DNA of 64,000 nt, taken from assembly GCA_963555985.3 (NCBI GenBank), contig OY820591.1, forward strand, positions 2,080,001-2,144,000, written 5' to 3'. The stretch comes from Dehalococcoidia bacterium. Lineage in GTDB: Bacteria; Chloroflexota; Dehalococcoidia; Bin125. The translations under genes and the position numbers were made by a program. Numbering within the stretch: the first letter of the stretch is position 1; each line of letters starts with the position of its first letter. This document shows, piece after piece, positions 1 through 64,000 of this stretch. Below the pieces are notes generated by a model, which made no database searches, had not been told where the DNA came from, and saw nothing but the letters and a program-made list of their open reading frames with translations.

Positions 1-290
1 CCAAGGCCGGCGTGCCCTGTTCCGCCACGCACGACACCTACGACCTCTTCCACAATCCGCATCTCGAAGCGCGCGAGTTCATTCAGCAGCTCGATCACCC
101 GGAATGGGGTCCAATCCGCCAACTCGGTTGGGCGCCGCGGCTATCCGCGTCGGAGGTGCCGATGAAGGCGGCCCCGTTGCTCGGTCAGCACACCGCCGAG
201 GTGCTCTGCGACGATCTGGGGATCGAGTCGGAGGACTTCGCCAAACTCCAGGCGGAGGGTGTCGTGAGCGCGGTTCGCGCCCGCGACTAG
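1..290 (+). CDS. Family III (CaiB/BaiF) CoA-transferase, 3' part only (truncated by window start)
   Basis: AGVPCSATHDTYDLFHNPH...APLLGQHT closely matches the C-terminus of the paralogues at 747 and 6062; stop TAG 288-290. Confidence 0.9.
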   Translation, partial: KAGVPCSATHDTYDLFHNPHLEAREFIQQLDHPEWGPIRQLGWAPRLSASEVPMKAAPLLGQHTAEVLCDDLGIESEDFAKLQAEGVVSAVRARD

Positions 291-340
291 GATCTGTTCA
301 CGCCGACACATCGCCATCGCCCCGGAATCCGGAAGCGAGG

Positions 341-358
341 TAGTATCAGAACATATAC
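341..358 (+). promoter_or_regulatory. -10-like TAGTAT followed by conserved 12-mer CAGAACATATAC
   Basis: Identical 12-mer follows TATGCT at 51131-51148; contains a GAAC LexA-type half-site only. Confidence 0.45.
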
Positions 359-384
359 ACTTACCTTCCCAGGAGGCGACCGCC

Positions 385-525
385 ATGTCCCAGACCGCAT
401 CCCGCCCCTGTTTCAGATATTCTCCGCACGCCACCAATCTCCTCCGTCGGGACTCGTCCCAATCCGAATACCCGAACCTGAAAAAAGCTGAACGCCTGAA
501 CGCACGATCTCCCGTCAATTGCTGA
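385..525 (+). CDS. Putative small ORF (46 aa, MSQTASRPCF...)
   Basis: Strong RBS AGGAGG at 371-376 and upstream -10; no recognisable domain; not in supplied ORF track. Confidence 0.3.
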   Translation: MSQTASRPCFRYSPHATNLLRRDSSQSEYPNLKKAERLNARSPVNC

Positions 526-746
526 GAATCCGGATCCGTCGCCCTCAGAAAAAAATCTGCCCTGAACACCTGAACACCCGATCACCGCCAACGCCATCGA
601 CCATGAACATGCCCCGAAACCTCATTCGCCGCCCCGCTCTCGACGTGAGGCGGCCAATCAGGGCCGCACGCGGCCTCAATCCACACTGGGCTTCCCTATG
701 ATGGTGAGGATTTTCACCGCGACCGCGCCGGTAGGAGGACACCACC

Positions 747-1967
747 ATGCCAGCACTCGACGGACTCCGAGTCCTCGACATGACCCAATACGAAGCGGGC
801 ACGTCCTGCACCCAGGCCCTGGCCTGGCACGGCGCGGATGTGGTCAAGATCGAGCAGCCCGGCGTCGGCGACCCCGGCCGCGGCGTCGGCAGCGGCGACG
901 CGATCGACTCGCACTACTTCATCAACTGGAACGCCAACAAGCGCTCGGTCACGATCAACCTGCGCGACGAGCGCGGCAAGGCGCTGCTCTTCGAGATGCT
1001 GCCGCACTACGACGTGTTCGTCGAGAACTACGGGCCGGGCGTGATGGAGAAGTTGGGCCTGACCTATGAGGCGCTGAAGGAAGTCCACCCGAGCATCATC
1101 TACGCGCGGCTCAAGGGCTTCGGCCTCTCCGGTCCGTTCGCCAACTTCAAGAGCTTCGATCCGGTCGCGCAGAACGCCGCCGGCGCATTCTCCGTCACCG
1201 GAGAGGCGGGCGGCCCGCCGATGCGCCCGGGGGCGTGTGTGGGCGACAGCGGGACGGGGATGCAGTTGGCCTTCGCGATCACCTCGGCGTATGTGCAGAA
1301 GCTGCGCACCGGCGAGGGCCAGCACATCGAGATTTCGATGCAGGAGGCGATGACCTACTACGTGCGCACGCCGGTCGCGGGCACGCAGAGTTGGGGCGAC
1401 GTGGCGGCGGAGCGTCGCGGCAACGGTTGGTTCGGCCCGACCGATCTCTACCCCTGCAAGCCGCTGCCCGGCTCCGACGGCGCGGACGACTACCTCTACA
1501 TCATCGCCCTGACCACGCGCATGTGGGACACCTTCTGCGCGGCGATGGGTCGGCCGGACATGGTCGTCGACCCGCGCTTCTGCGACGAGCAAGCGCGGAT
1601 CGAGCACAACGATGAACTGAAGGCCGAAATCCGCGCCTGGACAATGCAATACGACAAGTGGGAGGCGATGCAGATTCTCGGCGAGGCCGGCGTCCCCTGC
1701 TCCGCCACCCACAGCACCTACGACCTCTTCCACAACCCGCATTTCGAGGAGCGCGAGTTCATCCAGGACATCGACCATCCCGAATGGGGGCCGATTCGTT
1801 TGTTGGGTTGGGCGCCGAAGATGTCGAAGAGCGAGGTGCCCATGACCGCCGCCCCGCTGCTGGCGGAGCACACCCGAGAGGTCCTCTGCGACGATCTCGG
1901 CATTGAGGGTGAAGAGTTCGCCAAGCTCGAGGCTGAGGGCATCGTCAGCAGCCGCAACGGCGCGTAG
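747..1967 (+). CDS. Family III CoA-transferase (formyl-CoA transferase-like)
   Basis: LDGLRVLDMTQYEAG...GADVVKIEQPGVGD, NANKRSVTINL, ENYGPG, catalytic Asp in GDSGTG; RBS AGGAGG. Confidence 0.92.
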   Translation: MPALDGLRVLDMTQYEAGTSCTQALAWHGADVVKIEQPGVGDPGRGVGSGDAIDSHYFINWNANKRSVTINLRDERGKALLFEMLPHYDVFVENYGPGVMEKLGLTYEALKEVHPSIIYARLKGFGLSGPFANFKSFDPVAQNAAGAFSVTGEAGGPPMRPGACVGDSGTGMQLAFAITSAYVQKLRTGEGQHIEISMQEAMTYYVRTPVAGTQSWGDVAAERRGNGWFGPTDLYPCKPLPGSDGADDYLYIIALTTRMWDTFCAAMGRPDMVVDPRFCDEQARIEHNDELKAEIRAWTMQYDKWEAMQILGEAGVPCSATHSTYDLFHNPHFEEREFIQDIDHPEWGPIRLLGWAPKMSKSEVPMTAAPLLAEHTREVLCDDLGIEGEEFAKLEAEGIVSSRNGA

Positions 1968-1979
1968 CTGGGCCGTCGG

Positions 1980-2861
1980 CTAGCGCAGGTTGCGCAGCCG
2001 CGGGTCGAGGGCGTCGCGGACCCAGTCGCCCATCAGGTTGCCGGTGAGCGCGATCGTCAGCAGGGCCAGGCCGGGCAGCCAGATTGGCCACCAGGCGACG
2101 CTCATGAAGTCGCGGCCCTCCGAGATCATCACCCCCCACGACGCCGTGCCCGGCGGCGCGCCCACGCCGAGGAAGGTGAGCGCGGCCTCGGCCAGGATCA
2201 CCAGTGCGACCTCCAGCGTCATGATGATCACGATGCTGTTGACGACGTTCGGGAACAGATGCTTCCGCAAGATCCAGGCGGGGCCCGCTCCGGTGGCGCG
2301 AGACGCCGTGACGAAGTCGCGCTGCTTGAGGGACAGCACGTCGGCCCGCACCAGCCGCGCGTACGAGGGCCAGGTCCAGATCAGCAGGATGATGATCACG
2401 TTGCGCAGGCTGGCTCCCACCAGTGCCGCCAACAGCACCGCGAAGAGGATCGCCGGCATCGCCAGCTGCACGTCCACCAGGCGCATCAGCAACTGGCCGA
2501 TGAGGCCGCCCGCCCAGCCCGAGATCAGTCCCACCAGCGTCCCGATCAGCGCCGCGCCCGGCACCACGATGCCCACCACGATCAGAGAGATGCGCGCGCC
2601 GTACAGCAGCCGGCTGAAGATGTCCCGCCCGACCTGGTCCGTGCCCAGGGCATAGTCCCAACTGCCCCCGTCGAAGACGGGCGGCTGCAAGCGAGCGCCC
2701 AGGTTGATGAACTCCGGGTCGTGCGGCGCCAGCCAATCCGCTCCCACGCCCGCCACGAGCAGCGCCAGCGCGATCAGAGCGGGCACGGACAGCCCCAGCC
2801 AGCGCCGCCAACGGACGCCGCGGCCCGGGCCCAGCTGCACCGCCGTCGGCTGGCCCGCCAT
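1980..2861 (-). CDS. Peptide/nickel ABC transporter permease (DppC/OppC-like)
   Basis: LGTDQVGRDIFSRLLYGARISL, EAA-loop region (DFVTASRATGA), EAALTFLGVG; ATG overlaps the upstream TGA at 2861. Confidence 0.92.
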   Translation of the reverse strand: MAGQPTAVQLGPGRGVRWRRWLGLSVPALIALALLVAGVGADWLAPHDPEFINLGARLQPPVFDGGSWDYALGTDQVGRDIFSRLLYGARISLIVVGIVVPGAALIGTLVGLISGWAGGLIGQLLMRLVDVQLAMPAILFAVLLAALVGASLRNVIIILLIWTWPSYARLVRADVLSLKQRDFVTASRATGAGPAWILRKHLFPNVVNSIVIIMTLEVALVILAEAALTFLGVGAPPGTASWGVMISEGRDFMSVAWWPIWLPGLALLTIALTGNLMGDWVRDALDPRLRNLR

Positions 2862-3799
2862 CAGGCGTCCCCCGCCCGGATGCGCGGGTCGATCAGCCGG
2901 TAGGACACATCGACCAGCAGGTTGACCAGCGCGATCGACGCCGCCAGCACGATGATCGAGGCCTGCACCATCGGGAAGTCGTTCTTGAAGATCGAGTCGA
3001 TGATCAGCCGGCCGATGCCCGGCCACGCGAAGACCATCTCGATGATCACCGAGCCGCCGATCAACCGGCCCAGCGAGAGTCCCAGCATCGTCACGACCGG
3101 CAGCAGCGCGTGCCGCACGGCGTGCCGCCCGATGATCACCCGCTCGCTGAGTCCCTTGGCCCGCGCCGTGCGGATGAAGTCGGTGTCCATCACCTCGATC
3201 ATCCCCGAGCGGGTCAGCCGCATGATCGCGACCAGTTCGAACAGGCCGAGTGCGATCGCCGGCAGGATCAACGAGCGGAACCCTTGTTCATCGCCCCCGG
3301 TCGGAAACCAGCCCAGCTGCACAGCGAAGAAGAAGATCATCATCAGGCCCAGCCAGAAGCTGGGCGTGGCCTGCCCGATCACCGCCACGAAGCGCGACAG
3401 CCAGTCAATCGCCGTGCCGCGCCTCAAGGCCGCCACGATGCCCAGCGGCAGCGCCAGCGCGAGCGCGAACACCACGCCCGCCGCCCCAAGCTTGAGCGTG
3501 CTCGCCGCCCGGTCGCCGATCTCGTCGAGCGCCGGTTGGCCACCGCCCCGCCACGAGGTCCCGAAGTCGCCTTGCGCCAGGTTGCCCAGGAACGTGCCGT
3601 ACTGAACGATCAGCGGTTTGTCCAAGCCCAGATTCTTCCTCAGGCGTTCGACTTCTTCCGGACGCCGCTGCTCGGGCGAGAGCAGGGTCGACTCGGGATT
3701 GCCCGCAAGGCGCGAGACAAAGAAGACGGTCGTCGCGACGATGAGGACGACGAACAACGCCTGGATCAGGCGGAGGGCGAAGTAGTTCCAGAACTCCAT
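2861..3799 (-). CDS. Peptide/nickel ABC transporter permease (DppB/OppB-like)
   Basis: LGLDKPLIVQY, GDFGTS, PSFWLGLM, DFIRTARAKGL, EMVFAWPGIG. Confidence 0.93.
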   Translation of the reverse strand: MEFWNYFALRLIQALFVVLIVATTVFFVSRLAGNPESTLLSPEQRRPEEVERLRKNLGLDKPLIVQYGTFLGNLAQGDFGTSWRGGGQPALDEIGDRAASTLKLGAAGVVFALALALPLGIVAALRRGTAIDWLSRFVAVIGQATPSFWLGLMMIFFFAVQLGWFPTGGDEQGFRSLILPAIALGLFELVAIMRLTRSGMIEVMDTDFIRTARAKGLSERVIIGRHAVRHALLPVVTMLGLSLGRLIGGSVIIEMVFAWPGIGRLIIDSIFKNDFPMVQASIIVLAASIALVNLLVDVSYRLIDPRIRAGDA

Positions 3800-3871
3800 C
3801 AGGTCCCTTGCGGATCGCGCGCCGGAGCTCCGCCGACCCTACAGGCGGCAAGTGCGCCGAGCGGCGCGGCC

Positions 3872-5845
3872 TCAGGTGGCCTTGCGCCGCTGGATGCCGT
3901 AGGCGTTGCCCCCCCACATGAAGCCGGTGCGTCCTCCCTTCGGCCAGTTGACGTCCGCCCGGGTCAGCACCGCGTCCGGGGCCTCGACGAGGAAAATGAA
4001 CCACGCTTGACGGGCGTGTTCCAGCATCAGCTCCGCGATCATCTCCTGGCGCCGCGTGGAATCGAGCTCAGTCCGCTGCGCGAGGTACAGCTCGTGCAGG
4101 GCCGGATCCTGCACCCCCTCGCCGTTGAGCTTCGTGAAGTAGGACTCGGGCCCGGCGCAGCAATCCCACATCGATCCGATGTCGCGGACGACGTTGGCCC
4201 ACATCCAATAGAGGCCCACGGGGCGGTTGGGCCCCCCGACCACGTAGGCGTCGGAGAAGTAGTCGGAGACGAGCGCCACCTCTGGCTGCGTGCGGATACC
4301 GACCGCAGCCAGGTCCTGCGCCACGGCCAGAGCCATATCCGACATGAACGCGCCGCCCCAGTCGGTCGTGTAGTACAGCGGGACCTCGAACCCGTCCGCG
4401 TAACCAGCCTCCGCCATCAGCTGCCGCGCCAGCTCAGGGTCGTAGTCGTATTGGACTGCCTGCCTCTGCTCCGCGGTCGGGAAGCCGTACACGCCGCTGA
4501 ACGTGAACAGTGAATAGTGCCCCTGGCCGAGCAGAAGGTTGTCGATTAAGGCTTGGCGGTTGATCGCGTGGTTCGCGGCCTGGCGCACGCGGAAGTCCAG
4601 GAACGGGTTCGGGCTACCGTCCGGCATCGTCTCGGGGTACAGGTTGGGATAGATCACCTGGACGGTCTGGCCAACGGCGGGTTGGAACTGCACGGTGAAG
4701 TCGGGGTCGTCCAGGTATGGCTCCACGTTGTTGGGGCCCAGCCCCGGCACCACGTCAATCTCCCCGGCCTCGATGCCGGCCAGCCGCGACTGGATCTCGG
4801 GCCGCACCACGACCCGCTGATGCTTGTGGTGGGCATAGCGCGGCACCACGACGGGATGGTCGGCCGGGAGGAAGTGGTCCTCGAAGCGCTCGTAGACGAA
4901 GTCCGTGTCGTCTTCGTGGCTGACGAAGCGGAACGGGCCGGTGCCCATCGGCGAGGTGTCCATCGCGAGGTCGCCGCGCGCCTCCGTGTCCGCTTGCGAC
5001 ATGATCACCACCTCGCCGGTCCCGGTCAGGTTGACGACGAAGAAGCCCGCATCGGGCGCCGGCAACTCGAACGACCAGGTACGGTCGTCCACCGCCTCGT
5101 TGCGGACCCAGTTCGCGGAGCTGCGGCCGACATTCCCGGGGGTCCAGCCGCCGGGGTGATCGGTCGTCGCGCCGCCCTGGTGGTAGGCGGCCTGCCCGGC
5201 CATGCGTTCGTAGCTGAACACCAAGTCGTGGGCGGTGAGGATCGAGCCGTCGTGGAACTGCGCCGGCACCACCGACGCCCGAACCGTGACAGGATCGATC
5301 CACTCCGGCGCGGCCAGATTTGCGATCGCCGCGCCTTCAGCGGGATCCCATTCCATGGCCGCGCTGAACACGGCGCCGTGCGAGTACAGGTTCGCGTTGC
5401 TGCCGGTCCGCATCTGGTCCAGCCCCCCAGCGTCGGAGGGGACCACCACAGTGATCGTCGCGTCCAGATCGACCTCGTCCAGCGGCCAGGGCTCCGACCA
5501 TTCCTCGCTCTCGCCCGGCGTCACGATCTGGGCCTGCTGCTCCTGCTGCGCCGCCCCCTCGACCTGCTGTTCGGCTTGCTGCTGCGTGGTCTGCTGCTGA
5601 TCGGCCTGCTGTTGCATTGCCTGCTGCTGTTGCTGTTGGACCTGCTCCTGCTGCATCGCCTGTTGCTGCTGTTGCTGCTGTTCCTGAGCCTGCGCTGCCG
5701 ATGGCTGTGCGTCGTCGTCATCGTCGCCGCAGCCGACCAATGCCAAACCGCTCGCGCCGACGCCGGCTCGCGCCGAGGCCCGCAAGAGCGACCGCCTCGA
5801 CATCCTGCTACGGCGCATCCGCTGCCAATAGTTTCGTTTGCTCAC
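3872..5845 (-). CDS. ABC substrate-binding protein, family 5, Tat-exported lipoprotein with poly-Q linker
   Basis: SRRSLL twin-arginine motif, LVGC lipobox, FHDGSILTAHDLVFSY, PMGTGPF, DFRVRQAANHAINR, YDPELARQLMAEAGY; start chosen at GTG 5845 (uncertain). Confidence 0.88.
   Translation of the reverse strand: MSKRNYWQRMRRSRMSRRSLLRASARAGVGASGLALVGCGDDDDDAQPSAAQAQEQQQQQQQAMQQEQVQQQQQQAMQQQADQQQTTQQQAEQQVEGAAQQEQQAQIVTPGESEEWSEPWPLDEVDLDATITVVVPSDAGGLDQMRTGSNANLYSHGAVFSAAMEWDPAEGAAIANLAAPEWIDPVTVRASVVPAQFHDGSILTAHDLVFSYERMAGQAAYHQGGATTDHPGGWTPGNVGRSSANWVRNEAVDDRTWSFELPAPDAGFFVVNLTGTGEVVIMSQADTEARGDLAMDTSPMGTGPFRFVSHEDDTDFVYERFEDHFLPADHPVVVPRYAHHKHQRVVVRPEIQSRLAGIEAGEIDVVPGLGPNNVEPYLDDPDFTVQFQPAVGQTVQVIYPNLYPETMPDGSPNPFLDFRVRQAANHAINRQALIDNLLLGQGHYSLFTFSGVYGFPTAEQRQAVQYDYDPELARQLMAEAGYADGFEVPLYYTTDWGGAFMSDMALAVAQDLAAVGIRTQPEVALVSDYFSDAYVVGGPNRPVGLYWMWANVVRDIGSMWDCCAGPESYFTKLNGEGVQDPALHELYLAQRTELDSTRRQEMIAELMLEHARQAWFIFLVEAPDAVLTRADVNWPKGGRTGFMWGGNAYGIQRRKAT
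5533..5695 (-). repeat. CAG/CAA-rich low-complexity tract encoding the poly-Q linker
   Basis: Translates as QAQEQQQQQQQAMQQEQVQQQQQQAMQQQADQQQTTQQQAEQQ. Confidence 0.8.
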
Positions 5846-6061
5846 TGGAGCATCCAATCCAAAATCGCCGGTTGCGTCTTGTCCGTTGAGGCGATCGCAG
5901 GGAACGTACCCCCCCACACACACATGTCAACCGGGAGTCTGACCGAAGCAGCGAGAGGCGCCCGTTCCGCGCTGCGCGCCCCAGCTGCAGCGGGCGGTTG
6001 CGCGTTCCCTATCATGGTGGGCAAGACCGCCCGCTGTCGCGGGCGGCGGGAGGACATCACC

Positions 6062-7294
6062 ATGCCGGCTCTTGATGGAATGCGCGTGTTGGACATGACC
6101 CAGTACGAGGCGGGCACTTCCGCCACTCAGGCGTTGGCCTGGCTGGGGGCGGACGTGGTCAAGGTGGAGCAGCCCGGCGTCGGCGATCCCGGGCGCGGGG
6201 TTCGCACCGGGACGCTCAACTCGCCCTACTTCATCAACTGGAACTCCAACAAGCGCTCGGTCACGATCAACCTTCAGGACGCCAAGGGGCGCGAATTGCT
6301 GTTGGAGATGCTGCCTCACTACGACGTGTTCGTGGAGAACTACGGGCCCGGGGTGATGGAGCGGCTGAACCTGACCTATGAGGTGATGAAGGAGATCAAC
6401 CCTTCGATCATCTACGGGCGGCTGAAGGGGTTCGGGCTGTCGGGGCCGTGGGCGGAGTACAAGTGCTTCGACATGATCGCGCAGGCGGCGGCGGGAGCGT
6501 TTTCGGTGACGGGCGAGCAGGAGGGGCCGCCGATGCTGCCCGGTTCGACGGTCGGCGACTCTGGCACCGGGGTTGAGCTGGCGCTGGCGATTACGGCGGC
6601 GTATGTGCAGAAACAGCGCACAGGTGAAGGGCAGTTCATCGAGATCACGATGCAGGAGGCGATGACGTATTTCATGCGCACTCGGATCGCCTATGCGGAC
6701 TGGGGCGAGAAGGTCGCGCCGCGGCGGGGGAACTCGGCGGGGGCGCCGACGGATCTGTATCCGTGCAAGTCGACACCGGAGAGCGAGGCTCGGGGCGGGA
6801 ACAACGACTGGGTGTACATCATGGTGGTGACGTCGCGGATGTGGGACACGTTGTGCGCGGCGATTGACCGGCCGGAGCTGCTGGTCGATCCTCGTTTCGA
6901 GGACATGTGGAAGCGGAATGAGAACGGGAAGGAGTTGTACGCGGAGATCTCGAAGTGGACGCTGGAGCGGACGAAGTGGGAGGTGATGGAGTATCTGGGC
7001 GCGGCGGGGGTGCCGTGTTCGGCGGTGCTGGACACGTACGACCTGTTCCACAACCCGCATTTCGAGGAGCGCGGCTTCGTGCACGACCTCGACCATCCGG
7101 CGCACGGGCCGATTCGGCTGCTGGGCTGGGCGCCGCGGATGTCGAAGAGCGATGTGCCGCTGGTGCGGGCGCCGCTGTTGGGGGAGCACACGAGCGAGAT
7201 TCTGTCGGACGACCTGGGCCTGTCGGCGGGGGACTTGCAGGAGTTGGAGGAGGCGGGGATTGTGGGCGGGCCTCCGGTGTTTCCGGCGAAGTAG
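6062..7294 (+). CDS. Family III CoA-transferase (formyl-CoA transferase-like)
   Basis: MPALDGMRVLDMTQYEAG, close paralogue of 747-1967; RBS GGAGG upstream of ATG 6062; catalytic GDSGTG. Confidence 0.92.
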   Translation: MPALDGMRVLDMTQYEAGTSATQALAWLGADVVKVEQPGVGDPGRGVRTGTLNSPYFINWNSNKRSVTINLQDAKGRELLLEMLPHYDVFVENYGPGVMERLNLTYEVMKEINPSIIYGRLKGFGLSGPWAEYKCFDMIAQAAAGAFSVTGEQEGPPMLPGSTVGDSGTGVELALAITAAYVQKQRTGEGQFIEITMQEAMTYFMRTRIAYADWGEKVAPRRGNSAGAPTDLYPCKSTPESEARGGNNDWVYIMVVTSRMWDTLCAAIDRPELLVDPRFEDMWKRNENGKELYAEISKWTLERTKWEVMEYLGAAGVPCSAVLDTYDLFHNPHFEERGFVHDLDHPAHGPIRLLGWAPRMSKSDVPLVRAPLLGEHTSEILSDDLGLSAGDLQELEEAGIVGGPPVFPAK

Positions 7295-7304
7295 GGAGGT
7301 GGGA

Positions 7305-7356
7305 CCCCCCTCTGTCCCTTCGTCCCCTCTCCCCCCGCAGTGCGGGGGGAGAGGGG
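7305..7356 (-). repeat. Double-hairpin REP-like element (DUF559-associated family)
   Basis: CCCCTCTCCCCCCGCAGTGCGGGGGGAGAGGGG hairpin preceded by CCCCCCTCTGTCCCTTCG; reverse complement resembles 58988-59029. Confidence 0.7.
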
Positions 7357-7361
7357 ACGCC

Positions 7362-7865
7362 TTGCAGGGGTTGGCGCCGATTTTGCCTGAGGGGGAGATT
7401 CGGGCTCTGATTCTGGGTTCGTTTCCGAGTGTGCGCTCGCTGGAGACGGGGGAGTATTACGCGCATCCGCAGAACTGGTTTTGGCGGGTGATGGCGCATT
7501 GCGGGGTGATTGAGGACGCGCGGGCGCCTTATGTGGAGCGGGTGGAGCAGGTGCGGGAGCGGGGGATTGCGGTTTGGGATCTGTACGGGCGGGTGCGGCG
7601 GGAGGGTTCGGGGGACGACGCGATTCGGGAGCCGGCGGCGAATGCGGTTGGAGAGGTGATCGGCTGGGAGCAGCCGGTGTTGCTGAACGGCCGGCGGTTG
7701 CGGGAGTTTCGGCGAGCGTTTCCCGGGGTGGAGGCGGAGTTGATCGCGCTGCCGAGCACGAGTCCGCGTCCGCTGCATTGGAACACGGAGGCGTCGCAGG
7801 CGGGGGCGTTGGAGGAGTGGCGGTCGGCGTTGGCGTCCGCGGGGGTGGTCAGTAATTTGGGGTGA
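7362..7865 (+). CDS. Uracil-DNA glycosylase superfamily protein (family 6, hypoxanthine/deoxyinosine glycosylase-like)
   Basis: LILGSFPSVRSL...YYAHPQNWFW, IAVWD, LPSTSP motifs; start (TTG 7362) uncertain. Confidence 0.8.
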   Translation: MQGLAPILPEGEIRALILGSFPSVRSLETGEYYAHPQNWFWRVMAHCGVIEDARAPYVERVEQVRERGIAVWDLYGRVRREGSGDDAIREPAANAVGEVIGWEQPVLLNGRRLREFRRAFPGVEAELIALPSTSPRPLHWNTEASQAGALEEWRSALASAGVVSNLG

Positions 7866-7910
7866 GTGGGGTATTTTTGGCGGTTTTGGTTGGGAATTGC
7901 GTGATTTGGT

Positions 7911-7965
7911 GTTCGATTGCGTTCGATTGCGTTCGATTTTGGACGATTCCGGTCGATTTTGGACG
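7911..7965. repeat. 10-bp-period tandem array
   Basis: gttcgattgc/gttcgattgc/gttcgatttt/ggacgattcc/ggtcgatttt/ggacg. Confidence 0.85.
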
Positions 7966-8064
7966 GCGGTGGTTGGGGTTGGTCGAGCGTTGGTGATGCT
8001 TGGCTCCGGCCTGGGCGGAAATGGGGGACGGGGCATGACGGGATCGTTTCGTGGGGGCTTGATC

Positions 8065-8097
8065 GTACAAGTGTACTGTGTTGGTAGTGGGTGTCAA
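8065..8097 (-). promoter_or_regulatory. Sigma70-like promoter overlapped by a GTAC-N4-GTAC box
   Basis: TTGACA (8097-8092), 16-nt spacer, TACACT (8075-8070); GTAC-AAGT-GTAC at 8065-8076. Confidence 0.5.
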
Positions 8098-8183
8098 GGT
8101 CGTTGGGGAGTGTGGGGGGGGCGATAGTTCGAGGGACGGTTCAGGGTGGCAGAGTTGCAAGGGGGAGGGGTTACGCTTGGCGC

Positions 8184-8462
8184 GTGATCATCCACTTTCG
8201 ACATCGGGGGTTACGCCGACTCTTTGAACGGGGAGACCCGAGCGGAGTTCCACCTCGGCATCGGAGGAAGATCCTGGCCATTCTGCACCTGCTCGACGAG
8301 GCCGCCGGACCGCACCAAATGCCCGACCGTTCTTTGCGGTTACACCCCCTCAAGGGGGATCGGGAAGGCGAGTGGGCGGTTGACGTCAGCCGGATTTGGC
8401 GGATCACCTTCCGATTCGTGGACGGCGATGTCCGCGATGTGGACCTGGTTAACTACCATTAG
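8184..8462 (+). CDS. higB: HigB/RelE-superfamily toxin (plasmid maintenance killer type)
   Basis: IHFRHRGLRRLFERG, LHPLKGDREGEWAVDV..WRITFRF, DVDLVNYH; GTG preceded by TACGCT -10 (probably leaderless). Confidence 0.88.
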   Translation: MIIHFRHRGLRRLFERGDPSGVPPRHRRKILAILHLLDEAAGPHQMPDRSLRLHPLKGDREGEWAVDVSRIWRITFRFVDGDVRDVDLVNYH

Positions 8463-8482
8463 TTCAGGACTGGAGCGAGACC

Positions 8483-8773
8483 ATGCCGATGTACGATCCA
8501 CCGCACCCTGGCGAGTCGGTTCTCTTGCTTTGCCTGGAGCCGCTTGAGCTCTCGATTGCCGATGCGGCCGCGCACCTGGAAGTCGACGAGGCGTACCTGG
8601 GGGCGCTGTGCGAGGGTCGGGCTGCGATCAACGCGGACTTGGCCATTCGCCTGGAGCAGGCGTTCGGCGGTACGGCTGATGTGTGGATGCGGATGCAGGC
8701 CTCTTACGATCTCGCCCAGATGCGGCTGAAGTCTGGTCATATCCAGGTCAAGCCGATCGGCTCGGCGGCCTGA
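8483..8773 (+). CDS. higA: HigA-family antitoxin (XRE HTH), copy 1
   Basis: PPHPGE, INADLAIRLEQAFGGTADVWMRMQASYDL. Confidence 0.9.
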   Translation: MPMYDPPHPGESVLLLCLEPLELSIADAAAHLEVDEAYLGALCEGRAAINADLAIRLEQAFGGTADVWMRMQASYDLAQMRLKSGHIQVKPIGSAA

Positions 8774-8775
8774 TC

Positions 8776-9042
8776 ATGTCGCGCAACAATCCCCATCATC
8801 CTGGCGAGACGGTCCTGGAGGACTGCATTGAGGCCCTGGGGCTGACGATTGCTGAGGCGGCAGAGCACCTTCAGGTGAACGTGGGTGCGCTCAGTGCGAT
8901 CTGCGAGTGCCGCGCTCCGATCACGGCAGAGATGGCGGTGCGCTTCGAGATGGCGTTTGGGAGCACTGCGGATGCGTGGCTACGGATGCAGGCCGCCTAC
9001 GACCTTGCCCAAGCGCGGAAGACGGCCTGCGAGATCAAGTGA
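8776..9042 (+). CDS. higA: HigA-family antitoxin (XRE HTH), copy 2
   Basis: NPHHPGE, ITAEMAVRFEMAFGSTADAWLRMQAAYDL. Confidence 0.85.
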   Translation: MSRNNPHHPGETVLEDCIEALGLTIAEAAEHLQVNVGALSAICECRAPITAEMAVRFEMAFGSTADAWLRMQAAYDLAQARKTACEIK

Positions 9043-9065
9043 ATTGAGCGGGCGGCGTAACGCGG

Positions 9066-10028
9066 CTACTGAACTGATTCTCCGGACCAAGTCAGTAGTT
9101 GCCCGGTCTCAACATCCTGCACGCTCCGCAGGTTAGGTGGATTCTGACCATCGTAGATGGCCTCATCCAACTGGGATTGGATGAGGCCCCTCGCTGGGCT
9201 TGGCTCATCCTCGTGCTCCGCCCCTGAAACAACCCACATAGACCTATGTGGAGTGCTAAAGTCGGTCCCCGACAAAGTCGCACCACGAAGATTCGCTGCT
9301 TCAAGACTAGCGTCACTAAACTTTGCGAACGTGAGATCGCACTTAGAGAAGTTCGTACTAGTGCAAATCGTCCTTGCGAGATTCGCATGCCTCAGGCTCA
9401 CACCTGAAAGATTCAAGCCATGAAGATCTATGCCGACTAGCCTCACCCCGTCAAGATCAACAGCAAAGTCCTGGCTCCGCTCAAAGCAAAGTTCATCTGA
9501 CGTCCGAGAACCAATAAAATCTATAGCGAAGCTAACGTCTTCTCGAACCGAGCCACCGTCATCGCGCTCTGTCTTCGGTTTCTGGGCATTGTCGCCTCTA
9601 GCAGGATCCCGTACAAAAGCAGCGAGAAGTCTGAGCGACTGGATATAGTACTGCTCCCGATCTTGCCGCGACAGTGAGACCAAAGTATGCATCGCACTCA
9701 AGCGCACAGCATTCAGATCATGCCCAAGCATTTGGGCCGCAGCTTGGAATCGCTGATTCGAGATCGCTTCGTGCGCAGCGTTGACGCTGTCGCTCGTAGC
9801 TTTGACCTGCTGTTCGGCGACCCAGCCGCGCCAAATTGCGAGTGGTAGGGCCAACAGCCCGCCCATCATCAGCATGACGTTGCGAACCGTCGTGCTGAGG
9901 CTCTCTTTGTTGTCTCCAGTTCCAGTCAAGTCTCCCCAGAAGACGGCTGATAGCCCCGCTCCGACACTCAGCACGACGACCACAGCGACGCTGAACCAGA
10001 ACGTCCCTGACCTCAGAAGATCCCTCAT
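9066..10028 (-). CDS. Membrane-anchored pentapeptide-repeat protein
   Basis: Two N-terminal TM segments (LALPLAIWR), QRFQAAAQMLG, A(D/N)LXX-type repeats; visibly lower GC than neighbours. Confidence 0.85.
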   Translation of the reverse strand: MRDLLRSGTFWFSVAVVVVLSVGAGLSAVFWGDLTGTGDNKESLSTTVRNVMLMMGGLLALPLAIWRGWVAEQQVKATSDSVNAAHEAISNQRFQAAAQMLGHDLNAVRLSAMHTLVSLSRQDREQYYIQSLRLLAAFVRDPARGDNAQKPKTERDDGGSVREDVSFAIDFIGSRTSDELCFERSQDFAVDLDGVRLVGIDLHGLNLSGVSLRHANLARTICTSTNFSKCDLTFAKFSDASLEAANLRGATLSGTDFSTPHRSMWVVSGAEHEDEPSPARGLIQSQLDEAIYDGQNPPNLRSVQDVETGQLLTWSGESVQ

Positions 10029-10096
10029 TAGACATTCTCCGTGACCCCAAGAATACTCGCGATTCGGCGGGCTGTTTCTGAGAACCGGGACACCTC
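10028..10096 (-). pseudogene. Relic 3' end of a homologue of the adjacent R-M gene
   Basis: EVSRFSETARRIASIL vs EVAWFSETARRIAALL (C-terminus of 11010-14099), 12/16 identical; its TAA overlaps the ATG of the pentapeptide gene. Confidence 0.65.
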
Positions 10097-10114
10097 CGAC
10101 GACCTACCTGATTC

Positions 10115-10306
10115 CGTCATACCCGCGCTCCGCCGCGGGTATCTCGCCGTGTTCAGCACGGACGTCGGTGCTCGTCGCGGCGAGATTGCCCCCTGTTCAG
10201 GCCAGGGGCAGGCTGTGGCGGAGCACGGCAATGACGGATCTTGGGGGGTGGGTGCTGGTCACGGCGAGATTGCCGCGACGGGGCGCGGCAATGACGAGGT
10301 GGGGGC
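10115..10306. repeat. CGTC-tagged REP cluster downstream of GIY-YIG gene (3 units)
   Basis: Units 10115-10149 (+), 10178-10236 (-, with 24-bp insert), 10262-10296 (-); CGTC-ATACCCGCG..CGCGGGTAT-CTCG or CGTC-ATTGCCGYG..CRCGGCAAT-CTCG. Confidence 0.9.
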
Positions 10307-10336
10307 GATGACGGTGCTTGTTGGGTCTCCGTCGTA

Positions 10337-10627
10337 TCAGGCTAGGTCGAAATAGAGGTCTCGCCACTTAGGGTTGAACTTGTCGATCATGCCGCGACGA
10401 CGGGTCTTGCTCCAGCGCTTGATTTGTTTCTCTCGGGCGATCGCTTCGTCCATATGGTCGTGGGCTTCCATCCAGACCAGCTTGTTGATCTGGTAGCGCT
10501 TGGTGAAGGCGGAACCTTCGCCGCGTTTGTGCTGCCAGACGCGACGGGCGAGGTCGGCGGTGACGCCGGTGTAGATGGGTCCGTGGGGTCGGCTGGCGAG
10601 GATGTAGACGCAGGGTTGGCGGGGCAT
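10337..10627 (-). CDS. Small stand-alone GIY-YIG nuclease family protein (96 aa)
   Basis: VYILAS...IYTGVTADLARRVWQHK...FTKRY...AIAREKQIKRW...NPKWRDL; ATG 6 nt after TACCCT. Confidence 0.9.
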   Translation of the reverse strand: MPRQPCVYILASRPHGPIYTGVTADLARRVWQHKRGEGSAFTKRYQINKLVWMEAHDHMDEAIAREKQIKRWSKTRRRGMIDKFNPKWRDLYFDLA

Positions 10628-10661
10628 GGTGGGTAGGGTAGCGGGGGCTTGGTGCTGGTCA

Positions 10662-10979
10662 CGGCGAGATACCCGCGGCAAGCGCGGGTATGACGGATCT
10701 TCGGCGGGGCATGGTGGGTAGGGTAGCGAGGGTTTGGTGGTCGCGGCGGCGGGGTACCTCCTCTACTACGTCATTGCTGCGCTCCGTCGCGGCAATCTCG
10801 CTGTGCGAGCGACGACGGTGCAGAACACGGCGAGATACCCGCGACGGAGCGCGGGTATGACGGAGGTTTTGTTGGGCGCGGGTGTGACGGATCTTTTGGG
10901 TGTGGGCGGCAGGCAGAGAGGTTGGTGCTGGTCACGGCGAGATTGCCGTGGCGGGGCACGGCAATGACGAGGTGGGGGC
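10662..10979. repeat. CGTC-tagged REP cluster upstream of GIY-YIG gene (4 units)
   Basis: Units 10662-10695 (-), 10769-10801 (+), 10828-10862 (-), 10935-10969 (-). Confidence 0.9.
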
Positions 10980-11009
10980 ATGTCGGATGTTTGGGTGTTC
11001 GGCAGGTTG

Positions 11010-14000
11010 CTAGGTTTTCAGCAGGGCGGCGATGCGGCGGGCGGTTTCTGAGAACCAGGCGACTTCGGTGACGGTTAGGGGGCGGCCCAGCACCTTCTCT
11101 TCTCGGTAGCTGAGCCACTTTTTGAGGACCTGGTAGCCGCCCAAACGGTATTCCCAGACCGCCAGCGGTACGTTTGCCCAATATGTCTTGTCGTTCAGGT
11201 AGATGTCCACCGCTTGCCCGTGCTTGACGATCTTGCCTCGGCCGGGCATGACGGCTTGGTTGGCTCCGAAGCGGCCCCAGTTGGCGGTGAGGGCGAAGTC
11301 GTCGGGTTGCATTTGGGTTCCGTCGGTTGTGGTGGGGACGGCGATGGTGTGGTCTAGGTAGGCGGAAACGTCGGACTCGGTGTCGAGGAGGCGGGCGAGT
11401 TGGCGGCCTTTGGCGGCGGACTTGGCGAGAGCTTCGGGGGTGCCGGGGAGGGGGATGCGGGGCCAGCCCAACCTCAAGGGGTCGGCATTGGCGGCTCGGT
11501 ACTTTGGATCGTGCAACGTCGCCACGACGTGGTAGAACAAGTTCTCAGGCTCAGCATCTAGGGATTCGACGTACTTGACGCCTCTGTCGGACAAGTTGAG
11601 CACCCGTTTGGTGGTGTCTGACTCAAGATCAAATTGGAGATCGCGGAGATAGAGCGGGAACCAGCTTGAGAGTCCGTTGCCGAAGTTGTCCGCCATCGCT
11701 CGCACGACAGTACCGCGCTGATACTCAGACTGTGGCTCCCGTTCACGGGCTTCGAGCCAAAGGTTCTCTGCGAACACGTGCGACTGATATTCCGGTCGTG
11801 GACGATCCAGTAGGCCGGCCTGGTCTGACCAGTAGAGCCAGCGGAGATCGAAGGGGCGGTAGGCGTAGCGAATGAAGTCCGTGTCGGCTGCGTCTACGTG
11901 TTCGGCGATGCGCTGCTTGAGCTGATCGAGATCGATGTCCACTACGAGCGAGTCGCGGCTGGTCTTGACGCCGGGGTAGTAGGCGGGGAAGAGGTCTACG
12001 AGGGAGGGCCAGTCGAACCAGTGGTCGCTGACGGCGACGGGGGTGAAGGGGAGGCCGAGGCCGGGCGTGGGGGCGATGGGTTGGTAGAGGGCGGACGGTT
12101 CGGATTCGGCGGTTTCGTCCAGTTCTTGGAGCTTGCCGACGCCCCAGAGTTCCCGCCAGTCGATCTGTTGGGCGGACTGGTGGGATTGCTTGCGGATCAG
12201 GGTGGCGACGGCGGTGCCGACCTGGATGCCGAGCGGATCGTCGGGGGTGGAGAAGATGCTGGGGTCGGGGTCGCCGTCTGGGGTGAGTTTGCCGGTGCGG
12301 TATTTGTCGCCGTTGAGGTTGTCGATGCGGATGTCGTCGAAGGCGTGGAGGTAGCGCTGTCTCATGCCGGGGAAGGAGAGTCCGTCGAGCCAGGAGTAGT
12401 TGGAGATGAAGCAGACGACGCCCTCGCCAGTCTTGTCGGCGATGCGGCGTTCGGCCATGCGGAAGAAGCGGACGTAGAGGTCGTTGAGGCCCTGTCCCTG
12501 TGGTTTGGGCAGGTCTGGGCCGTTGACTTGGCGGTAGGCGTCGGAGAGTTCGCGCTCCTCGTCGACGGCGACGCCGGCGAAACCGCTGTAGGGCGGGTTG
12601 CCGAGGATGACGAGGATGGGTTGTTCCTGTTTGACGGCGTCGGCCTGTTGGCGTTCGTGTTCAAGTTCGGGGAAGGGCATGGGTTTGGTGGTTTCGGGTT
12701 CCCAGCCGATCAGGGCGTTGGTGAGGAAGACGCCGGCGCGCTGGTTGGGTTCGAGCGCGGCGCCCAACTGTTCGAGGGCGAGTCCGATTTCGAGGTGGGC
12801 GACAACGAGCGGGGCGGGCATGATTTCGAAGCCGAAGATGCGGGTGGTTGCGGCCTGGCGGGCGGCGGCGGGAGCGGCTGCGCCCTGGCCGGTGGCGAGT
12901 TCGGTTTGAGCGATGCGGCGCAGGGTCTCGATCAGGAAGGCGCCGGTGCCGCAGCAGGGGTCGAGCACGTAGACGCGCTCGTCGGCGAGTCCTTTGGGGA
13001 TCTTGAGGTCGTCGCGGAGGGCCTGGTCGACGCGGGCGACCATGTAGCGGACGACTGCGCGGGGGGTGTACCAGACGCCGAGTTGTTTGCGGAGGTCGGG
13101 GTCGAAGGCTTCGAGGAAGGGTTCGTAGAAGTACTGGACGGCTTCGCCTTCGTAGAAGCGTTTGAGGAATTCTTCGCGGTCGACGCGGTCGAGGGCGGCT
13201 TCGGTCCAGTCGAGGACATCGGTGAGGTTGAGGCGTTCGAGCCGGCCGGGGTCGGTGAGGTGGTGGAAGAGCATTCGCAGGACGGGCGCGCGCAGGCGGT
13301 AGGCGGTGTCCCACCAACGGAAGCGGTCAGTTTTTCCGGCGGCGAGATCGGCGCGGGAGGAGAGGACCCAGGCGGTGAAGATTCCGTAGAAGAGGGTTTG
13401 CACGAGGGTGGAGCGGAAGAAGTCCTGTCCGCGGGCGTCCTCGTAGCGCATGCCCAGGGCTTGCTCCAGGGCCTCGCGGATGGGGTCAAGGGAGGTTTCA
13501 GCGGCGGCGGCTTGTTCGACGCGCTGAAGCGCCGCTTGGGCGTAGGCGGCCAAGAGCCGGGCCAGGTCGCGCGGATCGGCGATGGCTGCCTGGTGCGTCA
13601 TCACACGAGTCAAGTACTGACCCAGAGCGAGTCCGTGTCGGTTGGCGGCGGCGGTCGGGTGCTTGAGGAGTGCGGTGAAGTCGGCGTCGGTATCGGCGAG
13701 GGAGTAGCGTTCGAGGACGGCTTTGGAGCCATCGCGGTCCTCGCCGACGAGGGCGAACGCTCGCAAGTTGGTGCACAAGACGAGTTTGTGTTGACGCCAG
13801 TACTTGTCGACTTGTTCGGAGGCGATCAGGGCGTCGAGGTCGTGGTCGGAGCCTTTGACCTCGACGACGCCGCGGTCGGGTTGGGGTTGGTCGGCGGAGA
13901 AGAGTCCGAGGTCGGGTTGGCCGGATGTGGTCTCGGCGTAGTGGACGACGGCGCGGACTTTGGGTTTGAGTTGGTCGCCGAGGGCGTCGAAGAGGTTGTC

Positions 14001-14099
14001 GAGAGCGGTGTAGTGGGAGAGCTCGGGCGTGCCGACGCGGTTGACGCCGGCGATGGCGTGGAGGTAGTGGAGGACGGCGGTTCGGAGTTCGGAGTTCAC
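11010..14099 (-). CDS. Single-chain restriction-modification enzyme: PD-(D/E)xK nuclease, N6-adenine MTase and type ISP-like specificity domain (no helicase)
   Basis: QPDLG...VVEVKG, GVWYTP, motif I VLDPCCGTGAFL, motif IV GNPPY, YRPFD, WEYRLGGYQVLKKWLSYR; GTG 14099 overlaps upstream TGA. Confidence 0.88.
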   Translation of the reverse strand: MNSELRTAVLHYLHAIAGVNRVGTPELSHYTALDNLFDALGDQLKPKVRAVVHYAETTSGQPDLGLFSADQPQPDRGVVEVKGSDHDLDALIASEQVDKYWRQHKLVLCTNLRAFALVGEDRDGSKAVLERYSLADTDADFTALLKHPTAAANRHGLALGQYLTRVMTHQAAIADPRDLARLLAAYAQAALQRVEQAAAAETSLDPIREALEQALGMRYEDARGQDFFRSTLVQTLFYGIFTAWVLSSRADLAAGKTDRFRWWDTAYRLRAPVLRMLFHHLTDPGRLERLNLTDVLDWTEAALDRVDREEFLKRFYEGEAVQYFYEPFLEAFDPDLRKQLGVWYTPRAVVRYMVARVDQALRDDLKIPKGLADERVYVLDPCCGTGAFLIETLRRIAQTELATGQGAAAPAAARQAATTRIFGFEIMPAPLVVAHLEIGLALEQLGAALEPNQRAGVFLTNALIGWEPETTKPMPFPELEHERQQADAVKQEQPILVILGNPPYSGFAGVAVDEERELSDAYRQVNGPDLPKPQGQGLNDLYVRFFRMAERRIADKTGEGVVCFISNYSWLDGLSFPGMRQRYLHAFDDIRIDNLNGDKYRTGKLTPDGDPDPSIFSTPDDPLGIQVGTAVATLIRKQSHQSAQQIDWRELWGVGKLQELDETAESEPSALYQPIAPTPGLGLPFTPVAVSDHWFDWPSLVDLFPAYYPGVKTSRDSLVVDIDLDQLKQRIAEHVDAADTDFIRYAYRPFDLRWLYWSDQAGLLDRPRPEYQSHVFAENLWLEAREREPQSEYQRGTVVRAMADNFGNGLSSWFPLYLRDLQFDLESDTTKRVLNLSDRGVKYVESLDAEPENLFYHVVATLHDPKYRAANADPLRLGWPRIPLPGTPEALAKSAAKGRQLARLLDTESDVSAYLDHTIAVPTTTDGTQMQPDDFALTANWGRFGANQAVMPGRGKIVKHGQAVDIYLNDKTYWANVPLAVWEYRLGGYQVLKKWLSYREEKVLGRPLTVTEVAWFSETARRIAALLKT

Positions 14100-15005
14100 T
14101 CGCGTCCCACTCCGCCGCGCCAGACGAGGGGTTGTCCGGTTTCGGCGTCGAGCACGCCGTCGAGGATGGGGGGGTCGTCGGGATCGGCCATGGCGGAGTC
14201 GATCTGAGCTTGGGTGAGTCCGACGGCTGGGCCTTCGAGTCGGTCGGAGAAGATGGCGCCGCTGATGTCGGCGCCGAGCAGGTTGGCGCCGGTGAAGTTG
14301 GCGGCCCAGAGTTCGGTGCCGTGGAGGATGGAGCGGGAGAGGTTGGCGTTGGTGAGGTTGGCTCCTGAGAGCCAAGCGCCGGAGAGGTCGGCACGGCGCA
14401 GAATCGCGTCGACGAAGTAGCCGCCTTCGGCTCGAGCGCCGGCCCAGTTCTGTCCGGTCCAGTCAATCGGATGCCAACCCGGGAGCCGTTGCGACACCGA
14501 GTCTGTACGCACACGCACGAGGGTCTGTCTGTCGAACGGCAACGGCTTGACCGGCTTACGCCAACGCTTCGTCGTCATCGTCAACCTCCGGCGACGTCAG
14601 CCGCTCTCCGCTGGTCAGCATGGTAATGACGGCGAGCGCGTATCGATCAGGATAGTCTTCAGCGAGCTGCCGCAGCGTTAAGATCGCCGCACCCCGGACG
14701 CCGGCGTGAGGGCTCAGAAGCCAGTCCACGGCTCGATTGAACCGCTCATCCAGTAGCGTTTGATGCGCGGTCTCGGCCTGGCGCTCGCTGACGCGGCTGC
14801 GCCAGATGGCGAGGGGAAGAGCGATCACGGCGGCGGCGATCAGGCCGAAGTTGCGCACCTCGTCGGAGGAGTCCCACCAGATGATCGCGACTGTGATCAG
14901 CAGTACTAGCGCGGCGATCGTGACCAGCGCCAGGCGCGACTCTAAGCGCCACAATGCTGAGCGGAGCAGTGCTTCCAACCATCGCAGCGGGTCAATCCAA
15001 CTCAC
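14096..15005 (-). pseudogene. Membrane-anchored pentapeptide-repeat protein, split by a frameshift (parts 15005-14556 and ~14584-14096)
   Basis: N-half IALPLAIWR...ERFNRAVDWL and C-half ADLSGA/ANLTNANL...LTQAQID...DAETGQPLVW together match the intact paralogue 9066-10028 but lie in different frames. Confidence 0.7.
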
Positions 15006-15952
15006 CGCCGCTGTCCGTCCAGTTTCTCTACTAGCGAGGCCACCATTGACATCATCGGACAGGCCGCGCCTAGCTCTTTGGCGCGCTCCACCGGCTGCTT
15101 GAAGATCGCGTCCACCTCCAGCGGACGGCCTTCGTTGTAGTCGATGGAGGTGCTGGGTTTGTAGGCGCCCATGCCTGCGGTCAGAGTGAGGTAGCGGTGG
15201 CAGAGATCGTCGCTGTCGATTCTCGAAGATTCGCCGTGTGCGGCGAGGTCTGCGTTGCCGGCTGCGACGACCTCCTTGATGATCTCGTGGGCGATGTGGT
15301 GGAGGGCGGGGTCGTGAATCACTTGATCGGTGCCGACGCCTCCGGCGATCACACAGAGACCGTTGAAGGGGATGTTCCAGCCCAGCTTGACCCATCTGGC
15401 CATGAGCAAACTTGGCTCAGGGCGGATTTCGACCTTGCTGCCGTCAAAGAGGGCGACAGCATCGGCGAGTTGGTCGGCGTTGTCTCCGTAGTGGCCGAGG
15501 TTGAGCGCTCCGAACTCCTGGTGATTGACCTGTCCGGGTTGGCCGCGGCTGACGCCGATGAATCCCATTCCGCCGAAGACTTCGACGTTTGGCAGGGCGG
15601 CGGCGACTTCTTGATCCACGTTCAGGCCGTTGAGGATGGCGATGACTCGCGTTCCTTCGGATAGCACGGGAGCGGCCAGTTTGGGCAGATCGGGTAGGGC
15701 CGTTGCTTTGAGACCGACCAGCAGCCAATCGACTGGGCCATAGGCTGCGAGCGCCTCGGGCGACCTTGCGATCGTGGGTTTGGCGATGTGCAGATCGCCC
15801 AGGTGACTGCTCAGGTGCAGGCCGCCGGCCTTGACTGCTTCGTAGTCGCGGCGCATGAGGAAGCGGACATCGTGTCCGGCTTCGGCGAGCCTCATGCCGT
15901 AGTAGCCGCCGACGGCGCCCGCGCCGATCACGGCGACGCGCTGCGCGCCCAT
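15002..15952 (-). CDS. panE: 2-dehydropantoate 2-reductase (ketopantoate reductase family)
   Basis: VIGAGAVGGYYG, LNGL, WVKLGWNIPFNGL, YKPSTSIDYNEGRPLEVDAI. Confidence 0.85.
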   Translation of the reverse strand: MGAQRVAVIGAGAVGGYYGMRLAEAGHDVRFLMRRDYEAVKAGGLHLSSHLGDLHIAKPTIARSPEALAAYGPVDWLLVGLKATALPDLPKLAAPVLSEGTRVIAILNGLNVDQEVAAALPNVEVFGGMGFIGVSRGQPGQVNHQEFGALNLGHYGDNADQLADAVALFDGSKVEIRPEPSLLMARWVKLGWNIPFNGLCVIAGGVGTDQVIHDPALHHIAHEIIKEVVAAGNADLAAHGESSRIDSDDLCHRYLTLTAGMGAYKPSTSIDYNEGRPLEVDAIFKQPVERAKELGAACPMMSMVASLVEKLDGQRR

Positions 15953-15953
15953 C

Positions 15954-17126
15954 TCAGACCCTTGAGGCGGAACCGACGAACCGGTCGATCCGGAAGAGAT
16001 GCAGATCGTGCTCGGTCTGGCGGTACATGCTGAGGTCGGCCAGCGCTTCGCCGATTGCGGGGGCGAACTTGAAGCCGTGACCGGAGCAGGGGCTGGCGAG
16101 TGTGATGTTGGGACGCTTGGGGTGGATGTCGATCAGGAAGTGGGCGTCGGGCGTGTGCGTGTACATGCAGGTCTCGGCGCGGAGCAGCTTGCCGCCCACG
16201 TCCGGGAACGTGCGCGACAGCCAGTAGCGCACGTTGGCCTCGTCCTTCTCGGTCAGTTCGCGGTTGTATCCGTTCGGATCGACCTCGTCCAGCGGCTGAT
16301 GGTGTCCGAGCTTGAAGCCTTTGCCCACGTTGGGGAACCCGTAGGCGAAGTCCTGGGGGCCGCGTTCCCACATCCAGAAGGGGAGCGCGCCGACCTCGAA
16401 CGCTTCGGGGTTGGTCTTCGGCTCGAACCAGAACATCACCTGGCGCGTGACGGTCAGGGGTAGATTGAGTTTGCCGACGAGCCCAGCGTTCCAGGCGCCG
16501 GCGGTGACGATCATGCGCTCCGCTTCGTAGCGACCTTTGGCGGTGTTGATGATGATCGGCGACTCCAGGTCGTCCATATCGGAGGGCAGCCATTTCTCGA
16601 CCGGCTCGTCGAAGTGGAGTTCTGCGCCGTGCCGCGCGGCCTGATCGAGTTGTCCGTTGAGGGCGGGCTCGATTTCGATCATGCCGCCGCGCTGCTCAAG
16701 TACACCGACGAGATCGTCGGTGGCCATGACGCCCGGGTAGCGTCGTTTGAGTTCGGCGGCGTCCATGTAATCGACCGGGATGTTGTGCTCCCTGGCGCTC
16801 GTCAGCACACCCTGTACGAGTCCGGCGTCCTCCGTGCCCAGCGAGAGCGCCCCGGTCTGGGTGAAGATCGGGCGGCCGAGCTCGGCGGCGAGTTCGTCCC
16901 AGAGCTCGTAGGCGCGGCGCACGAAGGGGACGTAGGACGGGCCCTCGTAGTAGGCCTCGCGGATGCCGCGGGTGTCGCCGTGGGTCGAGCCGAACATATG
17001 CGGCGGGCGGAAGCGGTCGAAACCGATGACTCGCTGTCCGCGCAGCGCCAGCCGCCAGGCGGCGGCGGAGCCCATTGCGCCCAGACCGATGATGGCGACG
17101 TCGTAGGGTTCGTTCGCTGTGCTCAT
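15954..17126 (-). CDS. solA: N-methyl-L-tryptophan oxidase / monomeric sarcosine oxidase
   Basis: IIGLGAMGSAAAW, GSTHGDTRGIREAY, CMYTHTPD (flavinylation Cys), SGHGFKFAP. Confidence 0.88.
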   Translation of the reverse strand: MSTANEPYDVAIIGLGAMGSAAAWRLALRGQRVIGFDRFRPPHMFGSTHGDTRGIREAYYEGPSYVPFVRRAYELWDELAAELGRPIFTQTGALSLGTEDAGLVQGVLTSAREHNIPVDYMDAAELKRRYPGVMATDDLVGVLEQRGGMIEIEPALNGQLDQAARHGAELHFDEPVEKWLPSDMDDLESPIIINTAKGRYEAERMIVTAGAWNAGLVGKLNLPLTVTRQVMFWFEPKTNPEAFEVGALPFWMWERGPQDFAYGFPNVGKGFKLGHHQPLDEVDPNGYNRELTEKDEANVRYWLSRTFPDVGGKLLRAETCMYTHTPDAHFLIDIHPKRPNITLASPCSGHGFKFAPAIGEALADLSMYRQTEHDLHLFRIDRFVGSASRV

Positions 17127-17128
17127 CG

Positions 17129-17596
17129 TTAGCTCCCCGCTGCTGCGCTGGCCTGGGCCTTCATCTCGGAGGCGACTTGGGTCATTGAGTTGTGCTCCCA
17201 GTAGAGGACGTGCTCGACGTGCTCGCGGATTGACCAGTCGTCGTTGGGGGCTTTGGCGTCGAGCAGGGCGTCGTTCATGTGCAGGAGCTGACCGACTAGC
17301 TCGGCGCGCTGGAAGATCAGGTCGCGGGTGAGGTGGGAGAGCGGGGATTCCTGCATCTGTTTGGCGGTGTAGCGGGCAGTCGAGACGGCGCCGGCGTGCA
17401 TCCGGTCGTGCTCGGCGTTGTGGACGAGCAGGCGGCGGACGCCGCCGTTCATGGCGCAGCCGTGTTCGGTCGGGAACGAGAGATCGTCGTCCGACAGGCC
17501 GGCCAGTTGCTCGACGGTGTCGGTGAGTTGGCGCAGCAGCGCCAGCGCCAAGCGCGTGGACTCGGCAGTCGATGGGGCGGCTTGAGTGGTCGTCAT
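17129..17596 (-). CDS. DinB/YfiT-like four-helix protein
   Basis: HNAEHDRMH and WSIREHVEHV motifs. Confidence 0.6.
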   Translation of the reverse strand: MTTTQAAPSTAESTRLALALLRQLTDTVEQLAGLSDDDLSFPTEHGCAMNGGVRRLLVHNAEHDRMHAGAVSTARYTAKQMQESPLSHLTRDLIFQRAELVGQLLHMNDALLDAKAPNDDWSIREHVEHVLYWEHNSMTQVASEMKAQASAAAGS

Positions 17597-17608
17597 GGGA
17601 GCCTCCGT

Positions 17609-18646
17609 CTATTCGGGCCGGGTTTCGGCCAGGAACTGCAACAGGGTTCGGTTCGTGAAGTCGGGCGCTTCTTCGGGGAAGAAGTGTCCTGCGCCGGGCA
17701 CGCCGACGGCGCGCAGGTCGGGGAAGTACATCGGAAACTGGTCGAAGAAGGGATTGCCGGAGGGAATTTCCGTGCTGGGCTCACTGTCGGGCGTGAGGCG
17801 GGAATTGCCGTACATCCAGAGAGCAGGCTTCTCGAAGCGCTTGTGGCGATCCTCGGGGCCGTACTCCATGAACTCGCGGCCCCAGGGGTGATCGTTGAGG
17901 CCGCGCCGCCAGACTTCGCCGACCTGGGCTGAGGTCAGCCGCTCGCAGCGGTAGCCGCCGGCGACCTGATCGTCGGCGTGCATTCGGTGGAAGGGCAGCG
18001 CATGGCGGTAGTAGGAGATGGCGGCGGCGTGGGAGCCGGGATCGGCGAAGGCGTCTTTGTAGACGCGCACATCCTTATCGGTCGCCCAGCGGTTGGGCGA
18101 GAGCCTGCGTCCGACTGACCATGGGGACTCCGGCCAACCGGGCAGTTCCGGATCGGATTCTCCGGTGAAGATCGCCTCGATGAACTGCTCGTGGTATTCG
18201 GCGTAGAAATGCTCGGGCAGGGGTCGCGCCTTGAACCAGAAGCCGTGGATGGCGAACGGCGTCCAGACCGTGCAAAGGGTGTCCATCAGCGCCGTGCGCG
18301 AGACCCGTTCGGGCCAGTCGATGACGACTTTGAAGCCGATGATGCCGCCCCAGTCGTGTCCGACCAGGGCGACCTCGTCAATGTCGAAGTGATCCAGCAC
18401 GCCCACCATGTCGGCGGCGAGGGTGCGGCGCGAGACCGGGCCGGGGGGTTTGTCGGAGTCGCCGTAGCCGCGCGTATCAGGGACGATCACGCGGTAGCCG
18501 GCGTCGACCAGGGCAGGAATCTGGTAGCGCCATTCATACGAGGTCTCGGGGAAGCCGTGGATCAGGAGGACGGGTTCGCCGTCGGACGGACCGTCGGTGA
18601 GGACGTTGATGCGGATCCCGTTGGAGTCGATGCGCTGGGTTTCCAT
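17609..18646 (-). CDS. Alpha/beta hydrolase, epoxide hydrolase/dehalogenase type
   Basis: HGFPE, PDTRGYGDSDKP, nucleophile GHDWG, GHFFPEE; alternative GTG start at 18670. Confidence 0.88.
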   Translation of the reverse strand: METQRIDSNGIRINVLTDGPSDGEPVLLIHGFPETSYEWRYQIPALVDAGYRVIVPDTRGYGDSDKPPGPVSRRTLAADMVGVLDHFDIDEVALVGHDWGGIIGFKVVIDWPERVSRTALMDTLCTVWTPFAIHGFWFKARPLPEHFYAEYHEQFIEAIFTGESDPELPGWPESPWSVGRRLSPNRWATDKDVRVYKDAFADPGSHAAAISYYRHALPFHRMHADDQVAGGYRCERLTSAQVGEVWRRGLNDHPWGREFMEYGPEDRHKRFEKPALWMYGNSRLTPDSEPSTEIPSGNPFFDQFPMYFPDLRAVGVPGAGHFFPEEAPDFTNRTLLQFLAETRPE

Positions 18647-18695
18647 CTGACGCTCCGATCGCTGTGTCACGCAGGCTAGCGCGGAGCGGCGGTCG

Positions 18696-19133
18696 TCAGT
18701 CGAGGTAGCGGCGCAGGAGGGGGGTGAAACCGGCTCTGGTGAACTCTTGGTCGGCGGTGAGGATGCTGGTGATGCCGTATTCGCGCATGATCACGATGGC
18801 GACGCAATCTTGGAGCGAGAACGTGGAGCTGGCGAACTCGCCCGCGTAGAGGTCGAGTGCGGCTTCCATCAGCGCCACATCGTGCGGTACGACGGTGTAG
18901 TTGGGATTGGCCCGAATGGCCTGCAAACTCCGTGCGACCCGCACTCGCACTGCCGTGGGCGTACGCGAGAAGTGCGCCAGGGTTTCCAGGATCGCGCCGT
19001 CGCTGGTCACCAGCGGCTGCTGGGGGTCGAGGTCGGCGGCGGCCTGCTCAGACACTACGCGCCAGTCGTCCCGCCGAGCTCGCTGCGCGATCAAGTGGAC
19101 GCTATCGACGAATATCGACTCCGCGCCGGCCAC
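18696..19133 (-). CDS. vapC: PIN-domain toxin
   Basis: IFVDS...ILETL...SLQDC...ILTADQEF acidic PIN motifs. Confidence 0.82.
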   Translation of the reverse strand: MAGAESIFVDSVHLIAQRARRDDWRVVSEQAAADLDPQQPLVTSDGAILETLAHFSRTPTAVRVRVARSLQAIRANPNYTVVPHDVALMEAALDLYAGEFASSTFSLQDCVAIVIMREYGITSILTADQEFTRAGFTPLLRRYLD

Positions 19134-19348
19134 TACGCATCGCTCGGCTGGCGGAATCGCTCAAGGTAGGCATCGATGTCGTCCGCCGCCGGACCAAGCT
19201 CTTCCGGATCAACAGGGCCGATCATGCGTTGGAGCAACTCCTGCGTCGTCGGAGCGCCTGGTTCGCGCGGCTGAACTGGGACGTACCAACTGGGGCGCTC
19301 GCGCGGTTCGTTGGCGTCGGCGCCGTTGGGGGTTGGGTCTTGCGGCAT
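19133..19348 (-). CDS. Probable cognate antitoxin of the PIN toxin
   Basis: Small acidic ORF with RBS CAGGAG; stop overlaps vapC start; C-terminal DDIDAYL typical of VapB-like proteins. Confidence 0.65.
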   Translation of the reverse strand: MPQDPTPNGADANEPRERPSWYVPVQPREPGAPTTQELLQRMIGPVDPEELGPAADDIDAYLERFRQPSDA

Positions 19349-19400
19349 GGCGGTCTCCTGCGGGTATTTTACCGCCAATTGCCCCGCCCCGGATTGGGGC

Positions 19401-19450
19401 GGGGTGTTCGGTCTTGTTCGGATTTGTTCGACTGTGTGCGGATTTGGGGG
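19401..19450. repeat. 10-bp-period tandem array next to a GC hairpin (19382-19404)
   Basis: ggggtgttcg/gtcttgttcg/gatttgttcg/actgtgtgcg/gatttggggg. Confidence 0.8.
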
Positions 19451-19519
19451 TGTTTGGCTGCGGATGTGTTGCTGCGTGCGGGTTGGTCCGGGCGGCGGCT
19501 ACTTCGGCGCGGGGATGGG

Positions 19520-22500
19520 CTAGCTTTCGGTGGAGTTGACCCAAGAGCTGTCGTAGCCCCTGGTTCTGCCGTCGACCTCTATCGACAGGGTGGCTTTGAC
19601 GCGGGTGTTGCTGATGCCGCCGGCGGTGCCGTTGACGCTCAGCGAGTCACTCGTCGTCGGGGCAACTGTTTTCCATGCCTTCCAATCATGGACGTTCTGC
19701 ACCTCATAGCCGATCTTGACGCCCGCGGTGGCGTTGTCGCTCCGCTCCCAACTCACGGTCAGACCGCAGATGCCCAGCCAGTTGCAGGTCCCGCTGTGCG
19801 TAACATTCTGCGGCTGATGGGGGATGGTGGCGAAGGCGACTCGGGCGATGGCGGTGGTGCAGGCGGCGTCGCTGTAGGCGTGGTACTCGTAGACGGTGAC
19901 CGAGGTGAGGCCGCTGACGTCTTGGGTGGTCGTGCTGCTGGCCGAGGAGCAGGTTCCGACCGTCGGACTGGTCTGCTTGACGTACCAGTTGCCGGTGTGG
20001 TCGGCGATCGTCAGGGTGGTGCTGGTCGGGCCGTTGACCCAGGGCGCGCTGAGCGATGAGGCGAGCGTGGTGAAGCTGACGCTGGCGATCTTCGTGCTAC
20101 AGGTGGAGTCGGAGTAAGCGTCGTAGGTGTAGCTGGTACCGGCGGTCAGGCTGCCCTGGTTGTAGGTGGTCCCGCCGATCGCGCCTGAGCAGGTACCGAC
20201 GGGCGTGGGGACGGTCTTCTTCACGTACCAGTTGCCCGTGTGCCCGGCAATCGTCAGCCTTGCCGAATCGTGGTCGATCCAATCGGCGGTGAGCGAGGCC
20301 AGCGTGGTGAAGGAGGCGCTAGCGAGCTTCGTGCTGCACGTGGAGTCGGAGTAGGCGTCGTAGGCGTAGGCGGCGCCGGCGGTCAGTCCGGTCAGGTCCA
20401 CGGCGGCGGTGTTGGCCGCGACGGGACCCTGGCAGGTCGTATGCGGCGCGATGTCCGCCTTGTAGTACCAGGCGGCGGTGTGGTTGGCAATGGTCAGCGT
20501 GGCTGTGGTGTCGGCAATCGCGCTGGCGGTCAGCGAGTGGGTGCTGAATGTCTCGCTGGCGAGTTCGGTGGCGCAGCCGGAATCGGAGTATGCCTTGTAG
20601 ATGTAGGCGGCGCCGGCGGTCAGGCCGGTCAGGTCCACGGCGGCGGTGTTGGCCGCGACGGGACCTTGGCAGGTCGTGTGCGGTGCGGCGTTGGCTTTGT
20701 ACCACCACTGCGCGGTGTGCCCGGCGATAGTCAGTGTGGTCGTGGTGTCAGCGATGGCGCTGGCGGTCAGCGACAGCGGCGTGGTGAAGGCGGCCGCCGC
20801 GGCCATCAGGTTGGCGGTCGTGCAGGCGCTGTCGCTGTAGGCCGAGAAGGTGTAGGAAGCGCCCGGCGAGAGATCGCTCAGGGTGACCGAACTCGTATTC
20901 GCGGCGACGGACGTACAGGTCGTCTGGCCCGTGGTCGTGGATTTGTAGTACCAGGCGGCGGTGTGCCCGGCGATGGTCAGCGTCGCGCTCGTGGCGGTGA
21001 TGCTGCCGGCGCTGAGCGAAACTGTGGACGCCGAGCTCGACCAGGCGCCGCGCAGATAGCCCTGGTCGGCGCGGACGCGGACATGGGTCCAGGCGGTCTG
21101 CGAGGTGGTCAGGGTCGTGGTCGCGGTCAGCGAGGCGCTCGACGTAGCGGCGACCGTCGCGCACTGGCTCCAGGTCGAGTTGTCGCTGCTGCACTGGACG
21201 ACGTAGGAGAGGTCTCCGCTTGCGCCGGACGGCTTGTCCCAGCCGATCGTGTAGGTGACGGTCGTGCCAACGGTGCTCACGCTGCTCACGGCGATGTTGC
21301 CCGGCGCGGCGGGCGCGGTGCCCGAGGGCACGCCGATGCTGACCCAGCCGCTCACGCGCTGCGCCTGGCTTGCACGGATGCGCACGTTGGTCGCCGTGCC
21401 GGTCACGCTGGGCGAGACGTAGAAGTTCGCGGTCTGGCTGGCGGCTTCTGTGTGGCAGTCGCTCCAGGTGTACGGAGTGCTGGAACTCGTGGTGCATTGC
21501 ACGTCATAGGCGTAGTCGCCGGTGACGGAGACGGGCCGGTTCCACCAGACCTTGAGCGCGCCGTCGTGGTACTGAGCGCCGGCGCCGGCGGGTTCCGAGA
21601 CCTCGGGATAGGAGCTGAGCCAGAGGCTGCGCTGTCCAGCGCTGACCGCTTGCACGCGCATGCGCTGGATGCGGTTCTGGCTCTGGGCGTTGGCGATGGC
21701 GTAGCCGAGGCTCGACGATTGCGACTGTTTGGCCGATTGACTGTTCTGTTGGCTGACGGTGTAGGTGACGCTCGAGGACAAGGACTGATTGCTGGTGGAG
21801 GCGATGTCGGGCGGGCAGGGCGTGTGCGTCCAGTCGTTGCCGCTGGTCTGGGCGCTGCACTCGATCTCGTAGGAGAAGGCCTGCGCGGCGCTCGCGCCGG
21901 CCGGCTTCTCCCAGTACAGCGTGGTGGTCACCTGCGAGGCGTTTTGAGTAGTAGTGGAGGTCAACTTCGTGGACGTCTGCGCCTGGGCTTGCGTGGCGGC
22001 GGGCGCGTTCGCGTTCTGCCAGATGCCGCCCAGCCGGTTCATGGAGGCGACCGCGACGATGTAGGCCTGGCTGTCGCTGACGCCCTCGATCACGGTTGAG
22101 ACGCCGCTGCGCGGGTCGGCGGCGGTGGCGGGCACGTTCTTGATCCGGGTCCAGGACTTGCCGCTGTCGGCGCTGAGGTTGACGGCGTAGTGGGTGATCG
22201 GGGTGTGGCCGGTGCAGGAGCCGTCGCTGAAGTCGCAGATGTTCCAGAAGACGTCGATTTCGCCAGAGGTCGTGCGCGCGGTGGCCAGGTTGGTGACCCA
22301 ATGGGGGTTCTGGATGCCTCGGGCGGGGGCGGAGTTCTTCCAGGGTCCGATCGCGTTGTTCTCGCGCGCGCGGACGGCGACGGTGATCTCGCCGGCCGTG
22401 TGGTGGGTCGAGTCGATGATCTTGAACTTGGTCGCGTTGAGGTTGCCGGCGACGGTCGTCCAGCTGATGCCGCCGTTCCAGCTCTTGCGCACGTCGTAGC

Positions 22501-23855
22501 CGGTGGCGCCCGTGACGGCGCTCCACTCGGCGTCGATGAAGCCCTGGCCGCGGTAGGCGTTGACGCTGGCGGGCTTGGCGGGCAGTCCGGGGATGGCGAC
22601 CTCGGCGCTGGTCTGGTTCTCGCCGAAGCGCGTCCGCACGCTCACGACCACGCGCTGGTCGGCGGACTGCTCGCCGCTGAGGGTGATGGCGACGTTGCTG
22701 CCGGAGGTGTAGCTGGTCAGCGTCTTGACCTGGGACCAGGTGGCGCCGCCGTTCTGGCTGAGGTCGATGCGCCAGCCGGTGATCGGTGTGCCGCCGTTGC
22801 ACTCGGCGTTGCTGATGTCGCACTGGGTCCAGCTGACGGTGAGGGCGTTGCCGCTGCGGCTGGCGCTGAGGTTGGTGACCGCCAGGGGGACCGTGACGGG
22901 GTGGATTTCGCCGGAGTAGCTCCAGAGGCCGGCGCCCTTGTCGTCGCGGGCGCGGACGCGCAAGACGTGCCAGAAGTAGTTGGGAATGCCGACCGGGCTG
23001 TCGGGATCAGTGAGCCGCGCGGAGGTGCCCGTCACGTTGGTCGCGCCGCGCTTCCACCAGTAGCCGGACAGGCCGAACTCGACGTCGTAGCCGGTCGCGC
23101 CCGTGACCGCGCTCCACTCGGCGTCGATGAAGCCCTTGCCGTCGCTGCCGCGATAGCCGACGACGGAGGCGGGCCCGGCGAGCGTCTGCGGGGCGATCGC
23201 GGAGGAGTTGCGCCAGCCGCTCCAGCCGGTCGCGTTGCCGGCGCGCACGCCGACCACGTAGGTCGCGTTGTTATCGACGCCGCTGATCGTGATGCTGGTC
23301 GCCGAGTGGTTGTCGTCGGGGTCGGCGGCGGACACCCAGTTCCAGGCGCCGTTGACGCTGTAGGTGATGTGGTACTTATCAGCTCCACTGACGCTGTAGC
23401 CGGTGACGGTCAGCGAGCCGTCGGAGCGGGTCACGTTCACGCTGGTCGGCGTGGCCGGTACCGGGTTGACCGGGCCGAAGGCCTGCGAGTTGATCCAGGA
23501 GCTGCCGAGGCCGTCCTTCCAGGCCTGCACGGCGACGATGTAGGTCTTGGCCGCCTCGAGGCCGGTGATCGTGGTGTGTCTGGCGCTGACGTCGCTGACC
23601 GCGCGAGTCCAGCTCCAACCGCCGTCCGAGGTCCAGTTGACGTTGTAGGTCACTCCCGAAGTGGGAGATCCTTGCCAGGAGACGTAGATCGTGCTGTCGC
23701 CGGTGCGGTTCGGCGCGTCAAATCCGGCGGGCGGTTCGGGCGGGGATTGGGCCGCGACGGGCGAGACGGAGCAGAGGGCGGCAAAGGCGAGCAGGGTCAA
23801 CAGTAGCGCGGTCGGCCAGCGTCGCCGGATCTCGCGGGGGGGGGGGGGCTCTCAT
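19520..23855 (-). CDS. Large secreted fibronectin type III repeat protein; 5' end currently out of frame at a C13 tract
   Basis: Multiple FN3-like units (W...Y.V...L....Y.V.VRA), SxDGGxSW Asp-box-like motifs, five Cys-containing ~79-aa repeats; open frame 19520-23800; ATG 23855 is in frame only with C12 or C15. Confidence 0.8.
23836..23848 (-). repeat. Homopolymer G13 (C13 on coding strand)
   Basis: Counted directly; lies between ATG 23855 and the signal-peptide hydrophobic region. Confidence 0.9.
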
Positions 23856-23985
23856 GCAAGTTTACGACGCTTCACTTCGGCGAAACGATTTACGGGCTCA
23901 GGTTAGCATTTCCGTCATTAGGGTGCTGGGGGGTGGCTGGGCGCAGGTATGAGGGAGCTCATTGACGGATGCACAAGTCTCCGAA

Positions 23986-24045
23986 CGCGGGAATCCGGAT
24001 GTCACTCGAGACGCCGCATGGATTCCCGCGTGCGCGGGAATGACG
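23986..24045. repeat. CGTC-tagged REP (dRS3-like ATTCCCGCG-TG-CGCGGGAAT) plus degenerate partner
   Basis: GGATTCCCGCGTGCGCGGGAATGACG at 24020-24045; half-site GCGGGAATCC near 23986. Confidence 0.75.
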
Positions 24046-24067
24046 GAATTTGGGATTACGCGCAGGT

Positions 24068-24150
24068 CTCCTTTGAGAGAGGGCTGAGGTGAGGGTTGGC
24101 CGCTCTTTGTCCGCTGTGTAGCCCTCACCCTCTCCCAGAGGGAGAGGGGA
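24068..24150. repeat. CCCTCACC/CCTCTCCC-type palindromic repeat pair
   Basis: GAGAGAGGGCTGAGGTGAGGG ... GCCCTCACCCTCTCCCAGAGGGAGAGGG. Confidence 0.6.
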
Positions 24151-24184
24151 TCGGAAGAAGGGGAGGGGGACTCCGAGTGGCTGA

Positions 24185-25162
24185 CTAGTCGAAGGCGGGG
24201 AGGACTTCGTTGACGACGCGGTCGTACATGGCCTGTTGGTCGTAGCCGACGAGGCGGAGAGTGATCGTGGTGGCGCCGGCGTTGACGTAGGACTGGATGT
24301 CGGCGATGCACTGCTCGGGTGTGCCCATGGCGACCCAGAGGCCGAGCATCTCGTCGGAATACTCGGTGTTGTAGTAGGCCTCGAGGTAGCGGCGGGACTC
24401 GTCGAGGGCGGCCTGGCGGTCGTCGTTGACGTTGATGTTGTAGTAGATGCAGACCTCGAAGTCGTCGGGCAGTTGGCGGCCTTCTTCGGCGGCGTAGCGG
24501 CGGATGTCGGCCATGTACGCCTCGACGATCGCAGGCGGTTGGAAGGTCGTCATCCAGCCATCGCCGAGCCGCGCCGTGCGGCGCAGCCCGGCCTCGCGGT
24601 TGCGGGTCAGATTCGGGCGCGGATTCGACGTCACCCAGATCGGGATCGGCCGCTGGACCGAGCGCGGCTCGATCGTGACATTGTCGAAGTCGTTGTACTC
24701 GCCGTGGTAGGAGGCGTTGTCCTCCGAGGTCAGCAAGCGCATGACTTCGATCGCTTCTTCCATCCGCTTCATGCGCGACTCGGGCGCGACGCAGAAGGCG
24801 TCGAACTCGTGCAGCATGTCGCCGCCGCCGGGCGCGGCCTGGCCCATGCAGGCGGCGAAGATCGAGCGTCCGTTGGACATGAAGTCGAGCGAGGCGTACT
24901 GATAGGCGAGCAGCAGGGCGTCGCGCAGCGGGGTTGAGGCGAAGCAGGCCGGTCCGATTTTGACGCGCTCGGTGACCACCGCCAGCGCGGACATGAGGCC
25001 GAGCGCATCCAGTCGCGGCTTGGCCAGGATCGAGTCGCCGACCCAGATGCTGTCCCAGCGTTCGTCGGCGTCGGCTTGCTGTGCGAGCGCGATCATGTCG
25101 TCTAGCGTTGAGGCGCCGGTGACGACGCCCCGGTTTGAGAGTGTGAGTCCGAATTTGACCAT
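24185..25162 (-). CDS. Luciferase-like (LLM) flavin/F420-dependent oxidoreductase
   Basis: MVKFGLTLSNRG, DSIWVGDSILAKPRLDA, PIPIWV, ARLGDGW. Confidence 0.9.
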   Translation of the reverse strand: MVKFGLTLSNRGVVTGASTLDDMIALAQQADADERWDSIWVGDSILAKPRLDALGLMSALAVVTERVKIGPACFASTPLRDALLLAYQYASLDFMSNGRSIFAACMGQAAPGGGDMLHEFDAFCVAPESRMKRMEEAIEVMRLLTSEDNASYHGEYNDFDNVTIEPRSVQRPIPIWVTSNPRPNLTRNREAGLRRTARLGDGWMTTFQPPAIVEAYMADIRRYAAEEGRQLPDDFEVCIYYNINVNDDRQAALDESRRYLEAYYNTEYSDEMLGLWVAMGTPEQCIADIQSYVNAGATTITLRLVGYDQQAMYDRVVNEVLPAFD

Positions 25163-25214
25163 GACGAACCTCCCTGTCGTGGGCGTAGGGTAGATCGAGG
25201 GGGAGGAGTCTGCG

Positions 25215-26174
25215 TCAGCGGAAGGCGGGCAGGATTTCGTCAACGATGCGCCGGTATTGGGGCAGCTGGTCGCTGCCGGCGATGCGGATCGTGATCGTGG
25301 TCGCGCCTGCGTCGATGTACTGCTGAATGCCGTCGATACAGCGCTCCGGCGGCCCGTAGGTGCACCAACGATCCACGGCTGCGGGCGAGTGGTCGAGCAT
25401 GTAGTAGTCGTCCAGGTAGCGCTTGGCGTCGCGGAAGGCGAGCTCGCGGTCGTCGTTGACGTTGAGCGTGCAGTAGACATGCACCTCATAGTCGTCGGGC
25501 AGTTTGCGGCCTTGTTCGGCAGCGTAGCCGCGAAGCTCGGTGAGGTATTCGGCTACGAGCGGCGGGGTCAGAGTCACCGTCATCCAGCCGTCGCCCAAGC
25601 GCGCTGCGCGAGAGAGTCCACGCTTACGGTTTACGGGATCGTCGGGGCGGGCGTTGGAGACGACCAGGATCGGAATCGGCCGCTGCACCGAGCGCGGCTC
25701 AATCGTGATGTCGTCGAAGTCGTTGTAGCGCCCGTGATAGGAGGCGTGGTCTTGGGAGGTGACCAGGCGAATGATCTCGATCGCCTCCTCCATCCGCCCG
25801 GAGCGAGTCTTGGGCGCGACGTTGAAGTCTGCAAACTCAGAGTTCTCCGGCGCTCCCTGACAGGCCGCGAAGATCAGCCGTCCCTGCGAGATCACGTCGA
25901 TCGCGGCTAGCTGATAGGCCAAGAGCAGGGCCGGCCGGATCGGCGTGGTCGCAAAGCAGCCCGGGCCAATCCGCACGCGCTCGGTGAGGGCGGCCAACGC
26001 GCTCATCAGCGAAAGCGCGTCCAGACGCGGCTTGGCGGTGATCGAATCGCCGACCCAGATGCTGTCCCAGCGCTCGTCGGCGTCGACGAGGCGGGCGAGG
26101 TCGAACATGTCCTCGAGCGAGGAGTCGCCGGTCACGAGTCCACGGTTGGAGAGGGTGAAGCCGAATTTGGTCAT
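25215..26174 (-). CDS. LLM-class oxidoreductase (tandem paralogue)
   Basis: MTKFGFTLSNRG, DSIWVGDSITAKPRLDA; close paralogue of 24185-25162. Confidence 0.9.
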   Translation of the reverse strand: MTKFGFTLSNRGLVTGDSSLEDMFDLARLVDADERWDSIWVGDSITAKPRLDALSLMSALAALTERVRIGPGCFATTPIRPALLLAYQLAAIDVISQGRLIFAACQGAPENSEFADFNVAPKTRSGRMEEAIEIIRLVTSQDHASYHGRYNDFDDITIEPRSVQRPIPILVVSNARPDDPVNRKRGLSRAARLGDGWMTVTLTPPLVAEYLTELRGYAAEQGRKLPDDYEVHVYCTLNVNDDRELAFRDAKRYLDDYYMLDHSPAAVDRWCTYGPPERCIDGIQQYIDAGATTITIRIAGSDQLPQYRRIVDEILPAFR

Positions 26175-26250
26175 GGGAGCTCCTATAATTGTCAGTAGGG
26201 TACCGTCGCTGTTGCGGCGCGATGTTTTCTGACCGAACGCTGGAGACGGA

Positions 26251-27489
26251 ATGGCCTTCGACATCGAGCGGCGCGATGCGGCGATCTTCTTTCGCGGCCA
26301 ACTGACTCGAAGCCAAGCAGTACGTGGCGCGTGCTCAGCGCTGCACCAAGCAGTGAATGAGCGCGGCTATCGAGATGTGGCTCTCGACTTCTCCGAGTGC
26401 AGTGCAGCGACGGAGGCGTTCATACTCCCCCTTCTTCCAATCGTTGCGAATTATCGCGAGGTTGATGGTGTGAGATTCGATATCACACTGCCTAGGTCAA
26501 ATGACCTCTACCGCCTCTTCAGCAATGCGAACTGGGCCTATCTCATCGAGCCCGAGCGCTTTTCTCCGAGCTCATTTTCGGACCAGCACATTCCCGTTCA
26601 GCACTACCACACCGAAACTGAGATGCAGGACATCCTCGATCAAATGCTGGAGTTCTTCATTCGTCAGCCGGGCATAAGGAAGTCGGTCCTCATTGCACTT
26701 GAGTGGGCGTTGGGTGAGATCATGGATAACGTGATTCGTCATGCAGAGTCGGAGGTCGGTGGTTTTATCCAGGCAACCGCCTACGGCAATGGGGCTGAGT
26801 TCATTGTCGCCGATGCCGGAATCGGGATCCCGCGGTCTCTCAGAATTCGAGATCCAGAAACCGCCCTCAGCGAGGCCATTCAAACGCTCCGCACCCGAGA
26901 CGACAAAGTGGGTCAGGGAAACGGGCTGTTCGGCACTTATCGGCTCGGCAGTCTTTCTCCTGGCCAATTCGAACTCCTGTCGGACCGGGCCGTGCTCTAC
27001 CACGATCAGCGACGAGGCATACCAGTGACTCGGTTTCAGAGTATCCCGTATCTGGGGACATCAGTCCGTTGTCGGATCGGCTCCAATGATCCCGCACTGC
27101 TGGAACGCGCGCTTGAGATCGGCGGGCGCAGTGGACTACCTGTGTACAATTATGTAGAGAGAGTCTTCGAATCGGAAGCAGGTGAACTGGTGTTCCGGGT
27201 AAAGGAACGAGCCGAGCGAGACGTGAACTCCCGACGGTCAGGCGCGCGAGTACGACGGCAAATCGAGAATTTGCTGGCCGAGGAGGACCATGTCGTGATC
27301 GACTTTGATGGCGTCGATGTCATCTCCAGCAGCTTCGCTGATGAGGTCTTCGGCCGATTGTTCCTTGAGCTCGGACCGGTAACGTTCGCGTCCCGCATTC
27401 CCTTGCGAAACACGAACGAGACCGTCCGTGGGCTGATCGACCGTGCGATCGTCCAGCGAACGCGTCTCACGGACAGCTCGTCGCGTTAG
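26251..27489 (+). CDS. STAS-like / GHKL ATPase (anti-sigma kinase-like) / STAS-like (DUF4325) protein
   Basis: EIMDNVIRHA (N box), DAGIGI (G1), GQGNGL (G2), C-terminal VVIDFDGVDVISSSFADEVFG; lower GC than neighbours. Confidence 0.78.
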   Translation: MAFDIERRDAAIFFRGQLTRSQAVRGACSALHQAVNERGYRDVALDFSECSAATEAFILPLLPIVANYREVDGVRFDITLPRSNDLYRLFSNANWAYLIEPERFSPSSFSDQHIPVQHYHTETEMQDILDQMLEFFIRQPGIRKSVLIALEWALGEIMDNVIRHAESEVGGFIQATAYGNGAEFIVADAGIGIPRSLRIRDPETALSEAIQTLRTRDDKVGQGNGLFGTYRLGSLSPGQFELLSDRAVLYHDQRRGIPVTRFQSIPYLGTSVRCRIGSNDPALLERALEIGGRSGLPVYNYVERVFESEAGELVFRVKERAERDVNSRRSGARVRRQIENLLAEEDHVVIDFDGVDVISSSFADEVFGRLFLELGPVTFASRIPLRNTNETVRGLIDRAIVQRTRLTDSSSR

Positions 27490-27516
27490 GAGACAGCGCG
27501 TCCACGCCTGCGATTG

Positions 27517-28308
27517 CTAGACCCCTAGACCGCGGAGGGCAAACTCTCTGACGGCCTCCGCCAGGGCTTCCGGCGCTTCCAGGTCGGCGACGTGGGCGGC
27601 GCCTGCGAGCTCGATCTGCTGGGCGCCGGGGATGGCGCTGCGCCAGATGTCGCCCATCGCTTTGGCGACGACCTTGTCGTTCTCGCTGGTGGCGATCAGC
27701 GTGCGCGTGTCGATTCGGGCGAGACGGCGGCCGACGCCGGTGTCGGGGATGGGCCAGAGGAACTTAGCGCTGGCGCGCAGATCGAGCAGCTCTCCGACGT
27801 AGGCGTCAAGCGGGTCGCGGTCGGCCATGAGCAGGGCGGTGCGCTGATCGGGATTGCTGAACAGAACTGCGGTGGGGAACCCGGGGTGCTGGGCGAACAT
27901 GTCCTCGCCCGGATGCTCTTCCGACCAGAGACCGAGCGGATTGATCAGCGTGAGCGACTGCACCGCATCGGGGCGAATCGCTGCGATTTCGGCGGCGATC
28001 CAGGCGCCGATGCTCACACCGACCAGGTGGGCAGAACCGACGCCGACGGTGTTGAGCAGATCGACGTTGAAGAGCACTAGGTCGAGCGCGTCGCGGACGC
28101 CGGGCAAGTCGTCTTTGGCCGGCCCCCAGCCAGGCTGATAGGGCGCGATCACGTCGAAGTCGTTGGCGAGTTCGGCGATTGCGCCACCCCAGCGGGGGAT
28201 GCCGGTGACGGGATGGAGGAAGAGCAGGGGCGGACCTTCGCCGCCGCGCCAGACGTGCGCGGTCTGTCCGCCCGGGCTGAGATCGAGGGTTGAGAGTTCG
28301 GGCATCAT
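27517..28308 (-). CDS. Alpha/beta fold hydrolase
   Basis: GGEGPPLLFLH, nucleophile GVSIG, AAHVADLEAP; ATGA overlap with upstream LLM gene, RBS CAGGAG. Confidence 0.88.
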   Translation of the reverse strand: MMPELSTLDLSPGGQTAHVWRGGEGPPLLFLHPVTGIPRWGGAIAELANDFDVIAPYQPGWGPAKDDLPGVRDALDLVLFNVDLLNTVGVGSAHLVGVSIGAWIAAEIAAIRPDAVQSLTLINPLGLWSEEHPGEDMFAQHPGFPTAVLFSNPDQRTALLMADRDPLDAYVGELLDLRASAKFLWPIPDTGVGRRLARIDTRTLIATSENDKVVAKAMGDIWRSAIPGAQQIELAGAAHVADLEAPEALAEAVREFALRGLGV

Positions 28309-29615
28309 GTCACTCCTGCAAGTTCGGGTGTTTCCCCGCTCGAGTGCGGGGACGGGCGTGTGCGTGCGGGTTTGTTCGGTTCTGTTCGGCTGCGGTCGAA
28401 TGTCGCGCTCGCTTTGACGGGGGCGGGCGACCAATGGTCGGCATATTCGCTCCAGAGCCGGCGCAGACGCGGGATCACCCGCTCGGCGAAGAGGCGCGTA
28501 CTGTGGAGCGTCAGGTCATGGGGCAGATCGCCGAACTGGAAGACGCCGATCAGGTGCCCCACTCGGAGCGAGCTCACGAGGTGTTCGAGCTGTTCGGTCA
28601 CGGTCGCCGGTGAGCCGGCGGCGAGCGCTCCGCTGTCGATCCGCTCCTGCCAAGTCGGCTCCGAGGTCGATGGGGACGGTTCCGCCTGCTGCGCCAAGAG
28701 TCTGGCGGCGCGTTCGCGGAGACCGCGCTCCGTGCGCCAGCCCGGCGCTTCGCTCCAGCCGGGGAATTCGTTTGCCGTGTGGCGCTCGGTATAGCGCAAG
28801 TGCGGCTCGTAGAGCTGCTGCGCCTGATCGTCGGTTTCGGCGACGATGATCGTTTGGGAGACCGCTCCCTGAAACGGGTTGCGGGGCAGGCCGCGCGCCG
28901 AGATGGTACGCCAAAAACCGTCCATCGCCGCTTGCGCCGGAGCGAGGCCGCGGCTGGCCAGACAGGAATAGTTGTAGCCGCGCTCGGCGCAGAAGTCCCA
29001 GGTTTCGTGAGAGATGCCGTCCGCCGGAATCCAGATCGGGGGGTGCGGTCGCTGGAGTGGTCGCGGCCAGATGTTCACGTAGCGCAGCTTGCTGTACTCG
29101 CCGTTCCAGCTGAAGACTTTCGGATCCGTCCAGGCGCGGAGGATGAGGTCGTGATGCTCGCGATAGCGCTCACGCAGTGTGACCGGATTGAGGCCACAGG
29201 CGTAGTTGGCGTCCATCGGCGTACCCAAGGGAAACCCGGCGATGATCCGGCCGCCGGAGATCACGTCGAGCATCGCGATCTCTTCGGCTACGCGAGTAGG
29301 CGGGTTGTAGAGCGGGAGGGAGGTCCCGAGCATGATGATGGCGGCGCGAGAGGTTCGGCGGGCGAGCGCGGCTGCCATCAGTTGGGGCGAGGGCATCAGG
29401 CCGAAGACGTTCTGATGATGCTCGTTGACGATTAGCCCATCGAAACCCACCCGCTCGGCGTACTCGAGCTGGTCCAGATATTCGTGGTAGGCGCGGTGGC
29501 CGCGCAGCGGCTCGTAGAGCCGCGAGTCGGCGTCCACCCAGACTGAGCGGTTGCGCTCGCGGAAGTCAGCCGGCAGGTGCGGCCAGGGCATTCCGTGGAA
29601 CCAGTGGAATTTCAT
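28305..29615 (-). CDS. LLM-class flavin-dependent monooxygenase (divergent tandem copy)
   Basis: MKFHWFHGMPWPHLP, NEHHQN, RVAEEIAMLDVISGGR, PHPPIWIP. Confidence 0.88.
   Translation of the reverse strand: MKFHWFHGMPWPHLPADFRERNRSVWVDADSRLYEPLRGHRAYHEYLDQLEYAERVGFDGLIVNEHHQNVFGLMPSPQLMAAALARRTSRAAIIMLGTSLPLYNPPTRVAEEIAMLDVISGGRIIAGFPLGTPMDANYACGLNPVTLRERYREHHDLILRAWTDPKVFSWNGEYSKLRYVNIWPRPLQRPHPPIWIPADGISHETWDFCAERGYNYSCLASRGLAPAQAAMDGFWRTISARGLPRNPFQGAVSQTIIVAETDDQAQQLYEPHLRYTERHTANEFPGWSEAPGWRTERGLRERAARLLAQQAEPSPSTSEPTWQERIDSGALAAGSPATVTEQLEHLVSSLRVGHLIGVFQFGDLPHDLTLHSTRLFAERVIPRLRRLWSEYADHWSPAPVKASATFDRSRTEPNKPARTRPSPHSSGETPELAGVT
28361..28400. repeat. 10-bp-period tandem array inside the 3' end of the LLM gene
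   Basis: tgcgtgcggg/tttgttcggt/tctgttcggc/tgcggtcgaa, next to hairpin TCCCCGC..GCGGGGA (28333-28352). Confidence 0.7.
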
Positions 29616-29673
29616 GCTTCTCTCCCGCTCCCCCGTGCAGGGGGAGCGGGGAATGCTTGCCTGACTAATCGAC

Positions 29674-30912
29674 CTAGTTGGCGCCGCTGAGGACCGGGGC
29701 CGGAGCGGCGACATGCTCGGCGCCGACTGGCTTGGGCGACCAGTGGTCTTCGTAGTCTTCCCAGATGTGCTTGACGCGGGGGATGACCTGCTCGGCGAAG
29801 AGCTTGGTGGAGGCTCGGGCCTTGTCGTCGGGCATGTCTCCGCAGTGGAGGAGGGTGACGAGGTGTCCGACCTGGAGCTTGGTGGCGAGCGCTTCGATCT
29901 GCTCGGTGACGGAGTCGGGCGAGCCGGCGACGATGTAGCCCTCGCGTACCCAGTCCTTCCACTCGAGCGTGTGCGCGATGCCGAGACCTTGCGCCCCGCC
30001 CGCGCGCAGACCGGCGCGGATCGTGTTCTCGGTGCGGTAGCCGGGGGCGTCGGCGAAGCCCGGGTAGACGTGCAGACACTTGTCGAAGAAGTACTGGAGA
30101 TGCTCGGTGTACATCTGCTCGGCCTGATCGTCGGTCTCGGCGACGACGACCTGCTGGGCGAAGGCGCCCTGGAAGGGGTTGAACTCGACGCCCATTTCGC
30201 CCAGACGGTTCCAGAAGCCCTGCATCAGGGCTTCGCCGCGGACGTAGCCGTTGAACGAGAGGTAGCTGTAGTTGTAGCCCATCTCGCCGCAGAAGTCCCA
30301 GGTTTCGACGGAGCCGCCGCCCGGGATCCAGATCGGCGGGTGCGGCTTCTGGAGCGGGCGCGGCCAGAGGTTGACGTAGCGAATCTTGTTGTACTCGCCG
30401 TTCCAGGAGAAGACGTCGGGGTCCTGCCAGGCGCGCAGGATCAGGTCGTGGTTCTCCTTGTACTTGTCGCGCAGCGTGGCCGGATTGGAGCCGAAGCAGA
30501 AGTTGTCGTCCATCGAGGTGCCGACCGGGAATCCGGCGACGAGGCGTCCGCCCGACATCACGTCGAGCATGGCCATTTCCTCGGCCACGCGGGTGGGCGG
30601 GTTGTAGAGCGCGATCGACTGGCCCAGCAGCAGGATCGTCACGTCCTGGGTGCGGCGCGAGAGGGTGGCGGCCATCAGCTGGGGCGAGGGCATCATCCCA
30701 TAGGCGTTCTGGTGATGCTCGTTGATGCCGATGCCGTCGAAGCCGAGCGAGGCGGCGTATTCGAGCTGGTCGAGGTACTCGTTGTAGACGCGGTGGCCTT
30801 CGACGGGGTCGTAGAGGCGGGAGTCGACATCGACCCAGACGGAGCGGTTGGTCTCGCGGAAGTCCTCCGGCAGGTGGGGCCAGGGCATCAGGTTGAACCA
30901 GTGGAATTTCAT
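29674..30912 (-). CDS. LLM-class flavin-dependent monooxygenase
   Basis: MKFHWFNLMPWPHLP, NEHHQNAYG, RVAEEMAMLDVMSGGR, PHPPIWIPGGGS; RBS CAGGAG. Confidence 0.9.
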   Translation of the reverse strand: MKFHWFNLMPWPHLPEDFRETNRSVWVDVDSRLYDPVEGHRVYNEYLDQLEYAASLGFDGIGINEHHQNAYGMMPSPQLMAATLSRRTQDVTILLLGQSIALYNPPTRVAEEMAMLDVMSGGRLVAGFPVGTSMDDNFCFGSNPATLRDKYKENHDLILRAWQDPDVFSWNGEYNKIRYVNLWPRPLQKPHPPIWIPGGGSVETWDFCGEMGYNYSYLSFNGYVRGEALMQGFWNRLGEMGVEFNPFQGAFAQQVVVAETDDQAEQMYTEHLQYFFDKCLHVYPGFADAPGYRTENTIRAGLRAGGAQGLGIAHTLEWKDWVREGYIVAGSPDSVTEQIEALATKLQVGHLVTLLHCGDMPDDKARASTKLFAEQVIPRVKHIWEDYEDHWSPKPVGAEHVAAPAPVLSGAN

Positions 30913-31006
30913 GGCGGGTCTCCTGTGTTGAGGCGTTGCTGTCAGTGTAGGGGGTGAGCCTCTGGGCGGGCAGATCATCTACGCTGAGTTCGTAGGGGAG
31001 TCGTCC

Positions 31007-31321
31007 ATGCCCGAATTCGCCCACGCCGACTACGGCATCGTCCCGACCGAGACCACGCCCGAAGAGCGCGCCGAGAACCTGCGCCGGCGCGCGGAAAGCG
31101 ACCGCAACGTCGATTTCTGGAACGAGCACTACCGCGAGCTGACCGAGCGCTACCTGCACCGTTTCCTGGTGATCTACGATGGCGGCGAGATGCGCGATTT
31201 CAAGGATGCGATCTCAATGAACGACTTTCTGCGTACGCTGCCCAAAGAGCAGCGGGACGCCGCGATGCACCAGTACGTTGACTATGCGGTGTATGTGCCA
31301 ACGGCATTTCCCATTCGATGA
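31007..31321 (+). CDS. Small hypothetical protein, DUF5678-like
   Basis: NVDFWNEHYRELTERY..RFLVIYDG pattern; ATGA-coupled to downstream protease gene. Confidence 0.55.
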   Translation: MPEFAHADYGIVPTETTPEERAENLRRRAESDRNVDFWNEHYRELTERYLHRFLVIYDGGEMRDFKDAISMNDFLRTLPKEQRDAAMHQYVDYAVYVPTAFPIR

Positions 31322-31805
31322 CGAGGCAGTTCCGCGGCAAGTTCTGGCATCAGCGCACGACCTACGCCGCGCTGCCGGATGAGTTGCGTCCATACATTGA
31401 GGCCGAGCTGACGCTCTACGACCGTATGGGCGAAATCCCGTGGCAATCGACACCGGAAGCCCGTACACAATCCTCCATCCGAACGATTCCGACATTCTGC
31501 TTGGTCAAGCACTCCGCGACCTCGATTTCGCCGGGCACCGCCAGCGATTCGCCCTTGGCGGCGTGGGACAAGGGACGACAAACGCCATCATCGCGCCCGC
31601 GACGTTGACCTTCGCGGATGAACAAGGCCAGCGCGAAACGATCCGGCTGCCGATCCTGATCGCCGAACCGACTCCCTCCTACCGCTCACATGAGGGCAAT
31701 TGGCGACTACCCAGCCTCCTCGGCTGCGATGTGTTGCGCTACTTCGACCTGACCCTCTCCTACCACCCGCCCTCGGTGACGCTGACGGAGGCAGCCCCCG
31801 CCTGA
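31318..31805 (+). pseudogene. Retropepsin-like (clan AA) aspartyl protease with a 1-nt frameshift near 31440
   Basis: N-part ...RPYIEAELTL (frame of 31318) then IDTGS...PSLLGCDVL (frame of 31440). Confidence 0.72.
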
Positions 31806-31841
31806 TACCCTGCGTGGCTGCCCCAACCGAAAGCCGCCGCC

Positions 31842-32381
31842 ATGACCCTCGATCATCCCGTCGACACGACGCCCGCCGACTTGCTGCGCTCCGCCCGCGA
31901 CGCGGCTTGGAGCGAGGACGAAGCCCGCGCCGCCGACGCCTACCACTGCGCCATCCGCGCAATTGAGCAGGCATTCCGCCAGATCGCCACGCCCGACAAC
32001 CCCACGGACGACCTCGGCGTCATCCTGACCCACTGGCAAGAGCGCCCCGACCTCTGGTGCGAGGGCTACTCCCGCGTCGCAGATGTCGACACGGTCATGC
32101 CCGTGCTTGCCGACCTCTGGGAGGGACGCCCAGAAGCGGACAAGGTCTTCCCCGTTGATCTCGAAGAAGCCCGCATTGCGCTCGCAACCGCCGAGTGGGC
32201 GCTGAAGCTGTTCGACCTCGGCTTCTTCGAACTCCTCGACGAACTCACCCCCGAGGAAGAAGCAGAGGACTTGCGCATCGCCGAAATGCACGCCGAGCGC
32301 AAGCGTCTCGGGGTGGAAGAGGAGAGCATCCCTTGGGAGGAAGTAGAAGAGCGCCTGGCCGCCCGCTGGCGTAAGGAATGA
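31842..32381 (+). CDS. Hypothetical: degenerate HEPN/AbiJ-C-like domain fused to an antitoxin-like tail
   Basis: AYHCAIRAIE...PDNPTDDLGVIL...LWEG; tail EEAEDLRIA...ESIPWEEV; ATGA-coupled to relE-like gene. Confidence 0.55.
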   Translation: MTLDHPVDTTPADLLRSARDAAWSEDEARAADAYHCAIRAIEQAFRQIATPDNPTDDLGVILTHWQERPDLWCEGYSRVADVDTVMPVLADLWEGRPEADKVFPVDLEEARIALATAEWALKLFDLGFFELLDELTPEEEAEDLRIAEMHAERKRLGVEEESIPWEEVEERLAARWRKE

Positions 32382-32648
32382 CAGACAAATCGCGGTCACC
32401 CTACCGGGTCGTCACAAAACCGAGAGTTGAACGGCAGTTGGCGCGTCTCGGGAAGCGGGACCTTGCTTCAGTCAGGAAGAAGATTCGCCGTCGAGCCTCG
32501 CCCGCGGCGAGTACTCAGACTCCGAGACAATGAGCATCGCGTGCGCCAGGGCAACCGGCGCATCTTCTACGAAATCGATGATGATGCGCGGGTGGTGACG
32601 GTCACCGATGTCTTGCGACGGAACGAGCGCACCTACAGGGACCTCTAG
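32378..32648 (+). pseudogene. relE: RelE/ParE-family toxin, frameshifted near 32487
   Basis: YRVVTKPRVERQLARL (frame of 32378) then EPRP...HRVRQGNRRIFYEIDDDARVVTV...RRNERTY (other frame). Confidence 0.75.
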
Positions 32649-32915
32649 CCGCGCAACAGCGACCGACCAGATGATTGATATGGCTAGGCAAGCGCGAAAG
32701 GCGGAACTAGGCCCCTGTCCTTCGCGCTCGGGCGGCGCTTGTGCGAACCCTTAGCAACGGGCGTCGCCTGCCCTTGAGCGCCCGGCTCTAGCCTTGCTTC
32801 GCCGAGTGCTCACACCCCAGTCTAACTGGTCAACAGCCGACCTATCAACTCCTCCGTTCGCTAAACCTCCGTCGCAACGAGCGCACGTACCGTGACCTCT
32901 AGCCCCGATCTGCAT

Positions 32916-33365
32916 CTACGAGAGACATTTGGCTACCAGAGCCGCCCAGCCGATGATCAGAGGGTTCAGAACGACGCGCCACACCAACTGACCGATCCGA
33001 ACACGCCCAGCCCCCCGCCTCGTCTGCCCCTCCAAGCACCCGATCCACGCCTCGATCTGCATCTCCCTCTCTCTGTCTCGATTCTCCGCTGAGCCGCACG
33101 GAAACTCAGACAGCACTGCCTCCAGGACTCTTCGCTGCTCGTCTGGTGAAGCACTGTTCAGTGCCGCCGCGAAACGATCGCGTTTCCTCTCGTTGGCTCG
33201 TCGGCGAACGCCGGGGTGATCAGCGGCAAGGCCGCAATCTCCTTCAAGAAACTTGGTCAACCGCTCGTGCGTGAGCGAGCCGAAGCCACGTTTGTCATCT
33301 CCAATCCAATTCTCAACGAGAAAATCGGCCGCTTCGGGCGGCAGCTCACGTGCGTTCCCTAACAT
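32916..33365 (-). CDS. Hypothetical protein, resembles N-terminal domain of abortive-infection proteins
   Basis: KRDRFAAALNSASPDEQRRVLEAVLSEFP pattern plus short C-terminal hydrophobic stretch; directly downstream of R-M gene. Confidence 0.4.
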   Translation of the reverse strand: MLGNARELPPEAADFLVENWIGDDKRGFGSLTHERLTKFLEGDCGLAADHPGVRRRANERKRDRFAAALNSASPDEQRRVLEAVLSEFPCGSAENRDREREMQIEAWIGCLEGQTRRGAGRVRIGQLVWRVVLNPLIIGWAALVAKCLS

Positions 33366-33538
33366 GGCTCACTGACCTTTTCCGTCGGGATCCCCTGAAG
33401 GGTTTCGGCTCATACATTCCAGTGCTCCATTTTTCCTGCGCCGCCCTGTCTGGCGCGCAGGGTGACTCTACCAGGTCAGCAGAACGTCTCACAAAACCGA
33501 AATGTAAATTCCAGAGTACATAACGCATCAATCTTCCT

Positions 33539-36500
33539 TCACTCCAGCAATTCTCCCACCAACACCTCCACACGTTGACCCTCCTCCGACTCCGACAGCC
33601 ACTTGCGGAGCTCGCGGCGGGCGATGGTGACGGTGAAGGACTTCTTCGCCGCTGCGCGGGCGACTCTGAGGTCCGCCAACACGGACGCTGCGCTCGCCGC
33701 CGCAGAGGCGCCCGCAGCCGCAATCTCCTGATGCAGATCATCGGATTCGTCATAGGCCGGGATGGGCAGCCGCCAGAGGTGCTTGACTAGATCCCGTGCG
33801 CCGAACTGTCCTTTCGACATCAACGGTTCAACTGCATCTTCCAGCGTCCTACTGTTAATGATGGCAACGAGATAGTTTGCTTCATCCAAAGTATGCACTG
33901 GTACCCAGACGAGCCGTACATCAACAATTGCAGCTTCCGTCATGACCGCAGCGGTGGGGCGACCGGCTGCCCCGTAGACGACGCGGTAGGGCGTATCGGG
34001 CGTGGGCGCAAGTTGCGCGCTGAGCTTGTTGCCGTAGTCGAGCTGCGAGACCAAGTCGAGCTTCGTGTTGGGATTCTTGTGCTGGTCCCAAAGTCGGTTC
34101 ATCTCACGCCAGCGACGGCGCATGCGACTGCCGAGTGTGCCCGGATCGATCCCGTGCAGGCCCTCGCTCACCTTCGCCAACTCACGGCTGGCGCGAGAGA
34201 GCGGTAGGACAGCCCGCAACGGCTCCAACAGCACGTATGGAGCCAATGTCTCGCCCAGGTGAATGTCCTCTAAGTGCGTTGTTTCGATTGGCTGATTCGC
34301 GAGTGTGACCAACTCGAGGTCGCGCCACGGCGCGTTTTCCTGCCCGCTGCGACGCGGGGAGGTCATCTCGATCGGTTCTGCCTGAACGACCGCCGTCGGC
34401 TGTTCCAGGTTCACAAAGAAGAGGCTGCGGGGAATGATGATTGCACCCTGCCGCGCCACATCGCCGTAGGGGGACGCGAACCCGCTTGCCGTGCTGCTCA
34501 ATCCGACGCGCTCGCGACGGAATGGGCCGCCCGCCGGTCCGCGCCAGCGCAGGGCGGATGCAGCCAGACCGACCGCGCTGCCGGATGTCTTCCGCGCAAA
34601 CACGACGGAAGCAGGGATGGGGAAAAACGAATTGGGTTCGATCCGCTCAAGGTCCCATGGCAACTGGTGACTCAGGTCCGCAGTCGTATCGCCCCATGTC
34701 CCACGACGCCACTTTGCATACTGACCGCGTTGCAAGGCGCTGTGGGGCAACACCATCCCGGCCAATCCGCCCGGCTTGAGATAGAGGTCAACGCAGCGTG
34801 CGAAGAACATCCCGGAGATATCTTGCGTCGTCGCGAACTGGCGTCCCGCCCAGATGTCGTACTGTCGCCGGCTCTGTCGCTCGAGCTCAGCCCGCAGCAC
34901 GGCGTCGGTACTGCGGTACGAAATCCACGGAGGGTTGCCGACCACCACGTCGACGCCAATCTCGCGCAGCCAGATCGGGCGGACGAGGTTGCGCGTGTAG
35001 TAGGCCCAGATGTGATCGCGCCCTTGATCGTGCAAGCGCTTGAGGATGTCTACCGTCCGTTCGAGCATGGCTCGTTCATGCGGATCGTTGATGTTCGCAT
35101 CGTTTAGCGCCCAAATCGGATCACCGCCGCTTTCGAGCTCGCTCGCGATCCGTGCCATCAGCCGATCGAAGCGCGCCGGATGTTCGATCAGACGGCGCGG
35201 AAATTCGAGCGCCAGATCCTCACCGTTGGCGTCGTAGTCAATGCGGAGCATCACGCTGCTGTTGGCGAACAGGCCGAACGATTCGGTGCGCAGTTGCAGC
35301 GAGTCACCGAGATAGATCGGTACGGAGACTTCGATCTGTGCTCCCCGTGCAGCTGCAATCGCGTCGCGTGCGGCCAGCGTCCACGTTGCCCGCGCCAGAT
35401 GCACCGCGACCGGATGCACGTCGATCCCCACCACAGAATTGAGCAGGCCGTCCAGCGTCTGCGCGGGCGCGCGCCCGGCCTCCGACGCCGCGCTCAGGTA
35501 CTTGCGCACGGCGGCGAAGATGAACGAGCCGGAGCCGCAGGCCGGATCGAGCACGCGCTGATTGAGCGGATCGCTCACGACCGCGTCCACAATCGCCCGC
35601 GCTAGCCAGTCGGGCGTGTAGTACTCCCCCAGCCGCCGCCGGTCGTCCGCCGGGATCACCGCCTCGTACAGAATCCGCGCGATGTCCGATTCCGCCTGCG
35701 ACCACTCGAACCAGCCGATCCGCTGGGCCAGATCGCGCAGCCAGGCTTCGCCCCCGACCTCGACCGGCCAGGTGAAGAAGTCCGACTCGATCACGCCGCT
35801 CACACCGGTCTGGTCGACGAACAGCTGCCCGCCCAGCAGCCGCGCCGGATCGCTCTGCGCCGCCTCCTCAATCGGGATGCCGAACGCCGATTGCACCGCC
35901 AGTCCGACCACGACTGAGAGATACGTGTGCCGCACGAAGAGCCGGTCGAGGTCGGGCTCCTCCGCAATCACCTGTCCCAGCGCCGCCGCCAGCAGCCGCC
36001 GCCAGAGGTCGCGCTTGACCGCAATCGTGGGATCGTCGCGGCTCGCCTGGTAGAGCGCGTCCAGCGCCTCAATATGCCGCTCGAAGCGAGGCCCTTCCCC
36101 CAGCCGCGAGCGAATCTCGTCGTCCGTCGGTGCTACGCCCCGCGCCTCCAGCGCCTGCGACTGATCCCGCAGCCACTCATACAGCGCCAGGCCGTGCTCG
36201 GCGTCGCGCAGGGTGAAAGCGTGCGGCGCCTGCGTCCGTACCGGCCCCATCCCGGGCCAGCGCAAGATCCAGTACTTGCCGTCGGTCAGAATGCCGAAGC
36301 GCTGCGGCTGTCCACCTTTGACCGCCGCCGCGAGATAGTCGTCCAACTGCTGCACGTGCGCGGGATCGGGCTGGATCCGGTTCCCGATCCGCACCTTGAA
36401 CTCGATGATCAGATCGCGCGTGCGCAAATCCGTCCGCCCGCCCGCGCCCGCCGCCGGCGCCTGCTCCATCTCGATCTCGGAAACCCCCGCCAACCCCGTC

Positions 36501-36613
36501 CCAATCAGAAAGTCCCGCACCGCCACGCCGATCTCCGCCTCCGCCACGCCCGCCTTCTCATGCCGCTCCAGCACACCCCGCGCATACTCGTTGCAAAGCT
36601 CAGGACTCGCCAT
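33539..36613 (-). CDS. Single-chain type IIG/IIL-like restriction-modification enzyme
   Basis: GRTDL...IIEFK nuclease motif, GILTDG, LGEYYTPDWLA, VLDPACGSGSF, VVGNPPW; RBS GGAGG. Confidence 0.88.
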   Translation of the reverse strand: MASPELCNEYARGVLERHEKAGVAEAEIGVAVRDFLIGTGLAGVSEIEMEQAPAAGAGGRTDLRTRDLIIEFKVRIGNRIQPDPAHVQQLDDYLAAAVKGGQPQRFGILTDGKYWILRWPGMGPVRTQAPHAFTLRDAEHGLALYEWLRDQSQALEARGVAPTDDEIRSRLGEGPRFERHIEALDALYQASRDDPTIAVKRDLWRRLLAAALGQVIAEEPDLDRLFVRHTYLSVVVGLAVQSAFGIPIEEAAQSDPARLLGGQLFVDQTGVSGVIESDFFTWPVEVGGEAWLRDLAQRIGWFEWSQAESDIARILYEAVIPADDRRRLGEYYTPDWLARAIVDAVVSDPLNQRVLDPACGSGSFIFAAVRKYLSAASEAGRAPAQTLDGLLNSVVGIDVHPVAVHLARATWTLAARDAIAAARGAQIEVSVPIYLGDSLQLRTESFGLFANSSVMLRIDYDANGEDLALEFPRRLIEHPARFDRLMARIASELESGGDPIWALNDANINDPHERAMLERTVDILKRLHDQGRDHIWAYYTRNLVRPIWLREIGVDVVVGNPPWISYRSTDAVLRAELERQSRRQYDIWAGRQFATTQDISGMFFARCVDLYLKPGGLAGMVLPHSALQRGQYAKWRRGTWGDTTADLSHQLPWDLERIEPNSFFPIPASVVFARKTSGSAVGLAASALRWRGPAGGPFRRERVGLSSTASGFASPYGDVARQGAIIIPRSLFFVNLEQPTAVVQAEPIEMTSPRRSGQENAPWRDLELVTLANQPIETTHLEDIHLGETLAPYVLLEPLRAVLPLSRASRELAKVSEGLHGIDPGTLGSRMRRRWREMNRLWDQHKNPNTKLDLVSQLDYGNKLSAQLAPTPDTPYRVVYGAAGRPTAAVMTEAAIVDVRLVWVPVHTLDEANYLVAIINSRTLEDAVEPLMSKGQFGARDLVKHLWRLPIPAYDESDDLHQEIAAAGASAAASAASVLADLRVARAAAKKSFTVTIARRELRKWLSESEEGQRVEVLVGELLE

Positions 36614-36659
36614 ACCTCCATCCTAATTCCCTTCTCCCCCGCACCGCAGAGGCCAAACC

Positions 36660-36726
36660 CCTCTCCCCCTTGAGAGCCTGTCCCCGCGCAGGCGGGGAGG
36701 GAGATGCCCCGCAGGGGCAGAGGGGG
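36660..36726 (+). repeat. Double-hairpin REP-like element (DUF559-associated family) with nested 23-bp hairpin
   Basis: CCTCTCCCCCTTGAG[AGCCTGTCCCCGCGCAGGCGGGG]AGGGAGATGCCCCGCAGGGGCAGAGGGGG. Confidence 0.75.
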
Positions 36727-36758
36727 TGAGACGCCCCGCAAAGCGCTCGCCAACACTC

Positions 36759-36856
36759 CGTCATTGCCGCGCCCCGTCGCGGCAATCTCGATGTGTGTTG
36801 CCCTGACCGTCTGTGCGCGACTCAGCGAGATACCCGCGGCAGGCGCGGGTATGACG
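36759..36856. repeat. Inverted CGTC-REP dimer
   Basis: CGTCATTGCCGCG..CGCGGCAATCTCG - spacer - CGAGATACCCGCG..CGCGGGTATGACG. Confidence 0.88.
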
Positions 36857-36914
36857 GAGGTAGGAGCAGCCTGGCTGAGAACGCTCCAACCCACCCCCTG
36901 CCTACACTGACCCC

Positions 36915-37790
36915 ATGTCCTCAACCGGCGCCTCCTGCTACCGACACGACGAACGCTGGGCCGGCGTGCTCTGCCAGCGCTGTTCCCGTCCGATCTGCCC
37001 CGAGTGCATGATCGAGGCTGCGGTCGGTTTCCAGTGCCCCGAATGCGTCCAGGAGGGCCGCCGCCGCACCCGCCAGTGGTCCACCGCCTCCCCCATTCGC
37101 GTCACCCAGGCGCTGGTCATCATCAACGTCGTGGTCTGGCTCGTCGTCGCCGTCTACACCGGCGACCTCTCGATCTGGAGCGGGCGCGCCACTTCCGTCC
37201 ACCGCGACTTCGCCCTCCACGGATTCCCGGTCCAGGACGGCGAGTACTGGCGGCTCTTCACCTCCGCCTTCCTCCACTACGGACTCTTCCACCTCGCCAT
37301 GAACATGATCATCCTGGTCTGGTTGGGGCGGCTGCTCGAACCCGCCATCGGCGGCCCGCGCCTGCTCCTGCTCTATGCCGTCTCGCTCTGCGGCGGCGCG
37401 CTCGGCGCGCTGCTGGTCGAACCTGACGGCCTCACCGCCGGCGCCTCGGGCGCGGTCTTCGGCCTCGCCGGGGCAGTCGTCATCGCCGAGCGCGCCTCCG
37501 GCCTCCGCTGGCAGGAGTCCGGCATCCTGATTTTCCTTGTGCTCAACATCGTGATCTCACTCTTCGTGCCGCGCATCTCCCTGGGCGGACACCTCGGCGG
37601 CATGATCGTCGGCGCGCTCGCCGCCCTGATCCTCTGGGGCTTCCCTAACTGGTCGGGCTTCATTCGTACCGCGACACAGATCAAGCTGCTGCGGCCCTTG
37701 CCGGAGTTGTTGGTCTTCGCACTGGGCGCCGTCGCGATCTACCTCGCCATCGCCGTCGCCGCCCCCCGCTGGTACGACCCAATCTTCTGA
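36915..37790 (+). CDS. Rhomboid intramembrane serine protease with N-terminal zinc-finger (B-box-like)
   Basis: CYRH...CQRC..PICPEC...CPEC, WRLFTSAFLH, GASG, GHLGG; TACACT 6 nt upstream (probably leaderless). Confidence 0.92.
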   Translation: MSSTGASCYRHDERWAGVLCQRCSRPICPECMIEAAVGFQCPECVQEGRRRTRQWSTASPIRVTQALVIINVVVWLVVAVYTGDLSIWSGRATSVHRDFALHGFPVQDGEYWRLFTSAFLHYGLFHLAMNMIILVWLGRLLEPAIGGPRLLLLYAVSLCGGALGALLVEPDGLTAGASGAVFGLAGAVVIAERASGLRWQESGILIFLVLNIVISLFVPRISLGGHLGGMIVGALAALILWGFPNWSGFIRTATQIKLLRPLPELLVFALGAVAIYLAIAVAAPRWYDPIF

Positions 37791-37840
37791 GCAAACCCGA
37801 TCCTGCCCGAACAAAATCGAACGCAACCGAACAAATCACA
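37791..37840. repeat. 10-bp-period tandem array
   Basis: gcaaacccga/tcctgcccga/acaaaatcga/acgcaaccga/acaaatcaca. Confidence 0.8.
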
Positions 37841-37894
37841 CCGAGCGGGTATCCTCCCCAGCGAACACCGAACGGACACGGGAAGAGGGCCAAG

Positions 37895-38671
37895 ATGAGC
37901 GACCGCTTCGAAGGACAAGTAGCAATCGTGACCGGCGCAGCCGGAGGCATCGGCCGCGCGGCCTGCGCCCGTTTCGCCGCCGACGGCGCAAAAGTCGTCG
38001 CCGTCGACCTGGCCGGCTCCGACCTCGACGAAACGATCGCCGCAGTCGCCAACGCCGGCAGCGAAGCCCTCGCCGTCGAAGCCGACGTCACTCAAGGTGC
38101 TGACGCCGCACGTTATGTGAGTGAAGCAGTCGAGCGCTTCGGCCGCGTGGACGCCTTCTTCAACAACGCCGGGATCGAGGGCATTCGCTCCCCGCTCTGG
38201 GAACTGGACGAAGACAACTTCGACCGCGTGATCGCGGTCAACCTCAAAGGCGTTTGGCTTGGGATGAAATACGTCGCCCCTGCGATGCGAGAGTCCGGCG
38301 GCGGCGCAATCGTCAACACCGCCTCCGTCGCCGGCCTCAGCCCCACGCCGGGCATCATCGCCTACGGCGCGAGCAAGCACGCCGTGGTCGGCATGACCAA
38401 ATCGGCAGCGCTCGAACTCGCACCCGAGATTCGCGTCAACGCCGTCTGCCCCGGTCCCATCCAGACCCGAATGATGCGCAGCCTCGAGCGCCAGTTCGAT
38501 CCCGACAACCCCCAGGGCGTCCACGACGCCTTCGCCGCAGGCATCGCCCTCGGCCGCTACGGAGAGCCCGAAGAAGTCGCCGCCCTGGTCACCTGGCTCT
38601 GCTCGGACGACAGCCGCTACATCAACGGTGCAATGCACACGATCGACGGCGGCGGCGGTCTGCGGGGCTAA
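37895..38671 (+). CDS. SDR family oxidoreductase
   Basis: TGAAGGIG, NNAG, YGASK, IRVNAVCPG. Confidence 0.93.
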   Translation: MSDRFEGQVAIVTGAAGGIGRAACARFAADGAKVVAVDLAGSDLDETIAAVANAGSEALAVEADVTQGADAARYVSEAVERFGRVDAFFNNAGIEGIRSPLWELDEDNFDRVIAVNLKGVWLGMKYVAPAMRESGGGAIVNTASVAGLSPTPGIIAYGASKHAVVGMTKSAALELAPEIRVNAVCPGPIQTRMMRSLERQFDPDNPQGVHDAFAAGIALGRYGEPEEVAALVTWLCSDDSRYINGAMHTIDGGGGLRG

Positions 38672-38708
38672 AGGATCGGAACTGCGACGATCGGCAGTCG
38701 CAGCGTCC

Positions 38709-39764
38709 CTACTCCACCTGCCACGTCGACCGACCCCGCAGCAGTTGGGCCACGTCGGACTGGCTCTTGAACTTGGCGACCTCGATCTGGCCGTCGATGT
38801 AGTCGGAGTAGGTGGGCAACTGCACCTGGCGGATCACACCCATCGGCACCGGCATCTCCGGGTACTGGCAGCGCGCCAACAGCTGATGCACGTCGGGGCT
38901 GGGGCGGGTCGCGTCGTGAGTTAGGAGCAGGCCCGCGTCGGGGCCGTCCGAGTCAACTACGCGCAGCCCAGTCGCGCTGACCGCCAAGCCCTTGTTGCGG
39001 TTCTCGCCGAAGAGCATCGGCTGTCCGTGCTCGAGGTAGAGCAGGCGCTCGTTGCGCACGTCGCGGTCGGTGTAGGCGCGGAAGGCGCCGTCGTTGAAGA
39101 TGTTGCAGTTCTGCAAGATTTCGACGAAGGCCGCGCCCTTATGTCGGGCCGCCGCCTCAATCGTCGCGGTCAGGTGCTTGGGATCAGTGTCGAAGGTGCG
39201 AGCAACAAAGGTCGCTTCCGACGCCAACGCCACCGAGAGCGGGTTGAGTGGGCGCTCAGTCGTGCCCATCGGCGAGGACTTGGTCACCTTGGCCAGCTCG
39301 GAGGTGGGCGAGTACTGACCCTTGGTCAGGCCGTAGATGCGGTTGTTGAAGAGGAAGATCTTGACCTCGACATTGCGCCGCAGCACGTGCAGCAGATGGT
39401 TGCCGCCGATCGAGAGCGCGTCGCCGTCGCCGGTGATCACGAACACCATCAGGTCGGGGCGCGCCAGCTTGAGTCCGGTCGCGAGCGTCGGCGCGCGCCC
39501 GTGGATCGAGTGGATGCCGTAGGTGTCCATGTAGTAGGGGAAGCGTGAGGAGCAGCCGATCCCGGAGACGAAGACCATCTTCTCGGGTGCGACGTTGAGA
39601 TTGGACATCGCGCGCTGCATCTGCGCAAGCACCGAATAGTCGCCGCAGCCGGGGCACCAGCGGGTATCGACGTCCGAGGCATAGTCCTTCCGCGTCAGGG
39701 CAATCTCCGACTGCGGAATGACCGTGCCCGCCTGACTCGTGATCGGCGGCGTCTGGAGGACCAT
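38709..39764 (-). CDS. korB: 2-oxoacid:ferredoxin oxidoreductase beta subunit
   Basis: WCPGCGD, SGIGCSSR, HSIHGRA, GDGD...NN TPP motif, YGLTKGQYSPT. Confidence 0.92.
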   Translation of the reverse strand: MVLQTPPITSQAGTVIPQSEIALTRKDYASDVDTRWCPGCGDYSVLAQMQRAMSNLNVAPEKMVFVSGIGCSSRFPYYMDTYGIHSIHGRAPTLATGLKLARPDLMVFVITGDGDALSIGGNHLLHVLRRNVEVKIFLFNNRIYGLTKGQYSPTSELAKVTKSSPMGTTERPLNPLSVALASEATFVARTFDTDPKHLTATIEAAARHKGAAFVEILQNCNIFNDGAFRAYTDRDVRNERLLYLEHGQPMLFGENRNKGLAVSATGLRVVDSDGPDAGLLLTHDATRPSPDVHQLLARCQYPEMPVPMGVIRQVQLPTYSDYIDGQIEVAKFKSQSDVAQLLRGRSTWQVE

Positions 39765-39891
39765 CTCGTTCTCCCTTGATCGCTCCGCATTCCGGCGGAG
39801 CGTCTCGCGCGCGCGGCTGATCACGGGCGCGACGCGCAGGTTACAGGTTACTCCCGTAGTTCGATAGACGGCAGGTGTACAGGCGCACCGC

Positions 39892-41766
39892 CTACTCCGC
39901 AGCGATCCGGCGGATTGCGCCTTCCAACATGCGGGCCGAGAGCGGCTGGCCGGTGACCTCGTTGTAGCCCTTCGCATCGACGAGGAACTCGGCGCGAATC
40001 AGCAGGCGTAATTGACCGGTGTTGGCCTCGGGCACTAGGACCTTGCGGTAGCGCGAAAGCACGTCGCCGAGGTTGAGCGGGAACGGGTTGAGGTATTGCA
40101 AGTGCGCGTGCGCGACATCAATCCCGTCGGCGCGCGCGTCGTGCACGGCGGTGAAGACCGAGCCGTAGGTGCTGCCCCAGCTGAGCACGAGCAGATCACC
40201 CGACTCGGGGCCGTCCACCTCGACCGCCGGAATGTCGTTCGCGATCCGGCGGATCTTCTCCGCGCGGAGGTCGGTCATGCGCTGGTGGTTCTCCGGCGAG
40301 TAGGCGACATCACCGGTGATGTCGGCCTTCTCCAGACCGCCGATCCGATGCTCGTAGCCCTTCAAACCCGGCGGCACGAACATGCGCGCACCGGTCTCCG
40401 GATTCCGCGCGTAGGGCTGGAACTCTTCCGGCGGCGGTGGGAGGTGGTGGGTCGAGATGGGCGCGAGTTGCGTCACGTCAGGTACGGGCCAGGGTTCTGC
40501 CGTATTCGCCAGATACGTGTCCGACAACAGCACCACCGGGGTGACGTACTTGAACGCGATCCGCACCGCTTCCAGCACCATGTAGAAGCAGTCACCCGGA
40601 CTCTTGGCGGCGAGCACGCAGAGCGGACTTTCGCCGTTGCGTCCGAACATCACCTGCAACAGGTCGGTCTGTTCCGTCTTGGTCGGCATACCCGTAGACG
40701 GCCCGGAGCGCTGGACATCGAGCACGAGCAGCGGCAGCTCGGTCATCACGGCGAGATTGAGCGCTTCGCTCTTCAGCGCGATCCCGGGACCGCTGGTGCC
40801 GGTCACGCCCAGCCCGCCGCCGTAGGCGGCGCCGATCGCCGAACCGATCGCGGAAATCTCGTCTTCCGCCTGGAAGGTGCGGACGCCGTACTCGCGCAGC
40901 GCGGCCAGTTCGACCAGCACATCGGAGGCGGGCGTAATCGGATAGGAGCCGTAGAACAGCTCCAGGTCGGTCAGGTGCGAGGCCGTGATCAGACCCAGCA
41001 CGAGCGCCTGGTTGCCGGTGATCGTGCGGTACTCGCCGGGCGTGAGCACGGCCGGGGGCACACGAACGTGCGCATCGGCGACCTCGATCGTCTCGCCGTA
41101 AGCGTGGCCGGCGTGCAAGGCGCGGACGTTGGCCTCGGCCACCGCCGGGAGGCGTCCGAAGCGCTGCTGAATCCAGTCCAGCGTCGGCTGGAGGTCGCGG
41201 TCGTAGAGCCAGTAGACCAGGCCCAGCGCGAAGAAGTTCTTGGTGCGCTCCGCGTTCTGCGTAGAGAGCCCCAAGTCTTCGACCGCTGCGACGGCTGAGG
41301 TCGTGATCGGCGCTTTGATGATCCGGTAACCCTCCAGCGAGCCGTCGTTCAGCGGGTTGCTGGGATAACCCGCCTTCTTCAGGTTGCCGGGCGTGAACGC
41401 ATCCTGGTTCACGACCAAGAGGCCACCTTTGGTCAGCGCTGAGAGGTGGGACTTGAGCGCGGCGGGATTCATCGCCACAAGCGTGTCCGGCTCGTCGCCC
41501 GGGGTGAAAATCTGATACTTCGAGAACGAGATCTGGAACGAACTGACGCCGGCCAACGATCCCGCAGGCGCGCGAATCTCGGCGGGGAAGTCCGGCAGGG
41601 TGGAGAAGTCGTTACCGAAGATCGCGGTCGCGTCGGCGAAGCGGTTGCCCGCCAACTGCATCCCGTCGCCGGAGTCGCCCGCAAAGCGGACGGTGACGCG
41701 CTCGCGCTCCTGGATCGGCGTGTTGGTGTTGCCCGATCCGTTCGCCTGCGTTGAAGTGGTGGTCAT
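39892..41766 (-). CDS. korA: 2-oxoacid:ferredoxin oxidoreductase alpha subunit
   Basis: FAGDSGDGMQL, YPITPASD, QAEDEI, TSGPG, QRSGPSTGMPTK. Confidence 0.92.
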   Translation of the reverse strand: MTTTSTQANGSGNTNTPIQERERVTVRFAGDSGDGMQLAGNRFADATAIFGNDFSTLPDFPAEIRAPAGSLAGVSSFQISFSKYQIFTPGDEPDTLVAMNPAALKSHLSALTKGGLLVVNQDAFTPGNLKKAGYPSNPLNDGSLEGYRIIKAPITTSAVAAVEDLGLSTQNAERTKNFFALGLVYWLYDRDLQPTLDWIQQRFGRLPAVAEANVRALHAGHAYGETIEVADAHVRVPPAVLTPGEYRTITGNQALVLGLITASHLTDLELFYGSYPITPASDVLVELAALREYGVRTFQAEDEISAIGSAIGAAYGGGLGVTGTSGPGIALKSEALNLAVMTELPLLVLDVQRSGPSTGMPTKTEQTDLLQVMFGRNGESPLCVLAAKSPGDCFYMVLEAVRIAFKYVTPVVLLSDTYLANTAEPWPVPDVTQLAPISTHHLPPPPEEFQPYARNPETGARMFVPPGLKGYEHRIGGLEKADITGDVAYSPENHQRMTDLRAEKIRRIANDIPAVEVDGPESGDLLVLSWGSTYGSVFTAVHDARADGIDVAHAHLQYLNPFPLNLGDVLSRYRKVLVPEANTGQLRLLIRAEFLVDAKGYNEVTGQPLSARMLEGAIRRIAAE

Positions 41767-42161
41767 CGCTCAACGGCCTCCGCGGACGGCGCGGGCATGG
41801 GCGCGCCGCCCAGACTATCGGGGAAGGAACCTCCGAGCGTGCGCACCCGGAACGAATCCTGCGCACACGATAGACCGGTGCAGCGCAGGATACGCAATAC
41901 CGAAGTGAACACTGTTGGAACGAGGGGAAATCGCGCCACGCGGGCTGAGCATTCGGTTACCCCTGGTACATCCCCGTCAAGTAGAACGCTACGCCCAAAG
42001 GCTCACTCTCCGCAAGTCGTTTCGCAAAGGCGAATGAAAAACGGATGTCGCGTGGCGAACAACGGCGGGCCGCTGCTCGCTTCGCTTCAGAGGGCGGCTG
42101 TGGCAGCCGAGGCACCCGCTGGCAGATGTACGAGAGCGGGCGCCTCAGCTGGCCATCCGGG

Positions 42162-43766
42162 TCAGCCGCCGCCGTCCTCTGTGCCGTCGCCGTCTGCGTC
42201 GTCGGCATTGTCCAGATAGCGGTCCTGGATTTCCTGCGGGATGAGCGCATTCGTCACTTTCCGCATCTGTTCAGCGTCGGCGATCTGGGGGTCGATGAGC
42301 AGGGTCATGCCATTGAAGAGGGTGACGGGGTCCAGCCTCAAGCGATCGATCAGCAACGCGCCCATCACGCCCAGGTAGGTCTGGACGAGTGGGTGGTCGT
42401 AGATGGCGAACATGATTTTTCCTTCTTCGACCCACTTGGCAAAGCCGAGGTTGAAGCCGAACGTGGCGAGCGGGACCTCGGGGTTGGGCCATTGGGCGAA
42501 GAGGATGCTGAGGCCGACGGAATCGGAGAGAGCCATCACAGCCGCAATGTCCCCCTGGGCTGTGCGTTCGAGCAAGGCGTCGGCGGCGTCAGCGCCTTCG
42601 TAGTTCCAGGTTTGGACGCTGCCGTTGGCATAGGTCGCGGCGAGGCCTTCGCAGCGCTCGTGGAGGCCGACATTGTTGGGCTCGTGGATGAGGCAGAGGA
42701 TGTCGCCCTGGGCGCCTTCCTTGTTGAACTGCTCACCGGCGATTTCACCCGCGCGGCGGTCGTTGAGGCCGATGTGGAAGCTGGTCCCGACCTCGGCTGC
42801 GGCCTCCGCACCGGAGTTGAAGGACATGACCGGAATACCGGCGGCTGCGGCTTCGGCAATGGCGGGGGCGAGCTCGTCCGGCGAGACCAGGGTGGTGGCG
42901 ATGGAGACTGCACCGTCTTCGACGCACTGCTGGATGGCTTCGGCCTGGTCCGCCACATCGCCGAACGCCTCCGCGCGCAAGTTGATGCCGAGTGTGGCGG
43001 CAGCGGTGACGGCCGTGTCGGCAGCCACGCCCCAGAAGAGATCTTCGCCGCCGTGGCTGACCACGCAGAACAGGTCGTCGCCAGCGGGCAATTGTGGATC
43101 GAGGACTTCGAACCAGTAGTGCACCCAGGTCCAACCGAGATCGGGGTTGTTGAGCAGGATGTTGTCACGGGCGAAGACCGCCGTCTCGACCACTGCGTTC
43201 GAGGTCGCCATGATCTGCGAGATTTCGCCGGCCAGGAGGCGGCGCTCGACTTCATCGGCGACGGCGTTGTAGTCATCCGTCTCGATCACATCAACACCGG
43301 TGGGGAAGGTCTCGCCGATGCCATCGCACAAGGCGCGCAGCGCGGCCTCATTGGAGTCGACCAGGCAGAGGACGGGCGCGAGCGTCTCGGGGTCGTCCTC
43401 GGCGTGGAAGTGCTCGACAAAGTAGTCGCCCATCTGCCGGCCTGTTTCAGTGAGTTGGGTGCGATACTCGTCGGCGATGCGTTCGGCTCGGGTGGCGAGG
43501 TCGAGCATGATCGACGAGCTGTACCTCACCTCTCCTGAATCGGCGTCGGGGGCGAGGAAGCGCCGCTGCGGTTTCTGCGTCTCGCCCCACTCGCCATCGT
43601 CGCCGCGCTGCTGCAAGCCGATTTCGACGCGGCCGTCATCGAGCCGCTCGACGGAGACGCGGACCTCCAGGGTTTCGTCTTCGCCTCCGTGTCCCGCGGC
43701 CCAAATGCCTCCCAAGGCAGCTGCGCCGATGAGCGCTCCGAGGCCGAGCAAAATCAGTGTGCGCAT
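42162..43766 (-). CDS. Sugar-type (PBP1) substrate-binding-like protein with extra N-terminal domains, paralogue 1
   Basis: N-terminal anchor, DGRVEIGLQQ..W..RFL module, DLFWG, AGIPVMSFNSG, HEPNNVGLHERC. Confidence 0.8.
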   Translation of the reverse strand: MRTLILLGLGALIGAAALGGIWAAGHGGEDETLEVRVSVERLDDGRVEIGLQQRGDDGEWGETQKPQRRFLAPDADSGEVRYSSSIMLDLATRAERIADEYRTQLTETGRQMGDYFVEHFHAEDDPETLAPVLCLVDSNEAALRALCDGIGETFPTGVDVIETDDYNAVADEVERRLLAGEISQIMATSNAVVETAVFARDNILLNNPDLGWTWVHYWFEVLDPQLPAGDDLFCVVSHGGEDLFWGVAADTAVTAAATLGINLRAEAFGDVADQAEAIQQCVEDGAVSIATTLVSPDELAPAIAEAAAAGIPVMSFNSGAEAAAEVGTSFHIGLNDRRAGEIAGEQFNKEGAQGDILCLIHEPNNVGLHERCEGLAATYANGSVQTWNYEGADAADALLERTAQGDIAAVMALSDSVGLSILFAQWPNPEVPLATFGFNLGFAKWVEEGKIMFAIYDHPLVQTYLGVMGALLIDRLRLDPVTLFNGMTLLIDPQIADAEQMRKVTNALIPQEIQDRYLDNADDADGDGTEDGGG

Positions 43767-43998
43767 TCCGATCGGTCCTTCCTGTGTGTGGTCGTGACCT
43801 CTGCTGGCTGTGTTGGCGAGTCAGTAGGTGACGCGAACATCGTTGCGAAGCCTCCGCTGGCGGGCGTCGCAGTGAAGATCACTCCTCCGCGTCCAGAAGA
43901 GACCGTCGCCAAAGTGCATAGACCCGGGCTAGAGCGTTCGAGGGCACGGGGAAGACGCTCGGAAAGCGCTTCCCCGTGCCTTCCCGTGATCACGTCGG

Positions 43999-45552
43999 TT
44001 ACTCGGTGAACATCGTGTCCACCAGTGCCTGCATGTACTCCGCGTCGGCGATTTGAGGTGCGATGAGGAGAGACATGCCGTTGAAATAGGCCACCGGGTC
44101 GAGCCGCCAGCGTTCGGCGATGACCGAGGCGACGGCAGAGAGGTAGGTCTGCATCTCAGGGTGGTCGATGATCGTGAACATCACCGAGCCATCCAAGATG
44201 GAGCGGGCCAGGCCGACGCTGAAGCCGAAGGCTCCGATTTCCAGCTCGGCCTCGCTGTAGTAGCGGGCCACGCGAGCCTCCCAGGTGCTGTCGACGGAGA
44301 GCGTCAGGACGGCGCTGAGATCGCCTTCGGCCATGCGCGCGGTGAGCTCGTCCACGGACGCGGCCGGGTCCTCGGCGGACCAGCGCTCGACGGTGCCGTT
44401 GTAGGTTTCCTCGAGGCCCATGCAGCGGTGGTGCAGACCGACGTTGTTCGGCTCGTGAATGATGCAGAGGACCGTGCCGTCGAGCTCGCGCTGGTTGAAT
44501 TCCTCGCCAGCCATGCGGCCGGCCTCACGGTCGTCCAGCGCGATGTGCAGCGCGGTACCGGTCTCGGCCGCTACGTAGGCGCCGGAGTTGAAGCTGACCA
44601 CCGGGATGTCGGCCTCCAGCGCCTCGCCGATCGCGGGCGAGAGCGCGTCCGGCTCGACCAGGGTAGTGGCGATCACGGCGGCGTCGTTGGCGATGCACTC
44701 GCGGATCGCGGCGGCCTGGTCGGCGGCGTTCGGGTGGGCGCTGAAGTCGATGCTGACGCCGAGCTGTCCGGCGGCGGCAGTACTGACTTCCGAAGCGAGA
44801 CCCCAGAACAGGTCGCCTTCTTCTTCCTCCGCGATCACATGTCCGCTGTGCGAGATCTGGCAGAACGGCGCGTCGCTGGCGGCCGGGTGCTGGTCGACCA
44901 GTTCGATCCAGTAGATCCAGGGCAGCCACTGTCCGGTCGCTTCCTCAACCTCGAGACCGAGCAGCGTGGTCTGGACGCTGGTCGTGAAGACGGCGGCGGG
45001 CGGCGCGTCGGTGAAGCGGGCAGTGAGCTCTTCGCGCAGGGCGTCGTAGTCGGACGCTTCGAGCTGCTCGACCTCGCCAGCGTAAGTGTGCGCAGCGCCC
45101 TCGCAGAGTGCGCCGACGCCGGGGTCGTTGGCGTCGACCACGCAGAGCAGGACGCCGAGTTCGGCTGCGCTCTCCGCGCCTTCCTCAGCTTCTCCGCTTT
45201 CGCTGAGGTAGTCGGTGAAGATCTGGCCGATGTCTTCGCCCTGATCGAATAGGTAGTCGCGGTAGTCGCTCGCCGCTCGCTCCTGCTGCGTCTCAACCGG
45301 AATCACGACCTCAGAACTGTGGTACCGCGTGCCCGTTTCGGCATCGGATGGCAGGAAGCGCGCCTCCGGATGCGCTAGTTCTTGCCACGCGCCGTCTGCG
45401 CCTTGTTGTTGCAAGCTCACCTCAACCCGCCCGTCATCATGACGGGTCAAGGTGGCGCGAACGGTGACGTCACCGTGGTGCGCGGACAGTACCGCGCCCA
45501 GCGCCGCCGCGCCGATCAGGATTCCCGCAACGAGGATCAAGATTGACTTCAC
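43999..45552 (-). CDS. PBP1 substrate-binding-like protein, paralogue 2
   Basis: Same architecture: DGRVEVSLQQ, DLFWG, IPVVSFNSG, HEPNNVGLHHRC; GTG with RBS GGAGG. Confidence 0.8.
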   Translation of the reverse strand: MKSILILVAGILIGAAALGAVLSAHHGDVTVRATLTRHDDGRVEVSLQQQGADGAWQELAHPEARFLPSDAETGTRYHSSEVVIPVETQQERAASDYRDYLFDQGEDIGQIFTDYLSESGEAEEGAESAAELGVLLCVVDANDPGVGALCEGAAHTYAGEVEQLEASDYDALREELTARFTDAPPAAVFTTSVQTTLLGLEVEEATGQWLPWIYWIELVDQHPAASDAPFCQISHSGHVIAEEEEGDLFWGLASEVSTAAAGQLGVSIDFSAHPNAADQAAAIRECIANDAAVIATTLVEPDALSPAIGEALEADIPVVSFNSGAYVAAETGTALHIALDDREAGRMAGEEFNQRELDGTVLCIIHEPNNVGLHHRCMGLEETYNGTVERWSAEDPAASVDELTARMAEGDLSAVLTLSVDSTWEARVARYYSEAELEIGAFGFSVGLARSILDGSVMFTIIDHPEMQTYLSAVASVIAERWRLDPVAYFNGMSLLIAPQIADAEYMQALVDTMFTE

Positions 45553-45574
45553 GGCAAACCTCCAAGTGAAATCC

Positions 45575-45604
45575 AGCCTCGACGCCCGCGCGGGCGTCGA
45601 GGCT
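45575..45604. repeat. Perfect 30-bp palindrome
   Basis: AGCCTCGACGCCCGCGCGGGCGTCGAGGCT equals its own reverse complement. Confidence 0.85.
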
Positions 45605-45630
45605 TAGGGGCGTGTTGGGCAGCGCACATG

Positions 45631-47175
45631 CTACTCCGCGTACATCGAGTCGACGACCCGCTGCATGTACTCCGCGTCCGCGATCTGGGGGCGGATCAGC
45701 AGCGACGCGCCGTCGAAGTAGGTCACCGGGTCCAGCCGCCAGCGCTCGGCCATGACCGCCGCGACGGTCGACATGTAGGCCTGCAGCTCCGGATGGTCGA
45801 GGATCGTGAACATGACCGAACCGTCGAGTACGCCGCGAGCTAGCCCGACGCTGAAGCCGAATCCGGCGACCGGCACAATCTCGCCCCGACGCCAGTTGAC
45901 AACCCGCGCGTCCCACGCGCTGTGCACGGAGAGCGTGAGCATCGCGCTCACGTCTTCCTCGTCCAGTCGCTCCCTCAGCTCAGAGCGCACCCGAGCCGGG
46001 TTCTCTGCCGACCAGCGCTCGACATCGCCCTGATAGGTCTCCTCAAAGCCGTCGCAACGTTCGTGCAGTCCGACGTTGTCCGGTTCGTGCAGAATGCAAA
46101 GCGCCGTGCCCTCGATGTCGCGACGATTGAACTCTTCGCCGGCGATGCGGCCCGCCTCATGATCATCGAGCGCGATGTGCAGCGCCGTGCCGATTTCATC
46201 CGCGGCCACTACGCCGGAGTTGAACGAGACCACCGGGATGTCGGCGGCGAGCGCCTCGTCAATGGCCGGAGCAAGCTCGTCAGGCTCGACCAGCGTGGTC
46301 GCGATCGTGGCCGCGCCACTGTTCACGCACTCGCGGATGGCCGCCGCTTGATCGGCGACGTTGCTGTGCGCGCTGAAATCAACGTTGACTCCGAGTTGCG
46401 CCGCCGCCGCAGTGCTGACCTCGGCCGAGAGACCCCAGAAGAAGTCGTCCTCGTCCTCGATCACCGTGCCGCTGTGGGTGATCTGGCAGAACTGCGCATC
46501 GGCAGACGCCAGGTGCTGATCGAGCAACTCGATCCAGTACGTCAGTCGCGGCCGGTAACGGGCCTTATCCCGGACCTCGAGCGCGAGCATGGTGGTCGGC
46601 ACGCTGGTCGTCAGCATGGCGACCGGCGCCTGCACGGCCATCCGCGCGCGCAGCTCCGCGCGCAAGTCGTCCCAATCGTCATGTTTGACGCGCACGACCG
46701 GTCCGCGATACACGGATTCGACTCCATCGCAGAGCGCCTCGACCCCCTGGTCGTCCGGATCGATCACGCACAGGAAGCGACCTGGTTCGAGTTCGGGATA
46801 GTTGGAGTCGGTGAAGCGATCGTTGTATCGCGCGGCGATGCGGGCGCCGGCGGTGACGAGGTAGTCGTAGTACGCGCTGGTAGTGCGCTCCTCGTGCGTT
46901 TCCACCTCAACGGCGACCTCGATAGTAAGCGCGTCGGTCTCGAGCGTCTCGCCGACATCGGCGCCGGCCGCCAAGAAGCGGTTCTCGGGCCGCTGCGTCT
47001 CGCCCCAGACACCATCGCCGTCGAGTTGCTGCAATCCGACTTCAACACGGCCGTCTTTGAGACGCTCGGCGGTGATCCGCACGTCCGTCGTGCCGATCTG
47101 GGTGGCGGCCCAGATCGCGCCCAGCGTCGCGGCGCCGATCAGGAAACCAAAGCCGATCAGGATCAGGGAACGCAT
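45631..47175 (-). CDS. PBP1 substrate-binding-like protein, paralogue 3
   Basis: DGRVEVGLQQ, DFFWG, IPVVSFNSG, HEPDNVGLHERC; RBS AAGGA. Confidence 0.8.
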   Translation of the reverse strand: MRSLILIGFGFLIGAATLGAIWAATQIGTTDVRITAERLKDGRVEVGLQQLDGDGVWGETQRPENRFLAAGADVGETLETDALTIEVAVEVETHEERTTSAYYDYLVTAGARIAARYNDRFTDSNYPELEPGRFLCVIDPDDQGVEALCDGVESVYRGPVVRVKHDDWDDLRAELRARMAVQAPVAMLTTSVPTTMLALEVRDKARYRPRLTYWIELLDQHLASADAQFCQITHSGTVIEDEDDFFWGLSAEVSTAAAAQLGVNVDFSAHSNVADQAAAIRECVNSGAATIATTLVEPDELAPAIDEALAADIPVVSFNSGVVAADEIGTALHIALDDHEAGRIAGEEFNRRDIEGTALCILHEPDNVGLHERCDGFEETYQGDVERWSAENPARVRSELRERLDEEDVSAMLTLSVHSAWDARVVNWRRGEIVPVAGFGFSVGLARGVLDGSVMFTILDHPELQAYMSTVAAVMAERWRLDPVTYFDGASLLIRPQIADAEYMQRVVDSMYAE

Positions 47176-47250
47176 AATTCCGTCCTTTCGCGTCGAACGA
47201 TATCGCTGTCGTTCTAGCATCCACTCCCGGTAGGGGGAGCCGGGAGCCAG

Positions 47251-48852
47251 TTAGCGGCGACGATGCTCCAGATCGTCGAGGAAGGTCTGAGCGTATTCCG
47301 CATCCCAGACTTCAGGCTGGATGGTGATCCGCAGGTTGTGCAGATACGACGCCGGCAGACGCAGGCCATCCACGTACAACAGCGCCGCGACCGCCAAGCG
47401 CGATTGCAAATCAGGGTAGTCCGGAATCGCGAACAGCATCCGTCCGTCGGCGACTCCGCGATAGATGCGCGCGTCCAGACCGAAGCTGGCCCAGGACATG
47501 TCGATCAGCTCACCGTCCTCTGTCAATTGCCAGATTCGCCGCGAGATGGAACTGTTCAGCGTCAGCAGCGACCCGACGCCTCCCTCGCCAATCCGCTCAA
47601 GGATCGCGGCCTCGATCTCGCCCGGTCCTATCAAATCGTGCACCCGCAGACGCTCGACCGCGCCGCTGTACGTCTCCTCAAGGCCGTCGCAGCGTTCTTC
47701 GAGGCCGATGTTGTTCGCCTCGTGGATGACGCAGAGCACCGTTCCCTCAATCTCGGCGGCGCTGAACGACTCTCCGGCCAGGCGTCCGGCTTCGTGGTCG
47801 TCTATGCCCAGGTGCAGCGACGATCCGCCCTCGGCGGCGGTGTCCGTGCCTGAGTTGAAGCTGATCACGCGCGTCCCGGCTGCCCGCGCCTCGGCCACAG
47901 CCGGGCCGATCGCCTCGGCGTCGCCGAACGTCGTCGCCACCGCCGCCGCGCCGTCCTCCACGCATTCGCGGATCGCGCCCGCCTGTTCCGCGCTGTCGGC
48001 GTAGCTGGCGATCCGCGGCGACAGCCCTAGCTGGGCCGCCGAACGCTCACTGACCTCGTTCGCCAGACCCCAGAAGAAGTCGCCAATCTCGCCCCGGTGC
48101 GTGACGACGCAGAAGAGCTCGTCGGCTTCCGGCAGGAGCGGCGTCACCGGCGTCGCCCAATAGAGCATCGGCGTATCAAGCTCGTTCGCCTTGCGCGCGC
48201 GGCCGGCGACAACAGCGGCGAGATCGCCCGTCGCGATCATCCCGTAGCCGTCGGCGTTCAGCAGCCAGTCGCTAATCTCGCGCTCCGCCGCCGCCAGGTC
48301 TTCGCCAAGCAACAACCGATCCACCTGCCCCGCGTACGAGCCCGCCAGACCCTCGCAGAGCAGATCAATCTCCTCCTCCACCAGTCCGTCCGAGATGCAG
48401 AGAAGCGGACGCAGCGGCTCGCCCGCCTGCTCCTGCACGCCCGTCCACCACCGCGCCGGCAGCGTGCCCGACTCCAGCCAGAACTCATGCACCTGACTCG
48501 CGATCGCTTCGGCGTGAGTCGCCGCCGACACCGCGATCTGCGAGCTGTGATAAGGCTGGCCCGATTCTGCCTCGAGGGACAAGAAGCGCGCCTCCGGACG
48601 GATCGTCGCGCCCCAGCCCCCGTCGGAATCTTGCTGTTGAAGTCCGACTTCGACCCGGCCATCATCGTGGCGTTCGGCCACGAGCCGGAGCTTGATACTC
48701 GATTCGGACGGTTCGCGCGCCTCGGCGCTGACGGATGGGGCCTCTTCGAACATCATCGGTCGCAACGCCGCACCCAGCGCAAACGCCGCCAGCAGGCTGA
48801 AGACCATGATCATCCAAGCTGCACGGGTCGGCAGTGCTCGAAAGTTGCGCAT
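47251..48852 (-). CDS. PBP1 substrate-binding-like protein, paralogue 4
   Basis: DGRVEVGLQQ, DFFWG, RVISFNSG, HEANNIGLEERC; RBS GAAGGA. Confidence 0.8.
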   Translation of the reverse strand: MRNFRALPTRAAWMIMVFSLLAAFALGAALRPMMFEEAPSVSAEAREPSESSIKLRLVAERHDDGRVEVGLQQQDSDGGWGATIRPEARFLSLEAESGQPYHSSQIAVSAATHAEAIASQVHEFWLESGTLPARWWTGVQEQAGEPLRPLLCISDGLVEEEIDLLCEGLAGSYAGQVDRLLLGEDLAAAEREISDWLLNADGYGMIATGDLAAVVAGRARKANELDTPMLYWATPVTPLLPEADELFCVVTHRGEIGDFFWGLANEVSERSAAQLGLSPRIASYADSAEQAGAIRECVEDGAAAVATTFGDAEAIGPAVAEARAAGTRVISFNSGTDTAAEGGSSLHLGIDDHEAGRLAGESFSAAEIEGTVLCVIHEANNIGLEERCDGLEETYSGAVERLRVHDLIGPGEIEAAILERIGEGGVGSLLTLNSSISRRIWQLTEDGELIDMSWASFGLDARIYRGVADGRMLFAIPDYPDLQSRLAVAALLYVDGLRLPASYLHNLRITIQPEVWDAEYAQTFLDDLEHRRR

Positions 48853-48988
48853 CGAAATTTCCTTCCCGAACGGAAACGGCAGCCGTATGCAAAGCGATCG
48901 CTCGTCGTGAGGCCTTATCTTATTCGCCGACGCAATCCAATCGCTCCGCGCGGGTATCGTTCGCGCGGCGCCGTAGAGGGAGCCGAAC

Positions 48989-49795
48989 ATGTCAGGAGCA
49001 CTTGACGGACAGGCAGCACTGATCACCGGCGGCGCCAGCGGCATCGGAGCCGCCTGCGCAGTGCGCTTCGCAGAGGAAGGCGCGGATGTCCTCCTCGCCG
49101 ACCTGCTCCCCGACCGCGCCGCCGACACGGTGGCGGCAGTCGAAGCGCTGGGCCGGCGAGCCGTGGTCGTGGCCTGCGACACCTCGACCGAAGCCGACAA
49201 CGATGCCGCAGCGCAGCGTTGTGTGGACGAGTTCGGCCGGCTCGATGTCGTCGTCGCCGCCGCCGGTGTCTCGACAGCCGACTACGTGTCGGGCGAAACC
49301 GCAGAGTTGGATGAGGACCGCACCGCGTCGTTTATCGCCAACCAGAATGTCGAGCACTGGGAGAAAGTGCTCGCGGTCAACCTGACCGGCGTGATGCTCA
49401 CCGACCGCTCCTGCGCGCGCAAGATGATTGAGCTCGGCAACGGCGGCTCGATCATCAACATCGCCTCGATCATGGCCAAGTTCCCCCAACCGGGCGCAGC
49501 CAACTACTGCGTCTCCAAGGCCGGCGTCTGGATGCTGACTAAGGTGCTCTCGCAGGAACTGGTGCCGGAGGGCATTCGCGTCAACGCCATCGGCCCTGGT
49601 TTCATCGAGACGCCGATGACGGCTGCCATCTCCGGTCACGAAGAGCTCAATCAGTGGGTGCTTGGCCTCACCCCCATGCGCCGCTTCGGACAGCCCGAGG
49701 AAGTCGCCAAAGTCGCCCTCTTCCTCGCCTCCGACGAAGCCTCCTACGTCAGCGGCGAAATCATCCACCCCGACGGCGGCTGGTTCACCGACTAA
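48989..49795 (+). CDS. SDR family oxidoreductase
   Basis: TGGASGIG, YCVSK, GIRVNAIGPG. Confidence 0.93.
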   Translation: MSGALDGQAALITGGASGIGAACAVRFAEEGADVLLADLLPDRAADTVAAVEALGRRAVVVACDTSTEADNDAAAQRCVDEFGRLDVVVAAAGVSTADYVSGETAELDEDRTASFIANQNVEHWEKVLAVNLTGVMLTDRSCARKMIELGNGGSIINIASIMAKFPQPGAANYCVSKAGVWMLTKVLSQELVPEGIRVNAIGPGFIETPMTAAISGHEELNQWVLGLTPMRRFGQPEEVAKVALFLASDEASYVSGEIIHPDGGWFTD

Positions 49796-49824
49796 CCGCT
49801 CCGCGCAATCCACAAGGACGCCTC

Positions 49825-51024
49825 ATGTCCGATTCCGCCGCCTGGTCCGCCGCGATCGACGCCATTGACGCCGCAGCAGCCTCCCTCCAAGCGCTCAGCC
49901 TCGACATCCACGCGCATCCCGAAGAGAACTACCAAGAAGTCCACGCACACGCCGCCCTGACCAGTTGGCTCGCCGAACACGGCTGGGACGTGACTCCGAG
50001 CGCATACGGTATGGAGACCGCCTTTGAGGCGCGCGGCGGTTCGACCGGCGCCGGCGCTCCCACCCTGGCCGTGCTCTGCGAGTACGACGCCCTGCCCGCA
50101 ATCGGACACGCCTGCGGACACAACCTCATCGCCGCCTCCGGCGTCGCCGCCGGCCTCGGCGTCGCCGCCGCCATCCGGCAAAGCGGTCTCGACGCCGCAA
50201 TCCGCATCCTCGGCTCTCCCGCCGAAGAAGGCGGCGGCGGCAAGATCAAGCTGATCGATGCGGGCGCGTTCGAAGACGTCGGCGCAGCGATGATGCTCCA
50301 TCCCGCCCCCGGCGACATGATTCGCCCCAGCGTGCTCGCGATCGACACCTGCATGGTCGAGTTCCAGGGCCGCAACGCGCACGCCGCCGCCGCGCCTTGG
50401 GAAGGCCGCAATGCGCTTGATGCGCTCGTGCTCGCCTACCAAGCGATCGGACTGTTGCGCCAGCAGTCCAAGCCCGACGTCCGCATTCACGGCAAGATTC
50501 ACCACGGCGGCGACAAGCCCAACATCATCCCCGACCGCGCCGCCGCCGAGTTCTACGTGCGCGGCAAAGACGACGCCACCGTCGATGACGTGATCGCGCG
50601 CGTCGAAGCCTGCTTCCGAGGCGCAGCCGAAGCCGCCGGCTGCACCGTCAGCGTCGAATGGCAGCCCGGCGAGCGCTACAGCAATATGGCCAACAACGAC
50701 GCCCTGGCCGAGACGTTCGGCCGGCGCTGGCTCGAGCTCGGCGTCCGCGCCTCCGACCTCGATCGCCCCGGAACCGGCGGCTTCGGCTCAACCGACATGG
50801 GCAACGTCTCCCACGTCGTGCCCTCGATCCACCCGATGTACGCCATCCCCACAGAGGCCGGCAACCACACCCCCGGCTTCACCGCCGCCGCTGCGACCGA
50901 CGACGCTCACACTGCCACCTTCACCGCCGCCAAAGCCCTAGCCCAAACCGCGCTCGACTGGCTCACGAACGCTGAGCTGCGCGAGGCGGCGCAGGCCGAC
51001 TTCGACGACACCCACAGCAGCTAG
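49825..51024 (+). CDS. M20 family amidohydrolase (ACY1L2/AbgB-like)
   Basis: EYDALP, HACGHN, PAEEGGGGK, GSTDMGNVS. Confidence 0.92.
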   Translation: MSDSAAWSAAIDAIDAAAASLQALSLDIHAHPEENYQEVHAHAALTSWLAEHGWDVTPSAYGMETAFEARGGSTGAGAPTLAVLCEYDALPAIGHACGHNLIAASGVAAGLGVAAAIRQSGLDAAIRILGSPAEEGGGGKIKLIDAGAFEDVGAAMMLHPAPGDMIRPSVLAIDTCMVEFQGRNAHAAAAPWEGRNALDALVLAYQAIGLLRQQSKPDVRIHGKIHHGGDKPNIIPDRAAAEFYVRGKDDATVDDVIARVEACFRGAAEAAGCTVSVEWQPGERYSNMANNDALAETFGRRWLELGVRASDLDRPGTGGFGSTDMGNVSHVVPSIHPMYAIPTEAGNHTPGFTAAAATDDAHTATFTAAKALAQTALDWLTNAELREAAQADFDDTHSS

Positions 51025-51404
51025 GGCCTGTTCACACAACCACGAGCGCGGTCGGCCCGCACGCGCGCTGGTCTCGAGGCTGAGCCTCGGCGCTCCCCTC
51101 CCCGCCCTCCTCCACCGAGGCGAAACCGGGTATGCTCAGAACATATACGCGCACGAATCCAATGGGAGACCGCTGTGTCCCGTGAACGCCTCGCTCCAAA
51201 CCTGAACAGTGCTGGACAAGCCCGGATTCACCTGGAAAAATCCACCCAAATCGGGATCAATCCAGACAAATCTGGACAGATCTGGACAAATCCAGACCCG
51301 CGAACGCATGATCCTCAGCGCTCAACAGGAGATCCGCTCAATCCCTCCGAAATTCTCCCGCCAAACAGCGCCGACACGCTTCGCGTAGTCTGAACATGTC
51401 CTAG
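51021..51404 (+). mobile_element. Putative MITE-like module with CTAG-ended imperfect inverted repeats (copy 2)
   Basis: CTAGGGCCTGTTCA (51021-51034) / TGAACATGTCCTAG (51391-51404), 12/14 match; internal -10, 12-mer, 72-aa ORF 51175-51393 and decamer array. Confidence 0.5.
51241..51300. repeat. 10-bp-period tandem array
   Basis: tccacccaaa/tcgggatcaa/tccagacaaa/tctggacaga/tctggacaaa/tccagacccg. Confidence 0.8.
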
Positions 51405-51422
51405 TCCCTGAAGGGAATCACG

Positions 51423-52049
51423 ATGCTCGATCACATCGTTCTGGCCACACCCGACGTGCAGGCGACGGTCGACGAGATCGCGGCGGCGACGGGAGTACGG
51501 GCCGCAGTGGGCGGACGTTTCACCGAGATGGGCGTCTACAACCATCTACTCGCCTTGCAGGAAGGCGCGTACCTGGAGATCATCGGTCCCGATCCCGAGC
51601 ATGAGGGCGGCGGCTCCATGCCCTTCGGCATGGATAGGGAGTCTGGACAAGGCGCGCACATTGCCCACTGGTGTTGGAAGGGCAACGAGCGGATCGACGA
51701 ACTCGCCGCTGCGATCAAGGACGCTGGCTATGACCTGGGGCCGGTCGTTCCGCTGGGGCGCGACCTGCCCGACGGCGGCCGACTTGACTGGCGGCTCACG
51801 ATCGGGACCTGGCCGCCACATCTCGGCGGGTTAATCCCATTCCTGATCGACTGGGGCGACGCGCCGCATCCCTCCACCACTGCCGTGCAGGGCGTGACGC
51901 TCGCATCCTGGCACGGCGAGCATCCAGACCTCGACGCCGTGCGCGCCGCCCATCGGGAGATGGGTATCGAGCTCGAACTGCGTGAAGCCAGTGAGTCTGC
52001 CCTGGTCGCCACGTTCCAGGGTCCCGAAGGCTCGATCACATATCGCTAA
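51423..52049 (+). CDS. VOC/glyoxalase-like protein (Glyoxalase_3 type)
   Basis: MLDHIVLATPD, YLEIIGPDP, LDWRLT, PFLIDWG. Confidence 0.88.
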   Translation: MLDHIVLATPDVQATVDEIAAATGVRAAVGGRFTEMGVYNHLLALQEGAYLEIIGPDPEHEGGGSMPFGMDRESGQGAHIAHWCWKGNERIDELAAAIKDAGYDLGPVVPLGRDLPDGGRLDWRLTIGTWPPHLGGLIPFLIDWGDAPHPSTTAVQGVTLASWHGEHPDLDAVRAAHREMGIELELREASESALVATFQGPEGSITYR

Positions 52050-52071
52050 CGAGGAGGCGAGGAGGACTGTC

Positions 52072-52701
52072 ATGCTCGATCACATCGTGCTCGCCACGCC
52101 GGACGTCCAGACTTCGGTCGCCGAGATTGAAGCGGCGATCGGTCTGCGCCCCGAACTCGGCGGGCACTTTCCCGGGCGCGGCGTGTACAACCATCTGCTC
52201 GCGCTCCAGAACGACGCCTACCTGGAGATCATCGGCCCGGATCCGGACCAGGCGGATCACGAAGGTTCGCTGCCGTTCGGGATGCACGAGTTCGGCGACC
52301 GGGGCGCGCACGTGCCGCACTGGTGCTGCAAGGCCGGCGCGGAGATTGAGGAACGCGTCGCGGCTGCGAAGGCGGCCGGCTACGACATCGGCGAGGTGTA
52401 CCCGCTGGGCCGTGTGCTCGCCGACGGGACCCGGCTCGACTGGCGCCTCACCCGTACGATCTGGCCGCCGCTGTTGGGCGGGCTCGTGCCGTTCCTGATC
52501 GACTGGGGAGACGCGCGGCATCCGTCAACGACTGCGGTCAAGGGCGCGCGCCTGGCTTCTTGGCACGGCGAACACCCCGACCTCGCCGAGGTGCGCCGTG
52601 CGCACGAGGCGCTGCGCGTCGAACTCGAACTCCGCGAAGCCACCGAGCCGGCCCTGGTCGCCGTGATCGAGGGACCGAACGGCTCGATCACGCTGCGCTA
52701 G
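52072..52701 (+). CDS. VOC/glyoxalase-like protein (tandem paralogue)
   Basis: Same motifs; RBS GGAGG. Confidence 0.88.
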   Translation: MLDHIVLATPDVQTSVAEIEAAIGLRPELGGHFPGRGVYNHLLALQNDAYLEIIGPDPDQADHEGSLPFGMHEFGDRGAHVPHWCCKAGAEIEERVAAAKAAGYDIGEVYPLGRVLADGTRLDWRLTRTIWPPLLGGLVPFLIDWGDARHPSTTAVKGARLASWHGEHPDLAEVRRAHEALRVELELREATEPALVAVIEGPNGSITLR

Positions 52702-52731
52702 ACCGCAGCAGACAACAGGGAGGAATCAACA

Positions 52732-53790
52732 ATGAAACTCGGACTCTCGTTGGGCTACTCGGGCGCATACATGTCGCTGCCCGTCGATCTCGTCCGCCGC
52801 GCGGAGGAGCTGGGCTACGACTCAGTCTGGACGGCTGAGGCCTACGGCTCCGACGCCTTCTCGCCGCTGGCCTACCTGGCCGCTGTGACCGAGAAGATTC
52901 GGCTCGGCACCGGGGTGATCCAGCTTGCGGGGCGGACGGCTGCCAACGCTGCGATGACAGCGGCGACGATCGACGCGCTGGCCGGCGGCGACCGCGTGAT
53001 TCTCGGGATCGGAGTCTCCGGTCCGCAGATCGTCGAAGGCTGGTACGGCGAGCCGTGGGGCAAGCCCAACACCAGGATCCGCGACTACGTCGCGATCATC
53101 CGCAAGATTCTCGCCCGCGAGGAACCGGTCACGCACGACGGCAAAGAAATCTCACTGCCCTACCAGGGTCCCGGCAGCGCCGGACTGGCCAAGCCGCTCA
53201 AGTCGATCCTGCACATGAATCCCAACATCCCGATCTGGCTGGGCACCGGCACCGAGATGAACGTGCGCATGACCGCTGAGGTCGCCGAAGGCTGGCTGCC
53301 GCTCGGCCTGACGCCCTACAACGCCGACCTGTTCGAGCCCTGGGTCGAAGAGGGCTTCAAGCGCGCCGAGGCCAAGTCCGACTCGCCGAAGTGGTGGCCC
53401 GACTTCGAGGTACAGTCCTCCGCCGAGGTCGAAATCACCGACGACCTGCGCGACGCCTTCCGCAAGATGAAGCCGAACGTCGCCCTCTACGTCGGCGGCA
53501 TGGGTCACCGCACGCTCAACTTCCACAAGATGTCGATGATCCGCCGCGGCTACGGCGACGCCGCCGAACGCATCCAGGAGCTCTACCTCGCCGGTCGCAA
53601 GGCTGAAGCGATCGAGGAGGTTCCCGAAGAGTTCCTCGACGAACAAGCGCTGCTCGGGCCGCCGGCCAGAATCCGCGAGCGCTACCAAGCCTGGGCCGAT
53701 AGCTACATCACCGGCCTCACGGTCAGGACAAACCAGCCCGAAGCGGTCGAGCTGATGGCCGATCTAGCCAGAGAGTCGTCGGGCGCGTAG
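52732..53790 (+). CDS. LLM-class, probably F420-dependent oxidoreductase
   Basis: YDSVWTAEAYGSDA, LGIGVSGPQIVEGWYG, ALYVGGMG. Confidence 0.9.
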   Translation: MKLGLSLGYSGAYMSLPVDLVRRAEELGYDSVWTAEAYGSDAFSPLAYLAAVTEKIRLGTGVIQLAGRTAANAAMTAATIDALAGGDRVILGIGVSGPQIVEGWYGEPWGKPNTRIRDYVAIIRKILAREEPVTHDGKEISLPYQGPGSAGLAKPLKSILHMNPNIPIWLGTGTEMNVRMTAEVAEGWLPLGLTPYNADLFEPWVEEGFKRAEAKSDSPKWWPDFEVQSSAEVEITDDLRDAFRKMKPNVALYVGGMGHRTLNFHKMSMIRRGYGDAAERIQELYLAGRKAEAIEEVPEEFLDEQALLGPPARIRERYQAWADSYITGLTVRTNQPEAVELMADLARESSGA

Positions 53791-53843
53791 CGCCTCTTAG
53801 ACTCCAGCATGGCTCTTCGCCAACCCTGAAAGGAAAGCCACCC

Positions 53844-54227
53844 ATGTCCGACGCCGAAGCGATTGTCAACGCCTTCATGGCCGAATTCGACGCCGAGCAT
53901 CCCGACCCGGACAAGCTCGCGTCCTACTTCACCGACGATGCGATCTACAACAACATGCCGGTGGATATGCCGGCGGCAGAAGGCATCGAGGCGATTAAGG
54001 CAGCCCTTCAGGGCATCTCGCAGATGACCTCGCGGGGCTGGGAAGTGACCCACTCGGCCTCGGCCGGCGATGTCGTCTTGAACGAGCGCGTCGACCGATT
54101 CACAATCGGCGGAGCCAGCGTCGACGTCGAGGTCTGCGGCGTCTTCGAACTGCGCGACGGCAAGATTCATCGCTGGCGCGACTACTTCGACATGGCCTCG
54201 TTCCAGAAGCAGATGCCCGGCGGCTAG
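53844..54227 (+). CDS. Limonene-1,2-epoxide hydrolase family protein
   Basis: DAIYNN.P, VLNERVDRF, GVFELRDGKIHRWRDYFD. Confidence 0.88.
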   Translation: MSDAEAIVNAFMAEFDAEHPDPDKLASYFTDDAIYNNMPVDMPAAEGIEAIKAALQGISQMTSRGWEVTHSASAGDVVLNERVDRFTIGGASVDVEVCGVFELRDGKIHRWRDYFDMASFQKQMPGG

Positions 54228-54234
54228 CGCTACC

Positions 54235-55167
54235 TCAGTCGCGGCCGAACGCCGCACGCAGTTCGGCCGCAATCTGGTCGAGGGCCTGGTTACCTTCGGG
54301 CACGGCCTGGAACGCACCCACGAAGCCGTGGATCACACCGTCGTAGCGGGTGCAGCTTGACTGGTTGCCGGCGGCGGCGAGGGCAGCGGCATAGGCTTCG
54401 CCTTCGTCGCGGAGCGAGTCGTACTCGGCGGTGATGGTCAGGGCTCTGGGCAGGTTGGAGAGGTCGTCGGCTCGGATCGGCGAGGCATAGGGCTGCGATC
54501 CCTCGGACTCGTCGTTCAGATACAGATCCCAGAACCAACGCATCCCCGCCTCCGAAAGACCGTACTCGCCGCGACCGTTGACCTTGTAGGACTCGGTCTC
54601 GAAGTTGAAGTCCGTGACCGGATAGATCAAGATCTGGGCAGCAATCTGCGGCCCGCCCCGATCGCGCGCCATCTGCGAGACCACGGCGGCCAAGTTGCCC
54701 CCGGCCGAGTCCCCGGCCACTGCGATCTGGTCGCTCGGGCCGCCCTGCTGGGCGTACATGCCGGTGATCCACTCGAGCGCCGCGTAGCAGTCCTCAGCCG
54801 CCGCCGGATAGGTCGCCTCCGGCGCGAGCCGATAGTCAACCGACAGCACGCTGGTCGGAACCCGGTTGCAGAGCGCTCGGCAAACCGCGTCGTGCGAGTC
54901 GAGGTCGCCGATCACCCAGCCGCCGCCGTGGAAGTAGACCACGGTCGGCAAGTCGCGCGGGTCGTCGGTGGGCAGGTAGCCGCGAGCGGGGATATCGCCG
55001 GCCGGTCCGGGGATGACCATCTCGTGGACCTGGGCGACGGGTTCGGGCTCGCCCTGTGGTCGCAGCGCGGCCATGGCCTTACGAGCTTCCTCGGGCGACA
55101 GTTCATTGAATGGCGTCGCGCCGGCTCGCATGTCAAGGATGGCCTGAGTTTCAGCGGTGACGGGCAT
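54235..55167 (-). CDS. HSL-family esterase/lipase
   Basis: HGGGW, DYRLAPE, GDSAGG, HGF. Confidence 0.92.
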   Translation of the reverse strand: MPVTAETQAILDMRAGATPFNELSPEEARKAMAALRPQGEPEPVAQVHEMVIPGPAGDIPARGYLPTDDPRDLPTVVYFHGGGWVIGDLDSHDAVCRALCNRVPTSVLSVDYRLAPEATYPAAAEDCYAALEWITGMYAQQGGPSDQIAVAGDSAGGNLAAVVSQMARDRGGPQIAAQILIYPVTDFNFETESYKVNGRGEYGLSEAGMRWFWDLYLNDESEGSQPYASPIRADDLSNLPRALTITAEYDSLRDEGEAYAAALAAAGNQSSCTRYDGVIHGFVGAFQAVPEGNQALDQIAAELRAAFGRD

Positions 55168-55233
55168 GGTGTCTCCTGTCGGTTGACTCTTGCGCTCCCC
55201 TCGCAAGGGGATGTCCACGCATCATCGAGATTC

Positions 55234-55330
55234 CGTCATTGCCGCGCTCCGCCGCGGCAATCTCGCCTTGTTGTGCACCGACGGCCGTGCCGAACACAGC
55301 CAGATACCCGCGGCAAGCGCGGGTATGACG
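55234..55330. repeat. Inverted CGTC-REP dimer
   Basis: CGTCATTGCCGCG..CGCGGCAATCTCG - spacer - CAGATACCCGCG..CGCGGGTATGACG; spacer resembles that of 10115-10236. Confidence 0.88.
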
Positions 55331-55354
55331 GTGGTATGTGGGCAGGTCTCCTGT

Positions 55355-56281
55355 CTAAATCCGCTCGTTGATGAAGGCGGCGGCTTCCTTGAGGCACTCG
55401 ACGCCGGTCGGGATGATCGCGAACATCATGAACGGGTCGTGAATCACGCCGTCGTAGCGGTGCACCGTCACCTCACCGCCCGCTGCCTCAATTGCCGCGC
55501 CGTAGGCCTCGCCCTCGTCGCGCAGGGGATCGAACTCGGCTGTCTGGATCAGCGCAGGGGCGAGACCGGAGAGGTCCCCGGCCTGCAAGGGCGATGCATA
55601 CGCTTCCTGGCCCGATCCGGCATTCGGGAGATAGTGATCCCAGAACCAGACCATCGAAGCGCGGGTCAGCAGATAGCCCTCGGCGTTCTCCGAGTAGGAC
55701 GGGTAGTCGTAGTTGTGATCGGTCACCGGCACGTGCAACACCTGCGCCGCGATCGCGGGGCCGCCCTTGTCGCGCGCCATCTGCGACACGACTGCTGAGA
55801 GATTGCCGCCGGCTGAGTCCCCGCAGACCGCCATCCGCGAACCGTCCACGCCGATCTCGGCGCCGTTCTCTGCCACCCACGCCGCCGCCGCGTAGCAGTC
55901 GTCGGCTGCGGCCGGGTACTTATGCTCTGGAGCGAGCCGATAATCGACCGAAACTACGGCCGCCTCACCAATCTCAGCTAAGAGCTGCTTGCAGGTGCCG
56001 TCGTGCGAGCCGATGTTGCCAATCACCCAACCGCCGCCGTGGAAGTACATCACCACCGGCAGGTTGTCGCCCGCTGAGGCGTAGATGCGCACCGGAATAT
56101 CGCCGCCGGGCCCGGGCACGGTGCGGTCTTCGACCCGCGCCGGCTCGGGCGCGCCGGCCTGCATCATGGCGAAGCCCTCGATCATGGCCCGCGCCTCTTC
56201 CGGCGTCTGCTCGGAGATATCCGGTCCGCCCTGCTGCTCCAGCATCGCCAACAGTCCCTGAGTCTCTGGTGTTGGGGGCAT
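55355..56281 (-). CDS. HSL-family esterase/lipase (tandem paralogue)
   Basis: HGGGW, DYRLAPEH, GDSAGG, DPLRDEG. Confidence 0.92.
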   Translation of the reverse strand: MPPTPETQGLLAMLEQQGGPDISEQTPEEARAMIEGFAMMQAGAPEPARVEDRTVPGPGGDIPVRIYASAGDNLPVVMYFHGGGWVIGNIGSHDGTCKQLLAEIGEAAVVSVDYRLAPEHKYPAAADDCYAAAAWVAENGAEIGVDGSRMAVCGDSAGGNLSAVVSQMARDKGGPAIAAQVLHVPVTDHNYDYPSYSENAEGYLLTRASMVWFWDHYLPNAGSGQEAYASPLQAGDLSGLAPALIQTAEFDPLRDEGEAYGAAIEAAGGEVTVHRYDGVIHDPFMMFAIIPTGVECLKEAAAFINERI

Positions 56282-56353
56282 GGATCACGCCTTTCTTCGT
56301 CAGTGTCTACGGATTGCGCCGCTTTGGTGCGCAGCGTGCGGGCAGGATAACCG

Positions 56354-57478
56354 CTATTCGACAATCCCATAAGCGCGCTTGAGCGCCAGAATCCGCTCCG
56401 CCGATTCGTAGATGCGCTCCTCCGAAATCTCCCCCGCTTCCACCGCCGCCAGAATTGCCTCTTTGATCTCCGCGAGCTGCCCCAAGTCATAGCCCGGGCT
56501 CTGATTCGTGGCCAGCAGCACGTCCGCCCCCGCGAGAATCGCGGCCACCGCCGCCCCGCCCAACCCGTACTGCTCCACAATCGCCGCATACATCACGTCG
56601 TCCGACACAATCACTCCCTCGAAGCCCAACTCGTCGCGCAGCACACCGGCGACGATCGCCGGCGACAACGAAGCCGGCCTGCCGCTGGAATCGAGCACGC
56701 GATTGACCACGTGCGAGACGAAGATCGCGTCGTCGTAGCCGTCGGCGATCAACGCCCGATAAGGCGATAACTCGACATCATGCTGATACGTCTCCGACAC
56801 ATCGGGAATCCCTCGATGCCTCACGCCGGCGTCGCTCCCGTGACCGGGAAAGTGCTTCAAGATCGGAATCACGCCGCCGTCCCGCAGCGCGCCGGCAAAG
56901 GCCGCCGCGTGCGCCGCGACCACCTCGGGATCCGCGCTGAATGAGCGCTCCAGCCCGCCAATCGAGGGGCTGTCGGCGACCAAGTTGACATCCACGACCG
57001 GCGCGAAGTTCCAGTTGATGCCCAACTTGGCGAGTTCCGTTGCCAAGTCAGCGGCAATCGATTCGGTCTCCGAGATTGGCCCAGCTCCAAGCGCCTGATG
57101 GCTTGGCACAACGACTCGGAATCCGTAGCGCTCCTTCAATCGATGCACCACCCCGCCCTCGGCGTCGACGGCGATGAAATAGGCGACGTGCGCCTGGTCT
57201 TGCAGCGCGGCGATCAGGTCGCGCAACTGCTCAGGTGAGGCGATGTTGCGCTCGGCTACGCCGTCGGAGGGAAAGTCGCGGTCGTAGAGGATGACGCCGC
57301 CCGGACGCACTTCGTCCAGTATGGCGCGCACGTCCGTATCGAGCGTCTCGCCGCGAAAGCCAACCAGCAGCATCTGCCCCACAGCGTCTTCGAGCGACAA
57401 CGAGTCATCGTCGCCGCAGCCGACGAGAGCTACCGCCGCAATCAGCAGTCCGGCAAGGACAAGGAGCGTCCGCTTCAC
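56354..57478 (-). CDS. GH3 glycoside hydrolase (NagZ-like) lipoprotein
   Basis: LVGC lipobox, VDAEGG, NFAPVVD, KHFPGHG, IVSDD. Confidence 0.82.
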   Translation of the reverse strand: MKRTLLVLAGLLIAAVALVGCGDDDSLSLEDAVGQMLLVGFRGETLDTDVRAILDEVRPGGVILYDRDFPSDGVAERNIASPEQLRDLIAALQDQAHVAYFIAVDAEGGVVHRLKERYGFRVVVPSHQALGAGPISETESIAADLATELAKLGINWNFAPVVDVNLVADSPSIGGLERSFSADPEVVAAHAAAFAGALRDGGVIPILKHFPGHGSDAGVRHRGIPDVSETYQHDVELSPYRALIADGYDDAIFVSHVVNRVLDSSGRPASLSPAIVAGVLRDELGFEGVIVSDDVMYAAIVEQYGLGGAAVAAILAGADVLLATNQSPGYDLGQLAEIKEAILAAVEAGEISEERIYESAERILALKRAYGIVE

Positions 57479-57945
57479 TGCGCGTCAAGCCACTGGCGGG
57501 TCATCTCCGCGTGGCCGACATGCTCGGCGGTGTGCGCCAGCGCCCGATCGACCAGCTCGTACCCGCTCAGATTCCGGTCCATGAACAGGTGATAGTGCGG
57601 GCCGTCCCAAGCCTCATCGGAGAGTCCGACTAGCGCCGACTCAATCGATGCTTTCGCTCCGGCCCAACGTTCGGCGAGCAGACCCTGTGGGTCATCGAAC
57701 GATGCCGCCCGCGAGTCGAACTCGGCCTGGCGGCTGCGGTCGAGCTGCTCACCCGCGAGCACTTCCACGATGTTCCATTCGGTCGCCGAGATCGCATGGG
57801 TGGCGAGGATGAACATCGTTGAAGCGTCGTCCCAGGGCGCGGTGTCGAGCTGTGCGGTCGTGAGCCCGTCGGCGGCGGCGAGGATGCGCTCGACTAGTTC
57901 GCAGGCGGTCTCGAATGCGGGCAGAGCGGGTCCGGTCAGGGGCAT
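57475..57945 (-). CDS. DinB/DUF664-like protein
   Basis: LATHA...HTAEHVGH metal-binding pattern. Confidence 0.7.
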   Translation of the reverse strand: MPLTGPALPAFETACELVERILAAADGLTTAQLDTAPWDDASTMFILATHAISATEWNIVEVLAGEQLDRSRQAEFDSRAASFDDPQGLLAERWAGAKASIESALVGLSDEAWDGPHYHLFMDRNLSGYELVDRALAHTAEHVGHAEMTRQWLDAQ

Positions 57946-58052
57946 CAGCGTCTTCCAATCTGCTGCCTATACTCCGACTGGCTGCGTGAGTACCCGCAGT
58001 GTATTCGGCGGCGCTCCCAAAACGTGCACCGCCTCCGGATAAGGACATCCCG

Positions 58053-58982
58053 ATGAAAGCCGATCCCCAGACCATCGCGCTGAACGAAATGATCGAAGCC
58101 GCCTCGGCGCAGGGCAAGCCTTGGCACGAGATGGAGCCGCAGGAGCTGCGCGACGTGCTCGCCGAGGGCGGCCCGTTCGGCCCGCCGCCGCCGCGCCTGG
58201 ACGACATCGCACAGGAACGCAATGTACCGGGCCCGGCCGGCGACATCCCCGTCCGCGTCTTCATTCCGCCCGTCGTGCGCGGCGTCTACCTGCACATCCA
58301 CGGCGGCGGCTGGGTGATCGGCTCCCACGACGGCGCCGACGAGTCCCTCTGGGCGCGCGCCCAGGCCACGCAGCAGGCGGTCGTCTCGGTCGGCTACCGG
58401 CTCTCGCCCGAGCACCCCTATCCCGCGCCCAACGAGGACTGCGAGGCAGCCGCCGTCTGGCTGGTCGAGAACGGTCAGTCGGAGTTCGGCACCGACGTGT
58501 TCACGATCGGCGGCGAGTCGGCGGGCGGCCACCTCTCTGCGACCACCCTGCTGCGAATGCGCGACAACCACGGCTACACCGGTTTCAAAGGCGCAGCCCT
58601 CACCTACGGCGTCTACGACCTCCGCCACTCACCCTCAGCGCGTCTGTGGGGCGACCGCAACCTGATCCTCTCCTCGCCGATCATGGAGTGGTTCATCGAC
58701 CACTACGTCACCCCCGAACAACCCGAACTGCGCGACCTCCCCGACGTCACCCCCCTCCTCGCCGACCTCTCCGACATGCCGCCGGCCATCTTCACCGTCG
58801 GAACCCTCGATCCCCTGCTCGACGACAGCCTCTTCATGGCCGCCCGCTGGCAAGCCGCCGGCCACGAGACCGAGCTCCACGTTTTCCCCGAAGCCCCCCA
58901 CGGCTTCGACGGCTTCCCCACGCCGGCGGGGATGGACGCGACCAATCGGGTCAACAACTTCCTCTCAGGCTGTTTGGGGTAG
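58053..58982 (+). CDS. HSL-family esterase/lipase
   Basis: HGGGW, YRLSPEH, GESAGG, DPLLDD, HGF. Confidence 0.92.
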   Translation: MKADPQTIALNEMIEAASAQGKPWHEMEPQELRDVLAEGGPFGPPPPRLDDIAQERNVPGPAGDIPVRVFIPPVVRGVYLHIHGGGWVIGSHDGADESLWARAQATQQAVVSVGYRLSPEHPYPAPNEDCEAAAVWLVENGQSEFGTDVFTIGGESAGGHLSATTLLRMRDNHGYTGFKGAALTYGVYDLRHSPSARLWGDRNLILSSPIMEWFIDHYVTPEQPELRDLPDVTPLLADLSDMPPAIFTVGTLDPLLDDSLFMAARWQAAGHETELHVFPEAPHGFDGFPTPAGMDATNRVNNFLSGCLG

Positions 58983-58987
58983 CCAAG

Positions 58988-59029
58988 CTCTCCCCCTTTG
59001 GGGGAGATGTCGCGGAGCGACAGAGGGGG
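58988..59029 (+). repeat. Double-hairpin REP-like element, downstream flank of DUF559 gene
   Basis: CTCTCCCCCTTTGGGGGAGA-TGTCGCGGAGCGACA-GAGGGGG. Confidence 0.8.
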
Positions 59030-59036
59030 CTGCCCG

Positions 59037-59396
59037 CTAAAGCAACTCGGCTCCAATTCGGTCCACCACCGCCTCAAGGTCTCGATGAACCTCGTCGTTC
59101 CAGAATCGGAGCACGCGATCACCCATTGCCTCCAGGTACTGAGTACGTTCGGTGTCGTGTTCCGTCCGCTCTGAATGTTGACCACCGTCCAGTTCAACGA
59201 TCAGTTTCTCAGGGACGCAGGCAAAGTCCGCAACATAGCGACCAATCGGATGTTGCCGCCGGAACCGGTAACCAGCAAGTTGGCGGCGGCGTAGCCGACC
59301 CCAGAGCAGTACTTCTGCGTCGGTAGCGTTCGAGCGCAGTTTTCTGGCAAATCCGATTTGCTCTCGAGGCGCATACTCGTAGTCGCGTTGTGCCAT
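59037..59396 (-). CDS. DUF559 / Vsr-like PD-(D/E)xK endonuclease domain protein
   Basis: ARKLRSNATDAE..LW..LR, FRRQHPIGRYVADF, LIVELDGGQH, RVLRFWN. Confidence 0.9.
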   Translation of the reverse strand: MAQRDYEYAPREQIGFARKLRSNATDAEVLLWGRLRRRQLAGYRFRRQHPIGRYVADFACVPEKLIVELDGGQHSERTEHDTERTQYLEAMGDRVLRFWNDEVHRDLEAVVDRIGAELL

Positions 59397-59416
59397 TGTC
59401 GACGCCTCGGCCAGCT

Positions 59417-59455
59417 CCCTCCGCCCCTACGGGGCACCTCCCCCAGAGAGGAAGG
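59417..59455 (-). repeat. Double-hairpin REP-like element, upstream flank of DUF559 gene (inverted)
   Basis: Reverse complement CCTTCCTCTCTGGGGGAGG-TGCCCCGTAGGGGCG-GAGGG. Confidence 0.75.
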
Positions 59456-59464
59456 TCTTGAGAG

Positions 59465-61090
59465 CTAATTCACCCGCTTCTCCACACCTTCCCAGTACGC
59501 CTCGCGCAACTCGAACTTCTTCAGCTTGCCCGTCGCCGTGCGCGGCAGCGTCTCCACAAACTCCACCCGACGCGGAATCTTGAAACCCGCCATCGTCGCC
59601 CGACAGTGCGCGACGATATCGTCCCTCGTCACATCATGACCCTCCCGGGGCACAATCAGCGCCAGCGGCGTCTCACCCCACTGCTCTGAGGGAATCCCGA
59701 TCACCGCCGCCTCTAGCACGGCGGGGTGGTCGTACAACACGTCTTCGACCTCGATCGACGAGATGTTCTCGCCGCCGGAGATAATCACGTCTTTCGCCCG
59801 GTCGACGATGTTGATGTAGCCGTCCTGGTTGACCGTGGCCATGTCGCCGGTGTGGAACCAGCCGTCCACGATCACCTTGTCGGTCTCCTCCTGCTGCTCC
59901 CAGTAGCCGCGCAGGACGACGTTGGAGCGGGCGACGACTTCTCCGATCTCGGTGTCGTCCCAGGCGACCTCCTTGCCGGAATCGCGCACGACCTTGACTT
60001 CCACGCCGATCACGTCATGGCCGGCGCGAACCTTGGTGCGGAAGTAGCCGTCCTCATCCACGCCGAGGTACGGCTTGACCTCCGAGACGGTGAGGATCGG
60101 CGAGGTCTCGGTTAGGCCGTAGATCTGGATGAACTCCCAACCCAGTTCCTGCTCCAGGCGCTCGATGAACGCCTGCGGGGGCGGTGCGCCGGCGACCGTG
60201 AAGCGCGGGCGAACGGTGATGTTGTAGTCGTCCTTGGCGCCAAATTCGAGGATGCGCGCAAGCACGGCGGGAGCCATGCACGCAAACGTGCAGCCCTCGT
60301 CCTGGATCAGGCGGTAGATGTCGTGCGCCTCCGGCGCGCGCAGCACTACGTGCTTGCCGCCCATAGCCGTGATCGCGTACACCCCGCCCCAGCCGTTCGC
60401 GTGGAACATCGGCAGCGTCCACAACTCCGCGTCGTCCTGACAGATGCGCAGGTGGGCAATGAAGTTGTAGGCGTTGATGTAGGCGTTGCGATGCGTGATC
60501 ATCACGCCCTTGGGCCGCGCGGTCGTCCCGGAGGTGTAGTTGATCGAGAGCAGGTCGGTTTCGGCCAGCCCCGGATCGGGCGGCTGCGCGGTCGAATGGC
60601 TGCCGATCCAATCCTCGTAGTTCGTCCAGCCCGGATGAATCGGCGCGTCCTCAAAGGGGATGGCGATGAAGTGCTCGACCGTGCTGATTCCCTCTCGAAC
60701 GTCATCGACGAGGTGCAGAAACTCCGCATCGACCAGCACGACCTTCGAGCCGGAATGCTCCAGCATGTACTCGAAGTCGGAGGGCACGAGCCGGTAGTTC
60801 ATCGGTACGATCACTGCGCCGATCGCGGCGGTCGCGTAGAACGTCTCCAGGAACTGGTGCGAGTTGGGCGCGATGATCGCAACCCGATCGCCCTTGCCGA
60901 TCCCGGCCGCGAGCAGAGCATGAGCCTGCTGATTGACGCGAGCGTTGAACTCGGACCAGGTGAGGCGAGCGTCGCGGTCGACGACGGCCTCAGCAGGGCC
61001 GTAGAGCTTCGACGCACGGCGCACAAAATCATTGACCAACAGCGGGACTTCCATCACAAACTCCAATCCGCCGACCTCGTTGACCGCCAT
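59465..61090 (-). CDS. Acyl-CoA synthetase (AMP-forming, fatty-acid--CoA ligase type)
   Basis: YTSGTTARPKG, YGLTE, WFHTGD, DRAKDVIISGGENI, PRTATGK. Confidence 0.93.
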   Translation of the reverse strand: MAVNEVGGLEFVMEVPLLVNDFVRRASKLYGPAEAVVDRDARLTWSEFNARVNQQAHALLAAGIGKGDRVAIIAPNSHQFLETFYATAAIGAVIVPMNYRLVPSDFEYMLEHSGSKVVLVDAEFLHLVDDVREGISTVEHFIAIPFEDAPIHPGWTNYEDWIGSHSTAQPPDPGLAETDLLSINYTSGTTARPKGVMITHRNAYINAYNFIAHLRICQDDAELWTLPMFHANGWGGVYAITAMGGKHVVLRAPEAHDIYRLIQDEGCTFACMAPAVLARILEFGAKDDYNITVRPRFTVAGAPPPQAFIERLEQELGWEFIQIYGLTETSPILTVSEVKPYLGVDEDGYFRTKVRAGHDVIGVEVKVVRDSGKEVAWDDTEIGEVVARSNVVLRGYWEQQEETDKVIVDGWFHTGDMATVNQDGYINIVDRAKDVIISGGENISSIEVEDVLYDHPAVLEAAVIGIPSEQWGETPLALIVPREGHDVTRDDIVAHCRATMAGFKIPRRVEFVETLPRTATGKLKKFELREAYWEGVEKRVN

Positions 61091-61157
61091 TATCGCACTG
61101 CCTCGTCGGGCATCGGCGGTAGCCTAGAATTGCTAATGCGTTCTGAGGGAGGCTGGC

Positions 61158-62555
61158 ATGGAGATCGTGATCGGGCTAGTGATCGGGTTGGCGGTCGGAG
61201 CGCTGATCGCGTTCATCGTCCACCGCCAGGCATCAGCCCTGCGCACTGAATTGGACGAGGCGAAAGAGTCGGCTCTCCGCACCGAGATTGCGAAGACCGA
61301 GGCGCAGAGCGAGGTGGAGGCTCGCAAGCGCGAGGCGGACAACATGCTCGCCGAACGCAACCAGGCGCGTGAGGCATTGGGTTTGCGGGAGCAGGAGCTG
61401 TCGCGCTCGAAATCGCAGCTGGCTGAAGTCCAGGCTGATCATGCTGCGCGGATCGAGGAACTGGACAAGTACCGCGCCGATCTGGAGGAGCGCTTCAGGG
61501 GCATCGCCTCCAGTGTCACCCAATCAACCCGCGAAGACTTCATCAAGGAATTCCGCGACCTGACCAAGCAACAGTCGGATGCGTCCGCCGAACTGGTCGG
61601 CAACACCGTCAAGCCGCTCCAGGAGTCGCTGCAAAAGCTCGATCGAGGCAACCAGGAGCTGGAGAAGGCGCGCGAAAACGCCTACGCAGACCTACGCCGG
61701 ACATTGTTGTCCTCGAACGAAGCGATCGCCACGTTGCAGAGCGCAACCGGCGATCTCCGTGAAGCTCTGCGCTCACCGCAGGTGCGAGGGCTCTGGGGCG
61801 AACAGCAGCTACAGACCGTAATCGAGGCGGCCGGGTTGAGGGAGCACATCGACTACGCCGCTCAGGAAACGCACGGAGCGGCGCGACCCGATGTGATCGT
61901 GCACATTCCCGGAGATCGAAGCGTCGTGATCGACGCTAAGACGCCCTTCGATTCGTACCTCAATGCGCTCGCGGCGGAGGATGACGCGGCCGAACGCAGC
62001 CTGCTCAATCAGCACGCCGCCTCGCTCTATCAACACGCCGGCGATTTGGGCAAAAAGGACTATTCGCAACAGGTGACAGGAGCATTGGACTTCGTGATCT
62101 TGTTCGTCCCCTCTGACGCCATCCTCGACGCCGCCCTCAAAGTCCGCCCCGCGCTCTGGGAGGACTCGTGGCGACAGCACCGCGTCCTCCTCGCCACGCC
62201 CGGCTCGCTAATCGCCTTTCTGCGCGCCGTCGCGCTCGTTTGGCAGCAACAGAAGGTGCAAGAGAACGCTCAAGACATCGCCGACGCCGCCCGTGAACTC
62301 TACGACCGGCTCGGCGTCTACAGCGGTCACGTGCTCAGGATGGGTAATCAGCTCAGCAGCGTGGTCAACACCTACAACCAGTCCGTCGGCTCGTTCCAGT
62401 CAAGAGTCCTCCCGCAGGCGCGTCGGATCGAAGACCTCAGCGAGATCGAACAGTCACGCCGAATCGGGGAACCTGAACCTGTCCTGACCGAGCCGCGAGA
62501 ACTGCGCGCGCCCGAAGTCCGCGAACTGCCGGACAATCTCGAAGCCGCCGACTAA
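61158..62555 (+). CDS. rmuC: DNA recombination protein RmuC
   Basis: N-terminal TM, coiled coil, RGLWGE, RPDVIVHIP, VIDAKTP, DFVILFVP. Confidence 0.9.
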   Translation: MEIVIGLVIGLAVGALIAFIVHRQASALRTELDEAKESALRTEIAKTEAQSEVEARKREADNMLAERNQAREALGLREQELSRSKSQLAEVQADHAARIEELDKYRADLEERFRGIASSVTQSTREDFIKEFRDLTKQQSDASAELVGNTVKPLQESLQKLDRGNQELEKARENAYADLRRTLLSSNEAIATLQSATGDLREALRSPQVRGLWGEQQLQTVIEAAGLREHIDYAAQETHGAARPDVIVHIPGDRSVVIDAKTPFDSYLNALAAEDDAAERSLLNQHAASLYQHAGDLGKKDYSQQVTGALDFVILFVPSDAILDAALKVRPALWEDSWRQHRVLLATPGSLIAFLRAVALVWQQQKVQENAQDIADAARELYDRLGVYSGHVLRMGNQLSSVVNTYNQSVGSFQSRVLPQARRIEDLSEIEQSRRIGEPEPVLTEPRELRAPEVRELPDNLEAAD

Positions 62556-63325
62556 TCCTCAAACGTCATCCGCGTTCGCGGACGCACCGCTCCGTACTTC
62601 CGCAAATCCGCAATCGTCACGATCCGGCCCGTCCAGTCCGGACCCTGGCCAACCATGTACAGGCACGCATCCGACATGATGATCGGATCCTCGAAATCCA
62701 TCTGCTTGGCCTGCTCGCCCAGCGTGAAAGCGTAGCCCTCGCTCCAGACCGACAGCTCCAGCCGCAGACAGTTGACCGAGACCCCGGTGCCGCGCAGGTC
62801 GCTGGCCAGTGATTCGGTCATCGCCTCCAGCGCCCGCTTGGTCGTGGTGTAGCTCGCCCGCCCGAAGTCTGGGCTGACTGCCGCCCCCGAACCGATGTTG
62901 ATGATCGCGCCGCCGTCCGCTTCCGCCATCTTCGGCGCGATCGCATGAGTCAAGTAGAACGGCGCGTTGACATTGATCTCCACCGCCAGCCCCCAACGGT
63001 GGCGCGGCGACTCCAGCGCCTTGCCTGGAGGGGCGATCGCGGCGTTGTTGATCAACACGTCGATCTGCCCGAAGCGCTCGTAGGTCTGCTCGACAGCGCG
63101 ATCGAGGTCTTCCACATTGGCTAGGTTCGCGCCGATCGGCAGACACTCGCGGCCCGCGTCGGCGACCAGCTGCGCCGTCTCGTCCACGGTCCCCGGCAGC
63201 TTGGTGGGCGAGTCGGAGGTGGAGCGCGCAATGGCGGCAATGTCGTAGCCGGCCAGCGCAAAATCCTGCGCGAGTTGCTTGCCGATCCCCCGGCTGGCTC
63301 CGGTGATGAACGCGACTTTGGCCAT
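62552..63325 (-). CDS. SDR family oxidoreductase
   Basis: TGASRGIG, NNAA, YTTTK. Confidence 0.9.
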   Translation of the reverse strand: MAKVAFITGASRGIGKQLAQDFALAGYDIAAIARSTSDSPTKLPGTVDETAQLVADAGRECLPIGANLANVEDLDRAVEQTYERFGQIDVLINNAAIAPPGKALESPRHRWGLAVEINVNAPFYLTHAIAPKMAEADGGAIINIGSGAAVSPDFGRASYTTTKRALEAMTESLASDLRGTGVSVNCLRLELSVWSEGYAFTLGEQAKQMDFEDPIIMSDACLYMVGQGPDWTGRIVTIADLRKYGAVRPRTRMTFED

Positions 63326-63410
63326 GTCTTTGCTCCTCTGATCGGGCGGGCGAGTCCTGCAACGAGTGTCAGGATACTCCCCGTTTAGACTTGCGCGGAG
63401 GAGGACGACG

Positions 63411-64000
63411 ATGCCCCATCACGTCAAGAGCAAGGCCCTCTCGCATCTGCGCATCTGCGATTTCACCGGACAACTGGCCGGCGCGGGAGCCACCAAATTC
63501 ATGGCCGCCTTCGGAGCCGAAATCATCCGGATCGAAGACCCCTCGAACCACGGCCGCTGGGACATCCTGCGCGGGATGCCGCCCTATGTGGACGACCGCC
63601 GCGGCCCTGAGCTGGGCGGGCCGTTCAACAACCACAACGTGGGCAAGCTGGGCATCACGCTCAACATCAAGACCGAAAAGGGGCGCGAGCTGTTCGAGCG
63701 CCTGGTCGCGATCTCGGACTGCGTGACCGAGAACTTCTCCTCCGGCGTGATGCGCTCCTGGGGCTACGACTACGACGCGCTCAAGCAGATCAAGGAAGAC
63801 ATCATCTACGTCTCCAACTGCGGCTTCGGGCACTCGGGGCCGTACGAGAAGTTCAAGACCTGGGGGCCAATCGTCCAGGCGACCAGCGGCCTCACCATGT
63901 CCTCTGCTATCCCCGATCAGCCGCCCGCCGGTTGGGGCTACTCCTACATGGATCACACCGGCGCCTACTTCATGGCGATGGCGATCATGCTAGCGATCCA
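63411..64000 (+). CDS. Family III CoA-transferase (BbsF/CaiB-like), truncated by window end
   Basis: Own translation from ATG 63411: ALSHLRICDFTGQLAGA...GAEIIRIED...NVGKLGITLN...ENFSSG...GFGHSGPY; RBS GGAGGAGG. Confidence 0.9.
   Translation, partial: MPHHVKSKALSHLRICDFTGQLAGAGATKFMAAFGAEIIRIEDPSNHGRWDILRGMPPYVDDRRGPELGGPFNNHNVGKLGITLNIKTEKGRELFERLVAISDCVTENFSSGVMRSWGYDYDALKQIKEDIIYVSNCGFGHSGPYEKFKTWGPIVQATSGLTMSSAIPDQPPAGWGYSYMDHTGAYFMAMAIMLAI

Follow-up and report, generated by a model that had tools for sequence, protein, structure and literature searches.

A stand-alone GIY-YIG nuclease gene of probable Ssn type amid CGTC-tagged palindromic repeats in a Dehalococcoidia bacterium

The window, a 64-kb stretch of DNA from a Dehalococcoidia bacterium, carries a small nuclease gene on its reverse strand that is surrounded by palindromic repeats (REPs). 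The preliminary description placed three palindromic units on one side of this gene and four on the other, and all seven were located, within 865 bp. Further units are dispersed in the window as doublets. The features are as follows.

10115-10148, forward strand: REP1, CGTC-ATACCCGCG-ctccgc-CGCGGGTAT-CTCGCC; single-stranded DNA (ssDNA) fold -10.4 kcal/mol
10179-10236, reverse strand: REP2, ATTGCCGTG type, interrupted by about 24 nt in the 3' arm; tag and tail intact
10247-10306, forward strand: left copy of a 60-nt direct repeat, holding REP3; 93% identity to the right copy
10263-10296, reverse strand: REP3, CGTC-ATTGCCGCG-ccccgt-CGCGGCAAT-CTCGCC; ssDNA fold -11.5 kcal/mol
10337-10627, reverse strand: probable ssn-type gene, intact, encoding a 96-aa single-domain GIY-YIG nuclease; identified by ORF, Pfam, invariant residues, fold and homology
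10663-10695, reverse strand: REP4, CGTC-ATACCCGCG-cttgc-CGCGGGTAT-CTCGCC; ssDNA fold -11.1 kcal/mol
10692-10758, forward strand: degenerate duplicate (79%) of 10607-10673, from repeat comparison within the window
10769-10862, no strand assigned: doublet of REP5 and REP6, tags outward; fold -41.7 kcal/mol, z -8.6
10769-10802, forward strand: REP5, ATTGCTGCG stem with one mismatch; tail CTCGCT
10829-10862, reverse strand: REP6, ATACCCGCG stem; partner of REP5
10876-10891, reverse strand: half-REP remnant (3' arm plus GACG), from repeat comparison within the window
10920-10979, forward strand: right copy of the 60-nt direct repeat, holding REP7; 93% identity to the left copy
10936-10969, reverse strand: REP7, CGTC-ATTGCCGTG-ccccgc-CACGGCAAT-CTCGCC; ssDNA fold -9.9 kcal/mol
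36759-36856, no strand assigned: dispersed REP doublet, ATTGCCGCG forward and ATACCCGCG reverse, in an intergenic gap; fold -35.6 kcal/mol
55234-55330, no strand assigned: dispersed REP doublet, ATTGCCGCG forward and ATACCCGCG reverse, in an intergenic gap; fold -34.6 kcal/mol

The 96-aa protein matches Pfam PF01541 (GIY-YIG) over residues 5-76 (E=5.1e-15), the Pfam search found no second domain besides it, and the domain search returned no Y1_Tnp match. The gene had been described as a stand-alone, non-HUH GIY-YIG gene, and the ORF and these domain results bear that out. An alternative ORF started by TTG (10337-10681, 114 aa) would extend into a repeat. In alignment A1 each of the 28 rows has its start no more than about 3 residues away from the ATG at 10627. 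Every family-invariant column of this alignment is present in the window protein (Y8, Y19, G21, R29, H33, E66 and N85), with Y8, Y19, R29, E66 and N85 invariant in all 28 sequences, the window protein included. The catalytic roles of these conserved residues we take to be those mapped for I-TevI and UvrC. The AlphaFold2 model forms one compact domain (pLDDT 91.9), and a search of the PDB with this model placed GIY-YIG folds at the top. NCBIfam holds no specific model for the protein, the sole match being a sub-threshold one to a DEDD exonuclease (17.9 bits against a cutoff of 508). A phage search with the protein gave three weak matches (32-42% identity), which do not indicate a phage origin. 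Among the window gene and three relatives (L001-L003) dN/dS is 0.05-0.28; the gene is under purifying selection and its function is retained.

In the window repeats the stem is 9 bp long, the loop is GC-rich with 5-6 nt, and the tail reads CTCGCC. The order CGTC-stem-loop-stem-CTCG, previously proposed for all units, holds in seven of seven, with the CGTC tag at one end and CTCGCC at the other (CTCGCT in REP5). Reading out the stems also confirmed two subtypes whose differences preserve pairing; pairing is kept by both subtypes and by a CGCG/CGTG..CACG variant within one of them, and the CG of the CTCGCC tail can pair with the CG of the CGTC tag. As ssDNA, six of the seven units reach folding energies of -8.6 to -11.5 kcal/mol (z -2.3 to -3.9). 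REP2 folds no better than shuffles (z +0.92), and the interruption of about 24 nt in its arm has a small hairpin of its own. REP3 lies directly 3' of the gene's stop codon and REP4 about 40 nt upstream of its ATG; both are oriented like the gene, and these nearest flanking units are thus in direct orientation. T-tracts were not found after the hairpins, none of the three terminator matches in a promoter and terminator scan, otherwise uninformative, is a REP, and no Rfam family reached its gathering score anywhere in the 64-kb window. As a side observation, the stretch of the gene that encodes CVYILA reads CGTC...CTCGCC and resembles a collapsed REP, which is probably a coincidence of codon choice.

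Several local duplications surround the gene. The direct repeat had been reported as 56 bp long (10251-10306 versus 10924-10979) and bracketing the gene with three differences, and this was reproduced: two of the differences form a compensatory pair and one lies in the loop. The stretch 10607-10673, duplicated in degenerate form, comprises the start codon, the first codons and the upstream spacer of the gene, and the copy at 10692-10758 is best read as a relic of local tandem duplication. Nicks at clustered repeats may drive such duplications around the gene. A 38-nt duplicate of the 3' end of the neighbouring type ISP gene (10059-10096 versus 11029-11066, 84%) was considered as an insertion footprint of the cassette. 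It was rejected because the second type ISP copy is absent from the syntenic locus L001 and adjoins a block that L001 lacks.

The abundance of the repeat was assessed with a strict pattern (GTCATWSCCGYG-N5-6-CRCGGSWATCT), which gave nine matches in the 64-kb window, whereas 100 dinucleotide shuffles of it averaged 0.00. Five of the nine fall within 10116-10968, and the remaining four form the two distant doublets at 36760/36828 and 55235/55302; therefore the earlier claim that REP density in the window is highest at this gene is correct. The dispersed units share 90-100% identity with units at the gene, and the REP5/REP6 doublet is the same heterodimeric unit as both dispersed doublets. All three doublets have their tags outward, and each combines the two stem subtypes.

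A family of enzymes with these properties was recently described. Chenal et al. (2025, PMC11893778) defined a family, Ssn (CDD entry cd10448, with the name GIY-YIG_unchar_3), GIY-YIG enzymes of about 94 aa including SsnA from Neisseria meningitidis, which bind CGTC-tagged hairpins (NTS/SRM, dRS3 included) as ssDNA and cut just upstream. Cleavage by four Ssn enzymes was ssDNA-only, strand-specific and upstream of the hairpin, active-site mutations abolished it, and homologues from Neisseria and Wolbachia were shown biochemically to bind and cut their own hairpins as ssDNA (Chenal et al., 2025). In the same study a proteome-wide screen pointed to the ssn gene alone, and the SRM was defined from 29 seed genomes, among them Azospirillum lipoferum 4B and a Dehalococcoidia genome, Dehalogenimonas. 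The role found for Ssn was the modulation of transformation, not transposition; the analogy with RAYT/REP systems was already drawn, and spreading of the repeats was offered as a hypothesis only (Chenal et al., 2025). Our literature searches joining SsnA to GIY-YIG returned only this paper and one unrelated review, and those combining GIY-YIG with REPIN returned nothing pertinent, the matches being restriction-enzyme papers by title or abstract.

Aligned without gaps over 92 residues, the window protein and a 94-aa ORF of Neisseria gonorrhoeae share 47% identity (E=1e-33). Around this ORF, 3.3 kb contain 9 strict NTS and 16 dRS3 sites; the record is unannotated, and length, domain and NTS surroundings were the grounds for taking the ORF as ssnA. 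With an annotated GIY-YIG protein of A. lipoferum 4B, whose gene and accompanying doublets lie between sufB and sufC, the window protein shares 42% identity. Four of the homologous loci collected here (L034, L043, L052 and L057) belong to species that are cd10448-positive in Supplementary data 4 of the Ssn study, a listing at species level and not at gene level. As in published Ssn systems, a single-domain GIY-YIG gene (about 94-97 aa in those systems) lies amid CGTC-tagged hairpins, further copies of which occur in intergenic DNA elsewhere, for the most part as inverted doublets. The window repeats differ from the published ones in their CTCGCC tail in place of CCA, their GC-rich loops of 5-6 nt and the two subtypes in each doublet. 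The gene is thus very probably an Ssn-family nuclease, and the surrounding palindromes its cognate Ssn-related motifs, in a lineage-specific variant of the CGTC REP.

The CGTC REP superfamily was described with families CGTC-1 to -4, including dRS3 and RPE-4/-6, and Di Nocera et al. (2013, PMC3733652) did not find an enzyme associated with these REPs. The preliminary description likewise took CGTC REPs, dRS3 included, to have no assigned dedicated enzyme, which was true of the 2013 study and has been superseded by the Ssn paper. Since an enzyme has been assigned, the candidate system is not new: the question left in 2013 was answered in 2025, and the window does not reopen it. The suggestion that the gene encodes the cognate nuclease of these REPs stands on homologue biochemistry, on the association across loci and on the co-variation given below, but not as the discovery of a new system. 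The pairing of gene and repeat is real, the kind of system has been known since 2025, and the repeat variant is new. By the definition of the superfamily, a CGTC REP has a CGTC (or TGTC/CCTC) end, an 8-9-bp stem starting with AT, a 4-5-nt loop and a CCA tail (Di Nocera et al., 2013). The window units share the terminal CGTC, the AT-starting stem of 8-9 bp (seven of seven) and a short unpaired tail, and inverted dimers predominate in the superfamily as in the window (three doublets, nine strict copies in 64 kb). However, the tail is CTC(GCC) and not CCA and the loops have 5-6 nt and not 4-5, so the units fit none of the four families exactly. The five phyla listed for CGTC REPs do not include the Chloroflexota (Di Nocera et al., 2013).

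The association of gene and repeat was examined at homologous loci. Two peptide patterns gave at least 551 confirmed matches, from which the 80 best-scoring loci were analysed, and these are therefore no random sample; together with the window they make 81. Generic perfect 8-bp hairpins occurred at 6.45/kb within the first 100 bp of the gene and at 0.40/kb beyond 500 bp in these best 80 of at least 551. Across the 81 loci, tagged (GTC) hairpins numbered 178 in 47.3 kb near the gene (within 300 bp; 3.76/kb) and 77 in 594 kb far from it (beyond 600 bp; 0.13/kb), with 14 in the 16.3 kb of far non-ORF DNA (0.86/kb). CGTC-tagged perfect hairpins are hence enriched 29-fold near the gene relative to all far DNA and 4.4-fold relative to far non-ORF DNA, in many phyla. 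The preliminary description had named a lack of flanking CGTC palindromes at homologues as one result that would speak against it, and the enrichment found is the opposite. C precedes GTC in 168 of the 178 near-gene hairpins, and the tails read CCA in 134 and CTC in 31. A tagged hairpin is present at 62 of the 81 loci under strict matching and at 8 of the other 19 when one mismatch is allowed; 11 loci have no credible tagged hairpin, 10 of them from one clade, so the association is not universal in the family. Repeats lie on both sides of the gene at 46 of the best-scoring 80 loci. The inverted arrangement is commoner, the unit nearest to the gene on its upstream side being '+' at 33 of 54 loci and that on its downstream side '-' at 37 of 54, whereas the units nearest the window gene are direct.

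The published SRM pattern occurs within 500 bp of the gene at 54 of the best 80 loci of at least 551, and on both sides at 33 of them; the corresponding figures of Chenal et al. (2025) are 71% and 42%. In the window, this pattern matches one of the seven local repeats (10831-10862) and none of the four dispersed units, and it has no match at L001 or L003. Elsewhere in the window, at 24018-24045, lies a unit that looks canonical. Recognition of the window variant is therefore an extrapolation, and since the pattern misses the whole CTCG-tail clade of nuclease-repeat pairs, with its longer GC-rich loops, the association rate of 71% is probably an underestimate. CTC-tailed repeats were found in 7 of 79 tree rows, and six of the seven fall in one well-supported nine-row clade with the window. 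Protein and repeat distances are correlated (Mantel r=0.52, 0 of 2000 permutations as high), also without the window's clade (r=0.34, 0 of 2000). Repeat type tracks protein clade, as was expected if flanking palindromes co-varied with the nuclease phylogeny.

By analogy with its characterised homologues, the window protein would bind and cleave ssDNA. The repeat would fold into its 9-bp hairpin when the DNA is single-stranded, during replication, repair, uptake or transfer. The protein would recognise the hairpin and, with it, the CGTC side left unpaired, on the CGTC-reading strand only. Hydrolysis of that strand would follow at a site a few nucleotides 5' of the tag, and duplex DNA and RNA would stay uncut.

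The preliminary description also called the system RAYT-like. The architecture supports this: in the RAYT/REPtron, too, one small nuclease gene has palindromes on either side, further copies of which are scattered as inverted doublets, and RAYT enzymes, like Ssn enzymes, recognise ssDNA hairpins. Family membership and chemistry do not: the RAYT/REPtron has an HUH Y1 transposase and a GTAG tag, whereas the window has a GIY-YIG protein and a CGTC tag. GIY-YIG nucleases hydrolyse DNA; strand transfer by HUH transposases proceeds through a covalent tyrosine intermediate, which GIY-YIG nucleases do not form. The UPF0213/YhbQ-like proteins (PDB 1zg2, BH0048; 1ywl, EF2693) are likewise stand-alone GIY-YIG proteins of about 100 aa, and no other solved structures match the window protein better in sequence (E=2.4e-8) or in fold. 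Identity to them is only about 28%, which makes them a sister family, and we know of no association of these proteins with hairpin repeats.

The preliminary description further suggested that the nuclease spreads these REPs. The REP-ssn-REP unit could be, or recently have been, an autonomous mobile element whose nuclease propagates doublets around the genome by hydrolytic nicking and host repair or replication in place of HUH strand transfer, as a functional analogue of RAYT/REPIN, a possibility that we regard as doubtful. Its IS-like architecture (repeats on both sides at 46 of the best 80 of at least 551 loci), the near identity of the dispersed doublets to units at the gene and the local duplications would fit such an element. 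The same is true of the location of the A. lipoferum 4B gene between sufB and sufC, and of L002 and L003, where proteins 81-88% identical to that of the window lie among entirely different neighbours. Near-identical tandem gene copies (87/87, 89/90, 91/91 and 87/89 residues) occur at 4 of the best-scoring 80 of at least 551 loci, and the hypothesis was raised in the Ssn paper itself. However, the window locus is syntenic with that of L001, a Dehalococcoidia relative, in its type ISP gene as well as in the downstream genes (72-85% nucleotide identity), and has therefore stayed in place over substantial divergence. Neither a target-site duplication nor an empty site came to light, the type ISP duplicate being only 84% identical and absent from L001, and the 64 kb hold one gene copy and only four dispersed units. 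GIY-YIG chemistry provides no covalent intermediate for strand transfer, and the role reported for Ssn is in transformation (Chenal et al., 2025). The synteny and the low dN/dS together point to a gene that is probably resident and selected, not a recently jumping one.

In a more specific form of this reading, which is unlikely, the Ssn nuclease of this Dehalococcoidia lineage would itself drive the copying of heterodimeric CTCG-tailed REP doublets into new sites, along a hydrolytic, non-covalent route. Copying would begin with an ssDNA nick beside an extruded hairpin and continue by repair or replication from another copy, and the two stem subtypes would let each hairpin fold on its own rather than pair with its partner. 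If true, this would be a second solution to REP propagation, mechanistically independent of the HUH RAYTs.

The gene may alternatively be a free-standing selfish gene of the homing-endonuclease kind, with REP clusters as landing sites or target rather than cargo and the association reflecting insertion preference, which we consider very improbable. GIY-YIG homing endonucleases such as I-TevI and the Seg proteins share the catalytic domain and have a selfish-gene-like distribution, and the window gene family resembles them in its varied contexts, even inside the suf operon, and in sitting within repeat clusters. In these homing endonucleases, which cleave duplex DNA, a DNA-binding domain stands at the C-terminus. 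They have about 200-250 aa, whereas the window protein, at 96 aa, is the catalytic domain alone without a DNA-binding extension, and its fold match to I-TevI, although among those retrieved, is weak (E about 2). Homing requires duplex cutting, but the characterised homologues leave duplex DNA uncut (Chenal et al., 2025), and the L001 synteny also argues against this reading. The co-variation of protein and repeat fits specific recognition and a homing-like gene alike and therefore does not separate them. A reading of the palindromes as mere terminators or regulatory hairpins of the usual kind, dense here by chance and functionally unlinked to the nuclease, can hardly be maintained: REPs are generally intergenic, as the dispersed doublets are, and can act as RNA hairpins (Di Nocera et al., 2013), but T-tracts after the hairpins and terminator matches among the REPs are lacking here, the proteome-wide screen pointed to this gene family alone (Chenal et al., 2025), and the hairpin enrichments beside the gene in many phyla, 4.4-fold even against far non-ORF DNA (81 loci), already contradict it.

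As a probable Ssn nuclease with a divergent repeat, the window protein is a candidate for the tool-building programme proposed by Chenal et al. (2025), to which it would add a new ssDNA specificity. The syntenic loci of the window and L001 differ in repeat number, and this pair offers a natural place to study the growth of repeat arrays.

The stretch at 10115-10979 of the window holds a single real gene amid dense short palindromes. The anatomy given in the preliminary description, with three and four CGTC palindromes on either side of a gene for a 96-aa GIY-YIG protein, compensated stems and a bracketing direct repeat, is borne out:

10115-10148, +, REP1, low-coordinate side of the gene
10179-10236, -, REP2, low-coordinate side, interrupted by ~24 nt
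10247-10306 and 10920-10979, direct repeat (60 nt, 93%), one copy each side of the nuclease gene
10263-10296, -, REP3, low-coordinate side
10337-10627, -, GIY-YIG nuclease gene, 96 aa (Pfam GIY-YIG, E=5.1e-15)
10663-10695, -, REP4, high-coordinate side
10692-10758, degenerate copy of the nuclease gene start and upstream spacer
10769-10802, +, REP5, high-coordinate side, one stem mismatch, CTCGCT tail
10829-10862, -, REP6, high-coordinate side
10876-10891, half-unit of REP, high-coordinate side
10936-10969, -, REP7, high-coordinate side

The seven units share one layout, namely CGTC, a 9-nt stem starting AT, a 5-6-nt loop, the complementary stem and CTCGCC. Stems are either ATACCCGCG or ATTGCCG(C/T)G, and every change is compensated on the opposite arm. 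A strict version of this pattern matched nine times in the window, against 0.00 in 100 dinucleotide shuffles; five matches fall inside the 865-bp stretch, and the remaining four are paired in two intergenic doublets (near 36.8 kb and 55.3 kb). These doublets and REP5/REP6 each combine one unit per stem subtype with tags outward, and all three fold as long hairpins (-35 to -42 kcal/mol) interrupted by small internal loops at the subtype differences. Folded singly as ssDNA, six of the seven units reach -8.6 to -11.5 kcal/mol, and the interrupted REP2 does no better than shuffled sequence. The fold of the window variant also allows pairing, across a 2x2 internal loop, between the CG dinucleotides of tag and tail. 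Rfam gave no family match anywhere in the 64-kb window.

The GTAG and CGTC REP superfamilies were defined by Di Nocera et al. (2013; PMC3733652), who stated that CGTC REPs are without a dedicated transposase. The preliminary description likewise held that they have no assigned enzyme, a view superseded by the work on the Ssn nucleases, which filled this gap (Chenal et al., 2025; PMC11893778) and is the only paper in the literature searched that ties GIY-YIG to CGTC repeats. SsnA is described there as a protein of 94 aa that consists of a single GIY-YIG domain and falls in CDD family cd10448, with ssnA flanked in many bacteria by NTS (in Neisseria, CGTCATTCCCGCGMAVGCGGGAATCYRG, which encompasses dRS3) or related SRM hairpins. 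Four purified homologues bound the hairpin as ssDNA only, and on the CGTC strand only, and cleaved immediately upstream of it, leaving RNA and double-stranded DNA uncut; loop nucleotide identity was dispensable (PMC11893778). The Discussion of that paper likens NTS-ssnA-NTS to insertion sequences and RAYT/REP/BIME and suggests domestication, and Dehalogenimonas, a Dehalococcoidia genus, is among its 29 SRM-defining genomes. Because this system was already published, in March 2025, that of the window is not new in kind; the window adds a new member with a variant repeat.

The window protein very probably belongs to the Ssn family. It matched a chromosome-sized Neisseria gonorrhoeae record in a plasmid collection (E=5e-23), where the match is a 94-aa ORF amid 9 strict NTS and 16 dRS3 sites in 3.3 kb, identical at 43 of 92 residues in a gapless alignment (E=1e-33). 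From its length, domain and context, we infer that this ORF, which the record leaves unannotated, is ssnA. The record itself (NZ_CP119140.1; 2.17 Mb, 12 annotated features) is filed as a plasmid and is evidently mislabelled, being chromosome-sized. The window protein is also 42% identical to the annotated GIY-YIG protein of Azospirillum lipoferum 4B, whose genome was one of the seeds of the Ssn study, and four named species among the sampled loci are listed as cd10448-positive in Supplementary data 4 of that study (PMC11893778). The Pfam search of the protein returned GIY-YIG alone, without a further domain, and NCBIfam held no specific model. The full set of family-invariant residues in a 28-sequence alignment is kept, and the structure model is confident (pLDDT 91.9). 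Its best solved look-alikes in structure and sequence searches were UPF0213 BH0048, Slx1 and the UvrC N-terminal domain, with nothing closer of Ssn type among solved structures in either search.

At E<=1e-5, 1767 relatives of similar length were found, the closest with 79-91% identity and from Chloroflexota wherever the source is named. When one genome per species was scanned with a pair of peptide patterns derived from the 28-sequence alignment, at least 551 relatives were confirmed, of which the best 80 (top-scoring, not random) were retained with up to 5 kb per side. These 80 loci cover Chloroflexota, Alpha-, Beta- and Gammaproteobacteria, Planctomycetota, Elusimicrobiota, Gemmatimonadota, Nitrospirota and others. 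A single in-frame stop codon interrupts each of two homologues, from Microbulbifer yueqingensis (L057) and an alphaproteobacterial MAG (L071), which may reflect pseudogenes or errors of sequencing; both are omitted from the protein tree.

Across the 80 loci, the density of perfect 8-bp hairpins (loops of 3-8 nt) falls from 6.45/kb within 100 bp of the gene to 3.55/kb over the following 100 bp and to 0.40/kb at distances above 500 bp. Such a hairpin lies within 250 bp of the gene in 62 loci, on both sides in 46, and almost all have the classical CGTC REP form cgtc-AT......-loop-......AT-cca. With the window included (81 loci), enrichment of CGTC palindromes at homologues is clear: the 47.3 kb close to the gene contain 178 GTC-tagged perfect hairpins (3.76/kb), versus 77 in 594 kb more than 600 bp away (0.13/kb) and 14 in the 16.3 kb of distant sequence that lies in no stop-to-stop ORF of 100 aa (0.86/kb). 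C precedes GTC in 168 of the 178 near-gene units, whose tails are CCA in 134 and CTC in 31. Of the 80 loci, 54 match the published SRM pattern within 500 bp of the gene and 33 do so on each side, very near the 71% of ssnA homologues with NTS/SRM on at least one side and the 42% with both (PMC11893778); 9 have the strict Neisseria NTS consensus within that distance. The nuclease-repeat association is therefore general across the sampled loci, and together with the Ssn homology it upholds the inference of the preliminary description that the GIY-YIG nuclease is a cognate enzyme for CGTC REPs.

Orientation of the units about the gene is biased, not fixed: 33 of 54 loci have a '+' unit nearest upstream, and 37 of 54 have a '-' unit nearest downstream; in the window, the nearest unit on each side shares the orientation of the gene. 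When one stem mismatch was allowed, CGTC units appeared in 8 of 19 strictly empty loci, leaving 11 without a credible unit. In the protein tree, 11 rows (L009, L012, L013, L018, L028, L032, L035, L052, L063, L066 and L077) form a well-supported clade, 10 of which have no credible CGTC hairpin beside the gene, mismatch allowed; L035 is a 601-bp contig. This clade may have lost the repeats or use a different motif.

Compared with published SRM repeats, those of the window are a variant. The SRM pattern fits only REP6 among the seven local units and none of the four dispersed ones; it has no match in L001 and L003 and one near the gene in L002, all three relatives of the window locus. A CTC tail is found in 7 of 79 protein-tree rows, six of them in one well-supported nine-row clade (the window, L001-L003, L004, L005 and three rows with other or no tails), and shuffled labels were equally tight in 0 of 500 trials. 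The predicted co-variation of flanking palindrome with nuclease phylogeny was found, with a Mantel correlation between protein and repeat distance of r=0.52 (0/2000 permutations as high), or r=0.34 without the window's clade (0/2000), part of which could come from shared ancestry alone.

Residence, duplication and relocation are shown together by the loci. Synteny is shared between the window locus and L001 (a Dehalococcoidia MAG), where the flanking type ISP restriction-modification gene and, on the opposite side of the nuclease, two blocks align at 72-85% nucleotide identity. The nucleases are 89% identical and REP number varies, with eight units upstream in L001. The dN/dS is 0.05-0.28 among the nuclease genes of the window and L001-L003, and this locus has thus been long resident and under selection. 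L002 and L003 have only gene and repeats in common with the window, amid different neighbours. Near-identical tandem nuclease copies occur in 4 of 80 loci (L014, L016, L033 and L049; 600-1000 bp apart, 97-100% protein identity); these pairs, and those of L022 (80% identical) and L079 (93% identical, 4 kb apart), arose by recent local duplication of the gene together with its repeats. On A. lipoferum 4B plasmid AZO_p3 (L082, 1392-1898), the nuclease gene lies between sufB and sufC, of an Fe-S cluster assembly operon, with a REP doublet each side, which looks like an insertion. Relocation on longer time scales accompanies local duplication around the gene, and none of these data demonstrates repeat movement by the enzyme.

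Beside the REP cluster, a block at ~7835-10115 has no counterpart in L001, whose gap is ~660 bp, and is an indel between otherwise syntenic loci:

8091-8462, HigB-like toxin gene
8483-8773 and 8683-9042, two HTH/HigA-like ORFs
9066-10028, pentapeptide-repeat gene

The type ISP ORF (11010-14375, -; Type_ISP_C, N6_Mtase and MmeI_Mtase domains) adjoins the nuclease in L001 also. Its N-terminal ~90 residues are Arg/Pro/His-rich and of low complexity, and the true start is probably further downstream. A relic copy of its C-terminal end (...SEVSRFSETARRIASILGVTENV*) lies across the REP/nuclease cluster (10030-10108, -, versus 11010-11075). Over 38 nt, the core of this copy matches the real end of the gene at 84% identity; the copy stops exactly at the pentapeptide-repeat gene start and is missing from L001.

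The window nuclease most likely works as the characterised Ssn enzymes do. It would recognise the hairpin folded in ssDNA together with its CGTC side, and would hydrolyse the strand a few nucleotides upstream; activity on the variant repeat is expected by analogy. GIY-YIG chemistry gives no covalent strand-transfer step, so any part in making the local duplications or spreading the doublets would need host repair; both roles are speculative, the second being close to the spread of REPs that the preliminary description envisaged. In REP2, the tag, the outer stem and the tail are intact but the 3' arm holds ~24 extra nt that form a small hairpin of their own; this unit might still be a substrate because loop-position extensions of Ssn hairpins are tolerated (PMC11893778). 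A lone canonical-looking CGTC unit at 24018-24045 (-), with a ATTCCCGCG stem, a 3-nt loop and a CCA tail, fits the published SRM pattern, and the 64-kb window has no second copy of the nuclease gene; therefore, a second repeat type coexists in the window with the CTCG-tailed family.
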